The notes below the pieces were generated by a model. The model made no database searches, was not told where the DNA came from, and saw nothing but the letters and a program-made list of their open reading frames with translations. Of a DNA stretch of 64,000 nucleotides, positions 1 to 64,000 are shown piece after piece (the stretch's first letter is position 1; each line of letters starts with the position of its first letter). The DNA is taken from NCBI GenBank assembly GCA_018823795.1, contig JAHJGZ010000081.1, positions 44,325 through 108,324 on the forward strand, read 5' to 3'. This DNA is from Candidatus Omnitrophota bacterium. GTDB taxonomy: Bacteria; Omnitrophota; Omnitrophia; JAHJGZ01. The position numbers and the translations under genes were made by a program.

Positions 1-1023
1 GCACCGGTTGTTTCGATTCCGATTGCGATCTGTTTGTTTTTTATGATGTATCCGATTATGGTAAAGATCGATTTTGCCGAGGTTATTAAAGCAGGGAAGT
101 CTCCGAAGCCGGTCGGGTTGACCCTTGTGGTGAATTGGGCGATAAAACCGTTTACCATGTATGCGATAGCCTATCTTTTCCTTGGTGTTTTGTTTAAAAA
201 TTGTATCGGTGCGGATGCCGTTGATTTTGTCAAGCTCCCGCCCGGTGCCGACTGGCTCGTGGGATCGATGCATGGCTCCGGAACAGTTGTTCTGCATGAA
301 GGAATAAAAATGTTACAAGTCCCGCTTTGGCGGAGTTATTTTGCCGGGTGTATTCTTCTGGGGATTGCACCGTGTACGGCAATGGTTCTGGTGTGGGGAT
401 ATTTATCGCGCGGTAATGACGGCCACACGCTTGTGATTGTGGCGATCAATTCACTCACTATGTTATTTCTTTACGGCCCGCTTGGTGGATTTCTTCTTGG
501 CATCGGTCGTATGCCGGTTCCGTGGCAAGCGCTCCTACTTTCGATCTCAATTTATGTTGCCTTACCGCTTGCCGCAGGATATATTTCTCGGTACGTACTT
601 ATTCGCCTGAAAGGGATCGAATGGTTTAATGAGAAGTTTTTACACGTCTTGACGCCGGTTTCAATTATTTCACTCCTTTTTACCCTGGTACTTCTTTTTT
701 CATTTAAAGGAAATGTTATTTTAACGCAGCCGCTTACCATTGTGTGGATTGCAGTGCCGCTTTTTATTCAGACCTGTCTTATTTTCGGTATAACGTATTG
801 GGCAGCCCGCGTATTAAAATTGCGCTATGAAGATGCGGCCCCCTCAGCCATGATCGGCGCCAGCAATCATTTTGAAGTGGCGATTGCAACTTCGACAATA
901 CTTTTCGGCCTTTCATCCGGCGCTTCATTAGCAACGGTCGTTGGGGTGCTTATTGAAGTACCGGTGATGCTGATGCTGGTACGTATCTGTCTTCGTACAC
1001 AGGACAGCTTTCCGCGGGGGTAA
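1..1023 (+). CDS. acr3: ACR3-family arsenite efflux permease, 5-prime end cut by window edge
   Basis: Frame 1 is open from base 1 ([25 protein letters not shown]...). Multi-TM protein with [32 protein letters not shown], typical of ACR3 transporters. Confidence 0.85.
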
Positions 1024-1184
1024 ATAAATCCGCAGCATTTTATAGGGACACGAACCAATAATTCTTCCTCGACAAAATGACTTATTTTTGGTAAAATTTG
1101 CCTCACAATTCACATCTTTCTCCAAACACAATTCACCTCTCCTTGTCGGAGAGTTCGAAAATATAATCAAAAAAGGAATAAACA

Positions 1185-1414
1185 ATGAAAATCGTTATTG
1201 GAATAATTATCGGTGGGGCGATCGGGTTTGCAGTCGGTTACTACGGCAAATGACGGCATTAGTTACTGCCGCGATAGCAAAGTAACTAATTTGCCGAAAT
1301 TTGTCCCTTAAGGCAAAGCCTTATAGGGTCAAATGCGTATCAGGTACGTGCCCGATGACGAGCAACCCGATTGTCAGTACTGCCATCGGCGCACTACAAG
1401 AGCTAATGTTTTAG
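1185..1414 (+). pseudogene. Small C-x4-C membrane peptide gene interrupted by an 83-bp hairpin-module insertion
   Basis: MKIVIGIIIGGAIGFAVGYYGK then TGA at 1251-1253. The ORF resumes at 1334 (CVSGTCPMTSNPIVSTAIGALQELMF, stop 1412-1414). It is colinear with the intact paralog at 4510..4668. Confidence 0.75.
1253..1335. mobile_element. 83-bp MITE-like insert made of two hairpin modules, bounded by a direct AAATG repeat
   Basis: AAATG occurs at 1248-1252 and 1331-1335. The insert contains CGGCATTAGTTACT...AGTAACTAATTTGCCG and a CCCTTAAGGC/GCCTTATAGGG hairpin. It is absent from the paralogous gene at 4510. Confidence 0.7.
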
Positions 1415-1540
1415 AAACAGTGTCCCGACTCGTAACCGAGGGCACAATTTTACAGCGATTGTGCCCTACTCGTCGGGATTAATTCGCGCAAATAATTTAT
1501 GTCGTGCAATACACTCCATAAATTATGCGCTCATTAAAGG
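1415..1540. repeat. Hairpin-module cluster (2 modules) ending in the TCATTAAAGG connector
   Basis: Contains the CCCGACTCGTAA..GGGCACAAT/ATTGTGCCC..CGTCGGG hairpin, a TTAATTC connector, and GCGCAAATAATTTATG/CATAAATTATGCGC. It ends with TCATTAAAGG 18 nt before ATG 1549. Confidence 0.75.
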
Positions 1541-1548
1541 AATAAACA

Positions 1549-1749
1549 ATGGCATGGACTGAAGAATCAAAGAAACAAATGGACGAAGCAGCGGTTCAAG
1601 CGAAGGCTGAGTTAGAGAAACATTTTGCTATATGGTCAGCAAAGGACCTTGCTGGCTGGTGGAAGCGGTGGTATCTCAAAGCCGGGCATAAGCGCCTCGG
1701 CCGACTACTTGTCGGTATGGCAAAGCCGGAAAAAGCAGAAGACAAATGA
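1549..1749 (+). CDS. Hypothetical 66-aa protein
   Basis: ORF preceded by AAAGGAATAAACA-ATG, the same RBS context as the gene at 1185. No recognisable family. Its stop TGA lies in an AAATGA connector. Confidence 0.4.
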   Translation: MAWTEESKKQMDEAAVQAKAELEKHFAIWSAKDLAGWWKRWYLKAGHKRLGRLLVGMAKPEKAEDK

Positions 1750-2190
1750 CGACATACTTTAGCGAGTGATAACGAAGCTAAAGTATAAGTCGGAATTAGT
1801 CCCCGCCGCTTTGCTTCGGTTTGAGAAGCAGGCGGGGATAAATGAGGAGATCCATAAAAAGTATTGCAATCGTTTCGAGACGACATACTTTAGCGAGTGA
1901 TAACGAAGCTAAAGTATAAGTCGGAATTAGTCCCCGCCGTTTTACTACGCTTGTCTGCTCAATAGGTACACAAGCGTAGTAGGCGGGGGCAAATGAAAGA
2001 ATTTTTTGACAGCTTTTCGAAACGGGATACGTGACAGCATACTTTACAGAACGAAGTGATGTAAAATATATGCTGAAACATATCCAGCTCCGCTGGACAA
2101 ATGAAGCGTAGCAGGCGGGGGAGAATGAAGAGAGGGAAAAAGTAGAGCCCCCAGAGACATACTACGTGATCAAGACACGTCATGTGTCCG
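1744..2190. repeat. Hairpin-module cluster (about 8 modules) with an internal 62-bp perfect direct repeat
   Basis: CGACATACTTTAGC..GCTAAAGTATAAGTCG, then GAATTAG, then CCCCGCC..GGCGGGG, then AAATGA. 1748-1809 is identical to 1879-1940. Half-modules follow. Confidence 0.8.
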
Positions 2191-2290
2191 GCAGGCGAAC
2201 ATTCTGCAGATAAGTACGAAAGAAAAGGAGTAGGTGCCATGGAACAATATTCCCGTGTGTATATAAAGAAGGTGAGAGGAAATACCCGCG
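2191..2290 (+). repeat. About 95-bp duplicate of the rlmI-like upstream region plus its first 16 codons
   Basis: Roughly 92 percent identical by eye to 4738-4834, including AAGGAG, the ATG (2239 vs 4786) and MEQYSRVYIKK vs MEHYPRVYIKK. The reading frame decays after that. Confidence 0.7.
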
Positions 2291-2411
2291 AGGTAGACGG
2301 AAAAAAAGACTAACCGGTTATACATACAACCGGCGGCAATCAGATCGAGAAATTCACGTACGCGGCTCTCACACGCCGCTATTATAAAAAGGAGGATAGC
2401 CTGTACCAGGT

Positions 2412-3788
2412 ATGAAAAAGAAAATGCGCCGCTCATCCAAATACCTGTCAGTGAAACTCTTGATCGAGAGTTTTATGCTCCTTATTTTGATCGGTACGGT
2501 ACTGCTCCTTATGCCGTTTTCGACTGATAAAGCGGCCCTTTCTTTTATTGACAGCCTTTTTACCGCGACATCTGCGGTCTGTGTTACCGGCCTTACCGTG
2601 GTCAATACGGGAGACTTCACGTTTTGGGGGCAATTGATCATTTTAATGCTTATACAGCTTGGCGGATTAGGCATTATGGCCTTTGCAACGTTTTTTGTGA
2701 TTTTACTTTCAAAACGGATGTCGTTAAGTGAACGGTTGATTTTTAGGGATATTCTTCCCGAGTTGACGGTCAAAAGTGTCTTTGCGCTTCTCCGTCACAT
2801 ATTCCTTTTTACTCTTCTTGTCGAGTTTCTCGGTGTCCTCGTGCTTGTATTTTTTGTTTTTAATGATTTTACTCACCTCGGAAACGCGGTATGGTATGCC
2901 TGTTTCCACAGTATCTCAGCGTTTTGCAATGCCGGTTTTTCTTTATATCCGGACAGTTTTACCACGTTTCGGTCTCACTCGGCGCTCAATGGTACCATGA
3001 TAGGATTGATCGTCATCGGCGGCATTGGCTTTGTGGTGTATGAAGAAATATATCAGAAAATGAAAAAGCGCATCAAGCGTAAAGAACGGGTACGGCTGAG
3101 TGTTCATAGCAAAATAGTGATCCTGACGTCGGTATTGCTTATCCTCGGCGGTGCATGCTTGTTTTTCGCGCTGGAATACTATAATGCGTGTGAGAAAATG
3201 CCAATCGGTGAAAAAATTCTTACCGCCGTCTTTCAATCGGTGACGACCCGCACGGCGGGATTTAATACCGTAACGGTTGCTGACCTTTCGATTCCCACGA
3301 TCATGGTCATGATGATATGGATGTTTATCGGCGGTGCGCCTGCCTCATGTGCCGGCGGTATCAAGGTCACGACATTTGCGCTTATTGCGTGCCTTGTTGT
3401 AGCGGGATTAAAGGGGAAGGAACACGTTACTGTTTTTAAGCGACGAATTTCTAATGAAATCATAACAAAAGCACTCAGCCTTTTTTTTATCAGCGCATTG
3501 CTCGTCATGATGGCGGTGTACGGTGTTGCGCTCTTAGAAAAGGCGGGGGATTCCTTTCGTGATGTCAGGGGCTCATTCCTCGAGATCGTCTTTGAGTGCA
3601 TATCGGCTTTCGGGACGGTCGGCCTGTCAATGGGAATTACCGGAGCGCTGAGTTTTTTGAGCAAATGGATAATCGTTCTGCTCATGTTTGTCGGCCGGTT
3701 AGGGCCGTTGACCTTAGGAATATTAATTACGGCACAACGAAAAGAAGAGCCGTATGAATACCCAGAAGAAAATGTAATTATCGGATAG
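2412..3788 (+). CDS. trkH: TrkH/KtrB-family potassium uptake membrane subunit
   Basis: 458-aa polytopic protein with TrkH-like repeated pore segments (SAFCNAGFS, TAGFNTV, SAFGTVGLS). It is followed by trkA. Confidence 0.9.
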   Translation: MKKKMRRSSKYLSVKLLIESFMLLILIGTVLLLMPFSTDKAALSFIDSLFTATSAVCVTGLTVVNTGDFTFWGQLIILMLIQLGGLGIMAFATFFVILLSKRMSLSERLIFRDILPELTVKSVFALLRHIFLFTLLVEFLGVLVLVFFVFNDFTHLGNAVWYACFHSISAFCNAGFSLYPDSFTTFRSHSALNGTMIGLIVIGGIGFVVYEEIYQKMKKRIKRKERVRLSVHSKIVILTSVLLILGGACLFFALEYYNACEKMPIGEKILTAVFQSVTTRTAGFNTVTVADLSIPTIMVMMIWMFIGGAPASCAGGIKVTTFALIACLVVAGLKGKEHVTVFKRRISNEIITKALSLFFISALLVMMAVYGVALLEKAGDSFRDVRGSFLEIVFECISAFGTVGLSMGITGALSFLSKWIIVLLMFVGRLGPLTLGILITAQRKEEPYEYPEENVIIG

Positions 3789-3799
3789 GAGAAGACACT

Positions 3800-4462
3800 A
3801 TGAAACAAATTGCGATTATCGGGGCGGGTAATTTCGGAAAAAATTTAGCGCTTAATTTAGCGCGCGAGGGGGCTGAAGTGTTGGTCATCGATATTAATAA
3901 AGCGAAGATCGAAGCGATCAAAGACGAGGTCACGCGGGCTATTATTGCGGATGCGTCAAAAAAGGATGCTCTCAAGGCGATAGGTTTTGCTGATTTTGAT
4001 ATTGTGGTGGTGAGTTTGGGGGAGCGGATCGATGTCAGTGTCATGGCCATTTTATTCTTAAAAGAGCTTGGCATCAAAAAAATCATAGCAAAAGCAAATA
4101 ATGAGGATTATGCAAAAGCAATGAAACTGGTGGGGGCGGATGAGATTATTTTTCCGGAAAAAGACGTTGCCGACCGGTTAGCCCATTTTTTTCTGTATGG
4201 GGACATTGTCGATTATATAACGCTGTCGGAACAATACGGCATCATAGAAATAGCCGTTCCGGAAACATTGTATGGCAAAAGCATACAAGAACTGGACTTT
4301 CGCAAAAAATATTTACTCAACATCATAGCGGTGAAAAACCCCTTGAAAGACAAAATGAATATCGTCCCGCCATCCGATTATCGATTTCAGCCGGACGACA
4401 GCATTGTTGTTTTGGGGGAAGCGGACAATATTAATAAGCTTAAAAAGTTGATAAAAAAGTAA
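3800..4462 (+). CDS. trkA: TrkA/KtrA potassium uptake regulatory subunit (RCK_N plus RCK_C)
   Basis: IAIIGAGNFGKNLALNL Rossmann motif. 220 aa, adjacent to trkH. Confidence 0.9.
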   Translation: MKQIAIIGAGNFGKNLALNLAREGAEVLVIDINKAKIEAIKDEVTRAIIADASKKDALKAIGFADFDIVVVSLGERIDVSVMAILFLKELGIKKIIAKANNEDYAKAMKLVGADEIIFPEKDVADRLAHFFLYGDIVDYITLSEQYGIIEIAVPETLYGKSIQELDFRKKYLLNIIAVKNPLKDKMNIVPPSDYRFQPDDSIVVLGEADNINKLKKLIKK

Positions 4463-4509
4463 ACACACGGCAGAGGGGACCGGGTAAAAAAACACGCGGG
4501 GTATTAATT

Positions 4510-4668
4510 ATGAAGATCATTATCGGTATTATTATCGGCGCAGCGGTCGGATACGGGATCGGGTATTTTGGTAAATGCGCGTCGGGCACCTGCCCGCTGA
4601 CGAGCAACCCGATCGTGAGCACTGTCATCGGCGCCCTCATCGGCGCATTGGTGGCAAAGGGGGGGTAG
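4510..4668 (+). CDS. Small hydrophobic peptide with a C-x4-C motif (52 aa), intact paralog of 1185..1414
   Basis: MKIIIGIIIGAAVGYGIGYFGKCASGTCPLTSNPIVSTVIGALIGALVAKGG. Read from the sequence, as it is below the ORF-track size cutoff. Confidence 0.6.
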   Translation: MKIIIGIIIGAAVGYGIGYFGKCASGTCPLTSNPIVSTVIGALIGALVAKGG

Positions 4669-4785
4669 TATGGAAGAAAAAGAGAGGTTCGAGAATGAGG
4701 AAGAAAGTCCGTATCATCCGATGAATATTTCGCAAATGCAGGCGAACATGCTGCAGATACGTACGAAAGAAAAGGAGTAGGTGCC

Positions 4786-6015
4786 ATGGAACACTATCCC
4801 CGTGTGTATATAAAGAAGGGGAGAGATATCCCTCTTTTTGCAGGCCACCCATGGATTTTTTCAAAAGCGCTTCAGGAGGAATACCGTCTGCCGGCGGGAG
4901 AACTTGTAGCGGTTTATTCCGCTACCAATGAGCCGTTAGGGATTGGGATGTATAATCCCAAGACATCGATTCGTGTGCGCATGCTGGCGCGCGAGACGGC
5001 CGTTTGTATCGATCACGATTTTTTTATCCGCCGGTTCAGCTCTCTTGACGATGATAAACGGCCGCTCCTGCCGCCTGAAACTACCGGCTACCGCCTTGTG
5101 CACGGCGACGCTGATTATTTTCCCGGGCTCATCGTTGACCGGTACGGTGAGGTATGTGTATTTCAGATCCATACGGCAGGTATGGACCGTATGCGTAACG
5201 AAATTATTGAAGCGCTGCGTACTGCCTTCAGCCCGCGCGCAATCGTTGAACGGTCGGATATTGAGGCGCGGAAGCGGGAAGGGCTCGGCGTATTACCCGT
5301 GGCGGTCCACGAGGGGAGTATTGACGGAGTTGTGCCGTTTACCGAGAACGGCCTTCATTTTTTTGCTGACGTCGTGGACGGGCAGAAGACCGGTTTCTAT
5401 CTTGACCAGCGGAATGCGCGGATGCGCGTGGCAGGCCTTGTGCGGGGCAAAAGCGTGTTAAACCTTTTTAGTTATACCGGTGCTTTGAGTGTCTACGCGG
5501 CGCGCGGAGGGGCGGCGGAGATCGTTATGGTCGATAGTTCGAAAGAGGCGCTCTCACTCGCGCAGCGGCATTTTGAGGCCAATGGGTTTTCCTTTTCCGC
5601 GCGGTATCGATGTATGCACGGGAACGTTTTTGATATACTTCCCCGGCTTATAGAGGAGCAGAAAACATATGATTGTGTTGTCTGCGATCCGCCGGCATTC
5701 GCGAAATCACTGGAGAGTGTCGCGCGCGCGAAGACTGCCTATCTGAGCGCGAATCGGCAGTGCTGCATGCTCCTTCGTGAAGGGGGGATACTCGTGACCA
5801 GTTCCTGTTCAGGCCGTCTCACGCTAGATGATTTTTCCGGGATCATACGTGCCGCGGCGTTTCAGGCAGGCCGCGATCTCCACATTATTGATGTGCTCGG
5901 CCATCCGTATGACCATACCGACCGGCTCTCCTTCGCCGAAGGAAGGTATCTTAAGACCCTCATTGCACGAGCGGTCGGCGGGAATGTATCCTCTCGCCGC
6001 TTTGCTTCGGTTTGA
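4786..6015 (+). CDS. Class I SAM-dependent rRNA methyltransferase, RlmI-like (PUA plus MTase)
   Basis: GFYLDQRNARMRV and VVCDPPAFAKS motifs, 409 aa. The last roughly 10 codons and the stop lie inside a CCGCC/GGCGGGG hairpin module. Confidence 0.8.
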   Translation: MEHYPRVYIKKGRDIPLFAGHPWIFSKALQEEYRLPAGELVAVYSATNEPLGIGMYNPKTSIRVRMLARETAVCIDHDFFIRRFSSLDDDKRPLLPPETTGYRLVHGDADYFPGLIVDRYGEVCVFQIHTAGMDRMRNEIIEALRTAFSPRAIVERSDIEARKREGLGVLPVAVHEGSIDGVVPFTENGLHFFADVVDGQKTGFYLDQRNARMRVAGLVRGKSVLNLFSYTGALSVYAARGGAAEIVMVDSSKEALSLAQRHFEANGFSFSARYRCMHGNVFDILPRLIEEQKTYDCVVCDPPAFAKSLESVARAKTAYLSANRQCCMLLREGGILVTSSCSGRLTLDDFSGIIRAAAFQAGRDLHIIDVLGHPYDHTDRLSFAEGRYLKTLIARAVGGNVSSRRFASV

Positions 6016-6151
6016 GTAGCAGGCGGGGATCAATGATGCTGAACATATACTTTGCCAGCTGGCCGGCAAAGTATTAATTCCCTGCCTACCGGCAGGCAGG
6101 CGGCAAATTAGTTATCTTGCTGCCGCGGCGGTAACTAATGCCGTCATTGAA
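5982..6151. repeat. Hairpin-module cluster (4 modules) spanning the rlmI-like 3-prime end to the next RBS
   Basis: Module order: CTCGCCGC..GGCGGGG, ATCAATGA, GAACATA, TACTTTGCCAGC/GCCGGCAAAGTA, TTAATTC, CCTGCCTACCGGCAGGCAGG, CGGCAAATTAGTTA/TAACTAATGCCG, TCATTGAA. Confidence 0.8.
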
Positions 6152-6159
6152 CAAAAGTC

Positions 6160-6507
6160 ATGAGACCAAAGAAGACTTTACTTCTCGATAGAAAGACAAT
6201 AAAAAAATTAGTGAGCCTTATCTTAATAGCTCACTTATTAACAGGCTGTTCTTCAATACATAGCCATAGAACTGATGTTTCTCCGCGAGTATATCCGGGT
6301 GTGAAAGAAGATATGCGGGCGATGAAGGGATTCGCGTGTGACGCTGATGAGTGGGGAGGGTTAGGAAGGTCTTTTGCTATTTGGGGTACCTGTGATATTT
6401 TATTTTCATTTGTGGGAGATACGCTTCTCCTCCCGTATGATATGTATAAAGTGCATAAAGAGAAAGACGAAAAGCGAGACGCGTCGTGCGAGTTTCGTCC
6501 TGCGTAA
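6160..6507 (+). CDS. YceK/YidQ-family (DUF1375-like) lipoprotein
   Basis: Lipobox LLTGCSS. YPGVKEDM and FSFVGDTLLLPYDMY match YceK hallmarks. The C-terminal codons lie in a repeat. Confidence 0.75.
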   Translation: MRPKKTLLLDRKTIKKLVSLILIAHLLTGCSSIHSHRTDVSPRVYPGVKEDMRAMKGFACDADEWGGLGRSFAIWGTCDILFSFVGDTLLLPYDMYKVHKEKDEKRDASCEFRPA

Positions 6508-6873
6508 GGCGACGGGGGACGTGTCCCCGCCTGATTCGATTGTGCACTTATTGAGGAGGTAAGCGAATCAAAGCGGCGAGGATACGTGAAGCCTAAACTT
6601 ACGGAACTATGTGACGTAAGTTTACTGGCTGAACATATACTTTGCATGTTAAAACGGGCAAAGTATTAATTCGCGCAAATGACTTACGTCGTCCTACCGG
6701 ACTCCGTAAAGTATGGCCTCATTTACGAGTTTCGTCCTGCGTGAGGCGACGGGGACGTGTCCCCGCCTGATTCGCTTGTGCACTTATTGAGGAGGTAAGC
6801 GAATCAAAGCGGCGAGGATACATTCCGACAGATACTTTAGCATCGCTACTGCTCGCTAAAGTATGTCGTCATG
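6489..6873. repeat. Hairpin-module cluster with a roughly 96-bp direct repeat
   Basis: 6489-6585 and 6726-6821 are near-identical. Between them lies the GATACGTGA-hairpin-GAACATA-hairpin-TTAATTC composite, plus a chimeric hairpin at 6673-6718. Confidence 0.8.
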
Positions 6874-6962
6874 TAAAAAAAGAAACGTTCCCACACTGTT
6901 ATGTGACCCCTTTTCTACTCCGCTTTTGTGTATTAAAGAGAAAAACTGTTACGTAAAATAGC

Positions 6963-6991
6963 TTGTCTATTAGGAGGAAATTCTATATAAT
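6963..6991 (+). promoter_or_regulatory. Putative sigma70-type promoter upstream of tpsA
   Basis: TTGTCT, 17-nt spacer, TATAAT, about 85 nt upstream of ATG 7075. Confidence 0.4.
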
Positions 6992-7074
6992 TTGTCCGAA
7001 ATCACGGATATCTTTGTGATAAAGATCATTGTATCGCGTGGTTTGTGGTTGGAGTGGTAGAGGGAGGCGGTAAA

Positions 7075-10000
7075 ATGCGGTGGTGTTTCCTGAAAAATAT
7101 TTCAGTTAAGAAGTGTCTTGCCATATGTTCTGCACTCGTTTTTTTCATATTTACCTTGTACCCTTACAATACGTTTGCATTTGATGTGTCGGTGACTGCG
7201 GGGAATGCATCTATCGCCAAAGACGGCGATACTACGACGGTAACGACAGACGGCCGTGCGGTATTGGAAGGTAATACCAGTATTCTTGCAAACGAAATAG
7301 TCAAGGTCGTTGGACCCAATGATGTGCTGTTTCGCGACCTAACGGGCACGCGAACAGATTGGCTCGGAACACTCCTTGCTGAAGGTAGCGTCGTTCTTGT
7401 AAACATGCACGGCGTTTACATCGCCGAGGCAGCGAATATTGATGTCTCTTCACTTATTGCCTCAACGCTTGACATTCAAAACGAACTTTTCCTCACCAAC
7501 ACACTTTCCTTTGAAAAAGTAAAAGGTTTTGATGCGGCAGAAATTTTAAATCAAGCACACATTGATGTTGCGCAAGGGGGGTACTTGATATTGCTTGCTG
7601 ATCGTGTTGTAAACCAGGGAACACTGACTGCCTATCTGGGGAGTGTGGTTCTTGGCTCAGGTGAAAAGATGACGGTGAGTTTTGATGAACGCGGCCTTGT
7701 TAACCTGGTCGTGGACAAAGGGCTTGCTGAGGAACTGAAAAATGCGGACGGCACAACGAAAGATCAGATTGTCAATAGCGGTGAAGTACATGCCTCAGGC
7801 GGCCGCATTGAGATGACGGCGAAACTTCTCAAAACAACATTATCTCAGATCGTCAATAATGAAGGAATTATAGAAGCAGCGCGTGTGGAAAATAATAATG
7901 GTGTTATTGAACTTGTTTCAAGTGGCGGGATAAATCTGGATGGGACATTGCATGCCACGGATGTCAATGTAAAAGCTGAAGGGACACTTACGCTTCAGAA
8001 TGGTGTTGAAATTCGTGCTGAGCGTTCTCACCTCGATGCGCCCCGCGTTGAATTAGTCGGAGAAGGAGATCAATATTTTTGGGGCGACATGACTATCCAT
8101 AATTTATATTATGATGTTGGCGAGCGGGATCTTGAGTCAACGACCTATCCGAAGCGGCTCTTTTTTGAACCGGGACGTACTTTCACATTTCTTGATTCTC
8201 TTCATATTGCAGGCTCAGCCGGAGGGTACAACATTGTGACGTTAGATTCAATCGTCAAAGGAAGTCTTTGGTTTATTGATGTCGTAGTCAACGATCCGTA
8301 TCTGACGATGATCGGGGTTGGAAGTTCAGTAAATATAGGAAGTTCGATCCTGAAGGCAACGCCGAGTTCTAATTTCGGCAATACTATCGGTTGGCTCCTC
8401 AATACCGTCTACTGGACAGGGGCAGTGAATACTTTGTGGTCAAACGCGGGAAACTGGTCCGGCGGTACGCCAGATGACCAGGATGTCGTATTTCGTATCG
8501 ATGAAGGGAAAAATCGCATTTCTAATATGGATGTCGCGGATATTACGGTGGATAGCCTTGATATAGATGATTCGTGGCAAGGGACGATCAATCTTTTTGG
8601 GAACATGACGGTAACGAATGATTTTAATTTAGGAGACGATTCAACCTTCAATGAAACACAATCCTTTGCTGGTGATACCCCCTATACGGTGACGATAGGA
8701 GGAGATGATAACTGGGATGGTACGTACAATGAAGATGTGTATCGTGTAACAACAGCAGATGAGTTGGAAGGTATTCCCGGTAAGGATTTAGCAGGACAGT
8801 ATGTTCTTACGAATGATATTGATGCTTCGGGGATCGTTAATTTTATTCCGATCGGTGAGAATGCTGACGAATTTACCGGTTATTTTGAAGGAGCCGGTTT
8901 TACCATTTCTAATCTGACCATCGATCGGGCTGATGAGCAGAATGTCGGTCTTTTTGGTTTCACTGATGGCGCTTTGATCAGGAATGTTGGTCTCACGAAT
9001 GTGGACATTACGGGAGGTGCAAGCGTTGGTGGTCTTGTGGGGTATCTATGTAATGGTTCTTCTATCGATAATTCGTACGTGAGTGGCGGTACGGTTACGG
9101 GCTCTGACGAGGATGGTGAAAATGGTGAATATGTGGGCGGGCTTGTTGGATTGAGCTACTACTATACAACAATCGATAATTCCTATGCCAATGTTACGGT
9201 CAATGGAATTGAATACATTGGTGGTCTTGTTGGGCTTATGTACTATGCTTCTTCTATTAATAATTCATATACAACCGGTAGCGTTTCAGGGAGCGACAAC
9301 GTTGGTGGTCTTGTGGGGTACACCTATTATTCTACAATTGACAACGCGTATGCGACAGGAACTGTTGATGGTGCTAATAGTGTTGGCGGTCTTGTCGGGT
9401 ATAATTATTGTTATTCAACGATTAATAAGTCATACGCTACGGGGAACGTAACAGGAACTGAAAGCGGTGTTGGCGGGTTGGTAGGGTTTAATGATGACAA
9501 TGCAGAGATCAGAGATTCCTATGCTCACGGAACAGTGACCGGTGAAAGCTACGTTGGCGGTCTTGTCGGGTATAATTATAACTACTCTTCAATCGATAAT
9601 TCATACGCAACCGGTCTTGTGACGAGTGATGATGAGGATACTGCAGGAGGCCTTGTTGGTGTTGATAATAATTCAAATGGAGTCAATAATAGCTTTTGGG
9701 ATACGGAAACGACAGAGCTGGAATACAGTTCTGGCAGTGATGATGAGTATGGGATAACGACAGCTGAAATGAAGCAAATGTATACCTTTATAGATGAAGA
9801 TTGGGAGCCGGGAGATGTTTGGGTGAATCGTGAAGGTGTTGACTATCCATCTCTTTATTGGCAGCATTCATATTGGACAGGCTTGGCGAGTGATGAGAAT
9901 TGGTCAACAGCAGGGAACTGGTCAGGCCGCGTCGTTCCTGATGATACAAAGATCGCGATTTTTAATGGAGAAGGTGCGGAAAATGCTACCATAGATAGTG

Positions 10001-10971
10001 CCGTGCAGGTGGATGCGTTTTGGGTTGGGGAAAATTATGGAGATGACATAACCCAGGAAGCAGGTTTGACGATCGATTACGATTATTACCAAAATGGCGG
10101 GACATTTGATGCTGGTGAGTATTCTATTTTCGTGGGAGGGGATTGGTTAAGTAATGGAACATTTAACGCGGGAGATTCTACCGTCATATTTAACGGTACC
10201 GACCAACGAATTCATACCTCAACGACTTTCTATAATTTATCGAAACTAACGGGAGGCGGCAACACCTTGACGTTTGAGGCAGAAGAGGAACAAGAAGTCG
10301 ATGGTCTCTTAAAACTTGAAGGTACGAGTTCGACGAGTACCTTAGCATTACGTTCTTCAGAAGAAGATACGCAATGGTCGCTCAATTTACAGGGGACCCA
10401 ATCCCTTAAATATCTCGATGTACAAGATTCAGAAGGGACCGGGCTTGCGTTAGAGGCAACGGACAGTGTTGATTCATTAAATAATACTGGTTGGACTATT
10501 ACTGCCCCAACAACGACAACTACTACTGTAACTCCTCAGACGCAGCAAACGATTAAAAGTAATGTCGTACCGGGGGTTGTTGGCACTACCGGCGGAGGTG
10601 GTACTGGCGGCGGCGGTGTTGGAGGTGACGGTGGCAGTGGCAGTGGTGGCGGTGATTCTGGTGATGGTGGTGACGGTGGCAGTGGTGGCGGTGATTCTGG
10701 TGATGTCGGTGACGGTGGCAGTGGTGGCGGTGATTCTGGTGATGGCGGTGACGGTGGCAGTGGTGGCGGTGATTCCGGTGATGTCGGTGACGGTGGCACT
10801 GGTGGTGGATCTGGCGAACAAGGTAATAATAATCGACGAGGAAGAGGACGTACCCGAAGAAGAAGACATACCCAAGGCGCACAAGGGCCTATTTATGGTA
10901 ATAACTTTGGAAACGTTAATAAAGCTGGTCATATAATCCTGCATCCAGGCGGCGTTGAACTTGTGCCGTAA
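7075..10971 (+). CDS. Two-partner-secretion exoprotein (TpsA) with a haemagglutination-type TPS domain and GLUG repeats
   Basis: Signal peptide, then a TPS-like N-terminus (VLEGNTSILANE..LVNMHGVYIAEAANIDVSSLIAST). About 10 VGGLVGY GLUG-type repeats, a Gly/Asp/Ser tandem repeat, and an Arg-rich tail. The ORF opens at GTG 7045; ATG 7075 has a GGAGG upstream. Confidence 0.85.
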   Translation: MRWCFLKNISVKKCLAICSALVFFIFTLYPYNTFAFDVSVTAGNASIAKDGDTTTVTTDGRAVLEGNTSILANEIVKVVGPNDVLFRDLTGTRTDWLGTLLAEGSVVLVNMHGVYIAEAANIDVSSLIASTLDIQNELFLTNTLSFEKVKGFDAAEILNQAHIDVAQGGYLILLADRVVNQGTLTAYLGSVVLGSGEKMTVSFDERGLVNLVVDKGLAEELKNADGTTKDQIVNSGEVHASGGRIEMTAKLLKTTLSQIVNNEGIIEAARVENNNGVIELVSSGGINLDGTLHATDVNVKAEGTLTLQNGVEIRAERSHLDAPRVELVGEGDQYFWGDMTIHNLYYDVGERDLESTTYPKRLFFEPGRTFTFLDSLHIAGSAGGYNIVTLDSIVKGSLWFIDVVVNDPYLTMIGVGSSVNIGSSILKATPSSNFGNTIGWLLNTVYWTGAVNTLWSNAGNWSGGTPDDQDVVFRIDEGKNRISNMDVADITVDSLDIDDSWQGTINLFGNMTVTNDFNLGDDSTFNETQSFAGDTPYTVTIGGDDNWDGTYNEDVYRVTTADELEGIPGKDLAGQYVLTNDIDASGIVNFIPIGENADEFTGYFEGAGFTISNLTIDRADEQNVGLFGFTDGALIRNVGLTNVDITGGASVGGLVGYLCNGSSIDNSYVSGGTVTGSDEDGENGEYVGGLVGLSYYYTTIDNSYANVTVNGIEYIGGLVGLMYYASSINNSYTTGSVSGSDNVGGLVGYTYYSTIDNAYATGTVDGANSVGGLVGYNYCYSTINKSYATGNVTGTESGVGGLVGFNDDNAEIRDSYAHGTVTGESYVGGLVGYNYNYSSIDNSYATGLVTSDDEDTAGGLVGVDNNSNGVNNSFWDTETTELEYSSGSDDEYGITTAEMKQMYTFIDEDWEPGDVWVNREGVDYPSLYWQHSYWTGLASDENWSTAGNWSGRVVPDDTKIAIFNGEGAENATIDSAVQVDAFWVGENYGDDITQEAGLTIDYDYYQNGGTFDAGEYSIFVGGDWLSNGTFNAGDSTVIFNGTDQRIHTSTTFYNLSKLTGGGNTLTFEAEEEQEVDGLLKLEGTSSTSTLALRSSEEDTQWSLNLQGTQSLKYLDVQDSEGTGLALEATDSVDSLNNTGWTITAPTTTTTTVTPQTQQTIKSNVVPGVVGTTGGGGTGGGGVGGDGGSGSGGGDSGDGGDGGSGGGDSGDVGDGGSGGGDSGDGGDGGSGGGDSGDVGDGGTGGGSGEQGNNNRRGRGRTRRRRHTQGAQGPIYGNNFGNVNKAGHIILHPGGVELVP
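10624..10810 (+). repeat. 39-nt (13-aa) tandem repeat, about 4.5 copies, inside tpsA
   Basis: GGTGACGGTGGCAGTGGTGGCGGTGATTCTGGTGATG(G/T)(T/C) units encoding GDGGSGGGDSGD(G/V). Confidence 0.85.
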
Positions 10972-10995
10972 TAATAATAGAAGAGGACATCTTTC

Positions 10996-12729
10996 ATGAA
11001 GTCAACACAGTGTATTTTCCTCTGGTTATTCTTGGTGATTGTAAATCTCTGTTGTGGTGATCTTCTTTTTGCGCAGACATCGTTGGGTGATCGACGAGAA
11101 GAAGTACAGCGGGACATTTCTACACAGACTGATTTACTACAAGAAGAGAAGATCGCTATTGCGGGACGCGAAGGAGCGCCGGTAATTGAAGAAAAAAAAG
11201 CACCTGAGGTAACGGCGGAAGAAGGGCCTACATTTTTTGTTAAGAAGATTGTTATTGAAGGCAACACACTTCTTACGAGTGAAGAACTTCTCACGTACGC
11301 AGCTCCATTTGAGGGGCGGGAACTTTCTTTCCGTGAATTGAAAGCTTTTGCTGATTTGGTAAGCGCAGAGTATCTGCGGAACGGATATACAACAAGCCGT
11401 GCCTATATTCCTCCACAAAAAATTACTGATGGTACTGTTATCGTACAGGTCCTCGAAGGGATTGTAGGGACCATTGAGGTAACCGGCAATCGATGGTTTC
11501 GAGAACAAGTATACCGGGATGCCCTTTCATTTGACACCGGAAATTTTCTAGAGATTGCAGATCTTGAAAATGCACTCCGCGAAATCAATACGTCACCAGA
11601 CCGTTCAGTGCGAGCATATCTTGAGCCGGGTACAGAAACAGGAACAACCGATGTTACGTTAAAAGCTAAGGATAATTTTCCGCTGCACGCGTCATTAGAA
11701 TATAATCGTCGGGGAACAAAATTAACTCACCGTTCCCGGTATTTGCTGCGTTTGACTGATAATAATGTGTTTGGATTCGGGGATCGTTTAAATACCGCTT
11801 TCTCGTTCGCAGAGCAAAGTGCGCTTCTCGGAGGTTCGTTTAGTTATGAATTTCCGTGGCAGAAGACAGGGACTCTGTATCGATTTGATGCTTCAGTCGC
11901 ACGGACGCGGCTTCAGAAAGAGATGCGTGCACGTGGGGTAAACGGTGAACCGTTTAATCTCGGGTTTGGGGTGACACAGAAACTCCTCGAGACACGGCAT
12001 GTGAAATTAGACGGCGCATTTGGTTTAGAATATAAAGATTCTAAGACAACAGTTGGCGGGGACAAACTTTCGTATGATCGTTCGCGTGTATTTGTTGTTG
12101 GACCGCGTGTTACGGTGAATGACCGTTATGGGAGAACATTTGGTGCGAGCGATCTCCACGTGGGCATTCCGCGTATTTTGAATGGTTTAGATCATCATGA
12201 TTCAAAGGCAAGCCGGGTAAAATCAGGCGGAAGATTTCAATATCTCACTCTGAACCTTGCGCGCTTGCAGCGATTGTGTTTCGGCGCGACATTTTTGATG
12301 CAGGCAGGAGGACAATGGAGTCCGTATCCGTTGACGGCGCTTGAGCAATTTTATTTAGGTGGAATGTCGTCAGTGCGCGGGTATCCTGAGAGCGATTCTT
12401 CGGGGGACAGCGGGTATAATTTTTCAACAGAAGTTCGCGTGCCCCCTTATTTTATTCCTAAGACATGGCGGGTCGTCGGGTATGAGGATAAAACGTGGCG
12501 TGATGCAATTTCGTTAATAGGTTTTATTGAAGGCGGTCGTTGTTTTAATTTGAAACGTCAAGAAGCCTTTTCACTAAAAAACCGCACTTTGCTTGCTACC
12601 GGGTTCGGATTACGTTTTTATGTAACGCCAGATACCAATCTTCAGTTCTCAGTGGGGTATCCGTTTGGCGACGAATCAACTGATAAAGACCGCCCGCAGA
12701 TTCAACTTGCTGCCCGTTTTGGATTTTAA
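10996..12729 (+). CDS. ShlB/FhaC/HecB-family TpsB outer-membrane translocator
   Basis: Signal peptide, POTRA-like region (FFVKKIVIEGNTLL), and a beta-barrel ending ...QLAARFGF. Immediately downstream of tpsA. Confidence 0.85.
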   Translation: MKSTQCIFLWLFLVIVNLCCGDLLFAQTSLGDRREEVQRDISTQTDLLQEEKIAIAGREGAPVIEEKKAPEVTAEEGPTFFVKKIVIEGNTLLTSEELLTYAAPFEGRELSFRELKAFADLVSAEYLRNGYTTSRAYIPPQKITDGTVIVQVLEGIVGTIEVTGNRWFREQVYRDALSFDTGNFLEIADLENALREINTSPDRSVRAYLEPGTETGTTDVTLKAKDNFPLHASLEYNRRGTKLTHRSRYLLRLTDNNVFGFGDRLNTAFSFAEQSALLGGSFSYEFPWQKTGTLYRFDASVARTRLQKEMRARGVNGEPFNLGFGVTQKLLETRHVKLDGAFGLEYKDSKTTVGGDKLSYDRSRVFVVGPRVTVNDRYGRTFGASDLHVGIPRILNGLDHHDSKASRVKSGGRFQYLTLNLARLQRLCFGATFLMQAGGQWSPYPLTALEQFYLGGMSSVRGYPESDSSGDSGYNFSTEVRVPPYFIPKTWRVVGYEDKTWRDAISLIGFIEGGRCFNLKRQEAFSLKNRTLLATGFGLRFYVTPDTNLQFSVGYPFGDESTDKDRPQIQLAARFGF

Positions 12730-12940
12730 AAATTGAGATAGCCACGAACGGCACTGACTTACGGAAACCCCATTGTTTTATGCGTTGTTACAATAACGCT
12801 ACCATAAATTTCCACACTATAGTTTCTAGTGTCAAAAAGGTTTATCATTGTTTCTTTTACGTTTACAGTGTTACCTGAGCGGTCGTTGTTTTGCAAGTCT
12901 GTGTCGAATGAGTATACAATAATCATACGGGTGATATGGT

Positions 12941-14314
12941 ATGAAGCAGATGAAAATTTTATTAGTAAGTAGTTTAATTATACTGTTGCCTGTGTTCGTG
13001 TGGGCGTATATTGATCCAGGGACCGGCGGGTACGTTATCAGTCCATTTCCTTTCATTATGCTCGGTGTTTTTTTTCTGATTGCCGCAGCTTTTATACTGT
13101 ATCTCTTCCGTAACACTATTGGTAGACGGCTTTTTTTTCTCTGGAAAAAACTCCGAGTTATTTTTATTACGAGTAGTATACTTATAGTAACCAGTGCGGC
13201 GGTTTTATTGTACCAGCGCTTTCATGAACCCGGCCTTCCACCATTTAATGTGGCATTGTCGGGTGCACATATTCGTGATGCTTCACGGATATGTCCGGGA
13301 TACAATTTGTATGGAGGGAAACTTATTGACAATGAAGGGCGTGTGCTCAAGAAATGGGCAAGCATATCTTTAGGTACCATTGACACGAATGGTGATTATT
13401 ACGCACAAAAATATTATGAGGCACCTGTGTGGGGGAGGTATACATGGGATGATACGATTATCTGGGAAAAACATTTTCCAGTTCATCATGAGATCTTACT
13501 CACCCCACGCAATACGATTATAACGTTTACTAAAGAAGTACACGAATATAACGGCCGTTCTGTTGAGTTCGATGTTATCGTGGAGTTTGACAAAGAGGGG
13601 CGTGAGCTTGAACGTTTTTCATTCTGGGATCATCTCAAAGAGTTTCAAGCATATCATCGTAAGCTTGAGCTCGATATGCCGCCGCATGTTTTAATCCCCG
13701 AAAGTCATCGCAAAGAAAAAAGTATTTGGGGTGGTCATTATGATTATTACCATCTCAATTCATTATCGCTGGTCCCTCAGAATCGAATGGAAAAAAAGCA
13801 TCCCGCATTTCGGCCGGGGAACTGGCTGATCAGTTTTCGTCACGGCAGTATAGTTTTTATTCTTGATCAAGACACTAAAAAAGTGCTTTGGCGCGCCATT
13901 GATAAGCAGGTGTCTGATCGTCTTGAGGGGCCTCACGCGCCGACAATGCTTCCGAATGGCAATATTCTCATTTTTGACAATGGCCGGTACCGGAAATGGT
14001 CACGTGTCATTGAGATTGATCCCGTAACACTCAACGTTGTCTGGGAATACCGTGACAAGAAATTTTATTCTCTTTCACAAGGGTATGTTCAGAACCTCCC
14101 TAATGGGAATAGGTTAGTAACAGAGGCCGAGAAGGGCTATGCGTTTGAAATAACGCCGGATAAGAAAATTGTCTGGGAATATTACCACCCTGACCAGCAA
14201 AATGCATCAAATTCAACGGATAAGAAAAAATGGGGTTTACGCCAAGAAATCTATCGAATGAGGCGTTATGCCCCGGAAATGATCGACCTGTTACTTAAAA
14301 AAAATAGTACGTAG
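12941..14314 (+). CDS. Arylsulfotransferase (ASST)-like beta-propeller protein with N-terminal TM segments
   Basis: YDYYHLNS, GNILIFDNGRYRKWSRVIEIDP and VWEY motifs. Paralog of 29920..31131. Confidence 0.6.
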   Translation: MKQMKILLVSSLIILLPVFVWAYIDPGTGGYVISPFPFIMLGVFFLIAAAFILYLFRNTIGRRLFFLWKKLRVIFITSSILIVTSAAVLLYQRFHEPGLPPFNVALSGAHIRDASRICPGYNLYGGKLIDNEGRVLKKWASISLGTIDTNGDYYAQKYYEAPVWGRYTWDDTIIWEKHFPVHHEILLTPRNTIITFTKEVHEYNGRSVEFDVIVEFDKEGRELERFSFWDHLKEFQAYHRKLELDMPPHVLIPESHRKEKSIWGGHYDYYHLNSLSLVPQNRMEKKHPAFRPGNWLISFRHGSIVFILDQDTKKVLWRAIDKQVSDRLEGPHAPTMLPNGNILIFDNGRYRKWSRVIEIDPVTLNVVWEYRDKKFYSLSQGYVQNLPNGNRLVTEAEKGYAFEITPDKKIVWEYYHPDQQNASNSTDKKKWGLRQEIYRMRRYAPEMIDLLLKKNST

Positions 14315-14441
14315 TTCTTCTAGGGACACAATGCCTAATTGAGATACGTACTGTGGTCCCGGAATTCATACAGAAAGTTACTATGGAGTGGTTATAAAAA
14401 TTCCAACCTCGTACTCTGAAATCGTATATACTACTATAATC

Positions 14442-15764
14442 ATGCCTAAACGTAAAAAAAAACACATTTCAAAAATAAGTCTCGCAACCAGTACGGACAT
14501 CCCCGCCGATTTTGATTTCAATGAAGAATTTAAAGCCGCTTTTTCTTTGATGGAAAATACCAATGAGCATATCTTTATTACCGGAAAAGCCGGGACCGGC
14601 AAGTCGACCTTGCTGCAGTATTTCAAGCTCCATACAGAAAAAAAGATAGTGGTCTTAGCGCCGACGGGGGTTGCAGCGATCAAGGTCCACGGCCAAACGA
14701 TACATTCATTTTTTCATCTGCCGCCCCGTTTTATAAAAAAAGAACATGTAAAGCGATTACGGAAAAGTGAGTTGTTGAAACGTATTAATGCAATTGTCAT
14801 AGACGAGGTTTCTATGGTCCGCGCCGATCTTTTAGACGGTATCGATTATTCCCTTCGGGTGAATAGGGGAAGGCCTGATGAGCCTTTTGGCGGCGTGCAG
14901 ATGATCCTGTTTGGTGATCTCTTTCAACTGGCACCGGTCGTAAATAGAGATAGCAAAGACATACTCGCCTCATCATATGACAGCCCGTATTTTTTTAGTG
15001 CTGCGGTGATGGAAAAAATAGATCTTCGCCATCATGAACTGCATAAAATATACCGCCAAAAAGAGGAAACGTTCATTAATCTGCTCAATAAGGTACGCGT
15101 CAAAAATTGTGATGATGATGATTTGGATGCGCTCAAGCAAAGGGTCTGTTCAGACCTTGAGCATGGCTCCGGCGGTGTCATTACGCTTACGACGACCAAT
15201 AGTGATGCCTATACCATTAACACCGATTGTTTAAAAAGGATCGGTGCCGATGAGTTTCGCTATACGGCTACGATAACGGGAACGTTCGATAAAGGGGCCT
15301 ATCCGACCGAAGAGTGTTTGATCCTCAAAAAGAATGCACAGGTGATGTTAATAAAAAATGATCCTCAGAGACGATGGGTGAACGGAACGCTTGGTGAAAT
15401 TGAAGCCTTGAATGAATATTCTATTATGGTAAAAATAAAAGATACGACCTATGAAGTAGAGAAAGTACAATGGGAGAAGATCGCCTATATATTTAATCAT
15501 CATAAACAAAAAGTGGAGGAAAAAGTTGTCGGCTCATTTGAACAATATCCTTTAAAGTTGGCATGGGCGATAACTATCCATAAAAGCCAGGGACAAACGT
15601 TTGATAATGTTATCATTGATATGGGGTACGGAGCGTTTACCCATGGGCAGACCTATGTGGCATTAAGCCGGTGCACCAGTTTTAAAGGGGTTCGATTAAA
15701 GAAGCCGGTCATTTTTAGTGATATTATTTTTGACAACCGTATTTATGAATACTGCAATAAATGA
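14442..15764 (+). CDS. pif1: Pif1/RecD-like SF1B DNA helicase
   Basis: FITGKAGTGKST (Walker A), IVIDEVSMV, FGDLFQLAPV, ITIHKSQGQTFD, YVALSRC. The ORF opens at 14388 and ATG 14442 was chosen. The stop TGA lies in an AAATGA connector. Confidence 0.85.
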   Translation: MPKRKKKHISKISLATSTDIPADFDFNEEFKAAFSLMENTNEHIFITGKAGTGKSTLLQYFKLHTEKKIVVLAPTGVAAIKVHGQTIHSFFHLPPRFIKKEHVKRLRKSELLKRINAIVIDEVSMVRADLLDGIDYSLRVNRGRPDEPFGGVQMILFGDLFQLAPVVNRDSKDILASSYDSPYFFSAAVMEKIDLRHHELHKIYRQKEETFINLLNKVRVKNCDDDDLDALKQRVCSDLEHGSGGVITLTTTNSDAYTINTDCLKRIGADEFRYTATITGTFDKGAYPTEECLILKKNAQVMLIKNDPQRRWVNGTLGEIEALNEYSIMVKIKDTTYEVEKVQWEKIAYIFNHHKQKVEEKVVGSFEQYPLKLAWAITIHKSQGQTFDNVIIDMGYGAFTHGQTYVALSRCTSFKGVRLKKPVIFSDIIFDNRIYEYCNK

Positions 15765-15937
15765 GGCCATACTTTATGGAGTCCTATAGGACGACATAAA
15801 GTATAGGGCCGAATTTATCCTCGCCGCTTTGCTACGCTTGTCTGTCTAAGACGCACACAAGCGTAGCTGGCGGGGATAAATGAAAAGACTTTTGCCGCCG
15901 CTTTGCTTCGGTTTGAGAAGCTGGCGGGGGCAAATGA
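15758..15937. repeat. Hairpin-module cluster (3 modules)
   Basis: Module order: AAATGA, GGCCATACTTTATGG..CATAAAGTATAGGGCC, GAATTTA, two CGCCGC..GGCGGGG hairpins, CAAATGA. Confidence 0.8.
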
Positions 15938-15962
15938 AATGAGAAAATAGGAACAATCGAGG

Positions 15963-16220
15963 ATGAAGAAGACGCCTTCCATGCCCGCCCGCAATGATAC
16001 TAAGGCTAAAAAAAATAAAGACCCGTTGCATGGAGTTACGCTCGAGTGTATGGTGAAGCGTTTACAAGAATTGTATGGCTGGGAGGAGTTAGGGCGAAGA
16101 ATAAAAATAAACTGTTTTAATCATGATCCCAGTATACAGTCGAGCCTCACATTCTTACGAAGGACTCCGTGGGCCCGGAAAAAAGTAGAAAGGTTGTATG
16201 TAAATGAAGACACAACTTAG
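15963..16220 (+). CDS. VF530/DUF2132-family small DNA-binding-fold protein
   Basis: [61 protein letters not shown]. The last 5 codons are read from a hairpin module. Confidence 0.7.
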
Positions 16221-16607
16221 CGAACGAAGTGAAGCTAAGTTGTGTGTCTGAATTTACCCAGCACCCAGCAGAACAAATATGTATTATGTTTATGTTTTAA
16301 AAAATATTAAAGATAAAAATCTTTATTATTGATATACGCGTGATTTAAGTCGTCGTCATAAAGAACATAATACGAATAAAAAAAGTGGGAGTTGGTTTAT
16401 TGCGAAGCGCATAAATTAGAAATCGACGCTCGGAAGAGAGAAAAAAGATTAAAACAATATGGCCAAGCACGCAGTGGTCTTAAATCACACATTAAGGAAT
16501 CGCTGAGATAGTACAACTGGGTGCTGGGTTAATTCCTGCCTGCCGGCAGGCACACAGTAACTTATGTCGTTCATCCTGAACTTCCATAAGTTACGTGTTC
16601 ATTAAAG
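16201..16607. repeat. Hairpin-module cluster in which one module carries a GIY-YIG pseudogene as its loop
   Basis: Module order: AAATGA, GACACAACTTAGC/GCTAAGTTGTGTGTC, GAATTTA, CCCAGCACCCAG (16257-16268), the ORF, CTGGGTGCTGGG (16517-16528), TTAATTC, CCTGCCTGCCGGCAGG, ACAGTAACTTATG/CATAAGTTACGTGT, TCATTAAAG. Confidence 0.8.
16279..16511 (+). pseudogene. Degraded GIY-YIG (URI-domain, COG2827-like) nuclease gene
   Basis: MYYVYVLKNIKDKNLYY, then TGA at 16330, then YTRDLSRRHKEHNTNKKSGSW. After a 1-nt frame change near 16395 it reads VYCEAHKLEIDARKREKRLKQYGQARSGLKSHIKESLR and ends at 16511. Confidence 0.75.
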
Positions 16608-16618
16608 AGAGTATTCTT

Positions 16619-17575
16619 ATGCGGGTAATCGTTAGAAATAGTTTATTTGCTGTAATCATATTGATACTTTTTTTCTTCGGCCTGGAAGTAATAAGTAGAT
16701 TGCTACCTTTCGATTATAGGGAAGTTCATAACGGTTATACGTTAAATGATCCGTATTTGTTTTGGAAACCACATTATTTTAATGATTTGCTGAATGAAGA
16801 AAGTAAACAAGCAAACGAATACAGGATTGTAGCGTTAGGAGATTCCTGCACAGCTGGTGAAGGATGTGACGGAGAAACCTATGTTTACCTTTTAAAGAAG
16901 TTGTTACAGGAGCATATGCCGAGAAAGAATTTTAAAACGTACAACTTAGGAGTTGTCGGGTATTCGAGTTTTCAAGCACTACGGACACATAAGAGATATG
17001 GCACCTATTTGAAACCGAATGTAATCATCATATATGTAGCCTGGAATGATATATGGAGAAGTTATATAAGTGATAAACAATTGAGTAAACATTTATCGAG
17101 GTTTCATATTCTCAATAAACTGCATATTATTAAACTGATGAGGAAATGCCTGACAAAAGTTAAGCCGTATCCGAACTTTCCACTTGTTCATCGTGTCACA
17201 CGGGAAGAGATGCGAAAGAACATATTAGAAATGATTCAGATAGCGCACAATCAAAATGCACATACGATAATTATTGTTCCGCCGTTTTTATATGATCAAG
17301 AAGGAAATAAACCGTATAAAGATGACATAAAACCTTATTTAGACACTATTCGTTCTATTCGTACAGATAATAACGTAACTCTACTTGACCTGCAGGGATA
17401 CTTTGCTAACAAGACGGATATGTTTGCTATTAACCACGAAGAAGATTATATCTACAGCACAAAAGATGGGGTAGATACGATTCATCCAAGTGCAAAAGGG
17501 CATCGATGTATAGCGAATGAATTATACAAGGTCGTTTGTAGTATATTGCCGCCTGCTGGCAGGCAGGCGAAGTGA
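16619..17575 (+). CDS. SGNH/GDSL-family hydrolase with an N-terminal membrane anchor
   Basis: VALGDSCTAGEG (block I) and DTIHPSAKGH (block V). ATG 16619 was chosen because upstream codons belong to a repeat. The C-terminal PPAGRQAK and stop lie in a CCTGC..GGCAGG module. Confidence 0.75.
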   Translation: MRVIVRNSLFAVIILILFFFGLEVISRLLPFDYREVHNGYTLNDPYLFWKPHYFNDLLNEESKQANEYRIVALGDSCTAGEGCDGETYVYLLKKLLQEHMPRKNFKTYNLGVVGYSSFQALRTHKRYGTYLKPNVIIIYVAWNDIWRSYISDKQLSKHLSRFHILNKLHIIKLMRKCLTKVKPYPNFPLVHRVTREEMRKNILEMIQIAHNQNAHTIIIVPPFLYDQEGNKPYKDDIKPYLDTIRSIRTDNNVTLLDLQGYFANKTDMFAINHEEDYIYSTKDGVDTIHPSAKGHRCIANELYKVVCSILPPAGRQAK

Positions 17576-17776
17576 TGTAAAGCATAAGTATGAACATATA
17601 TTTTTCCAGCTAGCTGGCAGAGAAGTCAGAGTGGACAAAATTAATATTCGTTTCATTTACCCCGTCTCGAAAGCGGCGGCAAAGCCCTTTCAGGGATTTG
17701 CCGCCCTCGACGGGATTAATTCGCGCAAATGACTTACGTCGTCTGACGACTTCCGTAAGTCATGCGCTCATTAAAG
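17549..17776. repeat. Hairpin-module cluster (4-5 modules, some degraded)
   Basis: Module order: CCGCCTGCTGGCAGGCAGGCG, AAGTGA, a degraded TACTTT..CAGC palindrome, TCATTTA, CCCCGTCTCG..CGACGGG (17660-17714), ATTAATTC, GCGCAAATGACTTACG/CGTAAGTCATGCGC, TCATTAAAG. Confidence 0.8.
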
Positions 17777-17787
17777 TGATCTAACAT

Positions 17788-18156
17788 ATGAGTCCATGTC
17801 GAAAATGTACCGCAGAATGCTGTCGCTATATTGCTCAGCAAATTGATGCACCACGGAGTAAGGAAGCGTTCGAACATATACGGTGGTTTCTTGCGCATAA
17901 ACACGTTTCTGTGTATATCGAGAAACGAAAATGGTACTTAGAGTTTAAAACTGATTGTAAGTATATGGGGCCGGATCACACCTGTACGATTTATGCGAAA
18001 CGTCCCCAGATATGCCGTGAGCATAAGATCAGTGAATGCGAATACCACCCGGGGGCTTTTGACCATGAGGTCGTGTTTACCACACTCGAATCATTTGATA
18101 CATACCTTAAAAAACGTTTTCCCTCAAAGAAGAAAAAACGTATTAGACGTACCTAG
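17788..18156 (+). CDS. YkgJ-family (UPF0153) cysteine-cluster protein
   Basis: N-terminal CRKCTAECC motif plus downstream Cys residues, 122 aa. Confidence 0.7.
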   Translation: MSPCRKCTAECCRYIAQQIDAPRSKEAFEHIRWFLAHKHVSVYIEKRKWYLEFKTDCKYMGPDHTCTIYAKRPQICREHKISECEYHPGAFDHEVVFTTLESFDTYLKKRFPSKKKKRIRRT

Positions 18157-18226
18157 AAAATCTGCTATAATCTTCTTACCAAGGGAACTAAAGTTTACGT
18201 TTTTCAGTCTAATCATAATGTGATAT

Positions 18227-18344
18227 AAATGACGACATGAATTACGGAATATAATGACGTAATTCATCTGTCGGAATTTATCCCATCTCGAGTTGCAAAT
18301 CCTTGAAAAGGTTTTGCAACCGCTTTACGAGATGGGATACATGA
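18227..18344. repeat. Hairpin-module cluster (2 modules), an inverted counterpart of 17653-17776
   Basis: Module order: AAATGA, CGACATGAATTACG/CGTAATTCATCTGTCG, GAATTTA, TCCCATCTCG..CGAGATGGGA (18281-18337), TACATGA. Confidence 0.8.
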
Positions 18345-18371
18345 ATTAAAAAAACCACTCCACAAAGGATT

Positions 18372-21300
18372 GTGACCACTATGTGGGAAAAGATAATAAC
18401 CTATTTTGCCCGGCGGCATCTTTTGATCAATTTTATGTTTGTCGCTGTCTTTATCGGTGGTGTTTTTGCCTGGCAGCATACGAATAAAGAGGAGATGCCG
18501 GATATTACTTTTGATCGCGTCCGCATCACTGTGCGCTATCCGGGGGCGCCGGCAGAAGACGTCGAATATTTTGTCACCAAGCCGATCGAAGAAGAGCTTC
18601 GCGGCATTGACGGGGTGTACCGGGTGACGAGCACCTCAAGCGTTGGTTCGTCGAATATTTCGGTCGAGCTTGAGCCGAATTACCCGAATAAAGACGAGGC
18701 GATCACTGAAATCCGCAATGGGGTATTGGACGTAGACCTGCCGGATGATGTCATTGATGATCCATCGGTGCGGGTTTTTAAAACCTCAAAGAAAGCGATC
18801 ATTGATATCGCGCTGATGTACAAAGACGTGCATCTTCTCGATGTCGAATCACGCCGCATTTTACAAAAATATGCTTTCTCCCTAGAAAACCAGCTCCTGA
18901 ATCTTTCCGAAGTAAACAGCATTAACAAAACAGGGTACCTGCAGGAAGAGATCCAGATCAAAGTCTATCCGGAGAAATTGCGCGAATTTAATATTCCGTT
19001 TAATACCGTTATGCAGGAGACAAAAGCGAACCATCTGCGCCAGCCTGCCGGCACAATTGAAAGCCCGCAGGAACCGAAAGTGACCCTCCTTTCCGAACTC
19101 AATACGACCGAGAAATTAAGTAACCTGGTCATTCAGGGGGGCTTTGAAGGACGGCTCATCCGCCTGGGTGAGGTTGCTGATATCAGGAGCGCGTATGAAA
19201 AAAACAATGAAGTCATGAAGATAAACGGCCACGAAGGGATAATACTCAACGTGGTCAAGAGCAGTTCATACGGCATCCTTGATGCAATCGATGTGGTCGA
19301 GCGGGTCGTTGAGGAATTTAAGAAAAATAATCTTGAAGGCACATCGATAGACCTTCAGCTTCTTGATGATGAATCGCTCGATGTCAGGAACCGTCTTTCC
19401 ATTGTCGGTATGAATGCCGCGATCGGGTTCAGTTTGATCATTCTTATTTTATTTACATTCCTTACCGTACAGTCAGGATTGTGGGTGGCTATGGGGATCC
19501 CGTTTACTTTCTGTTTTACCATGATCTGCGCATCCTTCATGGGCTATACCATCAACAATACCACCTTAGCGGCGGTCATCATTGTGATGGGGATGATCGT
19601 CGACGATGCGATCGTGGTTGCTGAAAACATCACCCGCTTTTCCCAGCAGGGGATGGGGCGTGAGGAGGCGGTGGTGAAAGGGACCACCTATGTGCTGCTT
19701 CCTATTATTGCGAGTATTGTCACCACCTGCGTGGCGTTTATCCCGCTTTTTTTCTTTAGCGGTCATTTCGGAAAGTTTGTCCAGTTTATTCCGCCGATCA
19801 TATTCCTTATGCTCGGTGCAAGCCTTCTTGAATCGATCTTAATTTTGCCGGGGCATATGAATTTTAAACTCCCTTTTGGGAATGAGACCTCGTCACGGCG
19901 GACACACTGGTTTCAGAAAATCGAAGACGGATATGGCTGGCTGCTCGAGCGGCTCCTGCCGGGTAAATGGATTATTTTTATTTTTTTTCTGGGGTTACTT
20001 GTTTTTTCCGGCTCTATTGCACATACCACCATGAAGTTTGTCATGTTTCCGCGCGAAGAGACGCAAAACGTTTCGATTACCGGAATTGTCCACGATGATG
20101 CAAAACGCTACGATACGGCGCGGCTCACCACACAGGTCGAAGACGTGCTCACGCCGTATATCGGCAAAGAGGTTATCGGGTTCCGTACCGACATCGCGCG
20201 CAGCCGCCGCGGCGGTGCGGTCGAAGAAAACCGGTTCCACATACAAGTCGAGATCGTGCCGAAGGAAAAGCGAAAGAAAAGTGCCGATGCTTTGATCAAA
20301 GAATGGAATGCCGCATTTGAGGGTTTGAACGGATTTAATAAACTGACGATTCAAAAAAGCCATTGGGGACAGGAATCCGGTACCCCGATCGAGATCCTTG
20401 TTCAGGAGAATAAGGATCCGGTACGTGCGGCACTCGTTGCTGAACTTGCCGCTGCCATGAAGGATCATGCAGCCCTCACGAATGTGGAAATCGAAGAAGG
20501 GTTGCGGGTGCCTGAATATAAGGTGGATATCGATCATGATAAAATAAAACGCCTCTCTATTAATCCGGCCGACATTGCTTCGACCTTTCGCGCTGCGCTT
20601 GAAGGGACCGTGCTCTATGACTTTTCGAACGGGTATGAAGACATTGATGTGCGGTTTACGATTATTGATGAGGCAAAAGGTGACATTAATAAAGTACTCA
20701 GCCTGCCGGTTGAAAATAAAGGGGATTATTTAGTGCCGCTCGGAGATATTGTACGGGTGAGCGAGGTGGTTTCCCCGAATGCTATCGAGCGGCAGGACCT
20801 GAAACGTACCACTATGCTCGATGCCGCTATTAAAAAGGGGGCAGGAAAAACGCCGCTTGAAATTGCCGCGGATTTTGAAACGCGTATTTTCCCCCGTCTT
20901 GTTTCCCGTTTTCCGACCGCGGTCATGTCCTTTGCCGGGGAAGTGAAAGATACGCGGGAGTCGAAGAGCGATCTTACGAACGCGATCACTTTGGCGGTCT
21001 TCCTTATCTATATTATTTTAGCGGTGCTTTTTAATTCGCTCGTCAAGCCGCTCATTATTATGCTCGCCATTCCCTTCGGAGTGGTGGGGATTATAATCGC
21101 CTTCTGGCTGCACGGTAAAACCCTTTTTGGATTTTATGCCGCGATCGGTGCGCTTGGGCTTGCCGGTGTGGTGGTGAACGATTCGATCATCATGCTCGTG
21201 AAATTGGAAAAAGAATATGACCGCGCGCACGACGCACACGACGCAAATCATCAAATCGCACAGATTGCAAAAACGCGGCTTCGTGCTATAATACTCACGA

Positions 21301-21479
21301 CCATTACGACTGTTGCGGGGGTTCTACCGACCGCGTATGGATTTGCAGGCTATGACGCGATGCTGGCTGAGATGATGTTGGCGCTCGCATGGGGGCTTAT
21401 GTTTGGCACGGTGATCACCCTGATATTGATTCCGTGCGTCTATAGTTTAGGAAAAAAGAGGAGGCTGCAAACGGCATGA
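18372..21479 (+). CDS. RND-family efflux transporter permease (AcrB-like)
   Basis: 1035 aa, 12-TM architecture with two large periplasmic loops. Typical N-terminus FARRHLLINFMFVAVFIGG. Confidence 0.9.
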   Translation: MTTMWEKIITYFARRHLLINFMFVAVFIGGVFAWQHTNKEEMPDITFDRVRITVRYPGAPAEDVEYFVTKPIEEELRGIDGVYRVTSTSSVGSSNISVELEPNYPNKDEAITEIRNGVLDVDLPDDVIDDPSVRVFKTSKKAIIDIALMYKDVHLLDVESRRILQKYAFSLENQLLNLSEVNSINKTGYLQEEIQIKVYPEKLREFNIPFNTVMQETKANHLRQPAGTIESPQEPKVTLLSELNTTEKLSNLVIQGGFEGRLIRLGEVADIRSAYEKNNEVMKINGHEGIILNVVKSSSYGILDAIDVVERVVEEFKKNNLEGTSIDLQLLDDESLDVRNRLSIVGMNAAIGFSLIILILFTFLTVQSGLWVAMGIPFTFCFTMICASFMGYTINNTTLAAVIIVMGMIVDDAIVVAENITRFSQQGMGREEAVVKGTTYVLLPIIASIVTTCVAFIPLFFFSGHFGKFVQFIPPIIFLMLGASLLESILILPGHMNFKLPFGNETSSRRTHWFQKIEDGYGWLLERLLPGKWIIFIFFLGLLVFSGSIAHTTMKFVMFPREETQNVSITGIVHDDAKRYDTARLTTQVEDVLTPYIGKEVIGFRTDIARSRRGGAVEENRFHIQVEIVPKEKRKKSADALIKEWNAAFEGLNGFNKLTIQKSHWGQESGTPIEILVQENKDPVRAALVAELAAAMKDHAALTNVEIEEGLRVPEYKVDIDHDKIKRLSINPADIASTFRAALEGTVLYDFSNGYEDIDVRFTIIDEAKGDINKVLSLPVENKGDYLVPLGDIVRVSEVVSPNAIERQDLKRTTMLDAAIKKGAGKTPLEIAADFETRIFPRLVSRFPTAVMSFAGEVKDTRESKSDLTNAITLAVFLIYIILAVLFNSLVKPLIIMLAIPFGVVGIIIAFWLHGKTLFGFYAAIGALGLAGVVVNDSIIMLVKLEKEYDRAHDAHDANHQIAQIAKTRLRAIILTTITTVAGVLPTAYGFAGYDAMLAEMMLALAWGLMFGTVITLILIPCVYSLGKKRRLQTA

Positions 21480-22939
21480 AATATATTTTACGTACGATCA
21501 TAATCGGTATCCTGTGTGTTGCGCTGGCGGCGACTGCACCGCACGCGAATGCGCAGAATGAGGGGAAGCAGAGCCGAGTGATTTCTCTTGAGGAATTTAT
21601 TCGGCTTGCAACAGAGCATGATACGGCGTTTGAGAAGATTCTCATTGATGAATTATCTCTTCAGTATTTGAAAGATATAAATCTTCCGGCCCGTGATATT
21701 ATCTTAGCAATTAAAGAAGAATACGATATGATCCTGAACCAGGAGCGGGAGGAGGAGGAGACAAGCATTTCTCTAAGTAAATTGTTTCCGTACACCGGAA
21801 CCGAAATTTCTGCCGCGTATGAAACGACTCCGTCCTATACCGCTTCGCAGAATAGCTCTGATGCGACCCTTTCCATTACGCAGCCGATCGCCCGCAATGC
21901 GTTTGGCCGTGCGACGCGGCTGCATGATAAAATTATCGGTCTTGAAATCGATGTTGCGAAACATCAGATCGTTGAGGCGTATGAAGATTATCTTGCAACC
22001 ATCGTTACTGCGTATTACACCTGGTGGGAGGCGTATCAGAATATGCTCATCAGTGAATCATCCTATACAGAAAACCTGAAGCTTCTCGATAACATGAAAG
22101 AGCGGCAGAAGAGTAAGATCGCCCTGCCGATCGATGTGAATAAAACCCACTTGCAGGTTTTGGCAAAAAAAGAAAAATTGATTGCTTTGCGCGATGCGTA
22201 TGATGAGGCATGCACCGTTATTACTACCGCCATGCGGTATGATACGGAAGCGCTCCCGCATCGTGGTGAAGTGTTGCTGCCGGTTGAGCCGCATCAGTAT
22301 GAACGGGTGAACGTGTTGTTCGATGAGGATTTTAAAAAACTGACGGATGAAGGCCGCACCTTTCAGGTACTAAAACTTCTTGAAGAAAAAAGTTCACTTG
22401 ATGTGGCAAAAAATGCGGACGATCTGCTCCCCTCGATCGATCTTGTCTTTGCGTATAACATCAAAGGAGGCGACTATACGTTTAAAGACGGAGAAAATAT
22501 GTTCTACGGTGCGATTTCAATCGAATATCCGTTCCCTGATCAGGTCGATAGGGCAGAATATGAAACCTCAAAAATAACCGAAAAAAAGACAAAACTTTCC
22601 ACCGATAATGTGTATCACCAGTTGTATCGGGACCTGAGGAATGTATCGTTTGCCATTACACGTGAAAAAAACCTCCTTGCGATTGCGGATGAAAAAATCG
22701 CTTTAGCGCAGGATGTGCTCGACGCTGAAATCGAAAATTATACCTACGGAAAAGTAACCCTCAATGATTATATCGCCGCCGTGAATAACGTTGATACCCA
22801 GAGTTTCAATAAAATCACCCGCGCGACCCAGCTCAAAAAACTCACCATCGAATGGCTGCGATTGACGGATAGACTAATCGCGAGGAATGAGATTCGCGAA
22901 CCGAAAGCAGCAACCCCATCCACCGCACCGGTTGCATAA
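21476..22939 (+). CDS. TolC-like outer-membrane efflux protein
   Basis: Signal peptide, 487-aa coiled/barrel repeat organisation. Overlaps the RND gene stop by 4 nt. Confidence 0.75.
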   Translation: MKYILRTIIIGILCVALAATAPHANAQNEGKQSRVISLEEFIRLATEHDTAFEKILIDELSLQYLKDINLPARDIILAIKEEYDMILNQEREEEETSISLSKLFPYTGTEISAAYETTPSYTASQNSSDATLSITQPIARNAFGRATRLHDKIIGLEIDVAKHQIVEAYEDYLATIVTAYYTWWEAYQNMLISESSYTENLKLLDNMKERQKSKIALPIDVNKTHLQVLAKKEKLIALRDAYDEACTVITTAMRYDTEALPHRGEVLLPVEPHQYERVNVLFDEDFKKLTDEGRTFQVLKLLEEKSSLDVAKNADDLLPSIDLVFAYNIKGGDYTFKDGENMFYGAISIEYPFPDQVDRAEYETSKITEKKTKLSTDNVYHQLYRDLRNVSFAITREKNLLAIADEKIALAQDVLDAEIENYTYGKVTLNDYIAAVNNVDTQSFNKITRATQLKKLTIEWLRLTDRLIARNEIREPKAATPSTAPVA

Positions 22940-23110
22940 GGGGTAGACAATGCGTATTTGGGATTGTATTCCGAAAAAATTGTTCAGTAAGAATATCGGT
23001 GGCTGCGGGGCATATGTTTTCTGATTGTGTCTGTCATGGGCGGTTATTTCAAGTGAAAAAAATGACTGTACATTTTTTTAACGATAGCAGATGACGATGG
23101 GAAACAGACT

Positions 23111-23905
23111 ATGCACGTGACCTTCAGTGATATTCGCATATGGTTTGCATTGCTTGGCATCGTAACCGCTTTTATTGTGTCGGTCCGCGGGTTGAGGACC
23201 GTTGCCAAAGATTTGTTTGTTCGTTCGCTTATGCCGTTATTGTGTCTTCTCGGTGTCTTGCTTTTATTCATACAAAATGTCCCGCGTGCTGTTATAAATG
23301 GGACCGCTGTTGCGTTGATCGGCATTGTTACAAGTATCGTTTTCAGTGATATTGTACGGGAGTTTTTTCTACGCATCAAGAGCAGTTTATTTTCACAGGA
23401 CTATTTTATGAAAGCGCTTCCCGTGTATGCACAAGAAATCTGCCGCGCTCTGGAATTGTTAACACAGCGGCACACAGGTGGCCTTGTCGTTATCGAGCGG
23501 ATGCATGCGGTGCGGGAACATCTGGGAGCTTCTACCCCTTTTAATGCTGATATTAAAGCCGATGTCCTTGTCGCGTTATTTGCCACCACCTCACCGCTTC
23601 ATGACGGCGCGGTCGTCGTTAAAAATGGTCGCATTTGCCGCGTGAAGGCGGTATTGCCTCTGTGCACCAAAGACAATGTTCCGTTGGGAATCGGTACGCG
23701 CCATCGTTCGGCGATCGGCATTACGGAAAAAACGGATGCTATTGCGCTGGTGGCATCCGAGGAACGGGGAGAACTCAGCATTGCATTCAGGGGAACGTTA
23801 ATCAAGGGATGCTCGCCGAAAGAACTTCCGAAACTTCTGCACGGTGCTCTTAAAGGGAAAATGACGCAAGCTGCGGCACGGCAAGCCGCTAAAAAAAATG
23901 TATGA
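23111..23905 (+). CDS. Membrane-anchored DAC-domain protein (divergent diadenylate cyclase, CdaA-like)
   Basis: [47 protein letters not shown] (DGA and RHR motifs) after N-terminal TM helices. Confidence 0.8.
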
Positions 23906-24966
23906 AACACATAATAAACCGAATCAGTATTACCTATATTCTTCTTACTCTTATGGTGCTTATGGGACAGAATCATTCGTATGCAAACGAAACGGTTGAA
24001 ACCGCGATCTTTGCCGGCGGTTGTTTCTGGTGCGGGGAGCAGGCGTTTGAAGAACGAGACGGCGTTATCAGTGTGGTGGCAGGATATACGGGCGGGCGCA
24101 CGGAAAACCCTACCTATAAAGAGGTCTCAGACGGCAGGACCGGACATCGGGAAGCGGTCAAGATCACCTATGATCCGTCGCGCGTCAGTTACCGCGAACT
24201 GCTCGACCTTTTTTGGCAGAATATAGATCCGACCGATGCCGGCGGCCAGTTTGCCGATCGGGGGCCGCAATACCAGACCGTTATTTTTTACGCGAATGAG
24301 GAACAAAAACGCGAAGCGTTCGCGTCAAAAAAAGAGCTCGACACATCAGGTACGTTTAAGAGGCGGATCGTGACCAAAATCCTGAAGGCTGCCCCTTTTT
24401 ACAAAGCAGAGGAAGACCACCAGGATTATTATAAAAAATGTCCCTTGCCGTATAAAAGATATAAAACACGTTCGGGCAGGGAAGGGTTCCTTAAAAAGAC
24501 GTGGGGGGAAGGAAAAAAAGTGAGTCAGAAAAAATATGAAAAACCGCAGCGCGGGGAGATCAAGAAAAGTCTTACTCCTCTCCAGTTTGAGGTGACGCAA
24601 CAGTGCGGGACTGAGGATCCTTTTAACAATGCCTATTGGAATAATGAACAGGAAGGTATTTATGTTGATGTGGTATCGGGTGAGCCGCTTTTTAGCTCCC
24701 GCGATAAATTCCACTCAGGGACCGGCTGGCCGAGTTTTACTAAACCGATCGATGCGGGAAATATCGTGGAAAAAGATGACACGAGCGTATCGATGAAGCG
24801 GACCGAAGTAAGAAGCGCGCACGGCGATTCACATCTCGGACATCTCTTTAATGACGGCCCCGGGCCGGATGGATTACGCTATTGTATCAATTCTGCTTCC
24901 TTACGGTTTATTCCGAAGGAGGATTTGGAAAAGGAAGGATATGGCGCATATGCAGAGAGTGAGTAA
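23902..24966 (+). CDS. msrAB: Secreted bifunctional methionine sulfoxide reductase MsrA-MsrB
   Basis: [12 protein letters not shown] (MsrA); GTGWPSF and [11 protein letters not shown] (MsrB). N-terminal signal sequence. Confidence 0.9.
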
Positions 24967-25495
24967 TACACCAAAAATTTTTAAAGAAGTAAACGGGCTC
25001 TATAAAATAATTCCGCTCATACCATTTCGAAAGACCGTCGGCGTTTCGTTTGATATCGTACCGAAAAATATTCTTTCTCATGTAGACGGCCTTGACCGGG
25101 TTATTCACCGTGGCGGGGCCCTTTCACCGGGGTCGTTGGGAGCAGTTAAAAGACCGTGGTATATGCACCCGCATCAGGAAGATCATTTGCTGGTCTTAGT
25201 CGGTATCCGGTATACCGATCTGTATACCCCGACACATGGCAGGATCGAGCGGTTTGAAGTTTCGGCCGATTGCATTAAGAAGAATGGTAAGGTTGTTTTC
25301 AAAGGGGCGGCGATTTTGTCATGGCCGCCTCATGTGTTTCACCGGATTCGAAGCAGTAAAAAATACGGTTCTGCATCACTCAACATTGCCCGGCGCTCAA
25401 AAGGGTTTGATATTAAAACAAACTTTAGTATTTATGACGTGAATACTAAAAATAAGACCTATCACGTCATCCGGGCGGGATATCTAGATCAGTGA
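24941..25495 (+). CDS. Hypothetical protein, possibly cupin-fold
   Basis: [16 protein letters not shown] resembles a cupin core. The start is uncertain because the ORF opens at 24851 inside msrAB. The stop TGA lies in a CAGTGA connector. Confidence 0.4.
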
Positions 25496-25591
25496 CGACA
25501 TATTTTAGCGAGTGATAACAAAGCTAAAATATAAGTCGGAACTTATCCTCGCCGCTTTGCTTCGGTTTGAGAAGCAGGCGGGGATCAGTGA
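25489..25591. repeat. Hairpin-module cluster (2 modules)
   Basis: Module order: CAGTGA, CGACATATTTTAGC/GCTAAAATATAAGTCG, GAACTTA, CTCGCCGC..GGCGGGG, ATCAGTGA. Confidence 0.8.
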
Positions 25592-25927
25592 CGTACCGAT
25601 AGCCTAAAATCTTAAATTTTTAGGGGGGATAGCTGACGTTATTATGCTTCGGGCGGGTGAATTAGCACGAAATTTTTGCTGCGGGTGTTTTTCCTTTCTC
25701 TCTTTCTGTCATATCTCGTTATATCAAGCAGAACCAATAGTTTCAGTTTTCGGCGTCAATTTTCGTTATGAGTTAAGGAATAACGAAAAGAAAATTGTCG
25801 CAATGAGATAAGTCAGGACTGACGAATCGAATGTAGCACACAAGACTATTGGTGATGTTTACACAACTTGTCATTCTTTTACCTTAATGTGTCTAATAGC
25901 TGTATGATATAATAATACTCACGTATA

Positions 25928-26287
25928 TTAATTCGTGTCAGTTGTCCCGACTCGTAAACGAGGGCACAATTTTACAGCGATTATGCCCTACTCGTCGGGA
26001 TACGTGAAGACATATTTTACAGAACGAAATGATGTAAAATATAAGTCTGAACATATACTTTGCCAGATATCTGGCAAAGTGTTAATTCGTTTCATTGCCC
26101 CCGCCAGCTACGCTTGTGTGCCTATTGGACAGGCAAGCGTAGCAAAGCGGCGGGGATTAATTCCCTGCCTACCGGCAGGCAGGCGGCAAATTAGTTACCT
26201 TGTTGGCACGGCGGTAACTAATGCTGTCATTGAAGGCGGGGATCAATGAAAATATTTTGCAACAGTTTTTCGAGACGGAAAACATGA
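25928..26287. repeat. Hairpin-module cluster (about 8 modules plus half-modules)
   Basis: Contains ATTAATTC, the CCCGACTCG../..CGTCGGG hairpin, the GATACGTGA-hairpin-GAACATA-TACTTTGCCAG palindrome-TTAATTC composite (25999-26088), an inverted CCCCGCC module, CCTGCCTACCGGCAGG, CGGCAAATTAGTTA/TAACTAATGCTG, and TCATTGAA. Confidence 0.8.
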
Positions 26288-27451
26288 TTAAGTCTGAATC
26301 AATTTCTTTGAAGTGCCAATTGGGGTGGGATACTTCAGTACCACCAGGTAACTTGAGATAATCAGAGTGAAAATAGTAATCAGCTGGATTAATTGTGATG
26401 CACCGTTTGAGATATGGCCTAACTGAAAGGCTAAGAGTGCAATGAGGAGTGAAAATTCACTCAACTGCCCGAGTCGCAGGCCGGTTTCCTGAGCAAACGG
26501 CGTTTTTTCACCTGCAGCCTCAAACATCTTCCAAAAAAGAAGCGGTTTCAAAACGACAAACAGTGCGGCAAAAACTATTGCCGGCAGCAAAATATCCTTC
26601 ATAACGAGAAAATTAAGTTTTGCTCCCAACGTAAAGAAAAAAAGCACGAGGAAAAAATCACGGAGCGGCTTTAATCGTTCAGAAATAAATAATGAAACCG
26701 GATGGCGTGCTAATACGACGCCGGCAAAAAAAGCACCGGTCTCATAAAAAAGCCCCATATGATTCGAAACGCTTGCAATACCAAAGCACCATGCTAAGCC
26801 CAAAACGAACAGCACCTCATGTAAACGGTCGACGTAGCGCATGATCTTACGAAGAATAAATTGTTCAAATACCACTAAGAGTGCAATAAGAAACACCAAT
26901 TTAATAAACAGCAGGCCAAAGCTTATGAGGGCACCCTGCGGCGTACCGATACAGCGCACAAAAGCGAGCACCGCGATGGCCAGCAAATCTTCCATAATCA
27001 AAACACTAATACAGATTGCTCCCATACGTTCATGGTGTAAGCGGGTCGTCGGCAAAAGTTTTATCGTTAATATGGTACTTGAAAACATCAGGGCAAGGCC
27101 GATCAGAAGGCTATCGATTTTTGTAAAACCAAAAAGCAGTGCAACTGAAAAAGCCACGACAAATGAGACGCAACAGTTTCCGAGGGTGACGAGTGACGTT
27201 TTCTTAAATAAACGGAGCAGTTTCTGCGGATGAAGACACAGGCCGGCTAAAAAGAGCAGCAAAGTGATGCCGAGATGGGAGATTGTTTCTATGAAAGCAG
27301 CATGCTTGATCCATCCGATACCCCACGGCCCGATAAGTACTCCGCAGAGAATGTAGGCGATGATAATGGGTTGTTTGGTGAGAACGGCAAGGAATGACAG
27401 TATGGCTGAGCCGACGAGAATGATACTAAGATCGAATATAAATTCTTCCAT
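26288..27451 (-). CDS. Cation:proton antiporter (CPA2/Kef-type membrane domain)
   Basis: 387 aa, about 12 TM helices. The N-terminus MEEFIFDLSIILVGSAILSF is typical of Na+/H+-exchanger family proteins. Confidence 0.85.
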   Translation of the reverse strand: MEEFIFDLSIILVGSAILSFLAVLTKQPIIIAYILCGVLIGPWGIGWIKHAAFIETISHLGITLLLFLAGLCLHPQKLLRLFKKTSLVTLGNCCVSFVVAFSVALLFGFTKIDSLLIGLALMFSSTILTIKLLPTTRLHHERMGAICISVLIMEDLLAIAVLAFVRCIGTPQGALISFGLLFIKLVFLIALLVVFEQFILRKIMRYVDRLHEVLFVLGLAWCFGIASVSNHMGLFYETGAFFAGVVLARHPVSLFISERLKPLRDFFLVLFFFTLGAKLNFLVMKDILLPAIVFAALFVVLKPLLFWKMFEAAGEKTPFAQETGLRLGQLSEFSLLIALLAFQLGHISNGASQLIQLITIFTLIISSYLVVLKYPTPIGTSKKLIQT

Positions 27452-27470
27452 TTTTAAAAAAAATTTAATA

Positions 27471-27536
27471 GGGCCATGACTTACGGAGCGGAGCGAACGT
27501 AAGTCATATGGCCAAGTTTATCCAGCTCCGCTGGGT
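27471..27536. repeat. Hairpin-module cluster (2 modules)
   Basis: GGGCCATGACTTACG/CGTAAGTCATATGGCC, then AAGTTTA, then TCCAGCTCCGCTGGG. Confidence 0.7.
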
Positions 27537-27554
27537 AAATTCTTCCATGTTTCT

Positions 27555-27998
27555 TCACTCTGCCTGAGGTTTTTTGAAACCTTTGAAGAATAGTTCGAGC
27601 AAACCTGCTTTTGATTTCGTCGTACGTTCGAGGCGATCGATTTCGGTCGAATCAAGCCACAACCCGCCGCATTTTTCACACATATCAACAGTCATATTTT
27701 TATCTTGTGGGGCAGGTGTTTTTTTCAGTTCGATCTGACACCGTGGACATTTCCCCTTTTTTTCATCGAGTTTCCTGTCAAGCCCGCCGCCTAAAGCAGG
27801 GGAGTCAACGATCGTTATTTCTTCGGTCAAATACTTATCCAGCTCTCCTTTATCAAACCACACGCCGCCGCAGACAAAACATTTATCGAGTTCAAGTGTG
27901 TAAGAAATCGCGGCACCTTTTAATTCTTCGATGCCATGAACCCGGTCCATTGATAGTTCTGTTTTTTGTAATCTTCCGACACATTTTGGACAATCCAT
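27555..27998 (-). CDS. Double zf-TFIIB-type zinc-ribbon protein
   Basis: Two copies of CPKC/CPRC ... C-x2-C-GG(V/L)W(F/L)D-x-(G/T)E(L/I)D. Paralog of the adjacent gene. Confidence 0.65.
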   Translation of the reverse strand: MDCPKCVGRLQKTELSMDRVHGIEELKGAAISYTLELDKCFVCGGVWFDKGELDKYLTEEITIVDSPALGGGLDRKLDEKKGKCPRCQIELKKTPAPQDKNMTVDMCEKCGGLWLDSTEIDRLERTTKSKAGLLELFFKGFKKPQAE

Positions 27999-28000
27999 AA

Positions 28001-28447
28001 TTAGTCCCCTTTGTTAAAAAATAGTTCCTTGAAATTACGAAAGACCACAGCATGTTTTTCACCGGTCGACCAGTTCTTTTCTTCAAGCTTATCGATCTCG
28101 GTACTATCAAGCCAGACACCCTGACATTTTTCACATACATCGATCGCAAAGCCGGCCCCTTTCGGTGCAGGCTTTTTGACCATGGTGAGGTTACAGCGCG
28201 GGCAGGGGCCATCTTTTTTATTCAGATATTTTTGCTGCTTTACTTTCGGTGAATTTAGGATTATTAATTTTTCTGCTAAGTATTGATCTAATTCATTGAC
28301 GTCAAACCAGACCCCATTGCATGATAAACATTGATCTAATTCGATCTCGCCTGTTTGTTCTGCGTCCTGCAGGACGTCAGCACCATATTCCGGCCGTGTT
28401 TTGATTTTTACTTTATTCAGTTGGCTATCACATTTGGGACATTTCAT
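28001..28447 (-). CDS. Double zf-TFIIB-type zinc-ribbon protein
   Basis: Same architecture as 27555..27998 (CPKCDSQL..CLSCNGVWFDVNELDQYL; CPRCNL..CEKCQGVWLDSTEIDKL). The two genes are separated by 2 nt. Confidence 0.65.
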   Translation of the reverse strand: MKCPKCDSQLNKVKIKTRPEYGADVLQDAEQTGEIELDQCLSCNGVWFDVNELDQYLAEKLIILNSPKVKQQKYLNKKDGPCPRCNLTMVKKPAPKGAGFAIDVCEKCQGVWLDSTEIDKLEEKNWSTGEKHAVVFRNFKELFFNKGD

Positions 28448-28557
28448 ACCTATTTACTCCATTGTTATGAAACGTTAAGGGCATTTCAGCGGCGTGTAAT
28501 AATACAATACTTTACCATACAATAGAAAGCAATGAAAGAGGTGTATAATCGAGACAC

Positions 28558-28722
28558 TTACCCTGACCAATCCCCGATAATTATTTGCTCTCCTACCAGC
28601 CGGATAGTTTTCTTTTCACCTTTTCTCCACCCCAACTCTTTGATCATCGATTGGGGTATCGTAAGATAATAAGTGGTCCCGCCGGTAATAGTGAGTTTTC
28701 GAACATCTTGTAGTACTTTCAT
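28558..28722 (-). CDS. AbrB/MazE/SpoVT-type small DNA-binding protein (54 aa)
   Basis: Hand-translated as MKVLQDVRKLTITGGTTYYLTIPQSMIKELGWRKGEKKTIRLVGEQIIIGDWSG. The looped-hinge motif TIPQSMIKELGW is present. Below the ORF-track cutoff. Confidence 0.55.
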   Translation of the reverse strand: MKVLQDVRKLTITGGTTYYLTIPQSMIKELGWRKGEKKTIRLVGEQIIIGDWSG

Positions 28723-28740
28723 AAATGACCTCTTGAATTA

Positions 28741-28830
28741 AAAAAGGATAAAGGATAAATGAAAAAAGATGAAGTAATTGCTTTTGACCATACGAGAAGC
28801 CGTTACTTTGTATTTTTATCTTTTATCTTT
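28741..28830. repeat. Second repeat family: AAGGATAAAGGATAAA / TTTATCTTTTATCTTT arms around a GCTTTTGACC core (copy 1)
   Basis: Purine-rich and pyrimidine-rich arms pair if G-T wobble is allowed. The second copy lies at 36031-36120. Confidence 0.6.
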
Positions 28831-28856
28831 GTCTCATTAGCCAAATTGGTAGCTTT

Positions 28857-28885
28857 ATTGTACTACGTAGTCACTACGTAGTACA
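28857..28885. promoter_or_regulatory. Perfect 13-bp-arm palindrome (possible operator)
   Basis: TTGTACTACGTAG-TCA-CTACGTAGTACAA, in the divergent intergenic region. Confidence 0.5.
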
Positions 28886-28959
28886 ATTTTAATATTTTCT
28901 AAATAATTTCTAACTTCGCTATTAAAGTCCCCTTACAACACAGGCGTGTTCGATTTTGC

Positions 28960-28988
28960 TTTACACTGAACTGAAACATTGATACAAT
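28960..28988 (+). promoter_or_regulatory. Putative sigma70-type promoter for the DUF1016N-SNase gene
   Basis: TTTACA, 17-nt spacer, TACAAT. The same GATACAATA -10 context is seen upstream of hisG and tkt. Confidence 0.5.
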
Positions 28989-28991
28989 AGG

Positions 28992-29029
28992 TACTGCCAC
29001 GACTGCCACATGTGGCAGTCGTGGCAGTA
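28992..29029. promoter_or_regulatory. 38-bp perfect palindrome immediately downstream of the -10 box (operator or 5-prime-UTR hairpin)
   Basis: TACTGCCACGACTGCCACA|TGTGGCAGTCGTGGCAGTA. Each arm contains a CTGCCAC-GA-CTGCCAC direct repeat. Confidence 0.6.
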
Positions 29030-29051
29030 GATGTAAAATAAGGGGGTTACA

Positions 29052-29885
29052 TTGCCAGAATTAGCAAAAAGAATTTATTCAAAACTCATTGCTGATCTTA
29101 AGGTTATTCGAAAAGAAACCGAACAGCGTACACGTTTTGTGGTAAATATGACTGTCCTCACCGGCTATTGGAAAATGGGAAAGCGGATGAGTGAGGAGAA
29201 GTTACCGGATGATGTTGCCAGTCGGCGCGTATTACTTGAACGTCTTGCGACCGATCTTGACCTTGAATACTCGTTTCTTACCCGTTGCATGAAGTTTCAT
29301 CGTCTCTGGCCGAAAAAGTGCCCGGCAGGAGAATTCCCGCACGTGGGGTGGAGCCAATACAAAGCGATATTTTCACTTCCTGAAAATAAGCGATCTTTTT
29401 ACCTTTCGCAGGCAGATGAGCAGCAATGGAATACGCGCGAACTTTTATGCAACATTAAACATGACTACTTCTCGCAATTCGGGAAAGGGAAAAAGAAAGC
29501 AGTGGTAGGTGTGGCAACTTTGAAACGGCGGGAGGAGGCGCTCCACATCTACGCCGGACGTCTCGAGCGCATTATTGACGGGGATACGTTTATCATTGCC
29601 ATTGACCTTGGGTTTACGGTCTGGACCCATCGCCGCATCCGATTGCGCGGCATTGATACGCCGGAGGCTGGTACGCCGGAAGGGGAAGCGGCGCGGCAGT
29701 TTGTTACTGACCGTCTCTTTGAAGCGTCGCGAGTAGTCCTTCAGACATTTAAAATAGATATTTACGGGCGTTACGTGTGCGATCTTTTTTACTTACCGGG
29801 TGAGACCGATACGGAAAAGATTTTCCGCGACGGACATTTCCTTAATCAGGAACTTCTTGACCAAAAGATTGCAACTGTTCTCTAG
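29052..29885 (+). CDS. Fusion of a DUF1016 (YhcG-type) N-terminal domain and a staphylococcal-nuclease (SNase/thermonuclease) domain
   Basis: N-terminus: YWKMGKRM..., GWSQYKAIFSLPENKRSFYLSQADEQQWNTRELL (YhcG_N pattern). C-terminus: DGDTFIIAI...IRLRGIDTPE...IYGRYVCDL (SNase). TTG start after AAGGGGG. Confidence 0.65.
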   Translation: MPELAKRIYSKLIADLKVIRKETEQRTRFVVNMTVLTGYWKMGKRMSEEKLPDDVASRRVLLERLATDLDLEYSFLTRCMKFHRLWPKKCPAGEFPHVGWSQYKAIFSLPENKRSFYLSQADEQQWNTRELLCNIKHDYFSQFGKGKKKAVVGVATLKRREEALHIYAGRLERIIDGDTFIIAIDLGFTVWTHRRIRLRGIDTPEAGTPEGEAARQFVTDRLFEASRVVLQTFKIDIYGRYVCDLFYLPGETDTEKIFRDGHFLNQELLDQKIATVL

Positions 29886-29919
29886 GTCTGTCGGACTCGA
29901 GAGTGTAATACAAAAAGAA

Positions 29920-31131
29920 ATGACCATGAAGTATCGTACAAAACGAATTGTTATTTTTTTATTATTGGGTTGTGTTCTTGCGGTGGTCGGAGTATGTATT
30001 GTTATTCGGATGCACGGCAGGAGCATTGATTACGGTAGCGATGAGATACGATTAAAAAGACTCAAGAGTTTACCGTATGCATTCTTTACCAAGGATAAAG
30101 CTGATGCGAATAAAAAGGGGGTCACACGGTATGAAAAAGGGAGGGCCTGTGAAGGCTACAATAGATATCATGGCCGCATTTACACGATGGAAGGACAACT
30201 TTTGTATGATTCGGGCGCATCATATTTGATTCCTTTAAAGGATGAGACAGTGATCCTTGCGTATTACGATAAACCGCTTATTGGAAGATATCGAAGGGGA
30301 GACAATAAACCACTGTGGGAACGAAATGATTTCCTTATGCATCATTGTATTACCCTATCTGACAGAAATACGGTATTGCTGATAACGAAAGAAACACATC
30401 GTTACCGAGGCCGGCGTGTTGAATGGGATGTCATCGTAGAGCTTTCACTTGATGATGGTACGCTCCTGTCACGGTGGTCGACATTTGATCATCGTAATAC
30501 ACTTAAAAAATTTCATGACCCTCATCCACTTGATATTGCGCCTGATGGGACGGAGAACCAGGAAGAGCCGTATGATTATTACCATCTGAATTGGATCAAC
30601 GTGCTTCCTGAGACAAAGTTGGGTCATGACGATTACCGTTTTCAGAAAGGGCACTGGTTGATTAGCTTACCACACGTTAACAGCATTATGATTTTAGATC
30701 GTGAAACGAAGGATGTTCTCTGGGCATGGGGGCCCGGTGAGGTGGAGTTTCAACACACGCCCGAAATGATGGCAAACGGCAATCTGCTCATCTTTGATAA
30801 TGGAATACAGCGGAAGTATTCACGGGTGATTGAACTTGATCCGTCTCGTAAAGAAATCAAATGGAATTATTGCCCTGGAGAAGAATTTTATTCTAAGGAG
30901 TGGGGAGCGGCAGAGCGATTACCCAACGGTAATACGCTTATTACCGATTCTGAGAAAGGACGTGCTGTTGAAGTAACACACGATGGGGATGTTGTATGGG
31001 AATACTACTGTCCGTACATTAATCGTCATGGTAAGCGAGCAAAAATTTATCGTATGCACCGAATCACCGACAAAAACATCACTCGAATTTTAAGCAAACT
31101 CAAACTCAATAAGCAGGCTGAAAGCGGTTGA
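29920..31131 (+). CDS. Arylsulfotransferase (ASST)-like beta-propeller protein with an N-terminal TM anchor
   Basis: YDYYHLNW, GNLLIFDNGIQRKYSRVIELDP and VVWEYYCP motifs. Paralog of 12941..14314. ATG 29920 was chosen; the ORF opens at 29800 overlapping the upstream gene. Confidence 0.6.
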   Translation: MTMKYRTKRIVIFLLLGCVLAVVGVCIVIRMHGRSIDYGSDEIRLKRLKSLPYAFFTKDKADANKKGVTRYEKGRACEGYNRYHGRIYTMEGQLLYDSGASYLIPLKDETVILAYYDKPLIGRYRRGDNKPLWERNDFLMHHCITLSDRNTVLLITKETHRYRGRRVEWDVIVELSLDDGTLLSRWSTFDHRNTLKKFHDPHPLDIAPDGTENQEEPYDYYHLNWINVLPETKLGHDDYRFQKGHWLISLPHVNSIMILDRETKDVLWAWGPGEVEFQHTPEMMANGNLLIFDNGIQRKYSRVIELDPSRKEIKWNYCPGEEFYSKEWGAAERLPNGNTLITDSEKGRAVEVTHDGDVVWEYYCPYINRHGKRAKIYRMHRITDKNITRILSKLKLNKQAESG

Positions 31132-31156
31132 CAGGAAAGACGTTAGCCGATACAAT
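31128..31156 (+). promoter_or_regulatory. Putative sigma70-type promoter for hisG
   Basis: TTGACA, 17-nt spacer, TACAAT, 62 nt upstream of ATG 31218. Confidence 0.6.
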
Positions 31157-31217
31157 ACGAGCAAAATAAGAGTCCTTTGACGGGCTCAGGGTTACGTAGA
31201 AAAAAGGAAGGTAGAAA

Positions 31218-32096
31218 ATGAAAAAGAAAAAGCTAAAATTTGGATTGCCGAAGGGAAGCCTGGAAGAGGCAACGTACCGGCTTTTTAAAAAGGCAGGGTT
31301 TGAAATAACCGTGCGTTCACGTTCCTATTATCCAACGGTCAATGATGATGAGCTGGAGTTCGTTCTCTTTCGTCCGCAGGAGATGCCGCGTTACGTTGAA
31401 GACGGAGTTGTTGATGCGGCCCTTACCGGTTACGACTGGATCGTTGAGAATGGTTCACAGGTCGAGGAGGTGTGTGACTTGACCTATTCAAAAGCAACAC
31501 GCCAGAAAGTCAAATGGGTATTGGCCGTAAAAAACGATTCCCGGTTTAAAACAGTAAAAGATTTACAGGGAAAAAAGATTGCAACCGAACTCGTAAATGT
31601 AACAAAAAAATATCTTGAGAAAAAGGGTGTCAAAGCAGAGGTCGAATTTTCCTGGGGGGCGACTGAGGTGAAGCCGCCGCTCATGGCCGATGCAATCGTT
31701 GATGTTACTGAAACCGGATCGAGTTTGCGGGCGAATAATCTGCGGGTGATCGACACCATTTTAGAGTCATCGACCAAGTTGATCGCAAACCAAAAAAGTA
31801 TGAAGGATGCGTGGAAGCGAGAAAAGATCGAAAATATTGCGCTTCTGCTCAATGGTGCGATCCAGGCGGAAGATAAAGTCGGTTTGAAAATGAATGTGCT
31901 CAAAACAGATCTCAAAAAGATTCTTGCAGTTCTTCCGGCCCTGCAGAAGCCAACCGTATCACAATTGAGTGACCACACGTGGCTTGACGTTGACACGATC
32001 ATTGATGAAGCAGTCGTGCGGAAAATTATTCCTGAGCTCAAAAAAGCCGGCGCATCCGGAATAATCGAATATCCGTTGAATAAAGTTATCTATTAA
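31218..32096 (+). CDS. hisG: ATP phosphoribosyltransferase, long form
   Basis: [24 protein letters not shown]-terminus, 292 aa with a C-terminal regulatory domain. Confidence 0.9.
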
Positions 32097-32397
32097 TGAG
32101 GCCATATTTTATGGAGTCCTTTGGGACGACATAAAATATTTGGCCGAATTAACCCTCGCCGCTTTGTTTCGCTTTACGAAGCAAAGCGAAACAGGCGGGG
32201 GCTAATGAAACAAACTTGAAAACATAGTCGAATTAATACTTTGCCAGCCAGCTGGCAAAGTATAAGTTCAGCCAACAAACTTACGTCACGATATTCCGTA
32301 AGTTTGGGCTTCACGTACCCTCGCCGCTTTGTTTCGCTTTACGAAGCAAAGCGAAACAGGCGGGGGCTAATGAAACAAACTTGAAATATTAACATAC
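32094..32397. repeat. Hairpin-module cluster (5 modules) with a 69-bp perfect direct repeat
   Basis: TAATGA, then GGCCATATTTTATGG..CATAAAATATTTGGCC, then GAATTAA. 32153-32221 is identical to 32318-32386. An inverted copy of the TTAATTC..GAACATA..GATACGTGA composite lies at 32230-32319. Confidence 0.8.
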
Positions 32398-32421
32398 AAC
32401 TCTTAACCAGCGAGGTAAACC

Positions 32422-32517
32422 ATGCCATGCGGACGAAAACGTAAAAAGAAGAAGATGAACAAGCACAAACGGAAAAAAAAGTTACGACTCAATAGACACA
32501 AAAAGAAACTTAGATAA
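32422..32517 (+). CDS. Very basic 31-aa peptide, bS22/AURKAIP1-like
   Basis: Hand-translated as MPCGRKRKKKKMNKHKRKKKLRLNRHKKKLR. The KMNKHKRKK..R..RHKK pattern is typical of this small ribosome-associated family. GAGG lies 8 nt upstream. Confidence 0.5.
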   Translation: MPCGRKRKKKKMNKHKRKKKLRLNRHKKKLR

Positions 32518-32646
32518 GCATTGTACTAAAAACACATTCCAATGTGGACTCGTAACCGCACCGAGTCATGCGTGTCGGTGTAAACAGAGCCATCCGGTAG
32601 GGGGGGGGTATGAACTACCCCTACTACACATATCATTATTTATTGA

Positions 32647-34152
32647 ATGAAAAATAAGCCGGTCTTGTTATTATTAGGACTCGTCCTGACCGTCGCGCTT
32701 GGTGTGTCTTCGGCTTGTGCAATGGGGGGACGCCTGCCGCCGGTGAGTTTAATCAATGAAAAGCAAGACAAAGCATTAGAGTATTTTGTCAAAGGGCTCC
32801 TGTATAAAAATTTTGACCATCCTGAACATGCGCTGAAAGCATTACAAAAATCATCAAACTTGGCGGGCGGCGAGAATGCTTCGATCCATCTTCATTTAGG
32901 TGTTTCCTACCTGCAGCTTGCAGACGTTGAAAAGGCAAAAAAACATTTATGGCGCGCGTCCACGCTCAACCCGCGTGACGGCAGTTCAAAATTTATTTTA
33001 GCGTATCAGTTAGTCTCTGAAGGAAAAAAAGAAGAAGCAAAAAAACTTTTGCGCGAAATCTTAGACAATGACTCACACGATATTCCGGCCCTCACCATGC
33101 TGGCCGAGTTGTATTTAAGTGAGGAGAACGTTGCGGAAGCGCAGAAACTGTATGAAACGATCGTTGACCTCGGGCAGGGGCAACTCAGAGATCATTACAA
33201 TCTCGGCGTTATTCAGTTACAACTGAAAAAATTCGCTGCGGCAGCGGAAAATTTCAAAAAGGTGACGGACCGGCATCCGGAAGACATTAAATCACATTTT
33301 GCATTGGCGTCGATTTACGACAAGCTGAAAGATGATAAAGGAATCATTGAAGAACTTGAAGCGATCTGTTCATTAAGTCCGGAGAATAAACTTATCTGCT
33401 TTAATCTTGCCTCACTCTACGAACGGAATGAGAATTTTGATAAGGCGGTGAAAACGTTGCAAAAAGTCGTCGATGTCGATCCGGCTGATGTGAGCGTCTA
33501 CGTCGGTTTAGGCATCCTCTATTTACGCATGGGAAAGTATGAGAAGGCGCGTGATGAGCTTGAGCGGGCGGAACGGTTAGCGCCGGCGAAACATGAAATA
33601 CTTTTTTATCTCGGGCTTGCGTATGAGGCGACCGGTAACGATGAACAAGCCATTGCACAATACGAGAAGGCAGCCCCGTTTCTTAAGGACAACGAGACTG
33701 TTTTTTTTCATTTAGGCGTGTTGTATGAAAAGACCGGTCGATTTGATGATGCGGTGAAAGAATTCCGTAAAGCGATCAAGATTAATCCCGAAAACCACGA
33801 AGCACTTAATTTTCTGGGTTACATGTTCGCGGAACGAGGGATCAATTTAGATGAAGCGCAGGAACTTATTCAAAAGGCGGTCGAGCTGAAGCCGAATGTC
33901 GGGGCGTACGTGGATAGCTTCGGATGGGTCCTCTATCAAAAAAAAGATTACCGGGGAGCACGTGAGCATTTAGAGCGGGCCATCCGGCTTGAGGGAAATG
34001 ATGCGGTCATCTCAGAACACCTCAGTGATGTGTGTTGGATTCTTGACGAGCGGGAAGAGTCGGTTAAATATTTACAAAAAGCATTGGCGCTCGATATTGA
34101 CAATAAAAAGTTGCAGGAGAAGCTGAAAGAGCGGCAAGGAATAAATAAGTAA
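32647..34152 (+). CDS. TPR-repeat lipoprotein
   Basis: Signal peptide and lipobox (GVSSAC), with more than 10 TPR-like repeats. Confidence 0.8.
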   Translation: MKNKPVLLLLGLVLTVALGVSSACAMGGRLPPVSLINEKQDKALEYFVKGLLYKNFDHPEHALKALQKSSNLAGGENASIHLHLGVSYLQLADVEKAKKHLWRASTLNPRDGSSKFILAYQLVSEGKKEEAKKLLREILDNDSHDIPALTMLAELYLSEENVAEAQKLYETIVDLGQGQLRDHYNLGVIQLQLKKFAAAAENFKKVTDRHPEDIKSHFALASIYDKLKDDKGIIEELEAICSLSPENKLICFNLASLYERNENFDKAVKTLQKVVDVDPADVSVYVGLGILYLRMGKYEKARDELERAERLAPAKHEILFYLGLAYEATGNDEQAIAQYEKAAPFLKDNETVFFHLGVLYEKTGRFDDAVKEFRKAIKINPENHEALNFLGYMFAERGINLDEAQELIQKAVELKPNVGAYVDSFGWVLYQKKDYRGAREHLERAIRLEGNDAVISEHLSDVCWILDEREESVKYLQKALALDIDNKKLQEKLKERQGINK

Positions 34153-34180
34153 AAAAAGCTCTCTTTTTTTGAATTAATGC

Positions 34181-34208
34181 TTGCACTTATTGCCGAAATC
34201 GATACAAT
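34181..34208 (+). promoter_or_regulatory. Putative sigma70-type promoter for the split transketolase operon
   Basis: TTGCAC, 16-nt spacer, TACAAT, about 50 nt upstream of ATG 34259. Confidence 0.45.
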
Positions 34209-34258
34209 ACTCCACGTTACGCACACAGAAGATACATTTTTTTAATAATGAGATACGT

Positions 34259-35092
34259 ATGATGACGAAAAAAAAATATTCGGTTGACGAGTTAAAAAAA
34301 ATCGCGCAAGACATTCGTATTCAAGTCATTCAGATGTTGAGTAAAGCAAAGTCAGGGCATCCGGGTGGCTCACTCTCCATGGTTGACATTTTAGTCGCCC
34401 TCTTTTTTGATGTGATGACCTTTGATCCGCACAATAAAACCGGTAATGATCGTGACCGGTTTCATCTTTCAAAAGGACATGGGTGTCCGACATTGTATGC
34501 AATTTTAGCCCGCTTAGATTTTTTTCCTCAAGCAGAATGTGATCGCCTGCGTCAACTGGGTGGCCTCCTGCAAGGACATCCGCATCCAAAAACACCGGGG
34601 ATTGAAGTGGCCAGTGGATCTCTGGGGCAGGGGCTTTCAATTGCCTGCGGTATGGCGCTCGCGCAGCGGCTTGACCGGAAAAAAGGATGCGTTTTCACCG
34701 TTCTCGGTGACGGAGAACTTCAGGAAGGCCAGGTCTGGGAGGCGGCACTTTTTGCCGCACATCGCAAACTTGATAATCTCATTGTTATTATTGATTGCAA
34801 TGGGATGCAAATAGACGGCAAGATCGAAGACATTATTAATCTAGGCCCGCTTGAAAAAAAATGGGAAGCGTTTGGTTTTACCGTGCATGAATGTGACGGG
34901 CACAATATTACAACATTGATTGAGACAATGACAAAGGCGCGTACTGCCGAAGGAAAACCGCACGTTATTATTGCAAAGACCGTGAAAGGCAAAGGGGTGT
35001 CATTCATGGAAGGCAATTTGGATTTTCACGGAAAATCCCCTACGACCGAAGAAACCGAGCAAGCATTGGGAGAACTGAAAAAACAATCATGA
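34259..35092 (+). CDS. tkt: Transketolase, N-terminal (TPP-binding) subunit
   Basis: SGHPGGSLSMVDIL, SKGHGCPTLYA, GSLGQGLS, GDGELQEG. 4-nt overlap with the C-terminal subunit gene. Confidence 0.9.
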   Translation: MMTKKKYSVDELKKIAQDIRIQVIQMLSKAKSGHPGGSLSMVDILVALFFDVMTFDPHNKTGNDRDRFHLSKGHGCPTLYAILARLDFFPQAECDRLRQLGGLLQGHPHPKTPGIEVASGSLGQGLSIACGMALAQRLDRKKGCVFTVLGDGELQEGQVWEAALFAAHRKLDNLIVIIDCNGMQIDGKIEDIINLGPLEKKWEAFGFTVHECDGHNITTLIETMTKARTAEGKPHVIIAKTVKGKGVSFMEGNLDFHGKSPTTEETEQALGELKKQS

Positions 35093-36030
35093 GTATTCGT
35101 GAAATGAAAATGGCGCGTGAGGCATATGGGGATGTATTAGTTGAACTCGGTTCGGCTGATAAGCGTATCGTTGTCCTCGATGCCGATCTTTCTGCGTCAA
35201 CGAAGACGATTAAATTTGGCCGCAAATTTCCAGAGCGATTTTTTAACTGCGGGATTGCAGAACAAAACATGGTCGGGATTGCCGCCGGACTAGCGGCGAG
35301 CGGGAAAATTCCTTTTATCAGCACCTTTTCGATTTTTGCATCAGGCCGCGCCTGGGAGCAGATTCGTAATACGGTTGCGGTGTGTGGTCTTAATGTAAAG
35401 ATTGTCGTCACGCATGGCGGTATTTCAGTCGGGCCGGATGGGGTATCCCATCAATCGCTGGAAGATATTACCTTGATGCGTGCGATTCCTAAAATGGTGG
35501 TCATTGTTCCCTGTGATGCGCCGGAAGCGGTTGCTGCGGTGAAAGCGGCGGTTGCGTACAAGGGGCCGGTTTTTATTCGCCTGGGAAGGCCGAAGGTGCC
35601 GACGATTTGGACCGGAGAAGAATTTACTATTGGAAAATCTGATGTCGTCCGGGAAGGGACCGACATTACTATTGCCGCATGCGGTATCATGGTTGAAGAG
35701 GCGCTGAAGGCATGCGAACTGTTAGAGCAAAAAAACATTCGAGCAGAAGTTATTAATATGTCGAGCATCAAGCCGCTTGATGGTGAGACGCTTGAGAAGT
35801 CGGTGAGAAAGACCGGACGTATTGTGAGTTGCGAAGAACACAGCATCATTGGCGGCTTGGGAAGTGCGGTTGCCGAGTATTTGAGCACGCACTATCCGGT
35901 CCCCCAAAAATTTATCGGCGTACTCGATCGTTTCGGCCAGTCCGGAGATCCGAAGGATCTCATGGTCGAATATGAATTGTCCGCCACGTCAATTGCCAAA
36001 GCAGCAGAAGAACTCATAAAAAGCAAGTAA
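35089..36030 (+). CDS. tkt: Transketolase, C-terminal (pyrimidine-binding) subunit
   Basis: FFNCGIAEQNMVGIAAGLA, THGGISVGPDGVSHQ. Confidence 0.9.
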   Translation: MSIREMKMAREAYGDVLVELGSADKRIVVLDADLSASTKTIKFGRKFPERFFNCGIAEQNMVGIAAGLAASGKIPFISTFSIFASGRAWEQIRNTVAVCGLNVKIVVTHGGISVGPDGVSHQSLEDITLMRAIPKMVVIVPCDAPEAVAAVKAAVAYKGPVFIRLGRPKVPTIWTGEEFTIGKSDVVREGTDITIAACGIMVEEALKACELLEQKNIRAEVINMSSIKPLDGETLEKSVRKTGRIVSCEEHSIIGGLGSAVAEYLSTHYPVPQKFIGVLDRFGQSGDPKDLMVEYELSATSIAKAAEELIKSK

Positions 36031-36120
36031 CAAGGAAAAAGGAAAAAGGAAAAAATAGTCGCTTTTGACCCAAAGCATACACTTTCCCCTTTTTACTTTA
36101 TCTTTTATCCTTTATCCTTT
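36031..36120. repeat. Second repeat family, copy 2 (AAGGAAAAAGG.. / ..CTTTATCCTTTATCCTTT arms around GCTTTTGACC)
   Basis: Shares the GCTTTTGACC core and the TTTATC(C/T)TT arm with 28741-28830. Confidence 0.55.
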
Positions 36121-36143
36121 CACTGTGAAAAGCGGATGATTCT

Positions 36144-37019
36144 ATGAATTCACTTACCGTTAATGTTCCTGCCAAAATTAACCTGTATTTGCGGCTTACC
36201 GGAAAGAGAAAAGACGGCTACAATAGTCTGTGTACGATATTTCAAAAAATTAATCTCTACGATCGTCTTACCTTAAAAAAAGCAAAAGGGTTTCGTCTGA
36301 TTATTGACGGGATTACGCCGTGTTCAGTCAAAGAAAACACCATTTACAAAGCATACCGGCTTCTTAAAAGTTCCACCCGTTTCAAAGGGGCTCTTCACGT
36401 TCATCTTACTAAACGCATTCCGGCTGGGTCTGGCCTTGGCGGTGCCTCAGCTGATGCGGCCTACACCCTTTTGGGGATGAATAGATTATTTAAATTGGGG
36501 CTTAACCAATTTCAACTGTTAGAGTTAGGTAAAAAAATCGGGGCTGATGTACCATTTTTTCTGCATAAATATCCGGTTGCACTGGGGGTTGAAAGAGGGG
36601 ATCTTCTTATTAATCTGCCCGTAAGACGTAAGTATTGGATTCTATTGGTGATTTATGAGAAAAAGCTTTCGACCAAAAAGGTTTACAAAGCATTTAATTA
36701 TCTGGCCGGATTTCGAATGAGCTTGACAAAACTAAGTCGTGAAGTTACAATACTTTCTCTCAATTTTAAGCAAGGGAAACTTGTGTCCCTGGGGAAGGCG
36801 TTGAAGAATGATTTGACGTCGGTTGCATGTTCTTTAATGCCAGAAGTTAAGGATATTCTACGTTCGATAAAAGAGTGTGGCGCGTCTGCCTGTGCAATGA
36901 CCGGCAGTGGGCCGACCGTATTTGCGCTGTTCAAGAATAAAAGAGAAGTACAAGCAGCTCGTGAGCGGCTTTTAGAACATAGAGGATTCAAGACAATTGT
37001 TTGTCAAACGTTACACTAA
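36144..37019 (+). CDS. ispE: 4-diphosphocytidyl-2-C-methyl-D-erythritol kinase
   Basis: VPAKINLYLRLTGKRKDGYN, PAGSGLGGASADAA (GHMP kinase motif). Confidence 0.9.
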   Translation: MNSLTVNVPAKINLYLRLTGKRKDGYNSLCTIFQKINLYDRLTLKKAKGFRLIIDGITPCSVKENTIYKAYRLLKSSTRFKGALHVHLTKRIPAGSGLGGASADAAYTLLGMNRLFKLGLNQFQLLELGKKIGADVPFFLHKYPVALGVERGDLLINLPVRRKYWILLVIYEKKLSTKKVYKAFNYLAGFRMSLTKLSREVTILSLNFKQGKLVSLGKALKNDLTSVACSLMPEVKDILRSIKECGASACAMTGSGPTVFALFKNKREVQAARERLLEHRGFKTIVCQTLH

Positions 37020-37047
37020 CAACAGTGAAAAGTAAGGAGTACACACC

Positions 37048-37488
37048 GTGGATATCACAGAGGTGAAAATCTTCAGGAAAGACACAAGTGATAAGAAATT
37101 AAAAGCGTTTGCAACAGTAACTTTTGATGATTGCTTTGTTGTGCGCGATCTCAAAGTTATTGACGGAACTAAAGGACCGTTCGTTGCAATGCCCTCACGC
37201 CGAATGAAAGAGCCATGCCAGGGTTGCGGGCATCGTAATGTCGTACGGAGTAAGCATTGTAACAATTGTGGCAAAACTTTAGAAGTGCGGACGAATGTTT
37301 CACGACAGGATGAACATAAAGACATTGCCCATCCTATTACGTTAGCATTTCGGGAAGTTATCCAAAAGGCTGTGCTCGATGCGTATGATTCTGGGAGCAA
37401 CTACACTCATACGAAAAATCCGTCTTCTGATAAGCCTTCTGATGCCGGCTCAGGCGGTCATGTTCCTCCAGTGGATGATGCGTTCTAA
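37048..37488 (+). CDS. spoVG: SpoVG-family protein with an inserted CxxC..CxxC zinc ribbon
   Basis: ITEVKIFRK..KLKAFATVTFDDCFVVRDLKVIDG..GPFVAMPSRR and DIAHPIT flank the insertion CQGCGHRNVVRSKHCNNCG. GTG start. Confidence 0.85.
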   Translation: MDITEVKIFRKDTSDKKLKAFATVTFDDCFVVRDLKVIDGTKGPFVAMPSRRMKEPCQGCGHRNVVRSKHCNNCGKTLEVRTNVSRQDEHKDIAHPITLAFREVIQKAVLDAYDSGSNYTHTKNPSSDKPSDAGSGGHVPPVDDAF

Positions 37489-37530
37489 AAGAATACTGCT
37501 GAGCGAGACAAGGTTTCCTCTTATTTTTAT

Positions 37531-37604
37531 TGCCCGGTAGTGTAATGGTAACACAACGGCTTTTGGAGCCGTCTTTCGTGGTTCGAATCCACGCCGGGCA
37601 GCCA
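37531..37604 (+). tRNA. tRNA-Gln (anticodon TTG) with encoded CCA
   Basis: Cloverleaf read by hand: acceptor TGCCCGG/CCGGGCA, anticodon stem ACGGC/GCCGT with loop TTTTGGA, T-arm GTGGTTCGAATCCAC, 3-prime GCCA. Confidence 0.9.
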
Positions 37605-37754
37605 ATAAAGTTGGGGTCAACACAGAGCTTGATTTTTAAATAGAACACGTGCGTATGTGCCAACGACCGCCTATCATGATGAAAAGGTCATCGGTAGGCG
37701 TTTCATAATTAGGGCACAGGATAAAAAACTTTTCATAATAAGGAATAATGACTT

Positions 37755-39011
37755 ATGACGGAACGATGTTCATTTTGCGGACGAGATAAGAAAAAAGAAA
37801 TAAAAAAGATTTTTGCAGGCCCCGGGGTCTACATTTGCGATATTTGTGTTGCTATTTGCTACGAAATCCTTGAAAAAGAGACCGGCAAAAAGAAAGGGAC
37901 GGACACCCCCCCGGAGCTGCACATTCCAAAACCACGCACCATAAAAGAGCAGCTCGATAAATATGTCATCGGGCAGGAACGGGCGAAAAAGCAACTTGCG
38001 GTCGGCGTTCACAATCATTACAAAAGGATCATGAGCGAGGCGACCATCGATGATGTCGAACTTGAGAAGAGTAATATTCTTCTCATCGGGCCGACCGGTT
38101 GCGGAAAAACGCTTCTGGCACGGACTCTGGCGAAACTGCTTGATGTGCCCCTTGCCATTTGTGATGCAACAACCCTGACTGAAGCGGGCTATGTTGGTGA
38201 AGATGTCGAAAATGTTTTGCTCAGACTTCTGCAGACCGCCAATTTTGATGCTCGTCGAGCACGGATGGGTATTGTCTACATTGATGAAATAGATAAAATT
38301 GCAAAGACATCTGATAATGTTTCAATTACGCGTGATGTGTCAGGCGAAGGGGTGCAACAGGCGCTCCTGAAGATTTTAGAAGGTACGACGAGTAATGTTC
38401 CTCCGCAGGGCGGACGCAAACATCCGCAGCAGGAATACATTCAGATCGATACGAAAAATATTCTTTTTATTTGCGGCGGCGCGTTCTCAAATCTCGATAA
38501 ACTTATTGAACGAAGAAGTGCCAAAAAAACCATGGGTTTTGGTTCTGAGGCGATCAGCAAAAAAGATAAAAATATCGGTGATGTTCTTCGCCATGTCGAA
38601 ACAGAAGATCTTCTCAAATATGGCTTTATTCCTGAATTTATCGGACGGTTTCCCATCATAACGACGTTCGACAGCCTTTCGGAGGAGGATTTAGTGCAGG
38701 TTTTGACGAAACCGAAAAATGCATTAATAAAGCAGTACGCGCAGTATTTTAAAATGGAAAATGTTGCCCTAAACTTTACCGAAGACGCGCTCCAAGAGAT
38801 TGCGCGAGCCGCGCTTAAGAAAAAAACCGGGGCACGGGCACTGCGTTCCATTTTGGAAGATATTATGTTGGACGTCATGTACAACTTACCATCTGAAGAG
38901 CAGGTGGTTGAATGTATCATTGATGAAGACACCGTAAAGAAAAAAAAGGAACCAAAACTTATTCGGGCAAAAGATGTGAGCGATGATGAGAAAAAAGAAA
39001 AAACTGCCTGA
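37755..39011 (+). CDS. clpX: ATP-dependent Clp protease ATP-binding subunit ClpX
   Basis: N-terminal zinc finger [19 protein letters not shown] Walker [10 protein letters not shown]. Confidence 0.95.
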
Positions 39012-39024
39012 AAAAAGCGAGTAG

Positions 39025-39942
39025 GTGCGGGGAATGAAAGGGATCAAATTAAGCGCAACAGCAAAAGAGACGTTGGGTGGATACGCATTTTTGCTTCCTA
39101 ATTTTTTGGGGTTTCTTGTGTTTACCTCGATTCCGGTAATTGTTTCTTTCGGGCTTGCTTTTTACCAATGGGATTTACTCACGCCTGCCCATTTTGTCGG
39201 GCTGGAAAATTTCGTCAAGCTCATTCAGGATAAAGAATTTTGGTATTATTGTTACAATACGGTCTTTCTCATGCTTGCTATTCCGGTGAGTATTTTCGCC
39301 TCCCTCGGACTGGCGGTTATGTTAAACAAAAGTATTCGGGGAATAGTCTTTTACCGGACGATTTATTTTCTCCCCACCATTAGCTCAGGTGTTGCTATTT
39401 TTGTTCTGTGGCGTTGGATTTACAATACCGATATCGGACTTTTAAACACCATAATTCGCCAATTTGGCGATCTCATTCATGTCAATCTACAAGGGGTTCC
39501 GTGGCTCACGAATGAGAAATGGGCTAAACCGGCGTTGGTCATTATGGGCATCTGGCAGACGGTGGGAGGTCCCAATATGATTCTGTATTTGGCAGCACTC
39601 CAGGGGGTGCCCCGTGCGCTGTACGAAGCGGCGGATATTGACGGAGCGAACGGCTGGCAGAAATTTTGGCATATTACGTGGCCTATGATTTCACCGACCA
39701 CTTTTTTTATTATGATTATGAGTATTATCGGCGGTTTTCAATCAGGATTCGATGCAGCTTACATCATGACCGGTGGCGGACCGAATCATGCAACGACGAC
39801 CATTATGTTTTACATTTATGAAAATGCGTTCAGCTGGCATTACATGGGATATGCGGCGGCGATTTCGTGGGTGTTATTTATTATTATTCTGATATTTACG
39901 CTCCTTAACTGGCGGGCGGGAGGCAAACGTGTTCACTATTAA
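39025..39942 (+). CDS. Carbohydrate ABC transporter permease (MalF/UgpA-like)
   Basis: 6-TM protein with the EAA loop YEAADIDGANGWQKFWHITWP. Confidence 0.85.
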   Translation: MRGMKGIKLSATAKETLGGYAFLLPNFLGFLVFTSIPVIVSFGLAFYQWDLLTPAHFVGLENFVKLIQDKEFWYYCYNTVFLMLAIPVSIFASLGLAVMLNKSIRGIVFYRTIYFLPTISSGVAIFVLWRWIYNTDIGLLNTIIRQFGDLIHVNLQGVPWLTNEKWAKPALVIMGIWQTVGGPNMILYLAALQGVPRALYEAADIDGANGWQKFWHITWPMISPTTFFIMIMSIIGGFQSGFDAAYIMTGGGPNHATTTIMFYIYENAFSWHYMGYAAAISWVLFIIILIFTLLNWRAGGKRVHY

Positions 39943-40831
39943 TAATCAGCAACGGATAGACAATGGTGCCATGGCACGTGCGCACCGACAAAAAAAAGAG
40001 CGTGTGAAAAAGATAATCAGATACGCCTTAATCTCGCTCGGTGCACTGGTGATGCTGTATCCTTTTATCTGGATGATTAATACTTCTCTTTCACCGCTCC
40101 GTGATCTGTGGCAAGAGAAGGAACACTGGTGGCAGTACTGGGCGCCGAGTGGATTCGAAATCGGGAATTATGTGAATGTGTGGACGCAACGGGTGTTACC
40201 GTTTGGTCGTGCGTATCTCAATAGCATTTTTGTTTCTGTGTTAACGACTGTCGGCGTGTTGCTGACGAGTTCACTTGCCGGGTATTCATTTGCACGGCTT
40301 CATTTTAAAGGCAGAGATAAAATCTTTTTTGTGTATCTGGCGACGATGATGATACCGGGGGCGGTAACGATGATACCGGTCTACATCCTCTTGCGGACGA
40401 TGGGGTGGGTCGATACGTACAAAGCGGTGATTATCCCGGGAATTTTTACCGCGTATGGTACCTTTATGTTGCGGCAGTTTTTTATGACGTTGCCGGCAGA
40501 TTTAGAAGATGCTGCCAAAATAGACGGGTGTTCTCTTTTGGGGATTTATTGGCGGATTATTCTTCCCCTGTCAAAACCAGCGCTCGCAACGTTAGGGACG
40601 TTTACGTTTATGGGAGCATGGATGAATTTCATGTGGCCGCTCATCGTTCTTAATTCGCAGGAGAAATACACGTTGCCGGTCCTGTTGTCGTATTTTCAGT
40701 CGCAGTATCATACGAATTACACCATGCTCATGGCTGCCTCCGCAATGTATGTGCTGCCGATTATTGTGGTTTTTTTATTCTGCCAACGCTTTTTTGTGGA
40801 AGGTATTAAACTTTCAGGAATTAAAGGATAG
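39929..40831 (+). CDS. Carbohydrate ABC transporter permease (MalG/UgpE-like)
   Basis: EAA loop EDAAKIDGCSLLGIYWRIILP. GTG start preceded by GGGAGG. Overlaps the upstream permease gene. Confidence 0.85.
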   Translation: MFTINNQQRIDNGAMARAHRQKKERVKKIIRYALISLGALVMLYPFIWMINTSLSPLRDLWQEKEHWWQYWAPSGFEIGNYVNVWTQRVLPFGRAYLNSIFVSVLTTVGVLLTSSLAGYSFARLHFKGRDKIFFVYLATMMIPGAVTMIPVYILLRTMGWVDTYKAVIIPGIFTAYGTFMLRQFFMTLPADLEDAAKIDGCSLLGIYWRIILPLSKPALATLGTFTFMGAWMNFMWPLIVLNSQEKYTLPVLLSYFQSQYHTNYTMLMAASAMYVLPIIVVFLFCQRFFVEGIKLSGIKG

Positions 40832-40838
40832 TTTTTTT

Positions 40839-42089
40839 ATGAAAGATATTGCAGCAGTCATATTAGCAGCAGGTAAGGGGACGCGGATGAAATCGGCGCT
40901 GCCAAAAGTAGTGCACAAAGTCTGCGGCGTGCCGCTTATTCTTCATGTGGTGCGGCAGGTAAAACGGGCAGGGATAAAAAAAATAGTTGTGGTAGCGGGC
41001 TACCGAAAAGATCTGGTGGTGGATTGTTTAAAAAATGAGCGTGTTGAGATTGTTGAACAGGCGCGACAACTGGGCACGGGGCACGCACTGTTAGTCAGTG
41101 CGCAAAAATTACGCTCCTTTAACGGCGACATTTTGGTATTGGACGGTGATGTGTTTTTTGAAGATAAAACCGTTCTGAGGCAATTTTTCACGTTTCATGC
41201 AAAACGTTGCGTTGAGATGAGTATCCTGACGACCACTTTGGACAACCCCTTTGGGTATGGACGCATTGTACGGGAGTCCAACGAAAAGGTTGTTGCGATT
41301 CGCGAAGAGCTTGATGCAACGCCGAGTGAGCGGAAAATAAAGGAAATCAATACCGGCATTTACCTTTTTAAGAGCAAAAATCTTTTTTCATACTTAAAAG
41401 GGGTGAAGAAGAATAATAGAAAAAAGGAATACTATTTAACATCCGTTGTCGATATGTATCTTCAGAAACAAAAAAATGTCGGTTGTTTTAATATCGACGG
41501 CACGCATGCAATTTTAGGGGTCAACGACCGTGTGCAGCTCTCAGCAATTCAAAAGAGTCTCCAGGCCGTGATTATCCGTGAACATCAAAGAAAGGGCGTG
41601 ACCGTTGTCGATCCGGCAAATACTTACATTGAAGATGGGGTAGCGATTGGGCGTGATACCTGTATTTATCCGTACACCTACATTGAAAAAAATGTCCGTA
41701 TTGGTGCAGGGTGTACCATCGGCCCGTTTTGTAAAATTTGTTCCCATTCGTTCATCAAGGATGATGCTCATATCGGATCGTTCGTTGAAATTGTACGGTC
41801 TCGTATTGGACAGAAAACGAGGATTAAACATTTAAGTTACATCGGTGATGCGACCATCGGTCGTCAGGTCAATATTGGGGCGGGTACGATTACGGCAAAC
41901 TATGACGGCATAAAGAAACATAAAACAAAGATTGGTGATAAGGCATTTATTGGTTCTGATACGATTTTAGTCGCACCGCTTACTGTTGGTAAAGAGGCAA
42001 AGACCGGTGCGGGGACCGTTGTTCCAAAGGGGAGAAACATACCGCGACGGAGGACCGCTGTTGGTATTCCGGCCCGCATTATTAAATAA
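40839..42089 (+). CDS. glmU: Bifunctional GlcNAc-1-P uridyltransferase / GlcN-1-P acetyltransferase
   Basis: ILAAGKGTRMKS N-terminus and C-terminal left-handed beta-helix hexapeptide repeats. Confidence 0.9.
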   Translation: MKDIAAVILAAGKGTRMKSALPKVVHKVCGVPLILHVVRQVKRAGIKKIVVVAGYRKDLVVDCLKNERVEIVEQARQLGTGHALLVSAQKLRSFNGDILVLDGDVFFEDKTVLRQFFTFHAKRCVEMSILTTTLDNPFGYGRIVRESNEKVVAIREELDATPSERKIKEINTGIYLFKSKNLFSYLKGVKKNNRKKEYYLTSVVDMYLQKQKNVGCFNIDGTHAILGVNDRVQLSAIQKSLQAVIIREHQRKGVTVVDPANTYIEDGVAIGRDTCIYPYTYIEKNVRIGAGCTIGPFCKICSHSFIKDDAHIGSFVEIVRSRIGQKTRIKHLSYIGDATIGRQVNIGAGTITANYDGIKKHKTKIGDKAFIGSDTILVAPLTVGKEAKTGAGTVVPKGRNIPRRRTAVGIPARIIK

Positions 42090-42140
42090 AGAGTGTTGTT
42101 AACAGAGCTAAAAAAGAAAAAGAAAAAGAGGGTGCTGCCA

Positions 42141-43097
42141 ATGAAAAATTCATTAACCATTTTGAGTGGTAATGCAAATCGCTCGTTAAGTGGATCGATA
42201 TGTAAAGAATTAGGGGTGCCGTTAGGAAAATCAGTGATCGGACGGTTTCCTGAGGGGGAAATTAAGGTACAACTCAAAGAAAATATCCGCGGACGCGATA
42301 TCTTTATTATTCAGTCTATGTGTACGCCGGTTAATGATCATTTAATGGAACTTTTCTGCTTGATCGATGCGGCCAAACGGGCATCGGCTGAGCGCATCAC
42401 GGCAGTGTTGCCCTATTACGCTTATGCACGGCAGGATCGAAAAGATCGGCCGCGGGTTCCGATTACGGCAAAGTTAATCGCGAATCTTTTGGTGACCGCC
42501 GGTGCGAACAGAATATTGACGATGGATCTGCATGCCGGCCAGATTCAGGGATTCTTTGATATTCCGGTGGATCATTTGTATTCCATTAAGGTTCTTATTG
42601 GCTACCTCAGATCGAAAAAAATAAAGAATCTTGTTGTGGTGACCCCCGATGTGGGCGGGATTAAAATGGCGCGTGCGTATTCAAATATGTTGAAGGCGCC
42701 GCTGGCCATTATTGATAAGCGGCGGGAAGATGAACATTCGGTCAAGGTAATGAATTTAATTGGTGAAGTAAAAGATAAGAATGTCATTCTCGTCGATGAT
42801 TTAGTTTCAACGGGTGGATCGTTGGTCGAAGCGGCATCTGCGTTGAAAAAATTTGGGGCACACGATATTTATGCGGCAGTCGTTCATCCGGTATTAGCCG
42901 GGCCTGCTGCTGTGCGGTTGAAATCAAGCGTCATAAAGGAATTTATTACGTCGGATACCATTCCGATTTCAAACGAGAAAAGATCAAAAAAAATAACAGT
43001 ACTTTCGGTAGCACCACTTCTTGCCGAGGCAATTAAACGCATTCATGAAAATACATCGGTGAGTTCGTTATTTGCTCGTGCGTCGGTGGAGGCATAA
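42141..43097 (+). CDS. prs: Ribose-phosphate pyrophosphokinase
   Basis: RFPEGEIKV, YYAYARQDRK, DLHAGQIQGFF, VDDLVSTGGS. Confidence 0.95.
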   Translation: MKNSLTILSGNANRSLSGSICKELGVPLGKSVIGRFPEGEIKVQLKENIRGRDIFIIQSMCTPVNDHLMELFCLIDAAKRASAERITAVLPYYAYARQDRKDRPRVPITAKLIANLLVTAGANRILTMDLHAGQIQGFFDIPVDHLYSIKVLIGYLRSKKIKNLVVVTPDVGGIKMARAYSNMLKAPLAIIDKRREDEHSVKVMNLIGEVKDKNVILVDDLVSTGGSLVEAASALKKFGAHDIYAAVVHPVLAGPAAVRLKSSVIKEFITSDTIPISNEKRSKKITVLSVAPLLAEAIKRIHENTSVSSLFARASVEA

Positions 43098-43138
43098 AAG
43101 GTACAACTAACATTCGTTAAGAAGAGAGGAGCAGTATC

Positions 43139-43831
43139 ATGGCAACAATAGATTTACAGGCAAAAGTGCGGTCGATTATCGGAGGCCGTCATCCCAAACG
43201 ATTACGAAAGAAAGAAATTATCCCTGCTATTGTGTATGGACGCGGGACAACGGCAACGTCTATTCAAGTGGCACGCGGTGAACTAGAACACGCGTTGCAT
43301 ACGAGCGCCGGTGAGAATATTCTCATACAGTTGAAGTTTGCCGACGATGCGAGTAAAGACACGACGGTTATTATTAAAGACGTACAACACTCGATAATTA
43401 CTGATCAGATTGACCACGTCGATTTCAGCGTTATTTCCTTAACAGAAAAAGTGCGTGTTCGTGTACACATACACACAAAAGGGGAAGCTGAAGGGACGAA
43501 GGAGGGCGGTATTCTTGATGTCGTCCGCCGGGAAGTTGAGGTTGAATGTCTTCCCACAAAAATTCCGGACCGTATTGATGTTTCTGTCGAAGCCCTTAAA
43601 ATTAATGACAGTATTCATGTGAAGGAATTGGTTTTCCCTGAAGGGGTGGAATGTTTAGAAGACCCTGAGGCGACGGTGATCGTTGTTCTGACGCCGAAAA
43701 CTGAGGTTGAAGCAGTTCCTACAGAAGGTGAAGCTGTTGAAGGTGCTGAAGGGACGGTTCAGGAACCTGAAGTTATTAAAAAGGGTAAAGCAGAACCCGA
43801 GGGTGAAGCAGCAGCAGCAGCAGCAGAATAA
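43139..43831 (+). CDS. rplY: 50S ribosomal protein bL25 (Ctc form)
   Basis: RKKEIIPAIVYG N-terminus and an acidic C-terminal extension. Followed by pth. Confidence 0.9.
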   Translation: MATIDLQAKVRSIIGGRHPKRLRKKEIIPAIVYGRGTTATSIQVARGELEHALHTSAGENILIQLKFADDASKDTTVIIKDVQHSIITDQIDHVDFSVISLTEKVRVRVHIHTKGEAEGTKEGGILDVVRREVEVECLPTKIPDRIDVSVEALKINDSIHVKELVFPEGVECLEDPEATVIVVLTPKTEVEAVPTEGEAVEGAEGTVQEPEVIKKGKAEPEGEAAAAAAE

Positions 43832-43873
43832 AATGTGTGTGATAGTGGAGCGCTCTGGCGCTTGTGTATTGTT

Positions 43874-44422
43874 ATGAAATTAATCGTTGGGTTAGGTAAT
43901 CCGGGAAGAACGTACAAGAAGAATCGTCACAATCTCGGCTTTTTAGCATTAGATAGTGTAGCGCATCATTGTAAGGTCAAAATTGCGAAGCGAAAATTTA
44001 ATGCGTTGCATACCGTCGTTACGTTGGGTGGCGAACAGATCGTATTAGTGAAACCGCTTACCTTTATGAATTTAAGCGGAAAAGCGGTTCGTTCATTTAT
44101 TGATTATTACGATATCGATTTTCAGCATGATCTTTTAGTGATTGTTGATGATGTTCATCTTTCTTTTGGAAAGATGCGCATCCGTAAGCAAGGCAGTGCT
44201 GGCGGGCATAATGGTTTGCATTCCATTATTGTTTCGTTAGAAACTCCCCTGTTTGCGCGGTTACGCGTGGGTATTGATAAACCCTTGCACGAGGGTTGCT
44301 TAACGTCACATGTCCTCGGTAATTTTTCTAAAGAAGAAGCAGGACAAGTTCCCGAGATATTAGAGGCGGTTAAAGAGGTCATTGTGCGCTGGTGTGAAAA
44401 GGGAACTGCCGCATGTATGTAG
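43874..44422 (+). CDS. pth: Peptidyl-tRNA hydrolase
   Basis: MKLIVGLGNPG..Y..NRHNLGF, GGHNGL. Confidence 0.9.
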   Translation: MKLIVGLGNPGRTYKKNRHNLGFLALDSVAHHCKVKIAKRKFNALHTVVTLGGEQIVLVKPLTFMNLSGKAVRSFIDYYDIDFQHDLLVIVDDVHLSFGKMRIRKQGSAGGHNGLHSIIVSLETPLFARLRVGIDKPLHEGCLTSHVLGNFSKEEAGQVPEILEAVKEVIVRWCEKGTAACM

Positions 44423-44491
44423 CAGTTTAAGGCATAGAATAAAAGAAGGGTTGGTTATCCTAACCCATTGCTGCGGAAGCTATTAAATTTC

Positions 44492-44520
44492 TTGATATCA
44501 CAAAAACTATGTGTTAGAAT
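44492..44520 (+). promoter_or_regulatory. Putative sigma70-type promoter for the rpsF-ssb-rpsR-rplI operon
   Basis: TTGATA, 17-nt spacer, TAGAAT, about 87 nt upstream of ATG 44607. Confidence 0.5.
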
Positions 44521-44606
44521 ACCGCACTTTGAGCACGATAAAAGAGGGGCTGATTGAGTAAATAAACAGGTACAATAGTACAAGAAATGGGGGATGGGTA
44601 AAACCA

Positions 44607-44912
44607 ATGGTAAGACAGTATGAATGCATATTAATTTTTGATCCGACGTTAGATGAAACGGTGTTGACGCAAGAGATAAAAACGGCCGAAGATTTCATTA
44701 AGAATAATGGAGGTAACGTAAGCAATAAATCTGTTCCTAAAAAAACAGTTCTGGGGTATCGAATCAAAAGGAGAAAAGAAGGACACTACATTATTCTTGA
44801 TTTTACGCTTGATACGACCAAGGTAAAAGAATTCAATAATGTGTTAAACCTTAAGGAAACGCTATTACGGTTTAATCTTATTGTAAAAAAGGAAAAAGCA
44901 GCGGTTGCATAA
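44607..44912 (+). CDS. rpsF: 30S ribosomal protein bS6
   Basis: RQYECILIFDP N-terminus and operon context. Confidence 0.9.
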   Translation: MVRQYECILIFDPTLDETVLTQEIKTAEDFIKNNGGNVSNKSVPKKTVLGYRIKRRKEGHYIILDFTLDTTKVKEFNNVLNLKETLLRFNLIVKKEKAAVA

Positions 44913-44929
44913 TAAAGGAGTCCGAAACC

Positions 44930-45412
44930 ATGGCAGCGAATTTAAATAAGGTTTTTGTTATTGGTAATTTGACCCGTGATCCGGAATTGCGGTATGTCCC
45001 CTCAGGACAGGCTGTTACATCATTCACCGTCGCGGTGAACAGGGTGTACAAAGATCAAGCGGGAGAAAAAAAGGAAGAAGCAACTTTCCTGAGAGTGGTT
45101 ACTTGGGGAAAACGGGCTGAAGTGTGCAATGAATATTTGAAAAAGGGAAGTTCTGTTTTTGTTGAAGGGCGATTACAGAGCCGCAATTGGCAAGCACAAG
45201 ACGGTTCAAAACGAACAACGATGGAAATTGTTGCACAAAGTGTTCAGTTTTTGGCCCGCAGTGGCAGTGGGCGAAAAGAGGCACCGCACACGCCTGCGAA
45301 AAGCAGCAAAGAAGAGATGATCGTTGATGATTCATTTGCAGCGGGTGATGAAGGACAGTCTATTAATATTACCCCCAATGAATTGTCTCCTGATGATGAA
45401 GTTCCTTTTTAA
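44930..45412 (+). CDS. ssb: Single-stranded DNA-binding protein
   Basis: NKVFVIGNLTRDPELRY OB-fold N-terminus and C-terminal acidic tip DDEVPF. Confidence 0.9.
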   Translation: MAANLNKVFVIGNLTRDPELRYVPSGQAVTSFTVAVNRVYKDQAGEKKEEATFLRVVTWGKRAEVCNEYLKKGSSVFVEGRLQSRNWQAQDGSKRTTMEIVAQSVQFLARSGSGRKEAPHTPAKSSKEEMIVDDSFAAGDEGQSINITPNELSPDDEVPF

Positions 45413-45482
45413 TGAATAGCGACAGCGTTTTGCAATAAAAAGTAGCATTTAAAATGAGTAATAACATACGTAAGGAGAGAGA

Positions 45483-45725
45483 ATGTTTGAAGACAAGTTT
45501 GAGAAATCATGGAGAAGTCCCAAAGCGGGGCCTTGTAAATTTTGTAAAAAAACAAGTAGTGGTATCGATTACAAAGATGTAGCATTCCTGCAGACCTTTA
45601 CGACTGAACGGGGGAAAATTCTTCCGCAACGAATGACCGGATGTTGTTCAAAACATCAGCGAATGGTAGCACGTGCGATAAAATGTGCCCGCCATTCTGC
45701 GCTGATGCCCTTTCAGACGGGCTAA
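45483..45725 (+). CDS. rpsR: 30S ribosomal protein bS18
   Basis: IDYKDVAFLQTFTTERGKILPQRMTG..KHQR. Confidence 0.9.
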   Translation: MFEDKFEKSWRSPKAGPCKFCKKTSSGIDYKDVAFLQTFTTERGKILPQRMTGCCSKHQRMVARAIKCARHSALMPFQTG

Positions 45726-45769
45726 AGGATGATGATAGTCGTTACTGATAAAAGAGAGGATTAAAAACG

Positions 45770-46213
45770 ATGGAAATAATTTTATTAGCGGATGTTGAAA
45801 AGGTAGGTAAAACCGGCGATGTTGTCAAGGTGAAAGACGGTTATCTGCGTAATTACCTTATGCCGCGTAAGCTGGCAGTGCTGTGTACAAAAAATAATCG
45901 TAAAATAGTAGAAGATCAGATACGTTTAGCCGATCGCCGCAGAGAGAAAGAAAAACAAAGTTTCGTCCAGCTTGCAGAAAAAATCGAAAAAATGTCATGT
46001 ACTATTAGCGTTCAAGCAGGCGAAGAAGATAAATTGTATGGCACCGTAACAAATGTTGATATTCAAAAAGCATTAGCACTCGAAGGTGTTGAGATCGATA
46101 AGCGAAAAATCAGTTTTGAAGAGCCAATCAAAAAACTTGGCATTTACACCGTTACGGTGGAGCTCCACCCCGACGTTAAAACATCACTAAAAGTGTGGGT
46201 CGTCAAGGAATAA
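45770..46213 (+). CDS. rplI: 50S ribosomal protein bL9
   Basis: MEIILLADVEKVGKTGDVVKVKDGYLRNYLMP. Confidence 0.9.
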   Translation: MEIILLADVEKVGKTGDVVKVKDGYLRNYLMPRKLAVLCTKNNRKIVEDQIRLADRRREKEKQSFVQLAEKIEKMSCTISVQAGEEDKLYGTVTNVDIQKALALEGVEIDKRKISFEEPIKKLGIYTVTVELHPDVKTSLKVWVVKE

Positions 46214-46289
46214 TGCTTGGCAGTAGATTGATCTTTCATTTGAGATAAGCCCGCAACGCGTCATCTTTTTAGAAAGAGTATACTAACCT

Positions 46290-47639
46290 ATGGTTGTTAC
46301 TGAAAAGCTGCCCCCACAAAATATCGAAGCAGAAGCCGGTGTTTTAGGCGCCATTCTTTGTGCTCCCGATTCAATTAATAAAGTTATTGAAATGCTCCGT
46401 CCGGACTATTTCTATCTCGAATCTCATCAAAAATTATTTCGTGTGATGTTTGATCTTTTTGATAAAGGACGTCCGGTCGATTTGATCACGGTTACCGAAG
46501 GCCTCAAGGCACGCAAAGAGTTAGATGTGGTGCAGGGGGGAGCCTATCTTTCAGAACTGACGAATATGGTTTCTACCTCGGCGCATATCATGCAACATGC
46601 GCAGATCGTTAAAGAAAAGTTTTTCCTCCGCTCATTAATTGCTGCAGCAACACAGATCGTTGAAGAATCCTATGACCCCAGCGGTGATGTCGATACGGTA
46701 TTGGATGCAGCGGAAAATCGAATTTTTCAGATTAGCGGACAAAAGGTGGAGGGACAAGTTCTTTGTATTAAGGATTTGATCAAAGATAGCATTGAAACGA
46801 TCGATTCGTTGTATCAGCGCAAAGAGCTGGTGACCGGGATTCCCACGGGGTTTTTTAAACTTGATGAAATGACATCCGGATTTCATAAAGCGGATTTAGT
46901 TATTGTTGCCGGCCGTCCATCGATGGGGAAATCCGCACTTGCCTTATCAATATGTGAACACGTTGCCGTTGATAATAAAATTCCGGTTGCCTATTTTTCT
47001 CTCGAAATGAGCAGAGAGCAGTTAGTGCAACGCCTTTTATGTTCACGCGCCCGGGTCAATGCACAGCATGTGCGCACCGGCTTTCTTTCTACCAAAGATT
47101 GGCCGAAATTAACCAGTGCGGCGGGGAAACTGTCTGAGGCGCCTATTTACATTGATGATTCACCGTCGATGACGGCGTTTGAAATCAGGGCAAAAGCGCG
47201 ACGGCTTAAGTCGAAACACGATATTCAACTTATTGTTATTGATTATTTACAATTAATGCATAGTGGCGGGCGGGTAGAAAATAGGCAGCAATAAATTACT
47301 GAAATTTCACGGCGTCTTAAAGCACTTGCGCGTGAGATTAAAGTTCCGGTGATTGCGGTGAGTCAGCTTTCTCGTGCTGTTGAGGCTCGTCAAGAGAAAC
47401 GGCCGCAGCTTTCTGACCTCAGAGAGTCAGGGTCGATTGAACAAGATGCAGACGTGGTGCTTCTCTTAATACGGGAAGAATATTACAACCCCACACCGGA
47501 AAATAAAGGCAAGGCAGAAATTATTATTGCAAAGCAACGCAATGGACCGGTGGGATCAATCCAGTTAGCATTTTTAAAAGAACTGACTCGTTTTGAAAAT
47601 TTGTCTATGCGCGATGACGATAATGAGTATAATTATTAA
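46290..47639 (+). pseudogene. dnaB: Replicative DNA helicase DnaB with a single in-frame TAA (47292-47294)
   Basis: The two ORF-track pieces (46290..47294 and 47349..47639) share one frame. Read through, the sequence is ...[32 protein letters not shown]..., where the stop replaces the conserved Glu of the NRQQE(V/I)SEISR motif. Confidence 0.85.
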
Positions 47640-47660
47640 TGGAGTAAAAAATATTTTTTA

Positions 47661-50039
47661 ATGTTTCAAAACAGGATGTTACACACTATGGGAAAAAGGG
47701 AAAAGAAAAAAATATTGTACATCATCGGCTTTGCCATCGTATGCATGGGTGCATATCTTTGTATGGGCAGTAACGTATGTGCACAACAGACGGAAGAGTC
47801 GGAGCAGGAAGATTACCTGCCGGAAGAGGACTATCTACCCTATGTGTCTGACGTGGTGGTTACGGGAAACTACATTGTCAGTTCAAACACTATTATCAAT
47901 AAGATCCAAACGCAAAAAGGTAATGAATTATCCCACGATGTTATTAATGAGGATATCAAACGGCTGTATGGTACCGGCTATTTTCAAGATGTACGATTTG
48001 ATTTAATCCCTGACGGCACTAATTTTAGCGTGGTTGTTGTGGTTGATGAAAAGTCGGTAGTGGAAAAAATTATTATTCAGGGAAATGAGACAATTAAAGA
48101 GACTACTTTACAGAAAGTGCTGGGAAGTAAGGAAGGACAAATTTTAGATCCTCATGTCTTAAAAGGAGATATTGCGAAGATTCGGAAAAAATATCTTGAT
48201 AAAGGCTTTAAATTTGTATCGATAGATTCGGATATCCAGGTCGACAAACGCACCAAAGCAGCGACGGTGACTATCATTATTGATGAAGGACAAAAATTTA
48301 AGATTACCGACATTCGTTTTGATGGGGCAACTGCCTTTAAGACGCACTTCTTGAAAAAACGGATGAAGACCAAAAAGAGGGCTCTGTGGCTTTGGCGTAC
48401 AGGTGTTTTTAAAGAGAAAAACTTTCAAGCTGACATAGAACGTCTTACCTACCTCTATCAAAAGGAAGGATATTTAGACGTTGCCATGGCGCCGGAATAT
48501 GAGTATGCCAAAAAAGATAATACAATGGTTATTGTCATTGTTGTTGATGAAGGGAAACAGTACATTACCGGGGATGTTCAAATTGTGGGGAATAGAATCT
48601 TTGTCGAAAGTGAAATTTGGGGAAAGCTTGAAATGCTTCCTGGTGAAGTCTACAGTCAAGTGCGCATGCAAAATGAACTTGATTCCTTGCGCCGGTTTTA
48701 TTTTGAGCGTGGGTACATTAATGCACGTATTGATCCTGAGACAAATTTGAATAAGGCAACTGGCCGGGTCGATATTAAGTATAAAATTATCGAAGGTGAT
48801 TTGTATTTTGTTGACAAGGTGAGCATACGCGGAAATACAAAAACAAAAGATACGGTGATACGACGCGAATTGCGTGTGCGTCCCGGAGAACAATTTGATG
48901 GTGAAAAACTTGAGTATTCAAAGACGCGTTTAAATAATTTGGGATTTTTTGAAGAAGTTTCCTATGAGACAGAACCGGGCACTGCCGCTGATAAACGCGA
49001 TGTTGTTTTTAATGTGACAGAAAAACAGACCGGGGAACTATCCTTTGGCGCGGGGATTAGTTCAATCGACCAATTTATGGGATTTTCAGAAATTGCGCAA
49101 CGCAATTTTGATATTATGAAGTGGCCACGCTTAACCGGCGGGGGGCAGAGTGTGTCGTTGAAGGCCAGAGTGGGAAGCGTTACCCGTGATCTCGATTTTA
49201 CTTTTGTTGAACCGTACATTTTAAATAAGCCGGTGTCTATGGGAATTAACGTGTACAACTGGGAACGCGAAGGGAATAATTTAGATTTTGATACCCGGCG
49301 GCGTGGTATCGGCCTTACCTTTGGGAAAAACTTTTCAGATCGCGTGAAAGGATTTGTTGGCTACACCATTGAAAGTGTCAAATTAACTGATATCTCCGCT
49401 GATGCACATGCTGATGTACTAGCATCAGGAGAGGAAAATACGTTGAGTCGGGTAAAAACAGGGATTGTGTATGACAGCCGTGATAATGTCTTTACGCCGA
49501 CTGCAGGATGGTATCTGAGTTCGTCAGCGGAAATGATCGGCGGCGTTGTCGGTGGGGATCAGGATTATTACAATCTCCAAGCCGGTGCAACAAAATTTTA
49601 CAGTTTCAAAAAAGATCATGTTTTTGAATTCAGGAATAGAGTTGGTTTTACGAATGACTTTGGCGATTCCTCTCAGGTTCCGGTGTTTGACCGTTTTTTT
49701 GCTGGCGGTTTGGGAACCGTGCGCGGGTACAATTACCGGCGTGTTGGACCAACGGGGGGTGGTGATCCTATCGGTGGAGAATCCCTCTTTTTAAGTAGTC
49801 TTGAATACGTTTTTCCACTTATTGAAAATTTTAAAGGTACGGCATTTATCGATGTAGGACATGTTAATTATGAATTTTTTAAGATGGATACAGGTGATAT
49901 TGCCGTCAGTATTGGTCCGGGACTGCGGGTGAATACACCCCTGGGGCCGATAACGTTTTATTACGGATTTCCCGTTGCTAATAAAGATGATAAAGACAAA
50001 AATGGGAGATTTGAATTTAATTTGAGCCGTGGATTCTAA
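47661..50039 (+). CDS. bamA: Outer-membrane protein assembly factor BamA (Omp85)
   Basis: Five POTRA-like repeats and a C-terminal barrel ending FEFNLSRGF. Followed by skp. Confidence 0.9.
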   Translation: MFQNRMLHTMGKREKKKILYIIGFAIVCMGAYLCMGSNVCAQQTEESEQEDYLPEEDYLPYVSDVVVTGNYIVSSNTIINKIQTQKGNELSHDVINEDIKRLYGTGYFQDVRFDLIPDGTNFSVVVVVDEKSVVEKIIIQGNETIKETTLQKVLGSKEGQILDPHVLKGDIAKIRKKYLDKGFKFVSIDSDIQVDKRTKAATVTIIIDEGQKFKITDIRFDGATAFKTHFLKKRMKTKKRALWLWRTGVFKEKNFQADIERLTYLYQKEGYLDVAMAPEYEYAKKDNTMVIVIVVDEGKQYITGDVQIVGNRIFVESEIWGKLEMLPGEVYSQVRMQNELDSLRRFYFERGYINARIDPETNLNKATGRVDIKYKIIEGDLYFVDKVSIRGNTKTKDTVIRRELRVRPGEQFDGEKLEYSKTRLNNLGFFEEVSYETEPGTAADKRDVVFNVTEKQTGELSFGAGISSIDQFMGFSEIAQRNFDIMKWPRLTGGGQSVSLKARVGSVTRDLDFTFVEPYILNKPVSMGINVYNWEREGNNLDFDTRRRGIGLTFGKNFSDRVKGFVGYTIESVKLTDISADAHADVLASGEENTLSRVKTGIVYDSRDNVFTPTAGWYLSSSAEMIGGVVGGDQDYYNLQAGATKFYSFKKDHVFEFRNRVGFTNDFGDSSQVPVFDRFFAGGLGTVRGYNYRRVGPTGGGDPIGGESLFLSSLEYVFPLIENFKGTAFIDVGHVNYEFFKMDTGDIAVSIGPGLRVNTPLGPITFYYGFPVANKDDKDKNGRFEFNLSRGF

Positions 50040-50422
50040 ATGAGGCCATACTTTATGGAGTCATTGGGGACGACATAAAGTATATGGCCGAATTTATACT
50101 TTGCCAGCTAGCTGGCAAAGTATTTAATCGCGTGGCTCGGTTGAATCCAGCACAGCTGGATAAATGTATCCCCACACTAATTGTATGAAAAGAGATTTAC
50201 AAGAATTGGTGTGGGGGTACATGTCTGTATACACCAAAACCCGATTAGACAATGTTTTTGTATGCTGTTTAACGGGATACGTGAAGCCCAAATTTACGGA
50301 GCAGAATGCGACGTAAGTTTGTTGGCTGAACATATACTTTGCCAGCTGACTGGCAAAGTATTAATTCGACCATATCACTTACGTTGTCATCGTGACACCG
50401 TAAGTAATGGTCTCATTAAAGG
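50037..50422. repeat. Hairpin-module cluster (about 8 modules) filling the entire bamA-skp spacer
   Basis: TAAATGA, then GGCCATACTTTATGG.., GAATTTA, the perfect palindrome TACTTTGCCAGCTAGCTGGCAAAGTA, and CCCCACAC(T)AATTG/CAATTGGTGTGGGG. The GATACGTGA composite follows (50276-50367), then GACCAT..ACTTACG/CGTAAGTAATGGTC and TCATTAAAGG. Confidence 0.85.
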
Positions 50423-50432
50423 AGAGCGTACC

Positions 50433-50957
50433 ATGAATCGACAAGTGAGAAAGTATGGCGTAATCGGTGTTGTAGCAGTGTGTTGTATCTTTCTTTTTTC
50501 AGGCATTAGTGTAGCAGGAGAAAAAACGGGATACGTTAATATGGAAGTATTATTTGATAGTTATGAAAAGACAAAAGATGCCGATGCCGCGATTACTCAA
50601 TTAGCGAATGCAAAACAAATCGAACGTGATGCATTGGTTGAAAATATTCGCCGCATGAAAGATGAAATGGTCGTTCTTGCAGAGGAAGGCGAAGCGCGAC
50701 GAAAAAAGCAAGAGGACATAGATCGGCAAATAAAAGATTTACAGGCATTTGATGAAGAGACGAGAAAAGACTTGCGAGGGGTACGCGATGAGAGGGTAAA
50801 GGAAATATTTGATGATCTCGATGCGGCGATCAAAACGTATGGGCAGAAAAAAGGATATGATTTAATCTTTAATAACCGTGCGCTTGCTTACAGCAGTGAC
50901 GATTTTGATGTGACCGATGCTATTTTAAAAGACCTTAATAGTAATTATAAAAAATAA
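50433..50957 (+). CDS. skp: OmpH/Skp-family periplasmic chaperone
   Basis: Signal peptide then a coiled-coil, located between bamA and the lpx genes. ATG 50433 was chosen because upstream codons of the track ORF are repeat DNA. Confidence 0.75.
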   Translation: MNRQVRKYGVIGVVAVCCIFLFSGISVAGEKTGYVNMEVLFDSYEKTKDADAAITQLANAKQIERDALVENIRRMKDEMVVLAEEGEARRKKQEDIDRQIKDLQAFDEETRKDLRGVRDERVKEIFDDLDAAIKTYGQKKGYDLIFNNRALAYSSDDFDVTDAILKDLNSNYKK

Positions 50958-50976
50958 TTCGAAAGAGTGTTGAACA

Positions 50977-52290
50977 ATGGGAAAACAAAAGACCTTAAAA
51001 AGTTCCTTTTCCATAAAAGGTGTGGGGTTGCATACGGGGAAAGCGGTTACCGTTACCGCAGAGCCAGCGCCGCCCGGAAGCGGTATTGTTTTTAAATATG
51101 TTGATGATGCAGAGACGCACGAGGTGCGAGCTACCGTTGATAACATCATTATTGGAGGAAGGCAAACAGCACTGAGATGTGGCGCCAAGCAAATCCAGAC
51201 TATTGAGCATCTCATGGCAAGTCTGAATGCATTCGGTATTACAAACGCGATTATCAAAATAGATAATAGTGAATTACCCGCTCTTGATGGTAGTGCGCTC
51301 TCCTATGCACGTGAAATTGAAGACGTTGGTACTCAAGAGCAGGCGGCCGAGCAGAACGTTGTAGAGGTTACTGAACCGGTTTACTTGGAAACAGAGACGA
51401 CATCGACGGTTGTTTTGCCTCATCCGGAACTGCGCATTTCATATACCCTAAGTTACAACCATCCGGCACTGTCTGATCAGTTTGTTACCTACACCGTTGA
51501 TGAGAAGACCTTTGTTAATGAACTGGCTCCTGCGCGGACCTTTTGTTTAAAAGAAGAGGCAGACGCATTACTCGCACAGGGGTATGGGAAAGGTGCGAAT
51601 TATCAAAACACCTTAGTTTTTGATGATAATGTTCCTGTTGACAATACGCTCCGTTTTCCCGATGAAGCAGCCCGTCATAAGGTGGTTGATTTAATCGGTG
51701 ATCTGTATTTATTAGGATGTCCGTTAAAAGGACATATTATTACGTGCCGCACGGGACACGTTCAGAATGTTGAACTCGTTAAAAGATTATCTGCCTTAAA
51801 GAAAAAGGCCACTCGTGCGGACAATAAAGAAGGAGTGCTTGACATGATAAACAAACGGCAATTTGACATTAACGACATTCAAAAAATCCTGCCACACCGG
51901 TATCCGTTTCTTTTAATTGACAGAGTCATTAGCCTTGAACCGGGGAAACGTATCATTGCGATAAAAAATGTGACTATTAATGAGCCATTCTTTCAAGGGC
52001 ATTTTGAGGGACATCCGATTATGCCGGGGGTATTAATTATTGAGGCAATGGCTCAGGCTGGCGGCATTCTTACTATGTTAAAAGAAGAAAATCAGGGTGA
52101 TAAGGTTGCCTATTTCATGAGTATTGATAAAGCAAAATTTCGTTCTCCCGTTGTGCCGGGCGACCAACTTCGTTTTGATATTACTATGATTCGCGCAAAA
52201 GGAAGAATTGGCATTTGTGCGTGTAAAGCTTATGTTGAAGAAAAACTTGTGTGTGAGGCGGAAGTTAAATTTACGGTCATGGATAGATAA
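50977..52290 (+). CDS. lpxC-fabZ: Bifunctional LpxC deacetylase / FabZ dehydratase fusion
   Basis: N-terminal LpxC (GVGLHTGK, HKVVDLIGDL) and C-terminal FabZ (LPHRYPFLLIDRV, FFQGHFEGHPIMPGVL). Confidence 0.9.
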   Translation: MGKQKTLKSSFSIKGVGLHTGKAVTVTAEPAPPGSGIVFKYVDDAETHEVRATVDNIIIGGRQTALRCGAKQIQTIEHLMASLNAFGITNAIIKIDNSELPALDGSALSYAREIEDVGTQEQAAEQNVVEVTEPVYLETETTSTVVLPHPELRISYTLSYNHPALSDQFVTYTVDEKTFVNELAPARTFCLKEEADALLAQGYGKGANYQNTLVFDDNVPVDNTLRFPDEAARHKVVDLIGDLYLLGCPLKGHIITCRTGHVQNVELVKRLSALKKKATRADNKEGVLDMINKRQFDINDIQKILPHRYPFLLIDRVISLEPGKRIIAIKNVTINEPFFQGHFEGHPIMPGVLIIEAMAQAGGILTMLKEENQGDKVAYFMSIDKAKFRSPVVPGDQLRFDITMIRAKGRIGICACKAYVEEKLVCEAEVKFTVMDR

Positions 52291-52303
52291 TGGATACAGT
52301 ATT

Positions 52304-53095
52304 ATGAGTGAAACTATGGAAAAAATAAAAATTCATCCGACTGCTATTCTAGAACAAGGGGCGCAATTGGCAAGCGGCGTTGAGGTCGGGCCTTTTTCTA
52401 TTATTAAGAAAAATGTTACCATTGGGGAGCGTACAAAAGTCGGCGATCGGGTGACGATTGAAGGATGGACAACGATTGGTGAAGACTGTGAAATCTTTAC
52501 CGGTGCTGTCATCGGTAGTATTACGCAGGATAAAAAGTTTAAAGGGGGAAAAAGTTATCTCCGCATTGGCAACAGAAATAAGATCAGAGAATACGTGACG
52601 ATGAATCCGGGTACGGGTGATGGCACCGAGACGGTTGTCGGTGATGATAATCTTTTAATGGCATACAGCCATGTAGCACATGATTGTACCATACATAATA
52701 ATGCGACCTTAGCGAACGTGGCAACATTGGCAGGGCATGTCATTGTTGAGGATAGAGCGATTATTGGAGGATTAAGTGCGGTTCATCAGTTTGTACGCAT
52801 TGGAACTCTTTCTATTGTTGGTGGGTGTTCAAAGGTTGTTCAAGATATTCCGCCCTACATAATGACTGACGGACATCCGGTTCGGGCGTATGGCCTCAAT
52901 TCAGTTGGGTTAGAAAGAGCACATATACCGAAAGAAGAAAGAACTGAACTGAAAAAAGCTTTTAAAATTATTTTTAAGTCCAAACTTACCTTGAAAAATG
53001 CTATTCTAAAAATTGAGCAGGACGTACAAAAAACCCCTACCATTAATACTCTCCTTGTGTTTTTAAAAAAATCTGAAAGAGGTATTTGTAAATAA
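52304..53095 (+). CDS. lpxA: Acyl-ACP--UDP-GlcNAc O-acyltransferase
   Basis: IHPTAILEQGAQLASGVEVGPFSII hexapeptide repeats and a C-terminal helical domain. Confidence 0.9.
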   Translation: MSETMEKIKIHPTAILEQGAQLASGVEVGPFSIIKKNVTIGERTKVGDRVTIEGWTTIGEDCEIFTGAVIGSITQDKKFKGGKSYLRIGNRNKIREYVTMNPGTGDGTETVVGDDNLLMAYSHVAHDCTIHNNATLANVATLAGHVIVEDRAIIGGLSAVHQFVRIGTLSIVGGCSKVVQDIPPYIMTDGHPVRAYGLNSVGLERAHIPKEERTELKKAFKIIFKSKLTLKNAILKIEQDVQKTPTINTLLVFLKKSERGICK

Positions 53096-53122
53096 GCGCT
53101 ATCAGAAAGAGTATTTTTATTT

Positions 53123-53926
53123 ATGAAAAAAGTTGGCATCATTGCCGGAAATGGCAGATTACCGTTCATTGCTTCCGCGGCAGCTCGCCAGAGAGGCCAT
53201 GAGGTTTTTGTCGGTGCTATTAAAGGAGAGGCAGCTGAAGAGATCGGTTTCTCTGCAACAGAGATTGCGTGGGTTAAATTAGGTGAGCTTAAGAAGCTTG
53301 CTCATTTTTTTAAGCAACATTCTGTGGAAAATATTTGTTTTGAGGGAAAAATCACCAAAACAAATATTTTTTCCGGTCATATTAAGCCTGATGTGGACAT
53401 GATGCTACTTTTTATGCGCCTTAAGAATAAACAGGATGATACTATTCTCAGTGCTCTTTGTAACTATTTTGAAGGGAAGGGGATCCATGTGTTGCATTCA
53501 ACGTCTTTTCTTGAGGATTGCTTACCCGGACGAGGATGTTTAACAAAAAAGAAGCCGACAAAATCACAGAATGAGGATATTCAATTTGGGTGGTCACTCG
53601 CAAAAGAAAGTGCGCGTTTAGATATTGGACAATCGGTTGTGGTAAAAGAAAAAGCAGTGTTAGCTATTGAAGCGATTGAGGGAACTGATGAGGCAATTAA
53701 ACGTGGTGGCACACTCGGTCATGGCGGCGTCGTTGTGGTGAAAGTCGCAAAGCCAAACCAAGATATGCGTTTTGATGTTCCAACTATTGGGCCGATGACG
53801 ATTCAATCTTTAATTCAGGCGCAGGCTTCTGTTTTAGCATTTGAAGCAGGGAAAACCATATTAGTTGAACAAGACACGGTCGTAACAATGGCGAATAAAA
53901 ACGGTATTGTTCTGATGGGCGTGTAA
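53123..53926 (+). CDS. lpxI: UDP-2,3-diacylglucosamine pyrophosphatase LpxI (DUF1009)
   Basis: GIIAGNGRLPF N-terminus, DIGQSVVVKEKAVLAIEAIEGTDEAIKRGG, FDVPTIGPMT. Confidence 0.8.
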   Translation: MKKVGIIAGNGRLPFIASAAARQRGHEVFVGAIKGEAAEEIGFSATEIAWVKLGELKKLAHFFKQHSVENICFEGKITKTNIFSGHIKPDVDMMLLFMRLKNKQDDTILSALCNYFEGKGIHVLHSTSFLEDCLPGRGCLTKKKPTKSQNEDIQFGWSLAKESARLDIGQSVVVKEKAVLAIEAIEGTDEAIKRGGTLGHGGVVVVKVAKPNQDMRFDVPTIGPMTIQSLIQAQASVLAFEAGKTILVEQDTVVTMANKNGIVLMGV

Positions 53927-53946
53927 TACATACGAGAGGTTCAATA

Positions 53947-54135
53947 ATGCTGCGGATATTTCTTTTACGCATTTTAAGCATTGGACTTGTTGTGTACATC
54001 GTATACTTTCTTTCCCAGTTCTTGATTACCAAACAAAAATTGTTATGGCAGAAGAAAACGATGCGTGATTTAGAAAAGGCCGATTACGATAAGAAAGAAT
54101 GGGAAAAAATTAAGGACGAACTTAAAAAGAAGTAA
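53947..54135 (+). CDS. Hypothetical small membrane protein
   Basis: One TM helix then a Lys/Glu-rich tail. No recognised family. Confidence 0.35.
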   Translation: MLRIFLLRILSIGLVVYIVYFLSQFLITKQKLLWQKKTMRDLEKADYDKKEWEKIKDELKKK

Positions 54136-54148
54136 CTATTTTTTCATT

Positions 54149-54865
54149 ATGCAGAGTACGAAACGTGTTGTCGCGGCTGTATGTATGGGGGTGATACTGA
54201 TTACTACTCCTTCCTATGCTGATACTGATGAGTATCAAAAATACCGTGAGGCAATGGTTACCAAACAAATTATTCGCCGGGGAATTAAGAGTCCGCAGGT
54301 GTTAGCTGCGCTCAAAAAAGTTCCGCGGCATGAATTTGTTCCTTCTGAAGAACAAAGACGTGCGTATGAAGATTATCCGCTCCCGATAGGTTTTGGACAA
54401 ACAATTTCGCAGCCCTTTATTGTTGCACTCATGACTGAACGGGCCCGGCTTAAGGAAGACGATGTTGTTTTAGAAATCGGGACAGGATCGGGATATCAAG
54501 CAGCCATTTTAGGTGAATGCGTCAGCACCGTTTATACCATTGAAATTATTCCGGAACTTGCGTATCGAGCAAAGAATGTCTTGCAGCAATTAGGCTATTC
54601 AAATATTCATGTTAAAGTCGGCGATGGCTATCTCGGATGGGAAGAACACGCTCCGTTTGATGTTATTATCATTACTGCTGCGGCACACGATATTCCGCCA
54701 CCGTTAGTCGAGCAACTGAAAGTTGGTGGTCATATGGTGTTGCCGGTTGATGAAGGACCGGGCTATCAAATGCTTAAGATCGTGCGTAAACATGATGATG
54801 GAAGTATTCGCGAAGAAAATATTATTCCGGTTCGATTTGTTCCGTTAGTGCGGGACAAACGTTGA
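54149..54865 (+). CDS. pcm: Protein-L-isoaspartate O-methyltransferase (with signal peptide)
   Basis: VPRHEFVP, GQTISQPFIVALM, VLEIGTGSGYQAA. Confidence 0.9.
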   Translation: MQSTKRVVAAVCMGVILITTPSYADTDEYQKYREAMVTKQIIRRGIKSPQVLAALKKVPRHEFVPSEEQRRAYEDYPLPIGFGQTISQPFIVALMTERARLKEDDVVLEIGTGSGYQAAILGECVSTVYTIEIIPELAYRAKNVLQQLGYSNIHVKVGDGYLGWEEHAPFDVIIITAAAHDIPPPLVEQLKVGGHMVLPVDEGPGYQMLKIVRKHDDGSIREENIIPVRFVPLVRDKR

Positions 54866-55239
54866 ATACCGTGTACAGTCGCCTACCATCTCCCTACCAC
54901 GTGAGCGTTTTTATCCAACAGCATGCTTTTTATGCGATAACGGAAAGGGACGAAGATTTTTTTCAAGGAGTTGCAACTCTTTTAACGTAAAAGTATTTTT
55001 TGTAATAAATGAGTTTAAGGACAGTTTAAGATTTTTCTGCAATCTCAATTTTGACGTTTTTATGCCTGCCATGATATGACTCCTTTCATGTATTCCTCTC
55101 TATACTTACGGCATAATCAGCGTGTAACTTTAGGCAAGGCATTCTCTTATCGTATAAAACGCCTCCCACAAGTATGCTGAGTGGATTATTTCTGAAATGA
55201 CCGTTAGGTATACGAAGTATCCTTATGAAGAGTATTGCA

Positions 55240-56076
55240 TTAGCGGTGAACAGCCTGAATCTCTTGCGCTTTGTTACGGAATTCATCTGCTTTATCTATG
55301 TTACCGAGCGTGGAATAAATCTTTGCCACATTCAGTAAGAGCAGTCTATCTGAAGGGGTGAATTCAAGGAGGGTTTTATATTCGATAAGAGCATTTTTTA
55401 GATTACCTGATTGATAATATGCTTCAGCCAAAAGATTCCTTATTTTCGTATCAAAATGGTGCCCGTTAAGATAGTTTTTAAAATAGGTAACCGCCATCTC
55501 AGTGTTTCCTAACAAGTAATATGAATATGCTAAATATCGTGTTGTTTCAAGATCGAGGGGATTATGTTCAAGAACTATTGTTAATTCAGCAATAGCTTTT
55601 TCGTATTCTTTTACATAAAAGTGAGACAAACCTAATTTATAGCGAGTTTCGAAATCATCAGGATTATTTTTAATGGTTTTTTTAAATTTTTCAAATGATT
55701 CAAGAAATGCATCGTGGCTACCAAAAAAGTTAATAAAGTATGACATTTCGGCGTCAGTATCAACATCTCCATAGGACATTGCATGAGATGAAGTTTTTTT
55801 TGAAGGTACTGCTTTTTCTTTTTTCTCCTCACGTGTATCTGGCACATCGTCAAGTTCTTCTTCAAAAGAAAAAGAAGGGATAATAGATTTAATTTCGCTT
55901 TTTTGAAAAGGTAACGTTCCCCCTTGAAACTGTATCGTAACGGTTGTATCAGTTTCTTTGATAATTTTTCCTTCCATGCTGTCGCCGTTGGTAAATTCTA
56001 TTTTCTCTCCATAGACAGTGGCTATGCTCCCGAAACATATGATGATAAAAATAGTAAAATAAAAATATTTCTTCAT
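55240..56076 (-). CDS. Secreted TPR-repeat protein
   Basis: Signal peptide and C-terminal TPR repeats. Confidence 0.7.
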   Translation of the reverse strand: MKKYFYFTIFIIICFGSIATVYGEKIEFTNGDSMEGKIIKETDTTVTIQFQGGTLPFQKSEIKSIIPSFSFEEELDDVPDTREEKKEKAVPSKKTSSHAMSYGDVDTDAEMSYFINFFGSHDAFLESFEKFKKTIKNNPDDFETRYKLGLSHFYVKEYEKAIAELTIVLEHNPLDLETTRYLAYSYYLLGNTEMAVTYFKNYLNGHHFDTKIRNLLAEAYYQSGNLKNALIEYKTLLEFTPSDRLLLLNVAKIYSTLGNIDKADEFRNKAQEIQAVHR

Positions 56077-56258
56077 ATCGTTATCCTTCTATGTATGAGT
56101 TTCGATTACAATAATTTCACTCTATTATACCATGCACGCTCTCCTCAGAGACTCTTTTTCTTGCGATGAGAACCATTGCGCATAGCTCGAATGGCTTTCC
56201 AAGGCCGTGCGGATTTAGTATAATAGTAATGAAAATTATAACAATATGAGAGGGGAGT

Positions 56259-56453
56259 ATGAATAAAAAAGTAAAATTTTTATGTATAACGGTTAGTGTT
56301 GTAATACTCGTTATCTGCACACAGACCTTTGTTTTTCAAACAAGGAACTTAGTCGATATTCCGGTATTGTTTCTGCTTGCAATTGTTGGCGTTCTTTTCG
56401 TCATGTGGTTTCGCGGTTTGAAGAAGAAAGACAAAGATAAAGGCATGATGTAA
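56259..56453 (+). CDS. Hypothetical two-TM small protein
   Basis: ORF with two hydrophobic segments. No recognised family. Confidence 0.3.
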   Translation: MNKKVKFLCITVSVVILVICTQTFVFQTRNLVDIPVLFLLAIVGVLFVMWFRGLKKKDKDKGMM

Positions 56454-56934
56454 TTTTTGAGCATACTGCACTCAAGAAGTTGAAAATTTATTGTTTTTCC
56501 CTCCCATGTCTCAGCTCAATTCGGAAAACACCTCAGAAGATTTTTAACTTAATTATTTACAATAAGATAGGTTAAAACGTGACAATGCAAAGTGGAGGAA
56601 GTATGTGTCTTACCAGTCATTGTATTATTGACCAAACACCAATCGTCATATTATTATAAGATGTTTATCGACAATAAGTTAAATGCACTATTGAGCGTTT
56701 ATTAAGATATTCTCTTAAAAAGATAAATAAAATAAAATTAACAACTTGTTAACAAGAGAGAACTTATGCTATAATTCATTCCTTATATGATGCTCAATTT
56801 ATAGTGAGTCTTATAACCTATAGCTATTAAAAGCGTTATGATAGGTTGTACTGCTCCTAAGAATAAATTATAGCAGTTAAATAAAGGGCTGCGAATTGAG
56901 ATAAAAAAGCGTGTTGGAGGAGGAGTGTGTGTCT

Positions 56935-58968
56935 ATGAGCGATGAGCAAAAACAATCTGATGATAAAAAGAATCAAGAGTCCCAAAAGCCTAGTTTTTTC
57001 GGCAAATACAATAAAACGGAAAAGGATCGCAATAAGATAATTTTCTTTGCGTTACTGATTGTTTCCGCATTAATTGTCATGCAACTTTTCCTTGCTCCGG
57101 AAATTGTCATAAAAAAACTATCGTACAGTGAGTTTTACAATATTGTCGCACGCAATAGAGAAACAGGAAAAATCGAGTCGTGTGAATTAGTGGAAAATCA
57201 AATCCGCGGGAAATTTCAATCCGGTGTTTACTTTCAAGTGAACGTTGCCCCTGGAGATTTAGAACTTATTCCTTTGCTACGGGAAAACATTCCCGAATTT
57301 ACGGTTAATCCGCCAAAGATTTTTTGGCGCAATATGCTCTATTCACTTCTTCCCGTCCTCTTTTTAATTGCTTTTTTCTATTTTTTTATTTATCGGGGAG
57401 CCCAAAAAGGGGGCGGTGGCCTTCTTTCATTTGGTAAATCACGGGCCCGCCAGTTAGCGGCAGATAAAAATCGCATAACCTTTAAGGATGTTGCGGGCGT
57501 TGATGAAGCCAAAGAAGAATTGCAAGAAATAATCGAATTTTTAAAAGATCCCCATAGGTTTCAAAAATTAGGAGGAAGAATTCCAAAAGGGGTTTTGTTA
57601 ATGGGACATCCTGGAACGGGAAAAACCCTTTTAGCAAAGGCGGTTGCTGGGGAAGCGGAAGTGCCGTTTTTTTCTATTAGCGGTTCTGATTTTGTTGAAA
57701 TGTTTGTTGGCGTTGGTGCCTCTCGCGTGCGGGATCTTTTTGAAAAGGCAAAAAAATGTGCGAAGACGTCTGGTAAAGGATCGATTATCTTTATTGATGA
57801 AATTGATGCTGTTGGACGGCAGCGTTTTGCAGGTGTTGGTGGTGGCCATGATGAACGAGAACAAACATTAAATGCGCTCCTTTCTGAAATGGATGGTTTT
57901 GATACACAAGAAGGGGTCATCCTGATTGGTGCTACGAATAGACCCGATGTGCTTGATTCTGCCCTTATGCGTCCCGGTCGATTTGATCGGCAAATAGTGG
58001 TTGATCGGCCGGATATTAATGGACGCGAAGCAATCTTGAAGGTGCATGTACGGAATGTAACCTTGGCAAAAGATATGGATTTTAAAAGGATTGCACAGCA
58101 GACATCCGGTTTCTCAGGGGCTGATTTGGCAAACTTAGTGAACGAGGCAGCGCTCCTTGCCGCTCGTTTTAATAAAGAGACAGTCGGCCAAGATGAAATG
58201 GAGACATCGATTGAAAAGGTTATGGCGGGACCGGAACGAAAAAGTAGAGTGATCTCAAAAGGGGAAAAGAAAATTACTGCATATCATGAATCAGGACACG
58301 CCTTAATAGGACTTCTTTTAAAAGACGAAAATCCATTACATAAAGTCACCATAATTCCACGAGGTCGGGCAATGGGGTATACCATGCAGCTTCCTTTTGA
58401 AGATAGATATTTAAAAACGAAAAAGGAATTAATAAAAGCAATCACTATTTTATTAGGAGGACGAGTTGCCGAAGAAGTCGCGCTCAATGATATCTCATCG
58501 GGAGCGCTTGATGATATTGATCGTGCGACCGACTGTGCAAAAATGATGGTATGCGTGTATGGCATGAGTGAAAGAATGGGAAGTATTAAATTTGGAAGAC
58601 GGGATAGAGAAATATTTCTCGGCAGAGACATGTTTGCTGAACGTGATTACTCCGAGCAAACGGCAATTACAATTGACGAAGAAGTTAAACGTATTATTGA
58701 TGAGTGTAAAAAAAATGCAACGGAGTTACTTGCCGAACATCGGGATAAATTGGACACATTAGCAAAAGCATTGCTTGAGCGGGAAGTGTTGGATGGTGAT
58801 GAAGTTCGAAAGATAGTCGGTGTCCCGCTCGAAGAGGATAGCGACATATACGATAAAAAGAAAACAAAACAGGTAAAAAAGACACAAAAACAGCAAAATA
58901 AAGAAAACAAGCAATTGGATTTTCACCAAGGCGACACTAACGGTAATAATGGAATAGAAAAAGAGTAA
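56935..58968 (+). CDS. ftsH: ATP-dependent zinc metalloprotease FtsH
   Basis: [34 protein letters not shown] zinc motif. ATG 56935 follows GGAGGAGG. Confidence 0.95.
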
Positions 58969-58980
58969 TGGTCTTTTAAC

Positions 58981-59871
58981 GTGTTGTTTAAGGCTCGACG
59001 ATATCGAATTGATTTTTCAAAAAAAAACAAAGTCCTCATTGTGGGGATTTTAAATATCACTCCGGATTCTTTCTCAGAAGGGAAGCGTTATTTTAAGAAA
59101 AACGCTGCGTACCGACGAGCGCTTGAGATTGAAGCTGAAGGGGCAGCTATTATTGATATCGGTGCTGAATCGACGCGTCCTGGTTCAGCAGGCATATCAG
59201 CATCTGAAGAACTAAAAAGAATTATTCCTGTTTTAGACAAAGTGGTGCGTAAAATCAAAATTCCGATTTCGATTGATACGACCAAATCAGATGTTGCATA
59301 TGAATGTCTCCGGAGAGGCGCCGCAATTATTAATGACATAAGCGGGCTTACGAAAGACCCTGCGATGGCATCAGTGGTTAAAAAGTTTAAGGCTGGCCTC
59401 GTCATCATGCATATGCGCGGAGAACCAGCAACAATGCAGAAGTATACGGCATATAAAGACTGTGTCAGAGAGGTGATCAAGGAATTGAGGGGCCGCATGC
59501 AGATTGCACGTTCTGCGGGAGTGGCATTTGATCACATTATTGTTGATCCCGGCATTGGGTTTTCGAAGACGGTAAAACAAAATTTAGAGATTATTAGGAA
59601 TATAAAAAAGTTTCATGTTTTGAAAAGGCCTCTTCTTATTGGGCCTTCACGGAAATCGTTTATTGGAAAAGTTTTGAATCGTACGGTGAACGAGCGTTTG
59701 GCAGGGACCTTAGCGTCGGTGGCAGGTGCTGTTGATGGTGGTGCCGAGATGATACGCGTACACGATGTACGGGAAACGAACGATTTTTTAACGATGAGAA
59801 AAACAATAAATGAAGCCAAAAGTTGCGGAACCTGCCTGCCGGTAGGTAGGCGAAGTGATCGTAACTTTTAG
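58981..59871 (+). CDS. folP: Dihydropteroate synthase
   Basis: GILNITPDSFS, IIDIGAESTRPG, DPGIGF, RVHDV. The last roughly 14 codons read through a CCTGCCTGCCGG module. Confidence 0.9.
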   Translation: MLFKARRYRIDFSKKNKVLIVGILNITPDSFSEGKRYFKKNAAYRRALEIEAEGAAIIDIGAESTRPGSAGISASEELKRIIPVLDKVVRKIKIPISIDTTKSDVAYECLRRGAAIINDISGLTKDPAMASVVKKFKAGLVIMHMRGEPATMQKYTAYKDCVREVIKELRGRMQIARSAGVAFDHIIVDPGIGFSKTVKQNLEIIRNIKKFHVLKRPLLIGPSRKSFIGKVLNRTVNERLAGTLASVAGAVDGGAEMIRVHDVRETNDFLTMRKTINEAKSCGTCLPVGRRSDRNF

Positions 59872-59991
59872 GGCTGAATTTATCCCCACACCAATTGTGT
59901 GAGGGATATTTACGCAGAATTTGAAATAATTGGTGTGGGGATTTAATTCGCACATATGGTTTATGTCGTAAAAGGCACGTGCAGCATGTGC
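59831..59991. repeat. Hairpin-module cluster (3-4 modules)
   Basis: Module order: CCTGCCTGCCGGTAGGTAGG, CGAAGTGA, GAATTTA, TCCCCACACCAATTG/CAATTGGTGTGGGGA (59883-59941), TTTAATTC, GCACAT..ATGTGC. Confidence 0.75.
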
Positions 59992-60146
59992 GAAACGAGC
60001 CCCGTTAGAGATGTGGTGGCGGCAAGATAAACGTAGTATAGGTTAATTTCAAAAGACATAAAATTATTACGATGATATAAAAATACGGAAACGTTTCGTA
60101 CAAGAATGCTGCGTTTCCTATCTCTAACGGGGTAAAGGAGTTTTAC

Positions 60147-60893
60147 ATGTCAGGACATTCACGATGGAGTAGCATAAAACATAAAAAAGGGGCAGCCGAT
60201 GCTAAACGGGGTAAGTTATTTACAAAACTTATCAAGGCTATTACCGTTGCGGCCCGTCAAAGTGGTGGAGATCCGAATGCAAATCCGGCGTTACGGACTG
60301 CTATCACCTCAGCAAAAAATGCAAATATGCCAAATGATAATATTGACCGGGCAATAAAGAAGGGAACCGGTGAGTTAGAAGGGATTACCTATGAAGAAGT
60401 GTTTTATGAAGGATATGGTCCTAAAGGCGTGGCCATTTACGTTCAATGTTTGACCGATAATAAAAATAGAACGACGGCTGAGGTGCGAAACCTTTTTTCT
60501 AAAAATAACGGGAATATGGCTGGTGTTGGCTGTGTAGCATGGCTTTTTGAATCAAAAGGGTTAATTGTCGTTACAGCGGATGAGATAAAGGAAGATAGAT
60601 TGATGGAAATCGCTATTGATGCAGGGGCAGAGGATTTTAGTAAAGATAAAGACGTTTTTGAAATCATTACTGCACCGCAGGATTTTGAAAATATTAGAAA
60701 GACAATAGCTGATAATGCTATTCCGATACAATCGTCAGATTTAACGTATATTCCAAAAAATGAAATACCGCTTACCGTGGATGAAGCGAAACGGGTTCTT
60801 AAATTAGTAGAAATACTTGAAGATCATGAAGATATACAAAATGTGTATGCGAATTTTGAGATTCCTGATGAAGTGATGAACGATATTGAATAG
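60147..60893 (+). CDS. yebC: YebC/PmpR-family transcriptional regulator
   Basis: MSGHSRWSSIKHKKGAADAKRGKLFTKL. Upstream of ruvCAB. Confidence 0.9.
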   Translation: MSGHSRWSSIKHKKGAADAKRGKLFTKLIKAITVAARQSGGDPNANPALRTAITSAKNANMPNDNIDRAIKKGTGELEGITYEEVFYEGYGPKGVAIYVQCLTDNKNRTTAEVRNLFSKNNGNMAGVGCVAWLFESKGLIVVTADEIKEDRLMEIAIDAGAEDFSKDKDVFEIITAPQDFENIRKTIADNAIPIQSSDLTYIPKNEIPLTVDEAKRVLKLVEILEDHEDIQNVYANFEIPDEVMNDIE

Positions 60894-60916
60894 TATAACA
60901 AGAGAGGGTATATACC

Positions 60917-61234
60917 ATGAATAAGGAAATGATTATTGCAAAAATACAACGATGGCAGGCAGAACTGTCTGAAATAGTAGCGACCCTGAATGGGGAGCAA
61001 AAAAGTGGTCCGATCCTTGATATTTTAAAAGAGCGGGCAGGCGATATTAATCACCTGATTGAGGCTATACAAGATAAAAGTTTTATTACACCCGGGGATG
61101 TTAAATTTGAACCGCAACCCGTTCTTGATGAGATTGAGGAGAAAGTGAAGAAAGTTAAAGCAGGGGTTAAAAAGATCAAGAAACTTTCAAAGGAAAAGAA
61201 AAGAATTATTAGGGATCTCGAGGAATATATATAA
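60917..61234 (+). CDS. Hypothetical coiled-coil protein
   Basis: ORF with a good RBS (GAGAGGG). No recognised family. Confidence 0.4.
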   Translation: MNKEMIIAKIQRWQAELSEIVATLNGEQKSGPILDILKERAGDINHLIEAIQDKSFITPGDVKFEPQPVLDEIEEKVKKVKAGVKKIKKLSKEKKRIIRDLEEYI

Positions 61235-61290
61235 ATGAAGCTGTGATTTATGTCGCTCTGTAAGCTCCATAAATCATGCGCTTATTAATC
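61231..61290. repeat. Single hairpin module spanning a stop codon to the ruvC RBS
   Basis: Module order: TAAATGA, AGCTGTGATTTATG/CATAAATCATGCGC, TTATTAATC. GTG 61302 lies 20 nt after the start of the last connector. Confidence 0.7.
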
Positions 61291-61301
61291 GGGAGGGAAC
61301 A

Positions 61302-61784
61302 GTGAGTGTTAAAGTAATGGGCATTGATCCGGGAACCTTTAAAATGGGGATTGGGCTCATTGAAAGAAAGAAGGATACGCTCGAAGCTCTTTTCTATAAG
61401 ACGGTTACTATTAATAGAAAGCTCTCCTTACATAAAAAGCTGCAAAGAATACAGAATGAAGCATTACACATATTTGAGACCTGGCAGCCTGATGTCGTAG
61501 CCTTAGAAGATGTTTTCTTTGGTGTGAGTTTTAAATCAGCAATACGCATCGGCGAAGCACGATGTTCAGTTATTCTCGCGGCAATGCAACAGAATATTGC
61601 GGTTTTTGAATATCCGCCAACACGAGTAAAAAATGCCGTATGCGGTTTTGGCAGAGCAGCTAAAATTCAAGTTCAGAGTATGGTGAAACAGATTTTACAT
61701 TTAAAGGAACTTCCCCCACCTGATGCAGCAGATGCACTGGCGTTGGCAATATGTCACATTAATAATATGTGTGTAACGCGTTAA
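61302..61784 (+). CDS. ruvC: Holliday junction resolvase RuvC
   Basis: VMGIDPG, VALEDVFF and AADALALAICH motifs. GTG start. Confidence 0.9.
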   Translation: MSVKVMGIDPGTFKMGIGLIERKKDTLEALFYKTVTINRKLSLHKKLQRIQNEALHIFETWQPDVVALEDVFFGVSFKSAIRIGEARCSVILAAMQQNIAVFEYPPTRVKNAVCGFGRAAKIQVQSMVKQILHLKELPPPDAADALALAICHINNMCVTR

Positions 61785-61793
61785 AGAGGTACC

Positions 61794-62399
61794 ATGTTTG
61801 CTTTTTTAGAAGGCACCCTTATTGAAAAACATCCGACCGTTGCAGTAGTAGCGGTCGATGGTATTGGCTATGAGCTTTTAATACCGCTTTCGACCTATTC
61901 AAAACTTCCTGAAGTTAATCAGACAGTAAAAGTGCTTACGCATTTACATGTACGAGAAGATGCGTGGCAGCTTTTTGGGTTTTGGACCGTAGAAGAAAAG
62001 GAATTGTTCAAACTGCTTATTACTATTTCCGGTATCGGCCCTAAATTAGGGCTCACCATTCTTTCAGGAATCGGGGTTACTAATTTTAAACAGGCGGTTA
62101 TTAATAAAGATAACACCACACTTACTGCAGTGTCTGGAATTGGCAAGAAAACAGCTGAACGAATTATTGTCGAACTCAAGGAAAAGATTAAACTTGATGA
62201 AGAGACCCTGGGGAGGCTGTCCCCCGCAACAGCATTTTCTACAGAAGATGCGCTAACGGAGGATTCGTTAACGGCACTTATTTCATTAGGCTATAAGCGA
62301 CATGAAGCACAGGCGGCAGTTAAAAAAGTAATAGCAAAAGAAGGCAGCGATAACCTTTCTGTTGAAAAACTGATACGAAAAGCATTAACCTTTATGTAA
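61794..62399 (+). CDS. ruvA: Holliday junction branch-migration protein RuvA
   Basis: [18 protein letters not shown], HhH motifs ISGIGPKLG and [12 protein letters not shown]. Confidence 0.9.
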
Positions 62400-62412
62400 C
62401 GGTCTTTGTGTT

Positions 62413-63429
62413 ATGGAAAAAAGAATCATATCCCAAAGTTTAAAAGAAGAAGATGTAGCGTTTGATAGCTCCCTGAGGCCTTCGCGCTTCGATGAATTTA
62501 TCGGACAAAGAAGCGTGAAAGAAAAACTTCAAGTTTTTCTTTCTGCTGCTAAAAAGAGAGAAGAGGTTGTCGACCATATACTTTTCTTTGGCCCGCCGGG
62601 ATTAGGGAAGACGACCCTTGCTCATATTGTTGCACGGGAAATGAATACGAATATTAAAACAACATCAGGTCCGGTTCTTGAAAAACCAGGTGATTTAGCA
62701 GGTCTTCTCACCAATTTACAAGAGGGGGATGTTTTCTTTGTCGATGAAATTCACCGGCTTAATAAGACTGTTGAAGAATATTTGTATCCTGCGATGGAAG
62801 ATTATTTTCTTGATATCATGATTGATAAAGGTCCCAACGCGCGTTCTATCAAGATAAATCTGTGTCGTTATACACTGATAGGTGCTACCACGCGGAGCGG
62901 TCTTCTAACGTCTCCGTTTCGAGCTCGGTTTGGCATTGTACTGCGTATCGGATTTTATATGCCGGAAGAATTAGTTCAAATTGTTAAACGATCTGCCAAA
63001 ATTTTGAATATTACTATTGAACAAGAAGGGGCGGAGGAAATAGCACGCCGTTCTCGCGGGACCCCTCGTATTGCGAATAGATTACTCAGAAGAGTTCGTG
63101 ATTATGCACAGGTAAAAGCGAAAGGCGTTATCACCCTTGATGTCGCACATGCGGCATTAGCAATGCTTGATATCGATGAAACGGGGCTGGATGAAATGGA
63201 TCGACGCATTTTAAGTGTTATCGTTCATGAATTCAGTGGCGGGCCTGTCGGATTAAAAAATCTTTCTATTGCCGTTGGAGAGGAAGCAGAGACGATCGAA
63301 GAAATTTATGAGCCGTATCTTATTCAGAAAGGTTTGATTAAACGAACCTCAACCGGTCGTGTTGCCACAAAGCTTGGTTATGAGCATTTAGGCAAAGAAG
63401 TCCCGCCGTCACAAAAGACGTTATTGTAA
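62413..63429 (+). CDS. ruvB: Holliday junction DNA helicase RuvB
   Basis: [47 protein letters not shown]. Confidence 0.95.
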
Positions 63430-63439
63430 GGATTGTTTT

Positions 63440-63661
63440 ATGCAGGTATCATTAATTGCAAAGGCGATTATTATCAGCGGAGCAGTACTTCTTATCGTCG
63501 GTTTTTTCCTTAGCCTTGTTGATAAAATACCAGGTATTAGCAAGCTGCCAGGCGATATTTTTGTAATAAAGGGTAATTTTTCTTTTTATTTTCCGATAAT
63601 GACGTGTCTTGTATTAAGTGTTATTATATCTATTATAGTGAATATTTTTTTTAAACAATAA
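63440..63661 (+). CDS. DUF2905-family small membrane protein
   Basis: KLPGDIFVIKGNFSFYFPIMTCLVLSVIISI is the family hallmark. Confidence 0.7.
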   Translation: MQVSLIAKAIIISGAVLLIVGFFLSLVDKIPGISKLPGDIFVIKGNFSFYFPIMTCLVLSVIISIIVNIFFKQ

Positions 63662-63678
63662 TTATAAGAGGAATACTG

Positions 63679-64000
63679 ATGGGGAGTTATATTGGTTCTA
63701 TGCTTAGTTTATGGAAACCAATTTTAGAAATTGCCATTATTTGGTATGTGCTCTATCGTGTGTTGGTTTTTATTCAAGGGACACGAACGGTTCAAGTTGT
63801 TATTGGCCTTATTATGCTTATGCTTATTGCTGCCCTTTCTCGTTTTTTTCAACTCGCGTCAATTAATTGGATTTTAACAAAGTTATTTGCCATTGGTATT
63901 ATTGCGTTTTTTATTATTTTTCAACCTGAACTGCGCCGTGCCTTAGCACGCATTGGGCAAAATGCTGCATTTCGCACTTTTGTGAAAAAGGGAGGACTTT
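63679..64000 (+). CDS. cdaA: Diadenylate cyclase CdaA, N-terminal part (runs off the window)
   Basis: LEIAIIWYVLYRVLVFIQGTRTVQVVIGL...IIFQPELRRALARIG is the canonical CdaA TM region and linker. Confidence 0.8.
   Translation, partial: MGSYIGSMLSLWKPILEIAIIWYVLYRVLVFIQGTRTVQVVIGLIMLMLIAALSRFFQLASINWILTKLFAIGIIAFFIIFQPELRRALARIGQNAAFRTFVKKGGL

Follow-up and report, generated by a model that had tools for sequence, protein, structure and literature searches.

A decayed GIY-YIG nuclease gene enclosed by inverted repeats in the hairpin-rich intergenic DNA of an Omnitrophota bacterium, and its intact homologues

Introduction

In a 64-kb stretch of DNA from a Candidatus Omnitrophota bacterium (hereafter the window, meaning the whole stretch that was analysed), the pseudogene of a small GIY-YIG nuclease was found where a hairpin module would have its loop, between two exactly complementary arms. 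The feature is most likely a decayed, dead copy of an Ssn-like unit, which consists of a nuclease and its cognate hairpin. Intact copies in many bacteria share the arrangement, so gene and hairpin are regarded as one unit. The general idea of a partnership between GIY-YIG proteins and REP-like repeats is already published for a related clade, Ssn (PMC11893778). An earlier note on this DNA, made from the sequence alone, knew of no described GIY-YIG/REP-like partnership; this statement is outdated, as Ssn with its NTS/SRM hairpins is described in Chenal et al. 2025 (PMC11893778). The partnership between nuclease and hairpin repeat, so far confined to Ssn and mainly proteobacterial, is here extended to a distinct, smaller clade with a different repeat. 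The hosts of this clade belong to poorly studied phyla with small genomes, in which such repeats fill a large share of the intergenic DNA.

Results

The pseudogene and its arms

The two arms, CCCAGCACCCAG at positions 16257-16268 and its exact reverse complement at 16517-16528, make up the perfect 12-bp inverted repeat that had been proposed around the gene remnant. Together with the connectors GAATTTA and TTAATTC they extend to an inverted repeat of 19 nt (95% complementarity, 16250-16268 versus 16517-16535). No other perfect copies of the CCCAGCACCCAG arm are present within the 64-kb window. The claim that the pseudogene occupies the loop position of a hairpin module was likewise borne out, with arms, connectors and two opposed modules bracketing the gene from the inside outwards (Table 1).

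Table 1. Coordinates of the pseudogene, its flanking elements and the gene-less hairpins of the window
Feature	Position	Strand	Remark
Left A-type module: AAATGA, stem AGACACAACTTAGC / GCTAAGTTGTGTGT (16208-16247), then CTGAATTTA	16202..16256	+	
Left arm and connector, GAATTTA + CCCAGCACCCAG	16250..16268	+	Core fits the family-wide terminal motif TTnA/CCC(C)nCAC
GIY-YIG nuclease pseudogene, single-domain, 76-77 codons	16279..16511	+	Translation, Pfam, homologue alignment
Right arm and connector, CTGGGTGCTGGG + TTAATTC	16517..16535	+	Begins 5 nt past the stop codon
G+C-rich small palindrome TGCCTGCC/GGCAGGCA, between connector and right-hand module	16535..16552	.	
Right A-type module, opposite orientation: stem GTAACTTATG / CATAAGTTAC (16557-16594), then GTGTTCATTAAAG	16553..16607	-	
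Second gene-less hairpin, ATGTATCCCCACAC, 31-nt loop, GTGTGGGGGTACAT	50164..50222	.	Same arm class
Gene-less hairpin, GAATTTA-TCCCCACACCAATTGT, 27-nt loop, ATAATTGGTGTGGGGA-TTTAATTC	59876..59949	.	Arm is that of the gene-bearing unit at locus L035

An HMM search with the frame-corrected translation, which the earlier note had called for, identified the Pfam domain PF01541 (27.8 bits, above the cut-off of 22.6, E = 3e-6) as the sole domain. Aligned over 100% of its length, the translation shares 62-66% identity with intact proteins of 76-79 aa. Given this end-to-end alignment, no part of the pseudogene has been deleted, and it carries two lesions only, which are the in-frame TGA and the frameshift that had been read from the sequence before. 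The TGA (16330-16332) stands in place of the invariant Gly of the YYGYT motif, and the frameshift lies in a run of seven A (16378-16384). Recoding of TGA as Gly was considered, since the stop occupies the site of an invariant Gly, and rejected, because long ORFs are normal under table 11 and TGA is the stop codon of neighbouring genes. Both lesions are also found in a second assembly, GCA_043813055.1 (same population, 99.9% identical; locus L084), and because this near-identical assembly has the same lesions, the timing of the gene's death cannot be dated from it. No further GIY-YIG remnants were detected in the 64-kb window, and no intact copy was found from the source MAG or from the near-identical relative, both assemblies being incomplete. 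The abundant modules here can therefore not be tied to an active enzyme.

Hairpin modules of the intergenic DNA

The first bases of the left A-type module are the last five codons and the stop codon of the upstream VF530 gene, and the right A-type module lies directly against the start region of the SGNH-hydrolase gene that follows. Units similar to the small palindrome between connector and right-hand module (CCTGCCTACCGGCAGGCAGG) follow TTAATTC at about 6080 and 26165. Across the window, hairpins with at least 10 paired bases number 44 in the approximately 10 kb of intergenic DNA versus 21 in the approximately 54 kb of coding DNA. The pentamers AATGA, TCATT, GAATT and AATTC adjoin 20/44 of the intergenic hairpins versus 2/21 of the coding ones, which agrees with the earlier proposal of standard connectors between modules. 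The heptamers GAATTTA and TTAATTC showed no enrichment across the whole window; 14 of the 24 window copies of TTAATTC fall within the intergenic DNA of about 10 kb.

Several classes of hairpin recur. Besides the A-type modules, which have the frame AATGA-hairpin-GAATT in either orientation, there are ATACTTTGCCAG hairpins, hairpins with CCCCACAC-type arms, and modules built on CCyCGCC...GGCGrGG stems, of which the window has nine and shuffled sequence none; five of the nine are framed by TCAT...AATT. The GAATT-AATTC slot that holds the pseudogene is elsewhere occupied by other short hairpins, and modules are present in both orientations.

Intact homologues share the arrangement

A scan of species-representative genomes with an alignment of 7 sequences yielded 80 loci, whose hosts belong to Omnitrophota, Planctomycetota, Patescibacteria and others. 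Among the homologues (n = 73), the catalytic Tyr, Tyr, Arg, His and Glu are conserved, and the family amounts to about 750 clusters at 50% identity (E up to 1e-10). The AlphaFold model of an intact homologue has a complete predicted GIY-YIG core (pLDDT 90), and the structures it most resembles are UPF0213 BH0048, the Slx1 nuclease domain (TM 0.65-0.69) and I-TevI.

The first two intact homologues examined, one from the single-cell genome of an Omnitrophota bacterium and one from a metagenome contig of JGI, have the same layout as the window: the upstream gene, AATGAGG-hairpin-GGCCGAATTTA, a CCCAGCAC-type arm, the ORF, the complementary arm, TTCAATTC-hairpin-CATTGAA and the next gene. The earlier note had suggested looking for intact copies elsewhere and for inverted repeats of the CCCAGCAC type around them, and such repeats do flank the intact genes. 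Under the stricter settings, 42/78 loci have a flanking inverted repeat with a score of at least 12, while none of the 390 controls (shifted positions within the same 78 homologous loci) reaches this value; when the right arm was allowed to overlap the end of the ORF, the same score was attained at 58/78 loci versus 0/390 controls. The terminal motif TTnA/CCC(C)nCAC(C) is found on both sides of the gene at 46/79 loci (4/633 control windows), and the arm core of the family can be written as A-CCC(C)-N-CAC. In the homologous loci the right arm starts 0-5 nt past the stop codon or overlaps it.

The surroundings of the arms were compared as well. In the Omnitrophota-type set, which comprises Omnitrophota, Planctomycetia and one MAG labelled as Babeliaceae, 17/18 loci have GAATT/AATTC connectors and two opposed A-type modules as in the window, so that the expected association of intact genes with connectors and hairpin modules holds for this set. 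On the left, the AATGA-hairpin-GAATT module was identified at 17/18 of these loci, and the module on the right reads AATTC-hairpin-TCATTrAAGGAGG. Patescibacteria have a form of the same family with 84-90 residues (hhalign 231 versus the short form) and the same arm core; no connectors of the GAATT/AATTC type were seen in the flanks of their loci. The genomic context is different at every locus, and the units lie in tight intergenic gaps, co-oriented with housekeeping genes.

Arms co-vary with the protein

Complementarity of the inner arm sequences is 84% within a locus versus 36% between loci, and the divergence of the arms tracks that of the proteins (Mantel r = 0.32, 0/1000 permutations). 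Judged by this co-variation, the pairing of the arms is under selection. Several diverged copies may occur in one genome. The two copies in one MAG (loci L004 and L005) share approximately 95% identity over a stretch that runs from GAATTTGA across the gene to TTTAATTCG, immediately beyond which they are unrelated, and a Saccharibacteria contig (L069) carries a tandem pair of units. Because the arms co-vary with the protein and the paralogue boundaries take in arms and connectors, we lean towards the view that the arms are the unit's own ends rather than parts of an older module into which the gene had moved. Gene-less hairpins of this core, with loops of 3-54 nt, were found at 13 loci, in addition to the two in the window at 50164-50222 and 59882-59942 (Table 1 lists the latter with its connectors).

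Traces of insertion

In many Patescibacteria the stop codon of the nuclease gene is only 0-20 nt from a tRNA gene. In the clear cases, which involve tRNA-His (three genomes), tRNA-Val, tRNA-Ile and tRNA-Ala, the unit is flanked by a direct repeat of 9-11 nt of the tRNA end, and the right arm takes its terminal GGGG or GGGTG from the tRNA. Among the pooled loci, direct repeats of at least 7 nt beside the arms (7/52) showed no significant difference from controls (35/244). The direct repeats at insertion points vary in length (5-6, 9-11 or 16 nt), and AATT or CAAATG repeats at other sites are possible duplications; only the direct repeats positioned at tRNA ends appear convincing. A metagenome scan for an empty site with the neighbouring SGNH-hydrolase gave no orthologous locus, and no unoccupied hairpin-GAATTC-hairpin slot was found in the window or at the approximately 80 loci.

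The window itself holds a gene that was split by modules. In a DUF6132 gene (1186-1415), codon 22 is followed by an insert of 83 nt that consists of two hairpins (1251-1333) and has CAAATG on both sides, and the rejoined protein matches PF19628 across the junction (43.6 bits). Modules have therefore inserted in this genome, and the recurring AAATGA connector may represent a duplicated target. As for the features by which insertion sequences are defined, terminal inverted repeats are present, as are several copies per genome with sharp boundaries. Sharp paralogue boundaries, the tandem pair, duplications of tRNA ends and the gene split by modules constitute sequence evidence that units and modules move.

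Discussion

A possible mechanism

We consider it fairly probable that the feature represents a compact unit, made up of a GIY-YIG gene of 76-77 codons and its own A-CCC(C)-N-CAC inverted repeat, which works by Ssn-like hairpin-directed nicking and has decayed in this genome. The unit sits in the slot between GAATT and AATTC, with two oppositely oriented hairpin modules on its sides. In single-stranded DNA, the two arms would pair into the same stem that is formed by the gene-less hairpins of the class. The protein would bind the stem of the arms together with its flank and nick beside the stem, and host repair or replication would then complete the nicking, whereby the hairpin family could be generated, spread or maintained and the gene-bearing unit could be copied. 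The arrangement would be analogous to that of insertion sequences with MITEs or of RAYTs with REPINs. Recognition of the arms by the protein, action on single-stranded DNA and a role of nicking in spreading the hairpins or the unit are inferred. As GIY-YIG enzymes are hydrolytic and unable to ligate DNA, any mobility would need host functions.

A more far-reaching proposal is put forward only tentatively. The family might be a previously unclassified prokaryotic mobile element, with a minimal hairpin-guided GIY-YIG nuclease as the product of its single gene and the ACCCCnCAC inverted repeat as its ends, of which the gene-less hairpins would be non-autonomous derivatives. Every insertion would regenerate a short target (AAATG, AATT or a tRNA end), arrays of insertions would give rise to the chains of modules, and such an element would have dispersed among Omnitrophota, Planctomycetota and Patescibacteria.

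Alternative explanations

The same arrangement could arise by homing, if a free-standing selfish GIY-YIG gene cut the centre or loop of existing palindromic modules and was copied in by repair; the arms would then be the halves of the target and the gene-less hairpins would be empty targets. Hairpins that lack the gene but have the same arms do exist, with short loops (3-54 nt), and the GAATT-AATTC slot also holds other short hairpins. GIY-YIG is moreover a classic fold of homing endonucleases, and searches of PADLOC, PHROGs and NCBIfam returned weak generic homing-endonuclease matches only, all of them below the cut-offs. Patescibacterial GIY-YIG-domain genes in general, with the clade unspecified, are predicted to be horizontally transferred in groundwater (PMC12455944). 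However, the protein has only 76-90 residues and, unlike enzymes of the I-TevI type, no separate DNA-binding domain. The family is essentially absent from viral contigs (two weak matches only among 2.9 million), and an Rfam search of the region found no RNA family and no intron RNA. The arms also track the phylogeny of the protein, and the block shared by the paralogues includes arms and connectors, a pattern that long co-conversion tracts could mimic. On this balance we regard homing as unlikely.

A role for the host without ongoing mobility would make the unit a domesticated nuclease/hairpin system, for example in the control of incoming single-stranded DNA or of recombination, along the lines suggested for SsnA/NTS in Neisseria, and the arms would be kept as binding or regulatory sites. 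Such a role would suit the position of the units in tight intergenic gaps, co-oriented with housekeeping genes, and it has a precedent in Neisseria, where SsnA/NTS modulates natural transformation (PMC11893778). It is distinctly improbable in view of contexts that differ at every locus, of several diverged copies per genome together with the tandem pair, of a gene that decays here while the modules persist, and of a module insertion that disrupts the DUF6132 gene. Since the intergenic DNA of this genome is rich in hairpins, the repeat might in principle have arisen by chance, or it might be a terminator, an mRNA-stabilising stem or a similar ordinary element of RNA, with no relation to the gene. 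This explanation is hardly credible: the observed repeat score is reached by 0/390 controls, the core of the arms is shared across phyla, modules are found in either orientation, and the region has no terminator-like site and no Rfam match.

A compact unit of nuclease and cognate repeat, which we prefer, would also be of practical interest. The natural pairs of arm and enzyme with their co-variation provide many candidate specificities for tools that cut single-stranded DNA, and they are well suited to studies of the means by which palindromic repeats might be propagated by a nuclease that only hydrolyses DNA.

Comparison with Ssn and other known systems

With GIY-YIG homing endonucleases (I-TevI and the free-standing Seg type) the clade shares the catalytic fold and the lifestyle of a selfish gene. 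It differs from them in lacking a DNA-binding domain and an intron and in being almost absent from viral contigs. Of the solved structures, those of UPF0213 proteins (YazA, YhbQ, BH0048) match best in both sequence and fold, followed by the Slx1 nuclease domain. Nevertheless, the clade profile scores lower against UPF0213 than against Ssn, and the contexts of the clade vary, whereas Bacillus subtilis yazA has a fixed context between trmNF and rsmI with no SRM match (its flanks were scored for the SRM pattern only).

Very small elements with subterminal hairpins, which would be recognised in single-stranded DNA, are also a property of the IS200/IS605 family. The enzyme class is different, however, and insertion of IS200/IS605 elements is duplication-free, which the direct repeats of tRNA ends in the clade do not fit. 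To our knowledge, GIY-YIG enzymes are absent from the known types of transposase. The comparison with REPs and RAYTs made in the earlier note proved apt, since here too a single nuclease gene, usually in low copy number, stands between inverted copies of a palindromic repeat that fills intergenic DNA in chains of alternating orientation. The RAYT protein is an HUH Y1 enzyme, able to cut and rejoin single-stranded DNA, while the enzyme of the clade is a hydrolytic GIY-YIG nuclease of unrelated fold.

The closest parallel is Ssn. SsnA of Neisseria meningitidis is a single-domain GIY-YIG protein of 94 residues (cd10448), whose binding site is the NTS hairpin repeat and which cleaves single-stranded DNA immediately upstream of this repeat, but neither duplex DNA nor RNA; cleavage persists when the stem is made of two separate oligonucleotides (PMC11893778). 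Ssn genes are flanked on both sides by NTS/SRM hairpins, which are dispersed in hundreds of copies per genome, and among Ssn homologues an SRM hairpin is nearby in 71% and present on both sides in 42% (PMC11893778). The authors likened NTS-ssnA-NTS to an insertion sequence and went no further than speculation on its mobility (PMC11893778).

Like Ssn, the clade consists of small single-domain GIY-YIG proteins whose genes are flanked in inverted orientation by hairpin repeats that also occur in intergenic clusters. With 76-77 codons, the gene of the window falls within the size limit for Ssn (single-domain, <150 aa), and dispersed hairpin-forming repeats are found on both flanks of the gene, as in Ssn, but with a motif other than SRM. 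The BLASTP limits for Ssn (E <1e-10, at least 75% coverage) were reached by none of the 47 family members, the best E being 2.8e-7; the query was a gonococcal orthologue of SsnA, read from locus L086, with a search space of 1e6 residues, and the reference in the paper is SsnA of N. meningitidis. The SRM pattern HGTCWYN(0-2)YYVSBRHN(0-5)WNVSBRGN(0-2)RNCYNB found no match in the 64-kb window, and the window modules therefore cannot be filed as SRMs; on positive controls, the same pattern identified 4-8 copies around the Ssn genes of Neisseria (gonococcal), Shinella, Rhizobium and Azospirillum. The arms of the clade form one split stem with the core ACCCCnCAC, whereas the SRMs on the two sides of an Ssn gene are two self-contained hairpins. 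The nine CCyCGCC...GGCGrGG modules of the window have SRM-like stems, and the five with the TCAT...AATT frame resemble SRMs further, with a much longer loop. These CCCCGCC modules (TCATT-CCCCGCC...GGCGGGG-ATTAATT) thus look like SRMs with an enlarged loop, a resemblance that hints at a common origin.

Other differences from Ssn concern the protein and its hosts. Clade proteins have 76-90 aa versus approximately 94-98 aa in Ssn, and neither the GFTxxY insertion nor the LIExxNPxWxDL tail at the C terminus is present in them. Their hosts belong to Omnitrophota, Planctomycetota and Patescibacteria, those of Ssn mainly to Pseudomonadota. In profile-profile comparison Ssn is the nearest relative of the clade: with hhalign, the short form gave 89.6 against the Ssn profile versus 63.6 against that of UPF0213, and the long form 136 versus 103, while the Ssn and UPF0213 profiles gave 72.6 against each other. 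Because the profiles lie nearer to Ssn, yet the BLASTP limits and the SRM motif were not matched, we place the clade, putatively, either beside Ssn as its sister or within it as a deep branch, with a cognate repeat that differs.

Hairpin modules within and beside genes

The hairpin immediately left of the GIY-YIG pseudogene belongs to a module that contains the final five codons and the stop of a VF530-family gene, so the C-terminus of this protein is supplied by the module (features of this part are listed in the table). Comparison with the near-identical second assembly (GCA_043813055.1) revealed four clustered substitutions in the 12-nt loop of this hairpin (window 16222-16233, 7842-7853 in the second assembly), while the two assemblies are 99.9% identical, with 13 mismatches in total over 20.8 kb. 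The variant loop gives a longer stem. In the pseudogene itself, the codon for the invariant glycine is replaced by an in-frame TGA (16330-16332). In genetic code 25, which is used by some candidate phyla, UGA encodes glycine. Because TGA serves as stop in other genes of the window, the codon is most simply attributable to a GGA-to-TGA mutation.

A DUF6132 gene is also affected by modules. The entire gene, together with the hairpin chain downstream of it, lies between the two copies of a 16-nt direct repeat. Within the gene, an 83-nt insert composed of two hairpin modules and bordered on both sides by the direct repeat CAAATG breaks the reading frame after codon 22, bringing in a stop and a frameshift. 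After rejoining, the 48-aa protein matches PF19628 (43.6 bits) and the match spans the junction. On a larger scale, it looks as if the gene and the downstream chain were inserted as a segment, and the start region was duplicated with it.

Coordinates of genes, repeats and modules in the window
Feature	Window positions	Remarks
VF530-family gene	15963-16220	end of gene within hairpin module, 16203-16220
DUF6132 gene, interrupted	1186-1415	insert at 1251-1333
16-nt direct repeat AAAGGAATAAACAATG	1173-1188, 1537-1552	ribosome-binding region and ATG
TCATT-CCCCGCC...GGCGGGG-AnTAATT modules	1794-1845, 1925-1996, 15812-15883, 26092-26162, 32147-32208	
CCCCGCC...GGCGGGG module, stem-only copies	6525-6581, 6761-6817, 25547-25583, 32319-32365	
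Short hairpins ATACTTTGCCAG-N4-CTGGCAAAGTAT (n=5)	6047-6074, 26055-26082, 32234-32265, 50096-50123, 50334-50361	
CCTCGCC-type module, two copies	32154-32200, 32319-32365	about 32147-32208 and 32312-32373 when flanks are included
Small ORF	32422-32517	in hairpin-rich gap; 31-residue peptide MPCGRKRKKKKMNKHKRKKKLRLNRHKKKLR

Translation signals and tRNA genes at GIY-YIG units

In the homologous loci L001 and L002 and in most of the Omnitrophota-type loci, the right-hand end of the unit is CTCATTrAAGGAGG, which contains the Shine-Dalgarno sequence for the gene downstream. For the GIY-YIG ORF, a recognisable ribosome-binding site is usually absent. In Patescibacteria (loci L021, L047, L048, L023, L032, L037, L063, L036 and L069), the unit lies directly next to a gene for tRNA-His, tRNA-Val, tRNA-Ile or tRNA-Ala. 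In unambiguous cases, 9-11 nt from the very start or very end of the tRNA are found again on the far side of the unit. The tRNA-Ala of L069 is preceded by two identical GIY-YIG units in tandem.

Recurrent modules and comparison with SRM

The peptide of the small ORF is very basic and had no match in Pfam; it is similar to the small lysine-rich ribosomal proteins of bS22 type. The two copies of the CCTCGCC-type module are 165 nt apart and apparently identical, including flanks up to AATGAAACAAACTTGAAA, which suggests a recent local duplication. The five short hairpins are nearly identical to one another and share with the GIY-YIG unit a connector slot, GAACAT or GAATTT ... TAATTC. The TCATT-CCCCGCC...GGCGGGG-AnTAATT modules do not fit the SRM pattern. 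They resemble the published hairpin flanking Ssn GIY-YIG nucleases (SRM/NTS; Chenal et al. 2025, PMC11893778), but, unlike it, the CCCCGCC-type modules of the window have loops of 20-40 nt, often with a nested hairpin.
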